DNA of 37,350 nt, taken from IMG/VR virus record IMGVR_UViG_3300032212_000076, positions 1 through 37,350 of that record; one strand, given 5' to 3'. Position numbers and translations under genes: made by a program. This DNA is from a virus (Duplodnaviria > Caudoviricetes). Position 1 is the first letter of the stretch, and every line of letters begins with the position of its first letter. Of the stretch, positions 1 to 37,350 are shown piece by piece. The notes beneath the pieces were generated by a model, which had not been told where the DNA came from, did not search any database, and was given only the letters and a program-made list of their open reading frames with translations.

Positions 1-1577
1 GGGTCCATGATCCCTCGAGCTTGGTCCGATTTGACGCCCAGCGTTTGCATTACCAGCGGATCGCTCCCCATATTGGTGTGCAGATAATGGCCGGTTACCG
101 GTAGCAACTGACCGGGCCGCCGAAGCCGCCCGCGCATCTGATAGTGAACTTGTGGCGACCAGTCCAGTTCGCCAAACACGACATCGCTGCATGCTTGTTG
201 TAGGCCGTCCAGCCCTGACCCCGATCGCAGAGAGATCATCATCACACGCGAGTCGCTGTTGACGAAGCTCTGAACCGAACGGTCCTTGCCGGCCTTGCTT
301 TCGCTTCCGGTGTACATGACAGGATTGTAATCGGAGAGAGACTTTCCCCAAATCTCGTAAACATCGCGGTGCCAGCCTGCCAACAGAACCTTCTGCTTCT
401 CGCGCAGCAGCATTTTCACATAGAGCGCGACGCTCTTGGCCTTGCTGACCCCAGTCAGGTGGCGCATGCGGACATCGAGTTGCCGTGCCGCTTGCCCGCG
501 CTCTGTGAACGAACCGGTCAGCACCGTGTCGGCGATGCGCTTCAGAAGCTCTTCTTCGTCCTTGATTGCGGTGTCGTCGGCGTCAATCAGGTACTCGAGA
601 GTGTGTGCAGGTGGGAGAGATTGGTCGACAATGGCGTCATCCTCGCGCCTGCGAAGCATATAGCCAGACCGCTCGAGATAGGAGCCAAGCGCATCAGGGT
701 CTTGGACAGCGCCTTTCCATCCGCACCATTCACGCATGAATTCCTCACGCGATCCGAGAAGCCCATCGTGCAGGTAGCTCATCACGGTGAAGATCTCGTC
801 GCCATAGTTGAAGATCGGCGTTGCCGACAGGCCAAGCTTCACTTCAGCGCGGCCGGAAAGCACTGCGGCTGCCCTGCCTTTCGCCGCCTCGGTGCCCTTC
901 CGAAGTTGCTGGATCTCGTCATAGGCGACGGATTTGAAAAGACCGCGGGAGAACACGTCGACCCAACCAGCGAGCATGTTGTAACTGAAGACCACGACAT
1001 CGGAGACGGGCAGGCGGTACGGCGTACTTTGCTTGACGGCATGGGCGCGCAGGTGCGTGAACTTCGTGATCTGGCGTGTCCACTGACGGACAAGGTGCGG
1101 CTCGACCACGATGGCCATTGGCAATGGAGCGCCGCCAACAGCGAGGGCAAAAGTCGATATTGTCTTGCCCAGCCCGACATCATCGCCAAGCAACAGAGCG
1201 CCATTGTCGAGGCATAGGGCAGCGGCTTGCGCCTGATAGAGATATGGTGCGTAAGGCTCTTTGAAGCCAGCAAGCGGTGGCGGTGTCCACTTTTCGGAGA
1301 GCATCACTGCCCTTGCCTTCTCTCGCTTTGCTATCCTTTGTGCGCCCCGGGCCAGACGCGGCTTCTGCTTCGTTTCCAGAGGATAGCGTTGACAGAACCA
1401 CTCGAGATCCGCGCGAACCTCGTCGCTGTCGGACAGAATATGTTCGTCCTCACCCTTCCGGATTTGTGTGAACAAGCGCTTGAAGACAATCGCGACGTCG
1501 GGCCGCAATTGCTTCACTCGCCAGTAATAGTTTCCCTTCGAATCCGTAGCGAAGGTCAGCTTGCCATTTATAGCCAT
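1..1577 (-). CDS. SNF2-family (SF2) helicase, 3' end truncated by the window edge
   Basis: Absent from the ORF track because it has no stop in the window. Manual translation from ATG 1577 (MAINGKLTF...) gives motif I LLGDDVGLGKT, motif II YDEIQ, motif III LSATP and C-terminal SGLDGLQ...ELDWSP...QMRGRLRRPGQ. The same frame holds at base 1. Confidence 0.92.
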   Translation of the reverse strand, partial: MAINGKLTFATDSKGNYYWRVKQLRPDVAIVFKRLFTQIRKGEDEHILSDSDEVRADLEWFCQRYPLETKQKPRLARGAQRIAKREKARAVMLSEKWTPPPLAGFKEPYAPYLYQAQAAALCLDNGALLLGDDVGLGKTISTFALAVGGAPLPMAIVVEPHLVRQWTRQITKFTHLRAHAVKQSTPYRLPVSDVVVFSYNMLAGWVDVFSRGLFKSVAYDEIQQLRKGTEAAKGRAAAVLSGRAEVKLGLSATPIFNYGDEIFTVMSYLHDGLLGSREEFMREWCGWKGAVQDPDALGSYLERSGYMLRRREDDAIVDQSLPPAHTLEYLIDADDTAIKDEEELLKRIADTVLTGSFTERGQAARQLDVRMRHLTGVSKAKSVALYVKMLLREKQKVLLAGWHRDVYEIWGKSLSDYNPVMYTGSESKAGKDRSVQSFVNSDSRVMMISLRSGSGLDGLQQACSDVVFGELDWSPQVHYQMRGRLRRPGQLLPVTGHYLHTNMGSDPLVMQTLGVKSDQARGIMD

Positions 1578-1921
1578 TGTCTACCCAAATTGACGACATA
1601 CACAGGTTTCCCGCCAATATCGGCGGGCACCTCGAGAGCTTTGAGCGTGACCAGCAGAATTGCCGACACGCAATCAAGCGCGGCGTAGCGCTCAAGCTGC
1701 TTGAGAATCGCCCGCCCCTGTCCTTTGACTTTCAACTCGACGCAGATGCCGCCGTCAATGAAGAAATCGAAGCGATCGCGGTCGCTGGCGCGGTATTCTG
1801 ACCAAGCAACCAGGTTGGACCTCGCAATGACGTCGCTGATGTCTGCATGGAGCGCAGCTTCGTTTGAAACACGGTATGGACCGCTGCGGGCGATCAAGTT
1901 TCCAACTTGCTGTGCATTCAC
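1568..1921 (-). CDS. small PD-(D/E)XK-family nuclease
   Basis: E...RFDFFIDGGICVELK...KQLERYA matches the D...ExK...QxxxY pattern; overlaps the helicase start. Confidence 0.75.
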   Translation of the reverse strand: MNAQQVGNLIARSGPYRVSNEAALHADISDVIARSNLVAWSEYRASDRDRFDFFIDGGICVELKVKGQGRAILKQLERYAALDCVSAILLVTLKALEVPADIGGKPVYVVNLGRQWL

Positions 1922-2208
1922 TTCTGCTCTCCGATCATCCGGTCGACATAATTGACGACCTCGCTGCGTCTCTGAAGTGTTGGTACTTCGCCTTCAGGGA
2001 TTTCGACGTCGAACTCTTCCTCGACGGCCATGATGAACTCCACCCTGTCGAGACTGTCGAGAGGGGTGGGGTCACCGGGCAGTCGCAGTCGCGGCGGCTT
2101 GCCCTGTTCGCCAATGTCGACGAATATCTCATCACTGGAAAACAGCGTCAGCGCGTCGTCGCCGAAGTATTCTCTGAATAGGCTGTCTATGCGGTCTGCG
2201 GTGGTCAA
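1918..2208 (-). CDS. acyl carrier protein-like protein
   Basis: LDSLDRVEFIMAVEEEFDVEIPE closely matches the ACP core ([22 protein letters not shown] in E. coli AcpP). The phosphopantetheine Ser codon is at 2053-2055. 4-nt overlaps with both neighbours. Confidence 0.88.
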   Translation of the reverse strand: MTTADRIDSLFREYFGDDALTLFSSDEIFVDIGEQGKPPRLRLPGDPTPLDSLDRVEFIMAVEEEFDVEIPEGEVPTLQRRSEVVNYVDRMIGEQK

Positions 2209-3074
2209 TTGTCATCTCCGAAGAATTGTGGTCGTTCTGGTTGATTGGCTGCTGCGGCTGGGTTGAGCCATAGGCACTCTACCCGTGGTCGGCCGCCATC
2301 GGCCCATGCGTCTTTTGTCACTCTGGTCCACCCGGTCAGGGCGGCGTCGTAAGTCTCGTGCGGATACCCGGAAAGCACCACCATCCCGTCAACGCCGGTG
2401 AGAAATTCAAGGAGAGACGCATGGTCCTCTATGGTCATCTCGTGCTTGTAGACGTGAAAGCCAGCGCCGCGCCGCCGATTGCCCTTTGATCGTGTTTCCG
2501 GATGGTAGGGAGGGTCCACGTAGAACAGCGTTTCAGGGGAATCGAGTCCACGCATCAGTTCGATCGCGTCTATGTTTTCGATCACCACGGAGCGTAGGCG
2601 CGCGATTGTGGTCGACAGCGCGGTTGGGTAGTTTTCCCACTCGCGTGATGGAAACTTAGATGCTGCCGTCACTGTCCTTCGGAAGCCGGTTTTGTATTCA
2701 CCAGCCGTTCCATCGCTGCCGTAGCCCATGAAGCTGCGGACAATCGTGCGCCGGGCAGCCTCGACTATATCGTCTGTAGGCTCATACGCTGCGTCGAACT
2801 CTTCTCGAGCAAATGGCGTGCGAACCAACAACTGTTGTAGCTCGTTCGACATGATGGGATCCCGCAAGACCCGAAACAGGTCATAGATGGTGCTGTCCAG
2901 ATCGTTGTAGCATTCCGCTGTCGCCGGCTCCTTTTGGAGCAAAACTGACGCGGCGCCACCGAATGGTTCGACGTAGGCGCGATGCACTGGGAAGTGGCTA
3001 GTTATCCATTTCGCAATGCGCCACTTCCCGCCGTGGTATCTAACGACTGGTCGGCGCTTATGCGCTCCCATCAT
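2205..3074 (-). CDS. Dam-like (D12 class) DNA adenine methyltransferase
   Basis: RYHGGK, YVEPFGGAASV (SAM binding), YND, FYVDPPY (catalytic). Start moved to ATG 3074, which overlaps the upstream gene's end. Confidence 0.93.
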   Translation of the reverse strand: MMGAHKRRPVVRYHGGKWRIAKWITSHFPVHRAYVEPFGGAASVLLQKEPATAECYNDLDSTIYDLFRVLRDPIMSNELQQLLVRTPFAREEFDAAYEPTDDIVEAARRTIVRSFMGYGSDGTAGEYKTGFRRTVTAASKFPSREWENYPTALSTTIARLRSVVIENIDAIELMRGLDSPETLFYVDPPYHPETRSKGNRRRGAGFHVYKHEMTIEDHASLLEFLTGVDGMVVLSGYPHETYDAALTGWTRVTKDAWADGGRPRVECLWLNPAAAANQPERPQFFGDDN

Positions 3075-3486
3075 CCGCCCCCGCGTCGACCAACGCCGAG
3101 ACGTCGGGTAGGTCGCCATCGGGGTCTGGCTCTTCGACGCATTCTTCAGGGTCGAGCCACAAGATCATATCCTTGCACCAAGCCATGTCGACAGGGGCAC
3201 CGACGAAGCCGCTGTTCGGACCCAAGCCAAACAGAAGGCCATAGCCAACGGTGATCTTGCTCTTGTCCAGTCCCCGGATCTTAAATCCTGGCACGTCGTC
3301 GGCAAGGTACTGGGCGGCGGCGACCATCAGCGGCTTGCCGTCAATATCGAGAAGGTGCGCATGAGCAATCTGCTCTGAAGCGACTTCCTTCGCGATCCGT
3401 TGCTGGTAATGGCGCTTTTGGTCAGGCCACTTGCGCTGAAGGACCGTGCGGCGGATTGGGTCGACGCGGAATACGATGTAGCTCAT
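3058..3486 (-). CDS. hypothetical protein
   Basis: 142-aa ORF coupled by overlaps to the primase and the methylase; no motif recognised. Confidence 0.7.
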   Translation of the reverse strand: MSYIVFRVDPIRRTVLQRKWPDQKRHYQQRIAKEVASEQIAHAHLLDIDGKPLMVAAAQYLADDVPGFKIRGLDKSKITVGYGLLFGLGPNSGFVGAPVDMAWCKDMILWLDPEECVEEPDPDGDLPDVSALVDAGADDGSA

Positions 3487-5099
3487 TTGCGTGGTTTCTC
3501 CATTAGAAAGGCTCGCAGCATATCTTCCAATTGCTGGTCGCTGTTGATGTTGAGTTTGAGGGTGACGCTTTGCCGAAGCGCCATGAGTTGGCCTTCGAAG
3601 CCTTGACGCTCCAAAGCCGGGACCAAACCGGACGGTTCTTCAGCGCCATCGCATACAATGTCGATCACGCCTTCGAAAAGCTCGGTGCCGAACTGGCCGC
3701 CTTGAGGGAAAAGGCGCACGACCGAATCGAAATGTCGAAAGAGGACGGCAGGACGGTCAATCATTGCAACCAAGAACGCCACACGCATGGCATCGGCTGG
3801 TGATTGGCGCGGTGCGGATGGTTGGCTGTTGTAATTGCCGCGAAAATCGTCGGTTCTGCCAAGGAGAGTGGCGATTTCTTGACCGTAAGCGGCCTTTACG
3901 TCGCCATTTTTGATCGATTTGACCAATTCCCTCGCTTCAGAGCGCAATTTGGCACGGGAATCGGGGTTTCTCGGGTCGTTCTTTTCCACCAGGTCGTCCC
4001 ACAAGACCTTCAGGAGCGAAACAGCGCCGTCAATGGCCGCATTGATACCGTCTGCACCGCTTTCGCGCGCAATATCGTCTGGATCGGCCCCATTTGCGGG
4101 AAAAACGAACGAAAGTGACTTGCCCGGCTGCAAAAGCGGCAAAGCGCGCTCGGCAGCGCGTACGGCAGCCTTTTTGCCTGCGTTGTCACCATCCAGCATG
4201 AAAATTGGCTTATCTGCTATCTGCCACATGCCACGAAGTTGATATTCGGTCACTGCGGTGCCGTTTGGCGCCACCACCTCGTGAATTCCAACCATATCGA
4301 GGCCAATGACATCCATATAGCCCTCAACGACGATCAGGCGCCCTGCTTTGCGCGCTTCCGGCGCTGCACGGTGATGGTTGAACAGTGTGCGGCCCTTGTC
4401 GAACGCTGGGCTGTCGGCAGAGTTGAGATATTTAGGCTCACCCTTGCCAAGAACGCGTCCACCGAAGCCTATGACGTGGCCACGGGCGTCATGGATCGGG
4501 ATCATCACGCGACGCCGGAAGAAGTCGTAATTGCCGTCGTCGCCCTCTTTGACCAAGCCAAGTGTCGACAGAAGCTTCGTCTCTGCGCTCCATTTGCGCT
4601 CAAGGACTGAACCTTGGCCCTTTGCAACGGGCGGCGCCCATCCAATCCTGAATTTGGTCACAGTGTCGGCGGTCATCCCGCGAGAGGCCAGATAGTTCTT
4701 GGCTTCGTCGTTGCCCATCAGGTTTTCGTAGAAGTGTTCGGCGACAGCTTCGTTGACGCCAGCCAGCCGATCGCGGAACTGGGCGCGTTTGATGTCTTGT
4801 GGATCTTGAGCGGGTACTTCCAATCCCGCGATCTCTGCCAGCGCCTTGATGGCGTCCATGAAAGACATGTTCTCGTGGTCGACCATCCAACTGATGACAT
4901 CGCCATGCGCGCCGCATCCGAAGCAATGGTAGAACTGCTTGCCATCGTTGACGTAGAAGCTCGGCGTCTTCTCGTCATGGAACGGGCAGCAGCCCTTCCA
5001 CTCTCGCCCGCTCTGCTTGATCTTATGCGTTCGCTGGACGAGCGACGACATGCTGACGCGGGTGCGCAACTCGTCCATAAACTGGCGGGGGATGGTCAC
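3483..5099 (-). CDS. dnaG: DnaG-type DNA primase
   Basis: CHC2 zinc finger (CPFHDEKTPSF...CFGC), FRRRVMIPI, GFGGR, PKYLNS, Toprim VEGYMD...DGD, DPDD. Likely GTG start at 5099 overlapping the upstream TGA. Confidence 0.96.
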   Translation of the reverse strand: MTIPRQFMDELRTRVSMSSLVQRTHKIKQSGREWKGCCPFHDEKTPSFYVNDGKQFYHCFGCGAHGDVISWMVDHENMSFMDAIKALAEIAGLEVPAQDPQDIKRAQFRDRLAGVNEAVAEHFYENLMGNDEAKNYLASRGMTADTVTKFRIGWAPPVAKGQGSVLERKWSAETKLLSTLGLVKEGDDGNYDFFRRRVMIPIHDARGHVIGFGGRVLGKGEPKYLNSADSPAFDKGRTLFNHHRAAPEARKAGRLIVVEGYMDVIGLDMVGIHEVVAPNGTAVTEYQLRGMWQIADKPIFMLDGDNAGKKAAVRAAERALPLLQPGKSLSFVFPANGADPDDIARESGADGINAAIDGAVSLLKVLWDDLVEKNDPRNPDSRAKLRSEARELVKSIKNGDVKAAYGQEIATLLGRTDDFRGNYNSQPSAPRQSPADAMRVAFLVAMIDRPAVLFRHFDSVVRLFPQGGQFGTELFEGVIDIVCDGAEEPSGLVPALERQGFEGQLMALRQSVTLKLNINSDQQLEDMLRAFLMEKPRK

Positions 5100-5293
5100 T
5101 GAATTTCCTTCCAATCGATATACGGGAACACACGGTCGACGGCTGGCATCCCGTGTGATCTATCGCCACAGGTGTGGACGAACATGGGAGGATTCGTCGG
5201 CCGTTGCTCTCCGGTGAAGTGCAGGGCTGCTCCGCAAACGGCACAAAGAAGGTCCACGCGCACTGGCATGACTGGTGTTTCTCTGCATTTCAT
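5096..5293 (-). CDS. small Zn-ribbon-like hypothetical protein
   Basis: MKCRETP...CAVC...HTC; ATGA/GTGA overlaps at both ends. Confidence 0.6.
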   Translation of the reverse strand: MKCRETPVMPVRVDLLCAVCGAALHFTGEQRPTNPPMFVHTCGDRSHGMPAVDRVFPYIDWKEIQ

Positions 5294-5478
5294 CCGTGGG
5301 TCTGTCCTTCTGCCCAATTGGCCTCGCGATAGCACTCTCGACATACGCGCGGATCACACGGTTGGGTTGAACCGTCGTTCTGGCGGAATTGGTGCATCCG
5401 TTGCTGGGTTGGATTGCCCTCAACACGGATGCGATAACATGGTCCCGTCTTCGTCGGGAACGGCGAGATGTAGCTCAC
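5290..5478 (-). CDS. small Cys-containing hypothetical protein
   Basis: 62-aa ORF filling the gap with 4-nt overlaps on both sides; CRECY motif. Confidence 0.55.
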   Translation of the reverse strand: MSYISPFPTKTGPCYRIRVEGNPTQQRMHQFRQNDGSTQPCDPRVCRECYREANWAEGQTHG

Positions 5479-5942
5479 TCGTCACCCGAATAATTTGGTA
5501 GAAGAGGCTGCATGTCACCGGTATCGTAGGCGTGGGTAATGATCGGTCTGGTGTGTTCTGCGACCGTCTTCCCATCAGGCATAACGATGTTGGCCATGAA
5601 TTCGTCATCAAACTCGCTTATGGCGCTCTCGACCGCCTCGAGCTTGGCTTTTACAACCAGGTTGAGCGCCCGCCACCGCTGACGACATGCTTTCTCCCAT
5701 TCGTTGAGCGCGCTTTCCGTTGTTCGCGCGCCGCGGCTGTGGTGAGTGAACTCACGGTCAGTTTTGTCAGGCATTGCGAGAATGAAGCGCACCTGACGGT
5801 TTTCCATGGTAAAGGCAATCATCGCCTTGCCTTCATCCCATCCGGTGAAGAAGCTGCTGGCCCCATACCGCTCGATAGTGCGCTCCAACTCTGCCTTGCT
5901 ATTGGCGACTGACACCTTCGTGTCTCTTGCAAACTGTCCCAT
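5475..5942 (-). CDS. phage hypothetical protein
   Basis: T-x-V...S...E...RYGA and RQRWRALNLVVKAKLEAVE...F..EF resemble a recurrent phage early-region protein; function unknown. Confidence 0.75.
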   Translation of the reverse strand: MGQFARDTKVSVANSKAELERTIERYGASSFFTGWDEGKAMIAFTMENRQVRFILAMPDKTDREFTHHSRGARTTESALNEWEKACRQRWRALNLVVKAKLEAVESAISEFDDEFMANIVMPDGKTVAEHTRPIITHAYDTGDMQPLLPNYSGDE

Positions 5943-6214
5943 TACTTTGCTTCCCTTGATTGTTTGAAGACGATTGTTTCCCTTGCAGCGACGAACATTG
6001 GGTCGCCGGTACGTGGATTGCGGGTTTCATGTGCGCGCCGCTTTTGGATGCGGAACGTACCGACGTGCGGCAAGATCAGCATCCCATGCTCTTGCGTGAC
6101 GGACATGACCGATTTCAGCACAGTGTCGACAACGGCTCTACCGGATGCTTCGGACAGGCTGTGCTTCGCCATCACCTCGGCGATCACGTCGCCTTTGGTT
6201 CCTCTACGAGCCAT
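5942..6214 (-). CDS. HU/IHF-family DNA-binding protein
   Basis: TKGDVI...VGTF...RRAHETRNPRTG...VFKQS matches the HU signature. Start moved to ATG 6214, which has a GGAGG SD. Confidence 0.9.
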   Translation of the reverse strand: MARRGTKGDVIAEVMAKHSLSEASGRAVVDTVLKSVMSVTQEHGMLILPHVGTFRIQKRRAHETRNPRTGDPMFVAARETIVFKQSREAK

Positions 6215-7346
6215 CTGCCGCCTCCATAGCAAAGTCGGTTCGCTTGTTGTCGACGGTTTCGCCGGCGCCGACGTAGATTTGATCGGGACAGTGCGCAACG
6301 AACGAGTTGTGTTCGGCCATTAGGTCATCGAGATCCTTCTCGGTCTTGCAGCCTTTCACCTGATCGGAGAACCAGCCGCACCACTTGCGCCAGCCGTCAT
6401 CATCCTCGGGCATGTTAATTTTTTCTTCCTCATTTGAGGCGGAAGAATTGGACATGGCTTCTTCGCGTTTAAGATTTGCACCCTCATTCGCGGTGTCGTT
6501 TCTTAAACGCTGCCCAGCCTCAACGACTTCGCCTTCCGGTTCGTCGTCTGATAGGATCTGCACGCCCGCGCCGGTCCCCGCCTGATTTTCGATGGCGGCC
6601 GCCTGTCGCGGACGCTGCGGGATTTTCATCGGGCTGCTGTTGTGGCCGATGCCCGGACTTTCCATTTCGTACATGTCACCTTGTTCTGTGTCGACAATGT
6701 CGCGATCGCCCAACGGAAGCATCTTGCGGTGACGGCGAACAACTGATTTCTTCGACATCTCGCCGGGCCAAGCCTTCCACACCACATCGTAGCTTGCAGC
6801 GGCGCGCACTTGAGCGAGATCGGCCATGCCCATCACTTCGAAGGTTTTGTGGCCGCTTTTCAACGTGGCGACAGAATAGGCGGCGATGATTTTGGCGTCT
6901 TTCTTGCGCTCGAGGTTAGGAGCGTGATGGATGCCCGGGTTCGTGCCCTTCTGGACGTGATATTCGTCGCCCTCGTAGACAACGTCGACCTCCATCGCGA
7001 CAACCTCTTTGCCGCGATAGATCTGCTGCACCAACCCGAATGCCATTGGCATGTATTGGGCCATCTTCTTCTTGGCACCCTGATTGCGGCCCTTCTGGCT
7101 CATCTTACGCTCGACAAGTGCGGCTTCCCTGCCGTCAATGCGCAGCCCGTCGTAGGCGGCCTTCATGCACGCCTGCGTGATTGACCCGGGTGTGCAGTCA
7201 AGAATTTGAGGGAATTGCAAAAGCGCTTGCTGCGTCGTGGCAATGAAGCGCTCATAAGGCAGGTCGTCAGGCAGGACGTGCCGGATCTCGTTCTCGCTGT
7301 TGGACAGGTTCTTCAGAACCGTCGACAGGGTGTTCTCTCTACTCAT
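6204..7346 (-). CDS. recT: RecT-family single-strand annealing recombinase
   Basis: CTPGSI..ACMKAA.DGL..DG.EA, VYEGDEY, AAYSVA, W..WPGEMSKKSVVRR; disordered linker plus a helical C-terminal domain. Confidence 0.88.
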   Translation of the reverse strand: MSRENTLSTVLKNLSNSENEIRHVLPDDLPYERFIATTQQALLQFPQILDCTPGSITQACMKAAYDGLRIDGREAALVERKMSQKGRNQGAKKKMAQYMPMAFGLVQQIYRGKEVVAMEVDVVYEGDEYHVQKGTNPGIHHAPNLERKKDAKIIAAYSVATLKSGHKTFEVMGMADLAQVRAAASYDVVWKAWPGEMSKKSVVRRHRKMLPLGDRDIVDTEQGDMYEMESPGIGHNSSPMKIPQRPRQAAAIENQAGTGAGVQILSDDEPEGEVVEAGQRLRNDTANEGANLKREEAMSNSSASNEEEKINMPEDDDGWRKWCGWFSDQVKGCKTEKDLDDLMAEHNSFVAHCPDQIYVGAGETVDNKRTDFAMEAADGS

Positions 7347-8032
7347 CGGATGCCAGTTCCTTCTACGGTTGTCTTCTCGACGCCGGGAACGTCAGGAAAG
7401 TGTTTGGCCATCGACTTCACGACCTGGATGATCGCGTCATGGACAGCGGTGGTGTTGAGGATGTGGTCAGGGATCGCCCTGACGTCGGTGACTTTGTAAG
7501 CGGTGGTGGTGGTGTCGACGACCTTGGTGCCGTAATCACCGCGGGCCACGACCGTCTTAGCTTTGGCTCTTGGCTTCGGCGGCACAGGTGATGTGACGGC
7601 TGGGCCTTTGGCTACATCGCCAAGGATGGCGGCTTGCTCTGCCTGCTGCTCATCGCGGCGGCGCTTCTCTTCTCGGTTCCACCTATTTAGGCGCGCGAGC
7701 AAGTCATCCGCAGCTTCGATGAGTGGTTCGACGAATTCATCGTGAACTGCCTTCGCCTTGTCAGCAGCTTCGCGGTATGGCTTTGTTCGCTCGACACGTT
7801 CGCCCGACATTTTGTCGCGGAACGCCTTCACGATTGCGAGAAGGTCGCCAGCTTCGCCAGCCGATATACGGTCGACAACATCTTTGGCGCCCAATGCGCC
7901 GATGATTTCGTCCCGCCTGTCTTCGTAGGGCGTCTGTCCGTCTCGCTGTTCGTTGACCAGCATTTCGATGGGTGATGGCGGCTGGTTGTGACCCATGCCG
8001 CCGCCAGCTTCAGGGACTTCAGGTTCGATCAC
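7343..8032 (-). CDS. coiled-coil recombination-module protein (Gp157/DUF1351-like, tentative)
   Basis: Long predicted helix (ER.ERTKPY...) and C-terminal D.RAIP...VPGV...IR; lies directly upstream of recT; GTG start overlaps the ASCH stop. Confidence 0.55.
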   Translation of the reverse strand: MIEPEVPEAGGGMGHNQPPSPIEMLVNEQRDGQTPYEDRRDEIIGALGAKDVVDRISAGEAGDLLAIVKAFRDKMSGERVERTKPYREAADKAKAVHDEFVEPLIEAADDLLARLNRWNREEKRRRDEQQAEQAAILGDVAKGPAVTSPVPPKPRAKAKTVVARGDYGTKVVDTTTTAYKVTDVRAIPDHILNTTAVHDAIIQVVKSMAKHFPDVPGVEKTTVEGTGIR

Positions 8033-8436
8033 AATGCAAAGCCCTCGGGTGGCATCCACTCCCAAAAGCCCTGTTTCCCTGTGGCTGGGATAGGCTCTGG
8101 TAGAGCGCGAACGTCCTGTAATATCCAGCCAAAGCGGCCTGGGTAATAATCCCCATAGTGTCGCTCAAGCCCGCTAATCGTAGAAACGATGTCTTCCGCT
8201 CGCTCAACGTCAACAAGATCGCAGGTGGCGACAACGGCGCCAAGCGGTAGACGCTCTGGCATACGCCCAAGTGCGCGCTCTTCAGCGGCGAACTCACGCT
8301 CTGCCCGCGTCCAGCGTTTAGCGGCATGGATTGCCAGTGGCCCGCGGTATTTTGTCGACCAGCCGCGCGTTTCAATGCTCTTGTGGCCAAGTGCGATAGC
8401 TGACGCCCATGGCTGCCAAAGGGATATGGCTTTCAT
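8029..8436 (-). CDS. ASCH domain protein
   Basis: MKAISLWQPWASAIALGHKSIETRGW...RGPLAIHAA...GKQGFW is the ASCH signature. ATG at 8436. Confidence 0.92.
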   Translation of the reverse strand: MKAISLWQPWASAIALGHKSIETRGWSTKYRGPLAIHAAKRWTRAEREFAAEERALGRMPERLPLGAVVATCDLVDVERAEDIVSTISGLERHYGDYYPGRFGWILQDVRALPEPIPATGKQGFWEWMPPEGFAL

Positions 8437-8966
8437 TCGGATGTTTCCTCCATGACTTCGTGATAGTTGAACCGCTCGACGCACTTGTCGACGGTGATGG
8501 TTTCTTCGGAGAAGCCTTCGACCTCGCCGTTGTAGGTGAACGCCTTCTTCGGCACCGCAATCTCATTGTTGGCGAATGCCTTGCCTGCCTTGGTCGCGCG
8601 CCACATGCCCGAATGCTTGTCTTCGTCGTCGGCAGACGGCTTGCGCTGGACAAGCCCCCACCAGCGAAGCGTCGCAAGCTGATTGGATCGCAAAAGCCAT
8701 TTGGGAGCCGTCTTCGGCACATCCATCCAAGTGCCGTCAGCAGAGTGATGAGCGAGCCAGATTAGCGATCGCGCCATGGTCTTGTTGATGGACCGGGCAT
8801 AGACCTTGCCCCAACGATCACAGCACGGACACACGCCACCACCACCTTGGATCGTTTTGCGCCAGTCGGCACGCGCCAATTGCATGTCTGTCGACGACTC
8901 GCCGGGGTCATGGGCGTGTTCGCCTTCGCGTGCGGTGACGCCAGTGTGAGCAAACAGATCAGTCAT
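8433..8966 (-). CDS. hypothetical protein (CPCC motif, possible winged helix)
   Basis: Start MTDLFAH at 8966; CPCC, then L..LRWWGLV...GMWRATKAG, which resembles a wHTH wing. Confidence 0.6.
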   Translation of the reverse strand: MTDLFAHTGVTAREGEHAHDPGESSTDMQLARADWRKTIQGGGGVCPCCDRWGKVYARSINKTMARSLIWLAHHSADGTWMDVPKTAPKWLLRSNQLATLRWWGLVQRKPSADDEDKHSGMWRATKAGKAFANNEIAVPKKAFTYNGEVEGFSEETITVDKCVERFNYHEVMEETSE

Positions 8967-9246
8967 CGCGCTTCTCGCGCTCAAGCGCTGGAATACCTCG
9001 TCGGTACGCTCGTGCTGGCTTGAATTCTGCCTTGGCGTAGAATGGAATGCCATTGATGTCGCAAATCCAGTTTGGGTCACGTTTCGTGCGGTCTATGTTT
9101 GGATTGGCGCGCTCGAGCATTGCATTGATGGCTTGTGCATCTCGATCAACATGCACGTTGACGCTAATGGTGCCATCTAGCCCGATTTCACGCATGGCCT
9201 CACGTAAGTGAGCGGCAGCGTCGCAAATGAGTGTAATGTCATCCAT
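8959..9246 (-). CDS. hypothetical protein
   Basis: MDDITLIC... start overlaps the upstream stop; operon-coupled. Confidence 0.6.
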   Translation of the reverse strand: MDDITLICDAAAHLREAMREIGLDGTISVNVHVDRDAQAINAMLERANPNIDRTKRDPNWICDINGIPFYAKAEFKPARAYRRGIPALEREKRDD

Positions 9247-9529
9247 TGCGATAGCCCTCGACCAATGCCTGCAAGACGTTTCGGTCGTCATCTTGAGTTT
9301 GGTAGACATAGAGCCGTTCCTCACGGGCGCCCTCTGAAAAAAACAAGTCTCTACGGAGGTAGAGCGTCACCTTCCTGCCAAGCGATCTTGGATTATCTGG
9401 CTCATCTGTCCTTTCACCGGGGATGTGCCCTTGAACGAATTCAACGCTTGGCAGCGGAACATCGTTGCTATCTGTTTGAATTGCCCGGCGCTGGCCATCG
9501 GCTGGCCCACCAATGAAAAGTGGCATCAT
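9239..9529 (-). CDS. hypothetical protein
   Basis: AGGAG SD; N-terminal FIGGPADG motif typical of small phage proteins. Confidence 0.7.
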   Translation of the reverse strand: MMPLFIGGPADGQRRAIQTDSNDVPLPSVEFVQGHIPGERTDEPDNPRSLGRKVTLYLRRDLFFSEGAREERLYVYQTQDDDRNVLQALVEGYRNG

Positions 9530-9535
9530 GTTCTC

Positions 9536-9934
9536 CTAGGGTAGCAGTGCAGTCATTGGATCGATCTTTGATCCAAACTCACCAAAGGGGTCGTTATCGT
9601 CGTAATCCGCCGCCCATTCGGAGCGCTCAAGCATGTAGCTCCACTTCTGGCGGCTGATTGGGTTTTTCTGAACCGTCGGCCAGACGTCGGACAATTGCTC
9701 GATCCGAATGCCGGCGAACTCAAGAGGCTCATAATCTAGGTTGGTGAAGCCGACCTGGACCTGCCAGCGCGGCGAACGATCCATCGGTTCGAATGTCTCT
9801 GGATCGCGCGGGCGACCGTACCAAATCCGGACAGGAATGTTGACGCGGCCGGAACGCGATAGATCGATCTCGTAATAGCCCTCGACCAAAGCGTCGGTGC
9901 CTTCGCGATCATGGTTATAGGGATCAGGTATCAA
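9536..9934 (-). CDS. hypothetical protein, first gene of the leftward operon
   Basis: TTG start with GAGAG SD; PVRIWYG.P.DP.T.E.MDRSPRWQ; no HTH or S24 peptidase features. Confidence 0.7.
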   Translation of the reverse strand: MIPDPYNHDREGTDALVEGYYEIDLSRSGRVNIPVRIWYGRPRDPETFEPMDRSPRWQVQVGFTNLDYEPLEFAGIRIEQLSDVWPTVQKNPISRQKWSYMLERSEWAADYDDNDPFGEFGSKIDPMTALLP

Positions 9935-9943
9935 TGCCGTCTC

Positions 9944-10053
9944 TCAAAAACTAAAGAAGCGGACACCCCCATCGCACGGGGCGGGGGTAGCACAGACGAG
10001 CTTTGAAAGGTGCCCGCTTCAACCGGTGGTCGTATGCGACGAATCCTCATCGC
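9944..10053 (-). ncRNA. putative structured leader/small RNA (~110 nt) ending in a terminator-like stem
   Basis: Begins 7 nt below a predicted -10. 5' hairpin GCGAUGA-GGAU-UCGUCGC (10053-10036). 12-bp stem GAAGCGGGCACC/GGUGUCCGCUUC (10020-10009 with 9967-9956), then UUUAGUUUUU. Each stem has a G-U pair that works only on the minus strand. Confidence 0.6.
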
Positions 10054-10059
10054 CAGTCC

Positions 10060-10088
10060 GATATGACAAGCTTAAAGCTGGTGCGCAA
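10060..10088 (-). promoter_or_regulatory. predicted leftward sigma70 promoter
   Basis: TTGCGC (10088-10083), 17-nt spacer, CATATC (10065-10060); alphaproteobacterial style. Confidence 0.55.
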
Positions 10089-10117
10089 CCTATTTCTGTA
10101 AAAAGTGGATATAATTA

Positions 10118-10147
10118 TTGACCGTGCCCTAAAACTACGCCTAAGTG
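10118..10147 (+). promoter_or_regulatory. predicted rightward sigma70 promoter
   Basis: TTGACC (10118-10123), 17-nt spacer, CTAAGT; back to back with the leftward -35 across an AT-rich spacer. Confidence 0.5.
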
Positions 10148-10193
10148 TCCAGCAAGACCACCGGCGTCCGCGCCTCAAAAGTAGAAAGTGGAC

Positions 10194-10436
10194 ATGAAAA
10201 CACAGACCGAACATGTGCTGTCGCGCTTCGAGTCGATCGAAGACGCTGCCCAGTCGACCGGGTTTCCGGAGCAAACTTGGTATAATTGGAAGCGTGCAGG
10301 GAGCATCCCGCACAAACACCATCTCTCAATAATCATCAAAGCGCGATCAGCCAGCAAGGAAATCCACCCTGCCGACTTCTATGCGCATTTGGTGGATCAG
10401 CTTTTGGCGCATGTTGCGCCAGAACCAGCCGAGTAA
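10194..10436 (+). CDS. Cro-like helix-turn-helix regulator
   Basis: VLSRF..IEDAAQSTGFPEQTWYNWKRAGSIP is a Cro-type HTH; first gene of the rightward operon. Confidence 0.8.
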   Translation: MKTQTEHVLSRFESIEDAAQSTGFPEQTWYNWKRAGSIPHKHHLSIIIKARSASKEIHPADFYAHLVDQLLAHVAPEPAE

Positions 10437-10453
10437 CGGCGAAAGGAGCGCTC

Positions 10454-10630
10454 ATGGATGAGCAAATCACAGTAACGCGCAGCGAGCTATTCGCTGTGTT
10501 CAAAGAGTGGGAAAATGAAGCCCGCGCCGGAAAGTGGGAAACCCCTGAAAGCGTAGACGAACATGCCCACAATAGCGCGGACGAGCTAATCAAGCGCGTT
10601 CGAGCAAAGCAAGAGAACGGAGAACACTGA
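10454..10630 (+). CDS. small hypothetical protein
   Basis: AAGGAG SD then ATG 10454 (MDEQITVTR...); ends 1 nt before the next gene. Confidence 0.7.
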   Translation: MDEQITVTRSELFAVFKEWENEARAGKWETPESVDEHAHNSADELIKRVRAKQENGEH

Positions 10631-10631
10631 T

Positions 10632-11447
10632 ATGGCACAGTCTGCCTCGAAAGACGCCGTCCAAGCGGCGATGAAACCGCCCGAGTACCGCTCGGCACTG
10701 AAGCGCCTAGCTTCAATCGGCCCGCTCAAGAAGAAGCAATCGCAGGGCGCCAAAAAGATCGACGACATCTACAATGCCGCCGAGACTGTGAACGGTGTTC
10801 ACAAGGCGGCGTCGCAGTTCTTCCTGAAGATCCAAGGAAGCGATGACGCAGAGAAGCTTCGTATCTTCCGCGACATCAATGGTCTGCTTGAAGCTGACGG
10901 CACACCGACATCTGGCGCTGACATGGTCGACATGGCGCAGGGCAAGGAAGTCAATCTGCGGCTCGCGCACGACGCAGACAAACCCGAAGGCATGGAGGAA
11001 AGCGATGTTGGCGACGAGGCAGATGCACTTGAAGGTGACGCCCGAGATGATGAAGGCGATCATCGAGAAGCCGCATCCGACGCTGATGAAGTCGATGGTG
11101 ATGATAACTCCACCGATGGGCAATCGCCCGGGCCTGATGACGGTGCGGATACCTTTGAAGAAGCGGACGAAGATGAGCTTGCTGCTCAAGCGACTCGTCA
11201 AGATATTCAGGCGTCGCGAGATGAAGGTGGAAACGATCACGCTAACGAGGCCGCCGCGTCCGAAGCTGACCGTTCCGCCGATGGACCCGAAGGTGGCGAA
11301 AGCTCTTCAGGTGAAGATGGTTCGGGATCTGAAGCGTCGGCAGGAAACGATGCTGATGCAGGCGATGACCGGCCGCTCCACGAGCGAATGAAAGCTGCGA
11401 CCGATCAGGCTGCGGCTGACAACTCTGACCTGATGGGCGACGAGTGA
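10632..11447 (+). CDS. protein with a GapR/DUF2312-like N-terminus and a long acidic tail
   Basis: IDDIYNAAETVNGVHKAA..FFLKI...DDAEK resembles GapR-type IKEVYAEAK-xNGFDxKAxRxIxRLRKxD; the C-terminal ~160 aa are D/E/G/S/A-rich. Confidence 0.55.
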   Translation: MAQSASKDAVQAAMKPPEYRSALKRLASIGPLKKKQSQGAKKIDDIYNAAETVNGVHKAASQFFLKIQGSDDAEKLRIFRDINGLLEADGTPTSGADMVDMAQGKEVNLRLAHDADKPEGMEESDVGDEADALEGDARDDEGDHREAASDADEVDGDDNSTDGQSPGPDDGADTFEEADEDELAAQATRQDIQASRDEGGNDHANEAAASEADRSADGPEGGESSSGEDGSGSEASAGNDADAGDDRPLHERMKAATDQAAADNSDLMGDE

Positions 11448-12058
11448 GGTTTTCCGCTCTAGCCCTTGATCTGGCTACCACAACGGGGTGGGCGTGGCAT
11501 GCGCAAGGCATGGACCGCCCATTCTTTGGCCACTTCACCTTGCCGGGGAAGCCCGGTGAGGTGGGGCAGCCTGTCGACGCGCTCGAGCGTTGGCTTGAAG
11601 ACTTTTATGAGCAATCCATGAAAGCAGGCGTCCCTGTGACGCATTGGTTCTTTGAGCAACAACACATTGCCAAAAAGATAAACATCGAAACTGTCTACCG
11701 CCTCATCACGCTTGGCGGGACCGTTGAGAAGATTGCATACCAGAAATTTGTAGAGCGGCGCTTGAACTGGCAACAAAACCCATGGTGCTGGTCTGTCCCG
11801 ATCCAAACCTGGCGCAAGCACTTCATAGGTCGCGGCGCTGGCTTCAAGAAAACCGAGGACAAAAAGAGCTATTTGCCCGGGGAAGACCCAAAGCAACTGG
11901 CCGTTGAGAAGTGCGAGTCGTTCGGCTGGCACACGGAAATTCCCGATGAAGCAGAGGCGTGCGGCATCCTTGATTACGGACTGTCGCTCATCGGAGATGA
12001 GAACCACCCTCGCCCATGGCGAGATGATCTTTTGATGAAGGAGCGTGAACGCGCATGA
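11444..12058 (+). CDS. RuvC-like Holliday junction resolvase
   Basis: LALDLATTTGWA, FFEQ, WRKHFIG.G, K, DEAEA.GI give the RNase H-fold catalytic pattern. Confidence 0.8.
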   Translation: MRFSALALDLATTTGWAWHAQGMDRPFFGHFTLPGKPGEVGQPVDALERWLEDFYEQSMKAGVPVTHWFFEQQHIAKKINIETVYRLITLGGTVEKIAYQKFVERRLNWQQNPWCWSVPIQTWRKHFIGRGAGFKKTEDKKSYLPGEDPKQLAVEKCESFGWHTEIPDEAEACGILDYGLSLIGDENHPRPWRDDLLMKERERA

Positions 12059-12867
12059 GCAAATCACCCAAGGCTGACAATCTCCCCCTCCCCCCACTGC
12101 CAGACAAAAAATTCGACATCATCTCTCTGGACCCGCCGTGGCACTTTCGTAGCCGTGCGCCTGTCCAGAACCCGGAAAGTGAGCGTTCGCCGCAAAAGCA
12201 CTATCCGACAATGGATCTCGAGCATATCGCGAAGCTCCCGATCAAAGACATCGCGTCAAAGGACGCCTATGTGTTTCTTTGGATCACCGGGCCGCTGATG
12301 GTCGAGGGCGTCCACAAGTCGCTATTCAAGCGGTGGGGCGTTCGCCCTGTGTCGACAGCCTTCGTTTGGGTGAAGACCAAGAAGACGTTCGACATGACAA
12401 CGCTGGGGGACACCCCGCTGTTTGCGGAAGACCTGCATTTCGGCATGGGTTACACCACGCGCCAGAATGCCGAGTTCGTGATGTTGGGGCGCATCGGTTC
12501 GCCATCGGGCATCCGTAAGGACATCCGCCAGATGATCTTGGCGCCAGTCTCGGAACACAGCCGCAAGCCTGATGAGTATTACCGCCGTGTGGAGCATTTT
12601 GCCCGCGGTGAACGCATCGACATGTTCGCAGGACGCGAGCGCGAAGGCTGGACGTCGTGGGGTTGGTCCCATCGCGAAGAAGAGCGCACCGAAGTCGCGC
12701 ACCCCGTCCGCAAGGGCGTGCATGGAAAATGCCTGCGCTGCGAGGCCACTGGTCCGATCAACAAGCAAGGTGCCTGCGAGGCTTGTGGCCCTATTGGTTG
12801 CCCCGAAACGTCAAGGGATCCCGCAATCAAATGTGACCACTGCACATGCTGGAAGAATGACGCATGA
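12055..12867 (+). CDS. MT-A70-family adenine methyltransferase with a Cys-rich C-terminus
   Basis: DPPW, HYPTM, FLW.T, FVWVK, GMGYTTR.NAE, EHSRKP, DMFA.R..GW..WG. Confidence 0.92.
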   Translation: MSKSPKADNLPLPPLPDKKFDIISLDPPWHFRSRAPVQNPESERSPQKHYPTMDLEHIAKLPIKDIASKDAYVFLWITGPLMVEGVHKSLFKRWGVRPVSTAFVWVKTKKTFDMTTLGDTPLFAEDLHFGMGYTTRQNAEFVMLGRIGSPSGIRKDIRQMILAPVSEHSRKPDEYYRRVEHFARGERIDMFAGREREGWTSWGWSHREEERTEVAHPVRKGVHGKCLRCEATGPINKQGACEACGPIGCPETSRDPAIKCDHCTCWKNDA

Positions 12868-14321
12868 CGGATGGTGATCGCCTCATAAACATAACAGCGG
12901 AAGGCGCCCTGCTTGGCGCCATGCTGCTGAAGAACGATCTGGTCCAAGAGCTTGCCGACAGGGTTTCTACCGAAGACTTTGCCGATCCGCTTCATGGTCG
13001 AATTATGAACGTGTTGTTGCGCTTCGCTGGTGCTGGTAAACCCGCCACCGCGCTGACAATCCGGTCGGTGTTCAAACAGGACAGTGAGGCTCAATATGGT
13101 GAATATCTCGACACGCTCGTTGAGGCACCCGCTGCTGCACTCGCAGCGCCGTCTCTTGCAGACCAAATCGCCGACCTTAGTGCGCGAAGAAAAGCCCGCG
13201 AGGCGATGCGGGAAGGCGTTGTCTCTCTCGAGGAAGAGCAAGATCGAGCGGTAGATGACATCTGCGGCTCGGTTGAAAGTGTCGGTCACGCCGCCGCGAG
13301 TAGGACTCGAGTCGACATCGCCTATGACGCTGGTGATTACGCCGGCATGGTGCTTGAGCGCTATAAGCGCATCAATGATGACCCTAACGCGGCTGGCTTA
13401 AAGAACGCGCTCGTCGAAGAATTCGACATAGGCATGGGCTTGTTCGAACGCGGGACTTACAACATTCTCGCAGGGCGGCCCGGCATGGGAAAATCATCGG
13501 CAGCATCATCGATCGCGCTGGGGTACGCCATCAATGGGCATCCCACGCTTTTCCTGAACCACGAGATGAGCGCAGAACAATGCGCAATTCGGAGCATGGC
13601 CGACACCGCGTCTGCCATGGGTTACGAGATGACCACGACAGCAATGCGCAAAGGCCAGTTGTCGCGTGAAGACTTAGAAAACTTCGCCAAGGTTGAAGCC
13701 CGCGCTGGGCTGCTACCTATTCGCTTCATCAACCCGGGCAGGTGTGATGTGAAGCGCGTTCGATCCCTCATCGCGCAGCAATGCGCTATGTGGAAGGCCA
13801 GAGGCTCTGAATTGCAGGTTGTCGTCGTTGACTATCTCGGCTTGCTCAAAGCGAGCTACCCTGATGGGCGTGAGATTGTTCGTGGATATGAGCGGATGCA
13901 GCACGTCAGTCAGGCAGTGAAAGACATCGCTGCTGATTACAACGTCGCCCTCATTGCTCTGGCGCAGCTTTCCCGCGCCGTCGAGCAGCGCCCTAACAAG
14001 CGACCAATTCTGTCCGACCTGAAGGAAAGTGGCGATCTCGAGCAAGACGCCGATTCGGTCTGCATGCTCTACCGCGAGGAATACTATCTCGAGCAAGAGA
14101 AGCCCAAGCAGGGCGAGAAGGGCAAAGACGGCACCAATTTGTATGAAGAATGGGAGAACGAGATGCACGCATCGCGCAACAAACTCGACCTGATCTTTGC
14201 CAAATGCCGACACAACCGCACGTCGACACAGACGGCTAAATTCTATCCGGAGATCTCTTCGGTACGATCGGGTGAATTCAACAAATATGACATCGGCCAA
14301 GAAGAGCCGTTGCTAGTGTAG
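12864..14321 (+). CDS. dnaB: DnaB-family replicative helicase
   Basis: AE.ALLGA.L, Walker A AGRPGMGKS, EMS, Walker B VVVDYL, AQLSR.VEQR..KRP.LSDLKESGDLEQDAD. Confidence 0.96.
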   Translation: MTDGDRLINITAEGALLGAMLLKNDLVQELADRVSTEDFADPLHGRIMNVLLRFAGAGKPATALTIRSVFKQDSEAQYGEYLDTLVEAPAAALAAPSLADQIADLSARRKAREAMREGVVSLEEEQDRAVDDICGSVESVGHAAASRTRVDIAYDAGDYAGMVLERYKRINDDPNAAGLKNALVEEFDIGMGLFERGTYNILAGRPGMGKSSAASSIALGYAINGHPTLFLNHEMSAEQCAIRSMADTASAMGYEMTTTAMRKGQLSREDLENFAKVEARAGLLPIRFINPGRCDVKRVRSLIAQQCAMWKARGSELQVVVVDYLGLLKASYPDGREIVRGYERMQHVSQAVKDIAADYNVALIALAQLSRAVEQRPNKRPILSDLKESGDLEQDADSVCMLYREEYYLEQEKPKQGEKGKDGTNLYEEWENEMHASRNKLDLIFAKCRHNRTSTQTAKFYPEISSVRSGEFNKYDIGQEEPLLV

Positions 14322-14330
14322 GAGGGTAAG

Positions 14331-15335
14331 ATGGCGTTTGAAGTCATGGCTCTCATCTCATGCCGCCAGGTTAAGGTCTGGAACGAGATGGTGAAGCCAA
14401 TTCAAAAGGAACATGAAGGTTCGGGCCGCAACCTCAAGTGGGTTATGATGGCGCTGGCTGATTATTCCAACAAGGAAGGGTATTGCTACCCATCTGTTCG
14501 GTCCATTGAGCAGTTCACGGGATTGTCAACGCGGTCTGTCCAGCGTGCATTGAAGCAGGCGGACAGGATTGGCCTCATCAGGATCCGTCGGCGCATGGAT
14601 TCGAGCAGTGAATACCTGATTGATCTGGAACGGCTGCCCTTCATCTCGACCAAGAGAAACCCAAAGCAGCCCGGCCCCCACCAACAATTCTTTGAGGACG
14701 TCGACATGTTCGACATCCCACCAATCGATGTCACTGATGTCGATGAAGACGTGGCTGGCACCGGTGTCACGGTGGCGCCTGACCCATGCCAGACTGGCAC
14801 CACCCCGGTGTCAGGGAGTCATCCACCCCCCGCCACAGTGGCACCCAAACCTATTAGTGAACCAGTCATTGAACCAGTGAGTGAACCGGTCAGCGCCGAA
14901 ACGGCGCGCGCCAACGGCTGGGGGCTAGGTCGTTTCATTGAAGTCAACTGGCAGCAGCTTAAACAGGAACACCCGCACATTGCAGGCATCCGAAAGCTTA
15001 CCGACACGATGTTGGATAACGCTCGCACTCGAGCAAAGCAGCACATGAATGAAGGAGAGGACGCTATCGATGTTTGGGCAGCCGTCTTCGACAACATCCG
15101 AAACTCTCCGTTTTTGCTCGGCAAAATTGCACCGGGCCAAGGCAGAACGAATCGCTTCAAGCTCGCGATGAGCAAGATCCTGAAGCCACACATCTTCGAA
15201 AGGACTATCAATGGGGAATACCTCGCCAGCGCAACAGACCGCTTTGATCCAGACACAGGAGAAGTCGTGGGGCCAGCCGCAACGGCAGCAAGTTCGACAG
15301 TCGATCGCATTCGACAGGCTGGTCAACGAAGCTGA
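14331..15335 (+). CDS. phage replication initiator (N-terminal winged HTH)
   Basis: MMALADYSNKEGYCYPS...TGLSTRSVQRAL; central Pro-rich linker that carries DNA repeats; GGAGG SD. Confidence 0.85.
   Translation: MAFEVMALISCRQVKVWNEMVKPIQKEHEGSGRNLKWVMMALADYSNKEGYCYPSVRSIEQFTGLSTRSVQRALKQADRIGLIRIRRRMDSSSEYLIDLERLPFISTKRNPKQPGPHQQFFEDVDMFDIPPIDVTDVDEDVAGTGVTVAPDPCQTGTTPVSGSHPPPATVAPKPISEPVIEPVSEPVSAETARANGWGLGRFIEVNWQQLKQEHPHIAGIRKLTDTMLDNARTRAKQHMNEGEDAIDVWAAVFDNIRNSPFLLGKIAPGQGRTNRFKLAMSKILKPHIFERTINGEYLASATDRFDPDTGEVVGPAATAASSTVDRIRQAGQRS
14763..14892. repeat. probable replication origin: four palindromic iterons at 22-bp spacing plus three 12-bp repeats
   Basis: Cores TGTCAcggTGGC (14765), TGCCAgacTGGC (14787), TGTCAgggAGTC (14809), CGCCAcagTGGC (14831); then TGAACC(A/G)GT three times at 12-bp period. 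Confidence 0.75.
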
Positions 15336-15729
15336 CGAAGACGCCATTCGATCATCTTTGCCGGAACGAGCGGTCCTTCAGCAAGCCTTGGACGGCTGGG
15401 CGCAGGAAGCCTCGCCGCTTGCTCAACAGCCCACAGCGCACATCGAGTCGTTCGTAATGCAGGACTTGGCGGGCTTTATGGCGTTGGCATGTTGCCGTAT
15501 GTCGCCAGAGGCTCGCAAAGAGTATTCCGACCAGGTTGTCTTGGAATTCGCCAATCTGCCATTTTCTCTGCTAACAGATGCCGTGGCGACCGCTCGCCAG
15601 TCTATCTCGTTTCCGGAGAAGCTTGTGCCGTTTGTCATCGAAATCATTGAAAAGCGACAGGCCAAACTCGCCGAAGAAGGTCGCGTTTTGAAAGAACTCA
15701 CGCGGATCGCTGATGGCCGACAAGACTGA
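15211..15729 (+). CDS. hypothetical protein downstream of the initiator (possible loader/accessory factor)
   Basis: AAGGA SD before ATG 15211; helical protein in the position of lambda P; start uncertain because of a 125-nt overlap. Confidence 0.6.
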   Translation: MGNTSPAQQTALIQTQEKSWGQPQRQQVRQSIAFDRLVNEADEDAIRSSLPERAVLQQALDGWAQEASPLAQQPTAHIESFVMQDLAGFMALACCRMSPEARKEYSDQVVLEFANLPFSLLTDAVATARQSISFPEKLVPFVIEIIEKRQAKLAEEGRVLKELTRIADGRQD

Positions 15730-16399
15730 CGAAAAGCGCCTCATTGACGTCAATGCGCTGCTGAAGAAAACCCGCAAAGGGCAGGTTCTCTCGCTGCAAG
15801 AGTGTGCGGATATTTGGGGAGTGACCAAGCCGCGCTTTGTGAACAAGCGCAAAGAAATGGATTTCCCCGAACACGTCTCGGTCAAAAACAACGCGCATGT
15901 CTTTGATCGTCGCGAGGTTCTGAAAACGATGAAGGCGTTTCTCGAGCGCCACGAAAAGGCGGCCGAATCGAAAGCCGAGCGACTATCAAAGCTGACCGGT
16001 GCGCCAGATCAGATGGCGTCCAACATCCGCGGTGATTTGTCGATCGCGGAATTGGCGAAGGCCAACCAGATGCGCGCCCAGTTTGAGCAAGAGGCAATCG
16101 AGCAAGGCAAGCTTGTACTTGCTGAAGACGTGTCATTTGTCTTAGGCGCTGTGTTCTCTGAACTGTCAGAATTCATGTCGAACTTGTCGAACTTCATCGA
16201 TCCGCACGGGCGCTTGCCGCCAGAATTGCGCAAGATGGTCGACAAAAACGGTAGCGATCAGCTACTTTCGACACACCGCAGGCTGAAAAGGTTCCTAACG
16301 AGCGATGCTGTCGACAAACCAACTGGAAAGGCAGCTAGAGGATCTAGCAAGCGGAAGGCACCTCGCCGACGCAAGACAAATAGCAAGCGGAAGACTTGA
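15713..16399 (+). CDS. terminase small subunit (Nu1-like)
   Basis: HTH SLQECADIWGVTKP...FP...VFD, coiled coil, GKLV motif; precedes the large subunit. Confidence 0.8.
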   Translation: MADKTDEKRLIDVNALLKKTRKGQVLSLQECADIWGVTKPRFVNKRKEMDFPEHVSVKNNAHVFDRREVLKTMKAFLERHEKAAESKAERLSKLTGAPDQMASNIRGDLSIAELAKANQMRAQFEQEAIEQGKLVLAEDVSFVLGAVFSELSEFMSNLSNFIDPHGRLPPELRKMVDKNGSDQLLSTHRRLKRFLTSDAVDKPTGKAARGSSKRKAPRRRKTNSKRKT

Positions 16400-18443
16400 T
16401 TCCCTACTTCCACAGCAGGCGATAACGATTAACGAATTCGCCGCCAATGAGCGGCTGATGGTCAACCCGGGCGGTGACCCATTCCCTTACGATCCGGACC
16501 TGACCCCTTACGCAAACGACATCAACAACGCCTGCGACCATCCGGACGTTCGAACGGTCGGCGTTAAAGGAAACACACGTTCTGCCAAGACTGTCAGCGC
16601 GGAGAACATGCTGCTGCGCAACTGGACCTATGGCCCACTCAAAGACACGCTTTGGCTGATGCAGGACGAAGACGCGGTCAACGATTACATCGATGAACGC
16701 GGCGAAGAAATGCTGATGATCCACCAGAAGGTCGCCGAGAAGATCGACTGGAAAGAAAGCCGCAACAAATCTCGTACCCGTAAAAAGATCGGCCGCGCTC
16801 TGGTCTTGTGGCGGAACGCTACAGCCCGCGCTCTGCGTGGCCGTTCCGCCCCCGTTATCGTCGCCGACGAAATCGACGCTTACGACAAGAAGGTTCGTGA
16901 TGCGATTATGACGCTCATCACGTCGCGGCAGGAAGAATACGGCACCGATTCGAAGGCTTACATTTGTTCGCACCCCGATGCTGGACCGGATGGCGGCATT
17001 GACCTGGTGCTGAAGGATTGCCTGCTTCACTTATGGCACGTCAGATGCCCCGAGTGTGGCGGTGTTTCATCACCAGCCGCCGAGATCGAAGACTGGGGCA
17101 AGCCGCGGATCTATTGGAATGTGCCCAAGTTGATGGGCAAGGCGGATGACATGGACCGCGTCGAATTCCTAGACATGGTGGCCGAGAACGTGGTGCTGGA
17201 ATGTCCGCACGAAGGATGCACAGCCACATTCGGCCCGGACGAGCGGATAGAATTGATGAACGCTGGTCGCTGGCTACAGCCTCACCAAGAGTGGAAGGAC
17301 GACGGAACTGTCGACGGAGAAACGCGAGTCGCGACGCAGATGGGCTTCGTGATCCACGCGTTTATGGCGCCGTTTGTGAAGCTACGTGAAACCGCTCGAG
17401 ATTGGGCGTCGGCCAAGCTTTCTTTGGATGCCAACCCGCTCAACGAGGTCCACTTCAAAGAGGTTGTGGTGAAGAAGCTCGGTGAAACACCGAAAGCCAC
17501 GAAGGCCGAAGAGCAGATGGAAAGCTGGAAAGTTGTGTCCAGCCGCCTTGCTTCTCATTACGAGATGAAGACCGTTCCGGCCGGCGTCATGTTCCTTACA
17601 GCGTTTGTCGACGTTCAAGGCGATCGTTTCGAGGTTCGCGTGGTCGGCTGGGATCTGAACAAGCAATCATGGTTGATCGACAGCTACGCCATCAAGCAAT
17701 GGCCAGCCTTCGGTAAGCACGGTGCATTTGACAACATAGATCCGGGCAACAGGCTTCTCGATTGGGATGTGATAGAAGAAGCGGTCATTGCCTCGAGCTA
17801 CCCGCTTGCATCAAATCCGCAACGTCTTGAGGCTGGCATGGAAGAGCTATTCCTGCCGATCGCTAAAACCGTCGTCAACAGCGCTGGCCAGCCCGGTGTG
17901 ACCAACAACGCCCGGACATGGTGCGCCAATATGCTCTCCCGCACAGAGGGCCGAATTGTTGAGCAATACCAAATCATGCTGATGCAGGGTGCCGCCAGTA
18001 AGAAGGCGGAAGCATACGGCAAATCGAAGCCTGTCCTTTATGACGACAAGGGCAAGCAGCTTGCGACGCAGGTTTATGAGCGGTTCCCCAATGTCCACGA
18101 GATCAAGCGGCTCATCGCGAAGCGGATGAAGATTGAAACGCCCGGCCCGGGTCGGATGCACCTGCCGGCGCAAACCAGCCCACGGCTATGGCGGGAGTTG
18201 ACAGCGGAGCGCTTCACCAACGGTGAGTGGGTCGCAATCGCTGCGCGGAACGAGACATGGGACGGCTGGATTGCCTGCGAAGTTGCGCGTGAAGCGTTGA
18301 AGGTTGACCGTCCCGTGCTATGGGAGGGAGAGCTACCAGTGTGGGCGGCGCCGAAACCACGGGGACACGGGCTTGGTTCTGTGGTAAACGCGCCAGAAAA
18401 TGTATTTGACCGGCTTCGTCAGGTAAATCGCGACGCCGAATAG
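16305..18443 (+). CDS. terminase large subunit, lambda GpA family
   Basis: TPY, Walker A-like GNTRSAKT, LRG, Walker B VADEIDAY, CPECG, nuclease FVDVQ.DRFE and RNETWD. Confidence 0.95.
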   Translation: MLSTNQLERQLEDLASGRHLADARQIASGRLDSLLPQQAITINEFAANERLMVNPGGDPFPYDPDLTPYANDINNACDHPDVRTVGVKGNTRSAKTVSAENMLLRNWTYGPLKDTLWLMQDEDAVNDYIDERGEEMLMIHQKVAEKIDWKESRNKSRTRKKIGRALVLWRNATARALRGRSAPVIVADEIDAYDKKVRDAIMTLITSRQEEYGTDSKAYICSHPDAGPDGGIDLVLKDCLLHLWHVRCPECGGVSSPAAEIEDWGKPRIYWNVPKLMGKADDMDRVEFLDMVAENVVLECPHEGCTATFGPDERIELMNAGRWLQPHQEWKDDGTVDGETRVATQMGFVIHAFMAPFVKLRETARDWASAKLSLDANPLNEVHFKEVVVKKLGETPKATKAEEQMESWKVVSSRLASHYEMKTVPAGVMFLTAFVDVQGDRFEVRVVGWDLNKQSWLIDSYAIKQWPAFGKHGAFDNIDPGNRLLDWDVIEEAVIASSYPLASNPQRLEAGMEELFLPIAKTVVNSAGQPGVTNNARTWCANMLSRTEGRIVEQYQIMLMQGAASKKAEAYGKSKPVLYDDKGKQLATQVYERFPNVHEIKRLIAKRMKIETPGPGRMHLPAQTSPRLWRELTAERFTNGEWVAIAARNETWDGWIACEVAREALKVDRPVLWEGELPVWAAPKPRGHGLGSVVNAPENVFDRLRQVNRDAE

Positions 18444-18453
18444 AGGAACGGAC

Positions 18454-18702
18454 ATGCGGCCATATCACGATTGGAGCGATCAGCAGATCATTGACGAAAT
18501 CGGCGAGTACCGTGCGGCCAAGAAGAAGGTCGCCATGGGCCAGGTTGCAGTGATTGCCGGCGAAGGTCGCCGCATCGAATACACCCCGTCACAGATCAAG
18601 CTTATCAATGCGGAGCTTCGCGAGCTTGCCGACGAAGCCCGTGAACGAAATTTGCCGATCGGTGGTGACGCGGGCGGCGCAATTGCAGTGGAGTTCGGCT
18701 GA
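18454..18702 (+). CDS. gpW-like head completion protein
   Basis: Small gene between terminase and portal; G...GRRIEYT...L motif. Confidence 0.8.
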   Translation: MRPYHDWSDQQIIDEIGEYRAAKKKVAMGQVAVIAGEGRRIEYTPSQIKLINAELRELADEARERNLPIGGDAGGAIAVEFG

Positions 18703-20390
18703 TGCCAGAGATAACCACCGGTCAAATTTCCGGGAGCGAGTTGACGGTAGCGTCGGCATTGTATCGCAACCTCGAAAGCCATTCGGGCCAGCTTTGGCAA
18801 CTGCCGCCGATTATGTCGGCAACACAGGAAGTGAAGTACGGACGGTCGCACATCGTCAAGGCAGCCCGTCACGTTGAACGGTACAGCGAACACATCCGCG
18901 GTGCGATCGACAAGAAGGCAGACATGGTCACCGGCGCTCGTTTGTCGGTTCGTGCTACGCCAGACTTTGACGCTCTCGGGATCACTGACAAGGAAGAGCA
19001 GCAAAAGATCCGCAAGAGCTTCGAAAGCCAGTTCCACGACTGGGGCTACGATTCGCGCTTGCTGCAAGACGCAGAAGGGCATTACGACTTTGGCGGGATG
19101 AGTTGGCTGGGAATGCGCAACCTCACTGGTCCCGATGCAGAGGTCGCTGGTGTCATCCACTACGATGAGAAGCGCCGCAAGTCGTTCAACCACCGCTGGG
19201 CAACCTATGTCGAAATGGTTGACCCTGACCGTATCGACACGCCACTGGAAAAGGCCGCAAACCCCAATGTGGTTGAGGGCCGGATCACGGATAAGCATGG
19301 CCGCATGGTCGGGCTTTACGTTCGCAAGAAGCATCCCGGGGATGTTGCGCACACAGCGACAGACTTCGACTATGAGATGGTGCCGCGAGAAAGCAAGACG
19401 GGCCGCCCAATCGGTTTTCACTGGTTCGTAAAGACGCGCGCCGGCCAAATGCGCGGTGTGTCAACACTGGTGACAATCCTCAAGCAGTCAAACATGCTCG
19501 ACAAGTTTGACGACGCTTACCTTGCCAGCGCGACCATCAATCAGACGCTTGCCACCTATATCGAAAGCGAAGGTACTTCACGCTCTGTGGCCAACAGTCT
19601 GGCCCCGGCTGCCGGCGCAAGCGCCGAGGACACATGGTCACTGTTTGGCAACAAGCTGGACTATTACAACGACACCAAGATGCGCGTCGGCGGCGCACGA
19701 ATTCCGGTTCTGCCTCCCGGCGATAAAATCAACATGACTGGCGTCAATCGCGCTATCAATGACCCAACGCAGTTCCGGAACGGCTGGTTGCGCCAGTTCG
19801 CTTCGTCGATTGGCGTCAGCTTTGAGCAACTGTCGAAGAACATGTCGGACGCCAATTTCTCGGCTGCCCGCATGGCTATTCTCGACATCTGGATGGGCAT
19901 TATGAAAATGCGCTGGTGGTACGGCCAGCATGTTTGCAACCTCATTTACACAGCCGTTCTCGAGGAAGCGATCAAGAAGGGCCGCACAGCCCTGCCCACA
20001 CGCATTGCCAACAACTGGGATGAGCATCGGGTTGCGTTGACAAAGTGTAAGTGGATTGGCCCGGCTATGCCGCAGGTAGATCCAGAGAAAGACGCCCGCG
20101 CACAAGGTATCTTGCTCGAGAAGCGGCTGGAAAGCCGCACACACCTGGCCGCAGAGCGTGGCCGCGACGTCGAGGACATCTTCTCCGAGATCGCAGAAGA
20201 GCATCGTGACGCCGAGCAGCTTGAGTTCACGCTTGAGCCAGAGGTGTTCAAGATCGAGGAAGAAGCTGCGAACGATGAGGAAGCCTCGTCGGCCGCAGAA
20301 GATAACACGGACCAGCCGAAGAAGAAGTCGTCGGGCAACGAGCGTGACGGTGATGGAGATGGTGTCGTCAACGAAGAAGGAAACACCTGA
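18702..20390 (+). CDS. portal protein, lambda gpB family
   Basis: H.F...RAGQMRGVS, L.PGD.I, GVSFEQLS.N.S.ANFSAAR, W.GP....DP.KD. Confidence 0.95.
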   Translation: MPEITTGQISGSELTVASALYRNLESHSGQLWQLPPIMSATQEVKYGRSHIVKAARHVERYSEHIRGAIDKKADMVTGARLSVRATPDFDALGITDKEEQQKIRKSFESQFHDWGYDSRLLQDAEGHYDFGGMSWLGMRNLTGPDAEVAGVIHYDEKRRKSFNHRWATYVEMVDPDRIDTPLEKAANPNVVEGRITDKHGRMVGLYVRKKHPGDVAHTATDFDYEMVPRESKTGRPIGFHWFVKTRAGQMRGVSTLVTILKQSNMLDKFDDAYLASATINQTLATYIESEGTSRSVANSLAPAAGASAEDTWSLFGNKLDYYNDTKMRVGGARIPVLPPGDKINMTGVNRAINDPTQFRNGWLRQFASSIGVSFEQLSKNMSDANFSAARMAILDIWMGIMKMRWWYGQHVCNLIYTAVLEEAIKKGRTALPTRIANNWDEHRVALTKCKWIGPAMPQVDPEKDARAQGILLEKRLESRTHLAAERGRDVEDIFSEIAEEHRDAEQLEFTLEPEVFKIEEEAANDEEASSAAEDNTDQPKKKSSGNERDGDGDGVVNEEGNT

Positions 20391-21325
20391 TGCCTAGCGT
20401 CCACCTGCCGTTCGTGATGAACCAACTGTTCAACACCCCGCTTCTCGTCAATCCGTCGACCGCACAAATGATTTTGTCTGTGATGTCGGGCAAGATGAAC
20501 ATTCAGTCACTCGTCGATGACTACGATTCGTTGACGCAACGTGACATGCAGGATCTCGCCGCCATGGGGCGGATGGAGGCCAGTCAAACGAAGGCTGAAG
20601 CTGCACATCCGGGCATGGCCGAAACATCGCGTGACTGGACGCCCTACAGACTGTCGGAAAGCGGCATCGCGATCATCCCAATCAAAGGCGTCCTTCGTCG
20701 GGAGTGGGGCGTTGGCCCTTATTCCGGGGCCACCGGCTATGACGGCATCTGGACGCAACTGGTTCACGCGATGGAGAACGACAAGGTCAAAGCGATCTAT
20801 CTCCAAATTAACAGTGGTGGTGGTGCTGTCGACGGACTGTTCGATCTGGCCGATGCAATTTACGCCAACAGTGAACGAATGGGTGGAAAACCCATTTGGG
20901 CGTGTGCAGCGGATCACGCTTATTCAGCAGCCTATGCTTTGGCGTCATCTGCGGACAAAGTTTTCGTCCCTGCGCTGGGCGGTGTCGGCTCGATTGGCGC
21001 CGTGATCGTACATGTTGAAATGGCCGAATACCTTGAAAACGAAGGAATTAAGGCAACGATCATCCGGTCGAAGTCGGAAAAATACAAGCCCAACGAATTC
21101 GAGCGCATCGACGAACAAACGCTTGCTGATTTGCAGGCCGTTGTCGACGAAGCTGACGACTATTTTGCGGGGCGCGTGTCACTTTACAGGGGAATTGACA
21201 AAAAAAGTGTTCACGAAACGAATGCACGCGTCTATACAGGCCAGCAAGCCTTGGCCACCGGCTTAGTCAGTGACGTGCTTTCCGAGCCAGAGGCTTGGTT
21301 GGAACTAGAGCGTTATATCGCTTGA
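20390..21325 (+). CDS. S49-family head maturation protease (gpC-like)
   Basis: INSGGG, AYSAAYALAS.AD, GSIG, F...V...RG, GLV.DV. Confidence 0.95.
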   Translation: MPSVHLPFVMNQLFNTPLLVNPSTAQMILSVMSGKMNIQSLVDDYDSLTQRDMQDLAAMGRMEASQTKAEAAHPGMAETSRDWTPYRLSESGIAIIPIKGVLRREWGVGPYSGATGYDGIWTQLVHAMENDKVKAIYLQINSGGGAVDGLFDLADAIYANSERMGGKPIWACAADHAYSAAYALASSADKVFVPALGGVGSIGAVIVHVEMAEYLENEGIKATIIRSKSEKYKPNEFERIDEQTLADLQAVVDEADDYFAGRVSLYRGIDKKSVHETNARVYTGQQALATGLVSDVLSEPEAWLELERYIA

Positions 21326-21343
21326 AGATGAAGGGCTAGAAGA

Positions 21344-22039
21344 ATGGCTACTAAGATGAAACTGATGGGCGCCTCGAGCATCGCTGCATTGATGGCGGCT
21401 GATCCTCAAGAGCCTGAAAGTGCTGCCGAAGACGCTGAAGCTGGTCCCGAGCCAGCCGGCGAGTCTGAAGAAGCAGCCGGCGATGAAGCGGAAGCTTCTG
21501 GCAACACCGACAAGGAAAAGGACGAAGGCGCCGGCAAGGACAAAGAGTCCGAAGATGCAGGCGATGAAGTCGAGGCCGTGTCGACAAATGACGCGGCAGC
21601 GTTCGCCAAAGAACAACGCGCTGAAGGCGTTACGGAAGGCCAGAAGGCCGAACGCGATCGCACCGCCGCGGTTCTTGGTTCAGAAGAAGGCAAGGCGAAT
21701 TACGCCGACGCGTCCTTCATGCTCGCCAACACCGATGCTTCCGCTGACAAGATCATTGCGGAACTCAAGTCTCGCGGTCCAGCCGCCGAGACATCCACCA
21801 CAACCGATACCAATGCAGGTATCGAAGACACCGATGTCGATCTCGGCCATGGCACTGACCCTGCCGCCGCGCTCGACGAAGGTGCCGAAGGCGGCGACAA
21901 AGATCCTTGGGCTAGTTCCATTGATCGCGTGTCGACAGCCAACGGTCTGACCGCTCCGGTCGCGCCTGCTGCCTCTGTGCAGCCGAACGCGGCTGGTAAC
22001 ATCACAATCCCGGCATCGCACAACGGCGTCGGACATTAA
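21344..22039 (+). CDS. capsid scaffolding protein (Nu3-like)
   Basis: Acidic protein with AERDR..AVL.S.E motif, between protease and decoration genes. Confidence 0.65.
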   Translation: MATKMKLMGASSIAALMAADPQEPESAAEDAEAGPEPAGESEEAAGDEAEASGNTDKEKDEGAGKDKESEDAGDEVEAVSTNDAAAFAKEQRAEGVTEGQKAERDRTAAVLGSEEGKANYADASFMLANTDASADKIIAELKSRGPAAETSTTTDTNAGIEDTDVDLGHGTDPAAALDEGAEGGDKDPWASSIDRVSTANGLTAPVAPAASVQPNAAGNITIPASHNGVGH

Positions 22040-22054
22040 GGGAGTGACCAGCCA

Positions 22055-22447
22055 ATGGCCGGCGTAATCAACACCCATACTTTCGGCAACCGTGGCCCCG
22101 GTCACTTCTGCATCGGCGTCAACGACCCGATCAAGTCGAATGAACACATCACGATTGCTGCTAACAGCGGCGATCTCGAAGCTGGTACTGTGCTTGGTGA
22201 AATCACCGCCACGCCCGGTACGTATGCCCCTCTCGATCCGGCTGACACCGTACCGGGGACCGCCGCCTTCGGCTGCATTCTGTATCAGGATGTTCCCGAT
22301 TCCACGTCGACGCAACGTGCAACTGGTGTTGTGCGCGATCAGCCGGTCAACGGCAACGCGCTCAAATACGAGAACGCGCTCAACCAGGCTCAACTCGATG
22401 CCATGGTTGCGGAGGCAGAAGCCGAACGAGTTATCGTCCGGTACTAA
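22055..22447 (+). CDS. head decoration protein (gpD-like)
   Basis: L.AGTVLG.ITA...Y...DP....G......IL; precedes the capsid gene. Confidence 0.88.
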   Translation: MAGVINTHTFGNRGPGHFCIGVNDPIKSNEHITIAANSGDLEAGTVLGEITATPGTYAPLDPADTVPGTAAFGCILYQDVPDSTSTQRATGVVRDQPVNGNALKYENALNQAQLDAMVAEAEAERVIVRY

Positions 22448-22496
22448 TCTTTAACCATCGCGCGGGGCGGGGGCCAAGCGCAAAGGGGAGTGACCC

Positions 22497-23561
22497 ATGG
22501 AACGTGTAATTGACATCTTCGGTAACGATGTCTTCAAGGTGACGAGCCTTCAGCGCCTTGTCGACAAAGTGCCTTTCGTCCCGCAGGCTTTGGGCCAGAT
22601 GCGGATTTTCCAGCCAAAGCCGATCGCCGATCGCGAAGTGCTGCTTTTCGAGAAGGATGGCGGATACCAGCTAATTCCTTCGCGTGAACTCGGCGCGCCC
22701 GATGCGCAACAGATCCGCCGTCAGGGCCGGGTCCGTGCGCTGTCCACCATCCCGCTGGGCAAGATGGACACGGTTCGCGCTGGTGAACTGCAATCGGTTG
22801 CCAGCATCGCGCTGCCCGAACGCATCCGCCTGCAAAATGCTCAAGACCTCACGGTCGAGCGCATGGCGCAGCTTCGCACCGACCTTGAGGCAACGAAGGA
22901 ATTCCATCGCCTCAACGCGCTGCAAGGCAAGCTCTATGATGCCGACGGCACTACGCTGCTTGTCGACTTCTTCACCGAATACGGGATTGCCGAACCGTCG
23001 GCGATCAACTTCGACTTCTCGGCGATTGCGAACAATCAGCTTGGCACCTTTGTCGAGCAGAACGTGCGCAATCCAATGCGTGACGTCCTGAAGGATGCTG
23101 GCCGTTGGGGTCCGCAGGTCAAGATCCACTGCTTGGTCGGCGACACCTTCTGGTATTCGCTCATCGCGCACAACGACATCGTTGCTCGCTGGCAGGCGCA
23201 GGAAACCGCACGGTATATCGCGCTCGCGCAGAACCCGCTTCTGCAAACGCCTACTTATTCGTCGGTCGAAGTCGGCAACGTCGTCTTCCATCACTACGAA
23301 GGCACCACCGCTGGCGACATCGACGTCGGCACCAACGACGCGATCTTCTTCCCGGTCGGCGCCAAGGACGTGTTCAACGTCTACTGGTCACCGGGCGAAA
23401 CGAACGCTGACGTCAATCAGAAGGGCCGGGCGGAATATCCGTACATCGTCCCTGACATGCGTCCAGCAATCGCTGACCACGTCGACATGCACCTGCGCAG
23501 CTACCCGCTGTATGCTTGCATCTTCCCGCAAGCACTGCTCAAAGGGCTGCGCACGGGCTAA
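22497..23561 (+). CDS. major capsid protein (lambda gpE family)
   Basis: DIF..D.F.V.SL, T.EFHRL.ALQGK..DADG.....DFF.EYG, FFPVGA..VF, SYPL..C..P..L. Confidence 0.95.
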   Translation: MERVIDIFGNDVFKVTSLQRLVDKVPFVPQALGQMRIFQPKPIADREVLLFEKDGGYQLIPSRELGAPDAQQIRRQGRVRALSTIPLGKMDTVRAGELQSVASIALPERIRLQNAQDLTVERMAQLRTDLEATKEFHRLNALQGKLYDADGTTLLVDFFTEYGIAEPSAINFDFSAIANNQLGTFVEQNVRNPMRDVLKDAGRWGPQVKIHCLVGDTFWYSLIAHNDIVARWQAQETARYIALAQNPLLQTPTYSSVEVGNVVFHHYEGTTAGDIDVGTNDAIFFPVGAKDVFNVYWSPGETNADVNQKGRAEYPYIVPDMRPAIADHVDMHLRSYPLYACIFPQALLKGLRTG

Positions 23562-23590
23562 CTGAAACACCTGAAGAGAGGTAACGATCT

Positions 23591-24403
23591 ATGACCTATC
23601 GTTTAGTCAAAGCTATTGCCATGGGCACGATCGGCCTTTCGACGGGCATGGTGCGCTTTGAGCCTGAAAATGAAGACGAGCGGTATCGCTTTGGTGTGTT
23701 CACCAAAGACGACGCCGACAAGGTGATCCGCAAGGGTTTGGGCGAAGACGTTGGCGAAGCCAGCGCAGAAGATTTCGCCGCCTATGTCGTCTTGATGACA
23801 GGCGATGCGCCCGACCCTGGCCGTCGTTTGGCAGAAGTGCTGAAGAACGCCAACGCTGGTTCGGATGACACAGAGGGTGGCGAAGACGCCACGCCGCCTG
23901 TGATTTCCAAAGCAGCGGCATCAGCGCACCTGACGGCACAGCCGGCAGGTTCTCGTGTTGCCAACGGCGTTGAAGCCGTGGGTGTTCGCGAGTTGCGAAA
24001 CACCCTGCGTGAGACAAGCGACCTTACGGTCCTTGGCGACATGCTGAAGGCAGAGCAAAGTGGCAAGAACCGCGACAGTGCGGTTCAGGCGATCGAAGCT
24101 CGCATTCGTGCTGTCAGCCCTGCCAGTGCTGACGAGGACGTCGTCGAAGAAGGCCAGTCCGACGGGTCTGGTGATGGCGCCGAGACAGGTGGCGGCGACA
24201 ACGGTGGTGGCAATGCAGAGGCCAACACCAACAGCGGGGGCGACCAAGGTCCTGCTGCCGCCGAGGAAGGTGCTGCTGCAACGCCAGCATCGGAAACCGA
24301 GCAGTCTGCCAACGCCGCCGATGCTGCACCGGCTGCGACGACCAGCACCGACGATGGTGGCGCCTCGCCAACTGTCGATCCGGAAGCTGCGCCCGTCACG
24401 TAA
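23591..24403 (+). CDS. post-capsid hypothetical protein with a low-complexity acidic tail
   Basis: GAGG SD; E..GKNR.S...AIE.R helix; A/G/D/E/T-rich C-terminus; lies in the position of lambda FI. Confidence 0.7.
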   Translation: MTYRLVKAIAMGTIGLSTGMVRFEPENEDERYRFGVFTKDDADKVIRKGLGEDVGEASAEDFAAYVVLMTGDAPDPGRRLAEVLKNANAGSDDTEGGEDATPPVISKAAASAHLTAQPAGSRVANGVEAVGVRELRNTLRETSDLTVLGDMLKAEQSGKNRDSAVQAIEARIRAVSPASADEDVVEEGQSDGSGDGAETGGGDNGGGNAEANTNSGGDQGPAAAEEGAAATPASETEQSANAADAAPAATTSTDDGGASPTVDPEAAPVT

Positions 24404-24434
24404 GTGTTCGGCTTAGGGGAGCCGAAGCCTTGGG

Positions 24435-24465
24435 AGGGCCGCTCGAGAGATCGGGCGGCCCTTTG
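24435..24465 (+). terminator. terminator-like hairpin after the head genes
   Basis: AGGGCCGCTCGA-GAGA-TCGGGCGGCCCT then a short T run; preceded by a second hairpin TTCGGCT/AGCCGAA (24407-24426). Confidence 0.7.
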
Positions 24466-24479
24466 CATAGGAGAAAGTC

Positions 24480-24806
24480 ATGGGATGGGCTGAAAACGCC
24501 GCTACAATGGACACTGTTGTCGACGATGAACTCGGCGATGTGGTCTATTATGCCTGTGATGGATCAAGCTTCACGCGGCTCAAGGCATTCGTGATAATCG
24601 AAACAGAAGACCTCCGCATGGACGGGATCGACGGGAACCTTGGTTCTCGCCCCCGCCTGAAGATTGGGAAGTATCTGGTGTCGACAATTGAGGCATCGCA
24701 TCGCATAAAGGCAGCGCGCCTTGGTGAAGGCACATTCAAACCCGGTCCAGATCAGCCCGATGAGGATGATCGCTACTGGATCTTTGATTTGATGAAGGTG
24801 GCCTGA
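24480..24806 (+). CDS. head-tail joining protein (FII-like)
   Basis: 108-aa beta-rich protein; position after the head genes; AGGAG SD. Confidence 0.6.
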   Translation: MGWAENAATMDTVVDDELGDVVYYACDGSSFTRLKAFVIIETEDLRMDGIDGNLGSRPRLKIGKYLVSTIEASHRIKAARLGEGTFKPGPDQPDEDDRYWIFDLMKVA

Positions 24807-25345
24807 TGCCTAAGCCTGTAGCTCCCGAAACAACTATCCTAGTGGCCGCTCGCAACGCGATCGAAGCGTCAGATCTCAAGACTGACTTCTCGATGCCAGA
24901 TCTCAAAATCCGCCACGCCCGTCACCGCCATGTCCGCAAGACCGAAGAAGGCGTCGCGGTACGCTTTGTCGACGCCGCGGTGCGCGAGGAAGCGGGCGAC
25001 ATGTTTACGCATTCGGAGGTGCCTTGGGTGGCAACTCTGGACATCATCGTGGATCTCGAGCTTTCGCCCGAACCCGATGATGAAACCGCCGCGCCGACTG
25101 ACGACATCGATGTCACCGGGTTTGATGACCTTCTTGCTATGGCTCGCTACTGTGCCAACGTGTTGGTCAACCCGGACGAGGCGGCGCCCATGCGGCAGGT
25201 TGTCGACGATATTCTGCCAAGCGACATTGATCCGGACGAGGATTCGACACCGGACAAAGGACGATTGGTAATTAGCGTGGTTGTGCTATACAGGACGCGC
25301 TACGACAATTTGCTCGAATTGCTTCCAGTAACGGGGAACGTGTGA
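24806..25345 (+). CDS. tail terminator/completion protein (gpU-like, tentative)
   Basis: Acidic; ends with a V.V.YRT...N strand; upstream of the tail tube gene. Confidence 0.55.
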   Translation: MPKPVAPETTILVAARNAIEASDLKTDFSMPDLKIRHARHRHVRKTEEGVAVRFVDAAVREEAGDMFTHSEVPWVATLDIIVDLELSPEPDDETAAPTDDIDVTGFDDLLAMARYCANVLVNPDEAAPMRQVVDDILPSDIDPDEDSTPDKGRLVISVVVLYRTRYDNLLELLPVTGNV

Positions 25346-25800
25346 TGGACAAACTAACGATTAAAGCGCCCGAGGCCGATGCTGAAGGCAAGGATGCTAA
25401 TGCTGCGATGACGCTGCCTCCCGGCAGTTACACTGTGGCTGAACTGGCTGAAGCCGCAAAGGCGTCACCAGATAAGCGCGGCGATGCGGTCGACAAGGCC
25501 AATCAGACTGGCACCGACCGCCTTGCACCTGGCCTCTCGCCTGACACAAAGCGTATCGAGGTGACAGACGAGCGCACCGGCGTTACCGAACAGCGCATCG
25601 TGCCGAAATCGGCTAAAGAGCGCGGTGCCGGCGAAGGTGAGGCGCCCGCATCTGACCCCGCCACCAAGCCTGAAACCACCACTTCGTCGACAACGAGTTC
25701 GACGTCGGGATCAAAGGCGTCCACCAAGGGCGACTCGAGTCCCTCAACTTCAACCACATCATCGGGTGACGGCAAGGCCGGCTCGGAAGAAACGGAGTAA
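25342..25800 (+). CDS. hypothetical protein with a Ser/Thr-rich tail
   Basis: Coupled ORF; low-complexity C-terminus. Confidence 0.65.
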   Translation: MMDKLTIKAPEADAEGKDANAAMTLPPGSYTVAELAEAAKASPDKRGDAVDKANQTGTDRLAPGLSPDTKRIEVTDERTGVTEQRIVPKSAKERGAGEGEAPASDPATKPETTTSSTTSSTSGSKASTKGDSSPSTSTTSSGDGKAGSEETE

Positions 25801-25807
25801 TTGAGCG

Positions 25808-27010
25808 ATGGCTTGGAACCATAAATCTCGCATCACCGCGATGGCAATCGCCATCCAAGGTGTGGCTGGTGTGTTCACCGCACCTAGCGCCGCTGATCTC
25901 ATTGCTGTGGCGCCGCCGCAGAACAACGAAGAGATCATTCAAACCGAAGATCCGACGGCAACTGGCTCTGTCCACACGCCTGCACGGATCTACCTAGGTA
26001 AGACTGGTGCCATTCAGGCGTCGATGCCAGTGCGTGGGCCGGGCGGTGCATCACCGTTCGCTTCCGGTGAATGGGTGCCTGGGCGCGTGCTTCAAGCGGC
26101 TGGCTATGCCGAAGTTATCAACGCCACGGCTATCTCTGAAGCTGGCGGTACTGGTATGACGGCGACAGCGCTTGTGCTGGGCGCAACTGCTGTGGGCACG
26201 GACGATTTCTATATCGGTTTCCCGGTCCAACATGCTGACATCGGCACTGGTGCGATCAAGGGAACGTCCCTTGTCGACGCCTATACCGGCGCATCCAAGA
26301 CGGCATCTCTGGCCGAAACGCTTGGCAGCACGCCTGGTGACGCGTCGACAGTCACAATCCCGCCTTGTGTGGTCTATCAGCTTGGTACGCTGACGACTGA
26401 TCCGCCCTTGCTGTCGGTATCGGTGTGGAAGGACAAGAAGCGCTACGACTATAAGGACGTGCGCATCAACCAGCTTACCTTCGACCGCCCGGTTTCCAAC
26501 GAGCAGAACCAAGTGTTCCCCTCGATGGATTTCCAGATGAAGGGTCTGGTTGAAGATGTCGCTGACGATACCACGCCTTCGCTGCCGACGTCGCTTCTCG
26601 GGTCCATTCCGCCCTACAAGAACGGCAAGTTCAGCCTTGACCGTGTGGCCCTTGGTCACCAGTCCTCGCGCTTCCAAATGGGCGGCGACGTTGCTGGTGC
26701 ATCGAACAGCCACGCTGAAGAAGGTCAGGACCAGTACGAAATCATGTCGACCACACGGACGCTTGATTTCGACCTGAACCAGATGGCGGTGACTGACTTC
26801 AACATCGAAACCCGCGTGAACGGCCAAAGCACGATGTCTGTGATGTCGACGTGGGGCCAGAGTGCGGGGAACCGGTTCGGCTTCCTCGAGCGTGAAGTGG
26901 TACTCAACCCACTGAACAACCCGGGCGACCGCAACGGTTTCGTCAACCTCACTGGTAATGGTGCGTTTCAGGGCGTAGACAAGTCTTCGACCCTCGCCAT
27001 CTGGTGGTGA
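25808..27010 (+). CDS. major tail tube protein
   Basis: 400-aa beta-rich protein just upstream of the frameshifting chaperone; L.AAG..E, AGNRF, GDRNG. Confidence 0.75.
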   Translation: MAWNHKSRITAMAIAIQGVAGVFTAPSAADLIAVAPPQNNEEIIQTEDPTATGSVHTPARIYLGKTGAIQASMPVRGPGGASPFASGEWVPGRVLQAAGYAEVINATAISEAGGTGMTATALVLGATAVGTDDFYIGFPVQHADIGTGAIKGTSLVDAYTGASKTASLAETLGSTPGDASTVTIPPCVVYQLGTLTTDPPLLSVSVWKDKKRYDYKDVRINQLTFDRPVSNEQNQVFPSMDFQMKGLVEDVADDTTPSLPTSLLGSIPPYKNGKFSLDRVALGHQSSRFQMGGDVAGASNSHAEEGQDQYEIMSTTRTLDFDLNQMAVTDFNIETRVNGQSTMSVMSTWGQSAGNRFGFLEREVVLNPLNNPGDRNGFVNLTGNGAFQGVDKSSTLAIWW

Positions 27011-27070
27011 TTCGCTTCGCTTTCGGATCGGTGTGCGGTCGCTGAACCAACCACCGATCCGGAGTGAACA

Positions 27071-27973
27071 ATGCAACCTTTCGTATTTAGCGCCAAGCCG
27101 CGCCCCTTCTCACCTGCGTCCTTTGAGGGCGTCGTTCTTCTTATTCCCCAGCCTTCGCTCATGGAGCAAGAAGACATCGGGATAGAGCTTTTCCGCCACA
27201 ACATCACGCCGATCACGGACGAAAGCTTCCGCGCGCAGCTTATCCGTGAGATTTTCAACGTCGTAGACGATGACGCGCAGGCTGAAGAATACGCCAACAT
27301 GGTCGAAGAAATGTGGCTGGCCGACCAAGTGCATGGCGACGCTGTGAACATCTGGCAGGCGCAGGAAGACCAGCGCTTGCTCGACATCAAGAACGGCATG
27401 CCGGAAGCGGATCTTCCGCAGGACCCTCTGCCCGCCCACACGATGGGCCGTAAGCGCCGCTCGCAAGCCCTTATCTTCATGGATGAAATGCGCGAGAAGT
27501 CGCAACGTGTCCGCGACCTGACTGTCGAAAAGATGAGCTATGCCAAGCGTCAGCTACGCGGGACCGCTCGTATTATGATCCAAGACTGGGATGGCGTGAA
27601 AGCGCAGTGCGAGCGCAAGGACGGCATCGTGACGGCGGAATCCTATCAAGCCCTCATGCAAGAGATCGGTCGACAGGCGGTGGCCGAGATCGAACAGCAC
27701 TGCATTGAGCTAACTGTTGTCAGCGGGCGAGAGCGGGGAAACTCCGACTCGCCGCTCGATACCGAGTCCGACCTGAATGGTTCGCCGAAACAGATCGAAG
27801 GCTCGGATTCCAGCGGTGGGAATTCGACAACATCACCTACTGGACCAACCCCCGACAGCACATCCGAGAAGACCACCGACGAATCGTCGGCCTCTACTTC
27901 AGCCTCGGATGGGGCGACCTCTCAACCCGTCGATACGCCAGCGGAAGCCACGTCACCGAACCAGTCCGGTTGA
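27071..27973 (+). CDS. tail assembly chaperone (gpG-like)
   Basis: Between tail tube and tape measure; contains slippery heptamer G GGA AAC at 27736-27742. Confidence 0.8.
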   Translation: MQPFVFSAKPRPFSPASFEGVVLLIPQPSLMEQEDIGIELFRHNITPITDESFRAQLIREIFNVVDDDAQAEEYANMVEEMWLADQVHGDAVNIWQAQEDQRLLDIKNGMPEADLPQDPLPAHTMGRKRRSQALIFMDEMREKSQRVRDLTVEKMSYAKRQLRGTARIMIQDWDGVKAQCERKDGIVTAESYQALMQEIGRQAVAEIEQHCIELTVVSGRERGNSDSPLDTESDLNGSPKQIEGSDSSGGNSTTSPTGPTPDSTSEKTTDESSASTSASDGATSQPVDTPAEATSPNQSG

Positions 27974-28023
27974 TCCAAGCTTTCAACATCATCGACGAGT
28001 ATTATCGCGAGAATGCTGAATGA
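27736..28023 (+). CDS. gpT-like extension reached by -1 programmed frameshift (gpGT = 27071..28023)
   Basis: The -1 frame is open from the slip site (GKLRLAARYRVRPEWF...WEFDNITYWTNPRQ...EPVRLIQAFNIIDEYYRENAE) to TGA 28021-28023, which overlaps the next ATG. The frame has no ATG of its own. Confidence 0.85.
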   Translation, partial: GKLRLAARYRVRPEWFAETDRRLGFQRWEFDNITYWTNPRQHIREDHRRIVGLYFSLGWGDLSTRRYASGSHVTEPVRLIQAFNIIDEYYRENAE

Positions 28024-28739
28024 CCTCTGTTACCTTCACGGCAAAGATACCCAACATCGAACGGGGTCTGCGCCGTGAGGTGCAGCGGTTAGAGCGCGAA
28101 CAGCATCGTGCAGGCGTCTCTGCGACGCATCTGGCATCAAAGCGTGGGCAACGCCGTACACAGGCCAAGATGCGCTCCGTTGGCCTCAAGAAGCTGTCCA
28201 ACGCCGTCGGTCAGGCGTCGTCACAGACGAAGCGCCGGCGAAACCTTCAGGACAACCCTTTTGGCGTGATATTCGCCCGTGGCGGCGACGAGAGCCGGGG
28301 CGGTCAAGCGCTGCAAGCGTACACCCAAGGGGCAATCATCAGGCCGCGCAACGGATCGTGGTTGGCCGTGCCGACAGATGCAGCGCAGAAGTTGGTAAGC
28401 GTAGGCGGCCGCCGTCGACGCCTAACCCCAAAGCTGTGGGCGCAAGCGGGCATGAACCAGCGTGTCGGCAAGCTGCGTTTCCGCCAAGTGCGCGGCAATC
28501 TGGCCATGCTTTTCGTGGAAAACGTCAGCCTGTCCCCAAAGACCGGTCGCGCCAAGGTGCTGCCAAAATCAGGCAGGACGAGGACTCGAGTCGTGCCTAA
28601 GCGCCCGGTAGTCATCTTCTGGCTAATCAAGGTAACCCGCCGCGCCAAGCGGTTCGATCAACGAACGATCATGCAGGGTGAGGCAAATCGGGTGCCGACA
28701 TACATGCTTCGCATCCTTAGAGGCTACCGCACGAGCTAA
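28020..28739 (+). CDS. basic neck/tail completion protein (gpZ/HK97 gp10-like, tentative)
   Basis: Very Arg/Lys-rich; GAIIRPRNG.WLAVP and V.IF.L...V.......D motifs. Confidence 0.65.
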   Translation: MTSVTFTAKIPNIERGLRREVQRLEREQHRAGVSATHLASKRGQRRTQAKMRSVGLKKLSNAVGQASSQTKRRRNLQDNPFGVIFARGGDESRGGQALQAYTQGAIIRPRNGSWLAVPTDAAQKLVSVGGRRRRLTPKLWAQAGMNQRVGKLRFRQVRGNLAMLFVENVSLSPKTGRAKVLPKSGRTRTRVVPKRPVVIFWLIKVTRRAKRFDQRTIMQGEANRVPTYMLRILRGYRTS

Positions 28740-28795
28740 TTATCGGGTAAGTCAACCGTGACCACCGATTACGACCGGCCTTTAGGGAGCACCTG

Positions 28796-31700
28796 ATGGT
28801 CAATCGATCGCGCGAATTTACGACTTACGTCAACATAAAGCCGGGACAGGACAACCGAAAGAACCTGGCGCAGATGGAGCGGCAGGCGAAGGATTCGCTC
28901 ACTCGCATCGCGCGCATCTCACAGAGCGCTACAGCACAGTCACGTGGGCAGGTTGGCGGTCGAACATCACCCGGTTCAGTTCAGGCAATGGCGGCAGCCC
29001 AGCGCGCCCAAGCACAAGCAATTCAGCGCACTACCGCGGCACAGGCGGCCAACGCGGTTGCAACCGCCCGGTCCAACGCTGTCGGCGCCCGTCAAGTGGG
29101 AACGACTCGCCGCGCCACGCGTGAAGTCAACCGTCTCGAGCGTGCGCTTCGTTCAGCGTCGATTGCCGCCAACGTCGCGCAGGGTCCACTTGGGCCAATC
29201 GCTGGCCGTATCAGCGCGATCGGCAATGCCGTAGGGCAGCTTTCAGGAATCCAACTCGGATTCATTGGCGCTGGTGCCGGTATTGCTGCGTTTGGCCGGA
29301 TGGCGTCGACAGCCGAAGATCTGAAGTCACAGCTTCGTCCGCTGTTTGAGAGCCAGCAAGACGTCAACATGGCGTGGCGCGAGAGCATCCGGATTGCGGA
29401 TCAGGCTAAGGTTTCAATCCGTCCTGTCGTCGACCTCTACTCTCGACTGACACTAGCTGGCCGCGACGCAGGCTTGCAGATCAATGAGATCACGCAGCTA
29501 ACCGAGATTGCGTCCAAAGCAGCACGCCTGTCAGGCGGCACAGCAACGAGCCAAGAGGCTGGTCTATTCCAGTTCGCGCAAGGCATCGGCTCACAAGAGC
29601 TTCAAGGCGACGAATTGCGGTCTGTGCGTGAGAACACGCTGCGGCTGGCAAAAGCCATCGCTGACGGCCTTGATGTCCCTCTGGCAAAGCTGAAAGAGCT
29701 TGGCGCTGAAGGCGAGCTTACCCCGCGGGTCATCGCCGACGCACTCATCAGCCAAAGCGATAGGATCGACGAAGAACTTTCTCGACTTCCGCCGACGATC
29801 ACCACGTCGACAACGGCCCTGTCTAACGCCTTCACCGCTTACATCAGCGAGAGCAACGAAGCCACCGGGGTGACCACCGCGTTTGCAACGGTTGTCAACG
29901 GGCTTGCCGAGAACCTGAACTTCATTGCAACCGGGCTTCTCAATGCCGGTATCGCATGGGGGAGCTACCGTGCGGCCGTTGCCGCCACGAACATCTCCCG
30001 CACGACCAGCCAACTCATTGCCCAGCGCGCCGAGGTACGCAAAGTTGCGATCGCGCAGCAACAAGCTTCGCAGCAGCAACGTCGCAACAGCGCGCAGGCA
30101 ATCCAGCAATATCGTTCTGAACGAACCGCGCTGGCGTCACGCATCCAGCAGGAGCGCCAATTCCTACAGGCATCGCTCAAGACTGCCCGGGAGCTTCGCA
30201 ATCGGGTGACACCGGGCCAAGGCTTTGTTGCGGGCAACCCGGGCGAGGTTCGCCAGTACCGCGTCGCTCTTGACCGTGTTCGCGTGGCGCAGGATAACCT
30301 CTCTGCATCCAAGAACCGGCTGCGCACAGTTGGCGGCCAGTTGTCGACGCAGATGGGCATCCTAACGACCCACAGTCGTCGCTACCGCACCGCCACCAGC
30401 CGGGCACAGGCGGCGTCGTTCTCGTTCGCTGGTGCCGCCCGGAACCTTCTTGCGCAGATCAACCCGCTTGGCATTGCCATAGCGATCCTGATCCCGCTGT
30501 TGATCCAGTTGGCGTTCCGCAAGGACCGCGCGGCTGAAGCTAGTGACCGGATGGCCGTGGCCGAAGCGGAACTCACCAAGTTCATCGACCAAACCACGGG
30601 CGTGCTTCGGGAGCAAAACGCTGCGCTCATCGAAAACCAGATCCTCAAGCAGCGTACCAACCGCGAAGATGCGCTTGCTGATCGCCGCCGCCTTCGTCGA
30701 CGTGCGCAAGGGCTTGTCGACGGGCGCGATGAAGGTGGATTCGGTGGGTATGCTGGCATTGGCAATGTCAGTGAGACACTTGTTGATCCTCGGGTCCGCG
30801 CAATTCTCGGTTCGCTTTCGAACGACAACAGCCAGACGACATCCGCCGCCATTACCCGTCAGCTTCGTGCGCTTGATGGATTGGATGAGCGCAGCCAACG
30901 CACCGCCGACCGTGCAATTGAGTTGCTGGCGCTTTCCCAAGGGTCAGCCCGTGAGGCGGAACAAGCGCGGGCTGCCACCGCGCTTCTTCAAGGCCAAGGC
31001 ACGGAGGAAGACCGCCGCCGCGCATTTGGCAACTTCACAGGGGAAGACGTCGAATTCACGTCTCCTACACCCACGCCAACCGCATCTCCATCCAGCGGCC
31101 GCAAGGGGCGTTCGCAAGCGGACATTGATGAGCAGCGTCGACGCGAAGAAGAGCGCCGGCTGGAACGCGTCGAACGCCTGACAGACCGCCGCGCCGACAC
31201 TCTCGCCAAGTATGATGAACAGTCCAGCGCCCTAGATCGAGCGCTGCGCGATGCGCGTGAGCTTGACCAGGTTGTCGGCCAAACGATGAATGGCCTTGCT
31301 GCCATCACCGAAGACAATCCGCTTGGCGAGGGAATTTACACCCAAGCCATGGCGGATGCTGACCGTGAACGCATTTTCTACGGTCTACGTGAGCCGATTC
31401 GCGCGGCCATAGAAGAAGAGCAGCAGCGCACCGAGCTACTGACGTTGCGTGCTGACGGTTATGCTCTTGAGGCCGACGCTCTCGAGCAAGCCCTACAGAT
31501 CCAAGAGCGCATTGGCGAAGTCACCAACGACGAGCTTGCCCAACTCATTGAAGAGCGGCGCTATCAGGAGGAAATCAACGACCAGCTTGCCCAGCGCGAG
31601 CGTGTTATGGGTCAGATCCTCGACGTTGCGCAGAACGCCCGTCAGGAAACCGAAGACCTGATCGTCAACTTCCGGCGCAATCCGGCTGATGCGATCAAGA

Positions 31701-33628
31701 ACTTTGCCAACAATCTGATCGACAACGCGGCGCGCATTCAGGCGCGTCAGTTGACCGAGCGGTTGTTTGCTGGCGCAGATGCGAAGCTGCGCGAACTTGT
31801 CGACGGGAAGAACGGCGTTGAGCGCGCCACCGAGATCTTGCGACAGCAGGCGGAAGACGCTGCGGACAGCCATGGCGAGGCGGCTGATGGAGCAACGCGT
31901 CTAGCGACTGCTACCGACCGCGCTGCCGTCTCCATCACTGACGCGGCTCAACGGATCGCCAGCGGTACAATTGCAGATCCGATCGCTGTTGGTGCGCAAG
32001 GCATCGTTTCTGGCGACCAGACCACAGACGAACTTAACGAGGTAACGCGGGCAGTTAGCGCGATCACCAGCGCGGTGACTGGCGGAAGCATCTTTGCGAT
32101 TGCCGCCAGCGCGATCAAGTCATCCGGCGCATTGAGTTCAGTTCAAGGTCTTCAGGAAGGCACGTCATCGGGCGATAACGAAATCGTCGTCACAGGTGAC
32201 CGGCGCAGTGACCGCCCACCTTCGGCGCAAGAAGCATTCAACTCTGTATTTGAGGAAGTCGGCGCGGGCCTCGATAGCATATTCAAGTCGGGAACTTTCT
32301 TCGAAGGCATTGGGGGCGCTGTCGGCGGCGCTCTTCAAGGCGCAGCGCAGGGCCAACTTGCTGGCGGCGTTCTGGATCTGATCGGCTTGCCTAGCAGCAG
32401 CACCGGCTCTGCAATCGGCGGCGCCATCGGTTCATTCCTTCCGATCCCCGGTGGCGGTTTCATCGGCGGCGCTGTTGGCGGCCTTCTTGGCGGCTTGTTT
32501 GGCGGCACTCCGCGTGGATCATCGAGCATTGGCGGCGTAGGCGGTGAGCTTGGCCTTACCGGCTTCAGCGGCAAAAGCGCCCGCAGGGATAGTTCCAACT
32601 CTCTGGCTGGTACAGTCATCGAGAGGGTCAATCAAATTGCCGAACGGCTGGGTGCCACTGTCGACGCCAGCCGCGGTTCGGTTTCGATCGGCACGCGCAA
32701 GAATGACTTCCGTGTTGACCCCACAGGGCGAGGAAATACCAAAACCAGCCGCGGTGCTGTCGACTTTGGTGATGATGAAGAAGCAGCGATTGCCTTTGCG
32801 GTTCGCGATCTCATAACGGATGGCGTCATCACTGGCATCAGCCAAGCGTCACAGAACATCCTTCGTGCAGGCGGCGATCTGGAAACCGCGTTGACGAAAG
32901 CATTCGCGATCGAGGCGATCCCTGATCGACTGCTCGAGATCCAAGATCCGGCCCGCTTTGCCGTGCAGCAGCTTAACGAAGAGTTCGAACGGCTCATTGG
33001 CTACCTGAAGGAAGGCGGCGCCACCGCTGCCCAGTTCGCGGAAGCGCAAGAGCTTTATGACCTTGAGCGCGCCCGGGCTATCGAAGAAGCCACAAACCAG
33101 ACTGTCGACGTGATCCAATCGTACCTTGATGAGATCACTGGCGGTAGCTCGTCACCACTTAATCGCCGCGACACCTTCAACAATGCCTCGTCGCAACTCG
33201 ATGAATTCCGAGAGGCGATTGCCAACGGTGAGGACTATGATGTCAACGAGCTACTGGTGGCAGCCCGCAACTTCCAAGATGCGAGCCGGGCGCTCAATGG
33301 CGCGGGCGCAGGCTTCTTTGAGGATTACAACGATGTGATCCAGTTGCTCGAGCAAGCACGAGACGGTTCTGCCGGCGCCGTAACCGGTGTCGACGACCTT
33401 CCTGCGTCACCATTTGAGACAGACGCCCAGGTTGCAGCCCTTCTCGGTGCGAACAACGACGCGATAAATGACCAGACCGGCGTTCTATCTGGACTGCTTG
33501 CTGACATCCTCGCTTCGCTCGGTGGCACGGGCAGCGGTTCTCTGCTGCCCAATAGCTCGCTCGGTATTCTTCCGGGCTTCGGTGGCGGCGGCCGCCTAGA
33601 CTATGGCTCTACACTCAATCTGGTGTAA
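28796..33628 (+). CDS. tail tape measure protein
   Basis: 1610 aa, Ala/Gln-rich and helical; tape-measure motif LSG.......GL.QF.Q...S..LQGDELRSV.EN; hydrophobic segments. Confidence 0.95.
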   Translation: MVNRSREFTTYVNIKPGQDNRKNLAQMERQAKDSLTRIARISQSATAQSRGQVGGRTSPGSVQAMAAAQRAQAQAIQRTTAAQAANAVATARSNAVGARQVGTTRRATREVNRLERALRSASIAANVAQGPLGPIAGRISAIGNAVGQLSGIQLGFIGAGAGIAAFGRMASTAEDLKSQLRPLFESQQDVNMAWRESIRIADQAKVSIRPVVDLYSRLTLAGRDAGLQINEITQLTEIASKAARLSGGTATSQEAGLFQFAQGIGSQELQGDELRSVRENTLRLAKAIADGLDVPLAKLKELGAEGELTPRVIADALISQSDRIDEELSRLPPTITTSTTALSNAFTAYISESNEATGVTTAFATVVNGLAENLNFIATGLLNAGIAWGSYRAAVAATNISRTTSQLIAQRAEVRKVAIAQQQASQQQRRNSAQAIQQYRSERTALASRIQQERQFLQASLKTARELRNRVTPGQGFVAGNPGEVRQYRVALDRVRVAQDNLSASKNRLRTVGGQLSTQMGILTTHSRRYRTATSRAQAASFSFAGAARNLLAQINPLGIAIAILIPLLIQLAFRKDRAAEASDRMAVAEAELTKFIDQTTGVLREQNAALIENQILKQRTNREDALADRRRLRRRAQGLVDGRDEGGFGGYAGIGNVSETLVDPRVRAILGSLSNDNSQTTSAAITRQLRALDGLDERSQRTADRAIELLALSQGSAREAEQARAATALLQGQGTEEDRRRAFGNFTGEDVEFTSPTPTPTASPSSGRKGRSQADIDEQRRREEERRLERVERLTDRRADTLAKYDEQSSALDRALRDARELDQVVGQTMNGLAAITEDNPLGEGIYTQAMADADRERIFYGLREPIRAAIEEEQQRTELLTLRADGYALEADALEQALQIQERIGEVTNDELAQLIEERRYQEEINDQLAQRERVMGQILDVAQNARQETEDLIVNFRRNPADAIKNFANNLIDNAARIQARQLTERLFAGADAKLRELVDGKNGVERATEILRQQAEDAADSHGEAADGATRLATATDRAAVSITDAAQRIASGTIADPIAVGAQGIVSGDQTTDELNEVTRAVSAITSAVTGGSIFAIAASAIKSSGALSSVQGLQEGTSSGDNEIVVTGDRRSDRPPSAQEAFNSVFEEVGAGLDSIFKSGTFFEGIGGAVGGALQGAAQGQLAGGVLDLIGLPSSSTGSAIGGAIGSFLPIPGGGFIGGAVGGLLGGLFGGTPRGSSSIGGVGGELGLTGFSGKSARRDSSNSLAGTVIERVNQIAERLGATVDASRGSVSIGTRKNDFRVDPTGRGNTKTSRGAVDFGDDEEAAIAFAVRDLITDGVITGISQASQNILRAGGDLETALTKAFAIEAIPDRLLEIQDPARFAVQQLNEEFERLIGYLKEGGATAAQFAEAQELYDLERARAIEEATNQTVDVIQSYLDEITGGSSSPLNRRDTFNNASSQLDEFREAIANGEDYDVNELLVAARNFQDASRALNGAGAGFFEDYNDVIQLLEQARDGSAGAVTGVDDLPASPFETDAQVAALLGANNDAINDQTGVLSGLLADILASLGGTGSGSLLPNSSLGILPGFGGGGRLDYGSTLNLV

Positions 33629-33637
33629 GAACGTGCC

Positions 33638-36600
33638 ATGACACCGGTACTCATCAGCATCGAAGCCTTCCGGACACCGACGGCAGAGCGCAAGTTCGTC
33701 TACGTCGGTAGCGCCGCATCGCCAGCCGCCCTTGGTTTGGACGGAAAGAACTGGCATCCGAACATCTCGACGCGCCCGATCATGTCGCTCGAGTTGATGA
33801 GTCCTGATCTCAATGGACGGGTGCAGGCTGGCACATGCCGCTTCGCGTTGGACCTGAACGGCCTTACCGATGAGGATGGTCGCAGCGTTTACAGCGCCAG
33901 CGTGAAGTGGATGGGCGCGCCTGTGGAGGTGTTCCTGCCAACAAATCTATCACTGTCGTCGACACCAGCCTTCAAAGGCCGCGTTTCAGATCGCCGGATA
34001 GATTTAGAGCGCGGGATCCTTTCAATCACCGCCACGGTATCGATCGAATTCCTCGAGGGTAACCTTCTCACAGCAGAATTCAATGGCGACAACGGTTCTG
34101 GCGGTGAGCCAGAGGTTCGCGGAACATTGAAGCCGGCTGGCTTTGGGCCGTGCGAGAACATCCCGCCCGTGTGGTTCGATACCGGACGCTGGATCGGGAT
34201 GATCGATGGCTATGGTAACACAGTCTCGATCGATAAGTTGATGGAGGGCTTGGCCGATCGCGGTGCTGCGGTAGCGGACTATGCTGACTACAATGCTTTG
34301 GCCGGGGCGATTGATGCAGGCGACGTGGCGCCCGGTCGCTGGGCGACATGTGTTGCAGAAGGCTTGATTGGCCTTGGCGCGCCGCCTGAATATCCGATTA
34401 CTGTCAACGCGACCTTTGGGTCAGATCGCATCGGCGCTATCATACAGCGCGTGCTGACGACGCATTTGGGCGTTTCGGCCGGCGACATCGATGCTTCGGC
34501 CTTCACCGCTCTGGACGCGGCTGTGGATAGGCAGGTGCGGTATTGGACAGCGAGCCAGCGACCCGCGCAGGATCTCATCGAAAGCCTTGCAGCCAGTGCG
34601 AACGCGACACCCCTGATCCGTTTTGATGGATTGGTTTCTATCACTCGTGCAGTTGAGAGCGCATCCGTTCTTACTCTCAATCGCGACGGGAACACGTTGC
34701 CGCGCGTCACGGATTGGGAGACGGGTACTCGCGGCGGCCTGCCTTGGCGCATTGCAGCAAAGGTGGCGAAGCCTGCGTCGACACTGGCCTTCGATGAAGT
34801 GTTGTACGAAGACGACATCATCGACCGCGGCCTATACGACAACCTGGTGGTCTACCGGCAAGGCAATGTCGTTTGGTCGGCAGACAAGTCATCGTGGCTC
34901 TACATCAACGCGACACCGGATGAGGGCAATGCGCCGCCTACGTGGCCGACCACGTCAAACACCCACTGGCAGAACCTCACCCCTCCTGTGACTGCCGCTG
35001 ACATCGGTGTAGAAGAGGGCGCAACGGCTGGTGCGCAGACCGGCGTCAACCTCACCGACGCTGGCGACCAGATACTCACTGACAGCGACATCGGGAACGT
35101 CAACGTCACAATAGGCGCCGACGGAACGCTTGCCGGTGCTGGCGGCGGACAGGTCACCATTGTTGGGCTTGGGTATGTCGGCGAGTTGGATGCAACTGCT
35201 GGCGACAACCTAATCCAGAACGGTGAGTTCAGGGACCCGGACACGTCGATGTTTGGCGTTTTGGATGCCAACGTCTCTGTCGTCAACCTGACAACCGATG
35301 ATCCAGCCGCGCGGGGCATTCGTTTTGCTCAAGCTGGAAACGGGACGCTGACCTTCGGGCAAGGCGCCAGCAGCGGTGTCGCGAGTTTCGACGGTAGGTT
35401 GATAGCTGCCACGGCCGGGCAGAAAATATATTTCGCTTTCTTGGCGCGAAAGAACACGGACACCGCATCGTCTGCGCAAATCCGCATGGGCTTTTCTCTG
35501 TTCGCCAATGACGGCGATTATGGAGGCGTCGAGGTTAGCGGTTACGCGACGCTCACCTACGACGCATGGGAATGGCACACCGGCCATCTTGAGGTTGATG
35601 AATTCACAACGGACGGAAAACGCACTGCGATCATCCGGCCCTATCTCCAAAAGGTTGGCACAACCGCCGAAGTTGATGTTGCCGCGATCATCTTGTCTCG
35701 CACCGAGATCGGTGCTGACATTACTGCGAACGACCCGAAGCTCATTACCATCGACCCGGGCGCCCGCGGATCGGAAAACCTAGTCGCGGACCATCGCTTC
35801 ACAGAGGATATTCTTCGCACGTCGAACAGCCCCACACTGTTTACCGATGAGGACATCAATTACATCCGCCTCAACACCGGAGCGACGAACTTCATCACAG
35901 ACACATCTGGTGCCAGTGGCGACGAGAACAATGTACCAATCGTGCCGGGCAAGACCTATCAATGCTCGATAGAGCTTCGCAGTGATGGTGAAAGGCCGCG
36001 GATCAGAGTGCGCCCGCGCGGCTCTGTCAACGGCTCGCCAGTAAATCTCTATGATCCGGGCGGGGCGGGCTTGGATACGGCGGGTCAGTGGCAGGAATTC
36101 ACATACCCGTTCACTGTCCCGATCGGCGCTCACAGTAACATGGAGTTCGGCATTGATCTTGTCGACCTAGCAGGCGGCACGTTCTGTGAGGCTCGCTTGC
36201 CGCGTGTATCAGAGATTGAGCCAGGTGCGACTGATGGCGCTACCATTGGCGACAATCTGCAAGGCACCGGAGGTGTGGTCAGCGAGCCAGATATTCTCAA
36301 TGTGCAGGTCACCATCGGAGCGGACGGTACGCTGGTTGGCGCTGGCGGTGGCCAAGTAACCATTGGCGGGCTGGGCTATCTCGGGGATCTTGACGCTACG
36401 CTCGGCGCCACATGGGGAAATAACGTCTTGAGCATTCCGACAAACCTTGCCGGGTTGGTTGGTACAGAGGGCGTCGACAACAGCCTCATAACCGTTAGCT
36501 CTGACGGCACTCTCAATGGCGCCGGTGGCGGGCAGATTACAGCCGAAGGTCTAGGCGTCGACAGCGATGGCGGCTGGGGCGCTATCATGGAAAACATTGG

Positions 36601-37350
36601 TGAAACCGCCACGATCACCAGCAACAGCTATGAGCGCACAGGCGGCAATTTTGGTAACGTGGGCATCGCCCTCGCGCAGTCACGATGCCGATCTGGCATT
36701 CTTTTCATGAATTTTGATTACACAGCGGGCGATAGCCAGCGCACCCGCATTGGCTTCTACGACGACACCAAGGTGTATGACGGGACCAACCAGGTTGAAG
36801 CGGACATGATCGCCGGCATTCGTCTTGACGATACCAGTGACCGGGTAATGTTTTTCAAGAGCGGCGCTGCCGTAGAAGGGTTCAATAGCTACATCGATGT
36901 CGGCGCAACGGCTGGCACTTGTGCAATCGCATTCGATGGCAAACGGATCGACTGTTATGTCAACGGCACGCTAGAGTTCACAGGTGAGATTGACGAGCAG
37001 TATGAGGGGCGGTTCCTTCGACTTGGTGTCTACACAGAGCAACCAAATCGAGTTCACCACAGCAAGATCGCCGCACAACTAAGCCAAGCGTCGGTTCTTT
37101 GGGAGTTCGCCCGCGGTCTAGGCACACCATCCGATTTTGCCACCAGCAACACGCGGTTGATAACGCTCGGCAATGTCGAGGCATCAGGTTCGAACATCAA
37201 GCTTAACGCCGCCAACATCAATTTCAGCGCGACCGATTATGCTCGGACCATCCCATTCCGGGGCGGCATGCGTATCGCGATGCGGTTGCAGAACGTCGGC
37301 GATCGGCAATACATGATTATGGAAGAGCTTGCCCAACTGGGTAATGACTT
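33638..37350 (+). CDS. tail tip hub fused to a fibre/receptor-binding region, truncated by the window edge
   Basis: Absent from the ORF track. Manual translation from ATG 33638 (MTPVLISIEAF...) stays in one frame wherever checked, to the end. Hub-like RGTLKP.GFG.CENIPP, then Gly-rich repeats and CBM-like starts (NLIQNGEF, NLVADHRF). Confidence 0.85.
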   Translation, partial: MTPVLISIEAFRTPTAERKFVYVGSAASPAALGLDGKNWHPNISTRPIMSLELMSPDLNGRVQAGTCRFALDLNGLTDEDGRSVYSASVKWMGAPVEVFLPTNLSLSSTPAFKGRVSDRRIDLERGILSITATVSIEFLEGNLLTAEFNGDNGSGGEPEVRGTLKPAGFGPCENIPPVWFDTGRWIGMIDGYGNTVSIDKLMEGLADRGAAVADYADYNALAGAIDAGDVAPGRWATCVAEGLIGLGAPPEYPITVNATFGSDRIGAIIQRVLTTHLGVSAGDIDASAFTALDAAVDRQVRYWTASQRPAQDLIESLAASANATPLIRFDGLVSITRAVESASVLTLNRDGNTLPRVTDWETGTRGGLPWRIAAKVAKPASTLAFDEVLYEDDIIDRGLYDNLVVYRQGNVVWSADKSSWLYINATPDEGNAPPTWPTTSNTHWQNLTPPVTAADIGVEEGATAGAQTGVNLTDAGDQILTDSDIGNVNVTIGADGTLAGAGGGQVTIVGLGYVGELDATAGDNLIQNGEFRDPDTSMFGVLDANVSVVNLTTDDPAARGIRFAQAGNGTLTFGQGASSGVASFDGRLIAATAGQKIYFAFLARKNTDTASSAQIRMGFSLFANDGDYGGVEVSGYATLTYDAWEWHTGHLEVDEFTTDGKRTAIIRPYLQKVGTTAEVDVAAIILSRTEIGADITANDPKLITIDPGARGSENLVADHRFTEDILRTSNSPTLFTDEDINYIRLNTGATNFITDTSGASGDENNVPIVPGKTYQCSIELRSDGERPRIRVRPRGSVNGSPVNLYDPGGAGLDTAGQWQEFTYPFTVPIGAHSNMEFGIDLVDLAGGTFCEARLPRVSEIEPGATDGATIGDNLQGTGGVVSEPDILNVQVTIGADGTLVGAGGGQVTIGGLGYLGDLDATLGATWGNNVLSIPTNLAGLVGTEGVDNSLITVSSDGTLNGAGGGQITAEGLGVDSDGGWGAIMENIGETATITSNSYERTGGNFGNVGIALAQSRCRSGILFMNFDYTAGDSQRTRIGFYDDTKVYDGTNQVEADMIAGIRLDDTSDRVMFFKSGAAVEGFNSYIDVGATAGTCAIAFDGKRIDCYVNGTLEFTGEIDEQYEGRFLRLGVYTEQPNRVHHSKIAAQLSQASVLWEFARGLGTPSDFATSNTRLITLGNVEASGSNIKLNAANINFSATDYARTIPFRGGMRIAMRLQNVGDRQYMIMEELAQLGND
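35105..36556 (+). repeat. three protein-level repeats in the tail fibre
   Basis: VTIGADGTLAGAGGGQVTIVGLGYVGELDAT (35105-35197), VTIGADGTLVGAGGGQVTIGGLGYLGDLDAT (36308-36400), ITVSSDGTLNGAGGGQITAEGLG (36488-36556). Confidence 0.9.

Follow-up and report, generated by a model that had tools for sequence, protein, structure and literature searches.

A conserved early leader of a lambda-headed phage with a predicted trans-acting match to the 5' UTR of its own major capsid gene

In an uncultured tailed phage with a lambda-type head, the leader of the leftward early operon contains a C-rich stretch complementary to the 5' untranslated region (UTR) of the major capsid gene, which is located 12.5 kb away in the opposite operon. 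The feature is real and conserved at the level of sequence: both sites occur in exactly three independent lineages, namely the window (the whole 37-kb stretch of DNA that was analysed), which is the discovery case, and two relatives, G001 and G002. We estimate a probability of about 0.75 that RNA from the leader base-pairs in trans with the 5' UTR of the capsid gene. That this pairing would serve as a brake on capsid output early in infection is more tentative, and we place it somewhat below even odds. The relevant features of the window are the following.

9536 to 9934, minus strand: first leftward gene, 132 aa, of no family, read through the leader
9944 to 10053, minus strand: structured leader RNA of about 110 nt, candidate regulator
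9946 to 9955, minus strand: U-rich tract, terminator-like in the window, absent from G001 and G002
9956 to 9967, minus strand: main stem, 3' arm
9969 to 9987, minus strand: C-rich seed in the stem loop, with an invariant 10-nt core at 9977 to 9986
9989 to 9994, minus strand: second helix with 22477 to 22482, weakly conserved
10009 to 10020, minus strand: main stem, 5' arm, 12 of 12 positions paired, one as G·U
10025 to 10031, minus strand: linker with ACCACC, invariant in the window, G001, and G002
10036 to 10053, minus strand: 5' hairpin of 7 bp at the predicted +1
10060 to 10088, minus strand: predicted leftward early promoter PL (-35 TTGCGC at 10088-10083, 17-nt spacer, -10 CATATC at 10065-10060)
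10069 to 10079, no strand assigned: palindrome within the spacer of PL, candidate operator for a repressor
10188 to 10436, plus strand: Cro-like small HTH gene, first rightward gene (HTH_17, E=0.002, under the curated cut-off)
22055 to 22447, plus strand: head decoration protein D (PF02924, E=7e-17; phrog_49)
22455 to 22473, plus strand: G-rich target in the capsid 5' UTR (-42 to -24)
22460 to 22481, plus strand: predicted UTR hairpin with a GGGG loop, ending 3 nt before the Shine-Dalgarno (SD) sequence
22485 to 22490, plus strand: SD of the capsid gene
22497 to 23561, plus strand: major capsid protein, lambda gpE type (PF03864, phrog_29)

The head genes include terminase, portal, protease, decoration protein D, and a gpE-type capsid protein. 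Two operons diverge at 9934/10188: the leftward one contains recombination and replication genes, and the rightward one begins with the Cro-like gene, RuvC, a methylase, DnaB, and an O-like initiator, and continues with the head and tail genes. From the Cro-like gene to the decoration gene there is no gap of at least 19 nt, the first such gap being the 49 nt on the 5' side of the capsid gene. A terminator scan of the rightward arm returned 21 sites, compared to 16.3 ± 4.0 in shuffles, and no Q-like gene was recognised. The Cro-like gene has weak matches at the equivalent place in relatives. The 132-aa first leftward gene adjoins the switch in most relatives and shows invariant Trp, Arg, and Pro motifs. 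Replication functions are seen in both arms, the left one encoding a second helicase besides a DnaG-type primase (3483-5114) and the right one DnaB and the O-like initiator (12864-15335); the window additionally encodes two DNA methylases, an HU-like gene, and an acyl-carrier-like gene. Between the O-like gene and the small terminase, an unnamed 172-aa gene of no family (15211-15729) has helicase loaders (lambda P/G39P) as its nearest named look-alikes (0.84-0.85), a weak likeness that serves as a lead only.

The capsid proteins of the relatives are 40-64% identical to that of the window (61-63% for G001 and G002), and the best match among cultured phages is 33.5%. In a terminase tree, the window, G001, G002, and L020 form one branch (support 97/96). 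Two relatives sit in Sphingomonadaceae bins, which makes an alphaproteobacterial host likely. Near-identical copies of G002 (L001, L002, L019, L024, L066, and L068) and duplicates of G001 and G004 were left out of the counts. An exact 19-mer scan of viral contigs gave no match and a single-protein locus search gave no locus; one contig of run X2 spans 22249-22495 with 15 differences, and no X2 contig covers the leader. A profile of the first leftward gene matched 4 of 401 and 5 of 401 genomes in GTDB samples, and the one profile-matched GTDB genome that was read (G028) has no leader.

The first-pass annotation reported that the stretches at 9969-9987 and 22455-22473 are identical at 18 of 19 positions, and our recomputation agrees: both are intergenic and lie in the same DNA orientation. 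The complementarity claimed for the two RNAs is also borne out, as all 19 columns pair, one of them as G·U. An 18/19 match alone is not rare, because at least one 19-mer pair with no more than one mismatch was found in 21 of 25 Markov-4 simulated genomes and the window contains a second such pair (7502/20816, coding). One could accordingly regard the match as chance or a neutral relic, two G-rich stretches being kept for their own hairpins, and local structure does occur at both sites. Nevertheless, in a control restricted to intergenic sequence (8 gaps of at least 19 nt, 705 nt in total), the best matches of 500 shuffles were 13-16/19 and none exceeded 16/19, and the flanks match within a phage whereas they differ between phages. 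The invariant 10-nt core has two copies in the window versus 0.05 expected. We consider the chance or relic reading largely refuted and highly improbable.

The alignment of relatives that had been suggested as a check shows that both sites are co-conserved in G001 and G002, with changes on both sides. The second copy lies 11.8-11.9 kb upstream in these phages, flanked, like that of the window, by the first leftward gene and the Cro-like gene. Since four-fold degenerate sites among the three phages are only 0.39-0.65 identical, both sites are under selection. Across the 19 columns, which were fixed from the window and compared in the window, G001, and G002, we observe 51 identical positions, five G·U in the predicted direction, none in the reversed direction, and one mismatch. 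Two-sided changes that keep the pair are found in columns -7 and -5 (window versus both relatives), -6 (window versus G002), and +10 (G001), and these four columns correspond to at least two separate events on the terminase tree. For the leaders of the window and G002, the best-pairing UTR is that of the same phage (19 columns versus 15-17 and 16-17), and the G001 leader pairs over 19 columns with the G002 UTR versus 18 with its own.

Covariation by itself cannot tell RNA pairing apart from a DNA site that both places have in common. The repeat might indeed be bound as double-stranded DNA by a single protein of the phage or its host, its copies having changed in step with the protein or by copying between the sites, and a direct repeat with an invariant 10-bp core is what such a site could look like. 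We regard this explanation as unlikely: five of the six differences are G·U in the direction predicted for RNA with none reversed, one copy is inside the loop of a covarying RNA stem, and the repeat is non-palindromic, while a separate palindrome is already present in the PL spacer. That the two copies form a common nut-type site, recognised in RNA by a protein, appears excluded, as they are on opposite transcribed senses. RNA is favoured by the direction of the G·U pairs and by a seed that sits in a covarying loop. These points rest on five changes, however, whose bias has a p of about 0.03 when transitions alone are counted and could stem from the folding of the individual RNAs.

The leader would be transcribed from PL, whose layout (TTG-N3, 17 nt, (C/G)ATA(C/T)) is found at the equivalent place in all ten tabulated phages. 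An E. coli-type promoter scan did not pick up PL, and -7T is described as absent from many alphaproteobacterial promoters (PMC8407463). We infer that PL functions as a promoter, with a start at about 10053. The palindrome in its spacer has the form RGCTTWAAGCY, is similar in G001 and G002 (the spacers compared in relatives being those of L093 and L091), and is a candidate operator for the Cro-like protein. A candidate rightward promoter, TTGACC-17-CTAAGT, was read by eye at 10118-10146 on the plus strand. Just 3' of it, at about 10156-10164, there is an inverted copy of the leader's GACCACCGG, which is not conserved as such in G001 and G002.

The anatomy of the leader is as the annotation described it, with a 12-bp stem (10020-10009 with 9967-9956), a 41-nt loop, and a 7-bp hairpin at the 5' end (10053-10036). 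The 5' hairpin, the invariant ACCACC, and the long stem with the C-rich seed in its loop are common to the window, G001, and G002, and a 5' hairpin differing in sequence is present in G001, G002, G004, and G022. The minus strand of the window leader has a folding z of -2.43 versus -1.00 for the plus strand, and in each of the five leaders folding is better on the leftward strand than on the complementary one. In a small alignment of three rows, from which the structure itself was derived, five pairs of the leader fold, including three in helix 2, show two-sided changes; of 500 shuffles, one attained this number, and slid controls gave 0-1. We observe no conserved site complementary to ACCACC in these three phages that would make it a second seed.

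A covariance model (R1) gives one strong match in each of the window, G001, and G002, the three sequences it was built from, and no match in the leaders of G004 and G022. These two phages of a sister branch have a leader of equivalent layout and other letters, whose kinship therefore rests on position and shape. The first SD after the -10 box lies at 101-115 nt in the window, G002, and G022, compared to 17-22 nt in five leaderless relatives (the script match of G001 fell inside the stem, and none was found for G004). Rfam families, including c4 and riboswitches, gave no hit at gathering score in the window and none at E up to 10 in 9850-10200. A leader-peptide attenuator was rejected, as the upstream ORFs of the window and G002 translate the seed in different frames and the G001 leader has no AUG. 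The frame of the window, 39 codons from an AUG at leader +4 (10050-9931, minus strand), ends on the start of the first gene, probably by chance, and that of G002 has 32 codons in another frame. A pattern scan with the leader returned five matches, of which one (L128) was dismissed as chance and the remaining four were already-known loci.

The annotation also placed a U tract behind the stem. It is indeed present in the window (9955-9946), but it is short in G004 and missing from G001 and G002, so the tract stands whereas an intrinsic terminator as a general feature does not. A terminated RNA is thus not general, and for G001 and G002 either processing behind the stem or action within the long message has to be assumed.

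On the capsid side, G001, G002, and L020 all retain the G-rich core in their capsid gap. It is absent from the capsid gap of the leaderless relatives in which this gap was read (G005-G009) and from the capsid 5' gap of G004. Leaderless relatives also carry a capsid UTR hairpin. After opening costs, the capsid UTR ranks first among 2109 tiles as a partner of the leader in the window and first among 1812 tiles in G002; in G001, it is tenth among the 900 best by raw energy of 3697 tiles. In G004 (L004, G004:C1 about 37388, minus strand), a GGGGCGGGGGC hairpin comes right after the capsid stop and is followed by two further hairpins. Judged by raw duplex energy, this site is the top off-self match of the capsid-sense strand, but after opening costs it falls to rank 263 and was rejected as a target, which leaves the G004 leader with no accessible capsid target. 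An 11-bp match seen by eye in the capsid UTR of G009 is outside the top 6 windows and was rejected, and a scan with the UTR pattern gave 16 loci, 12 unrelated and 4 already known. On a separate branch, the capsid gaps of L012, L014, and L015 have a self-closed hairpin, GGGAGG-GTT-CCTCC, on the 5' side of the capsid SD, and G007 and G008, of the same branch, have no leader.

According to the annotation, pairing continues up to the SD. The hexamers at 9989-9994 and 22477-22482 and the SD at 22485-22490 are as described in the window, but reaching the SD is not conserved, the second helix having about 6 pairs in the window, 5 in G001, and 3 in G002. The conserved duplex ends 24-28 nt on the 5' side of the AUG in the three phages, which is outside the usual ribosome footprint. 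Covering of the SD is for this reason probably not the mode of action. The original proposal that an early RNA controls the capsid gene is thus partly supported, by the co-conservation and the two-sided changes in G001 and G002, but not in its terminator as a general feature and its SD-reaching pairing.

We hypothesize that host sigma-70 would start transcription at about 10053 and that the 5' hairpin and the main stem would yield a stable RNA of about 100-110 nt, whose 3' end would arise by termination in the window and by processing, or as part of a longer message, in G001 and G002. The C-rich loop is predicted to meet the G-rich loop of the UTR hairpin, zip to 19-22 bp, and open this hairpin. 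The RNA might then act through an RNase III-type cut between the decoration and capsid genes, or through the loss of a protective or loading element, and the brake would lift once the Cro-like protein shuts PL and the capsid message outnumbers the RNA. A brake is favoured because the source is an early promoter and the head genes seem continuous with the early genes. Leaderless relatives keep the capsid UTR hairpin, which suggests that it benefits the message and that its opening would be harmful, and this too favours a brake. Furthermore, a GC-rich duplex of 19-22 bp suits RNase III, as with OOP, which is described as acting through RNase III decay of the cII mRNA (PMC12197685).

Activation is a real rival, because activating RNAs are described as normally pairing upstream of the site bound by the ribosome, where the duplex is located (PMC7534054). 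The leader RNA would then unlock the SD-abutting UTR hairpin or shield a processed capsid message, and capsid would be made after the RNA has built up. Blocking the seed makes a wider footprint cheaper to open in 12 of 16 windows, and for the window phage the cost drops by about 7 kcal/mol in three of four. Nevertheless, this fall is partly mechanical, since any blocked stretch removes structure, and the opening cost of the SD-AUG region shifts between -2.2 and +2.7 kcal/mol in no consistent direction. This lack of trend also led us to reject a structural switch in which a freed arm closes the SD. Moreover, the leaderless relatives, which also have the capsid UTR hairpin, presumably make capsid, and an early promoter would be an odd source for a late activator. 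We thus judge activation unlikely, if worth keeping in mind beside the preferred brake.

Co-folding with the capsid UTR is predicted to break the main stem of the leader in the window, G001, and G002, which could also mean that regulation runs in the reverse direction, the late capsid message unzipping the leader stem and altering termination, translation, or stability of the leftward operon. The 3' arm of the stem adjoins the SD of the first gene and, there being no terminator tract in G001 and G002, the leader may stay within the early message. However, the first leftward gene varies between phages while the capsid site is constant, and the leader has the anatomy of a stand-alone RNA, with a 5' hairpin at +1 and a seed in a loop. 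Such feedback seems quite improbable to us.

The absence of a visible CI, as claimed from the window, is matched in the complete relatives G001 and G004, in which neither an integrase nor a CI-type protease domain was found. The same applies to all four of the complete genomes with a lambda-like divergent layout (G001, G004, G007, and G008), and no tyrosine or serine integrase was detected in any of the five complete relatives. A weak CI-like match (S24 + HTH_3) occurs only in the provirus G005, which is leaderless. The leader does not simply substitute for CI, since G007 and G008 have neither.

The phage RNAs OOP, sar, and aQ are transcribed from the strand opposite to their target. A cis-encoded antisense RNA of this type is rejected here, as the leader (9944-10053) lies apart from the locus of its candidate target (22455-22473). 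The c4 RNAs of P1/P7 and the CI RNA of P4 have seeds in loops, act in trans on partly complementary phage sites, and control antirepressor or early-operon expression for immunity. The leader resembles them in its loop seed and predicted trans action, even if it matches no Rfam family. It would work like a trans-acting phage antisense RNA, complementarity and covariation being found and the transcript and its effect predicted. As presented in the 2025 review PMC12197685, lambda OOP, P22 sar, and lambda aQ are phage RNAs that pair with a phage message, as proposed for the leader, but their targets are the regulators cII, ant, and Q, whereas the candidate target of the leader is a major capsid UTR 12.5 kb away. 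IsrK of the prophage Gifsy-1 is described as a leader with two roles, being the 5' end of a message and also a short RNA with a trans effect on a phage transcript, although it activates its own read-through transcript, while the proposed partner here is a late gene of the opposite operon (PMC4825925). The satellite PLE makes SviR, an RNA against a capsid-region gene; in the account given, however, SviR is a parasite's RNA directed at the helper phage, and its target is not the major capsid gene, compared to the self-regulation proposed here (10.1101/2022.04.08.487710). CisR of Vibrio cholerae is a base-pairing RNA that represses the phage major coat message cep, and it is reported to be host-encoded, 3' UTR-derived, Hfq-dependent, and RBS-pairing, unlike the phage leader (PMC13250501). 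In the literature searched, which left most subscription papers outside its scope, we found no case of a phage RNA directed against the major capsid UTR of the same phage, and the word "capsid" does not appear in the main text of the 2025 review, a supplementary table of 38 uncharacterised RNAs aside (PMC12197685).

The described phage base-pairing RNAs target lysis-lysogeny regulators, host genes, or a rival element. An early RNA acting on the phage's own capsid message would, if true, connect the two divergent operons directly through RNA and allow a single gene to be timed within an early-late transcript that seems continuous, and the natural variants among the relatives are ready-made compensatory pairs. 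A bolder and rather doubtful reading is that, in a clade of lambda-headed phages with no CI, integrase, or Q-like gene found, an RNA timer replaces protein early-to-late control of the most abundant protein. The leader and the capsid UTR would kiss loop-to-loop and destroy or gate each other, so that capsid would be made once the late message exceeds the early leader.
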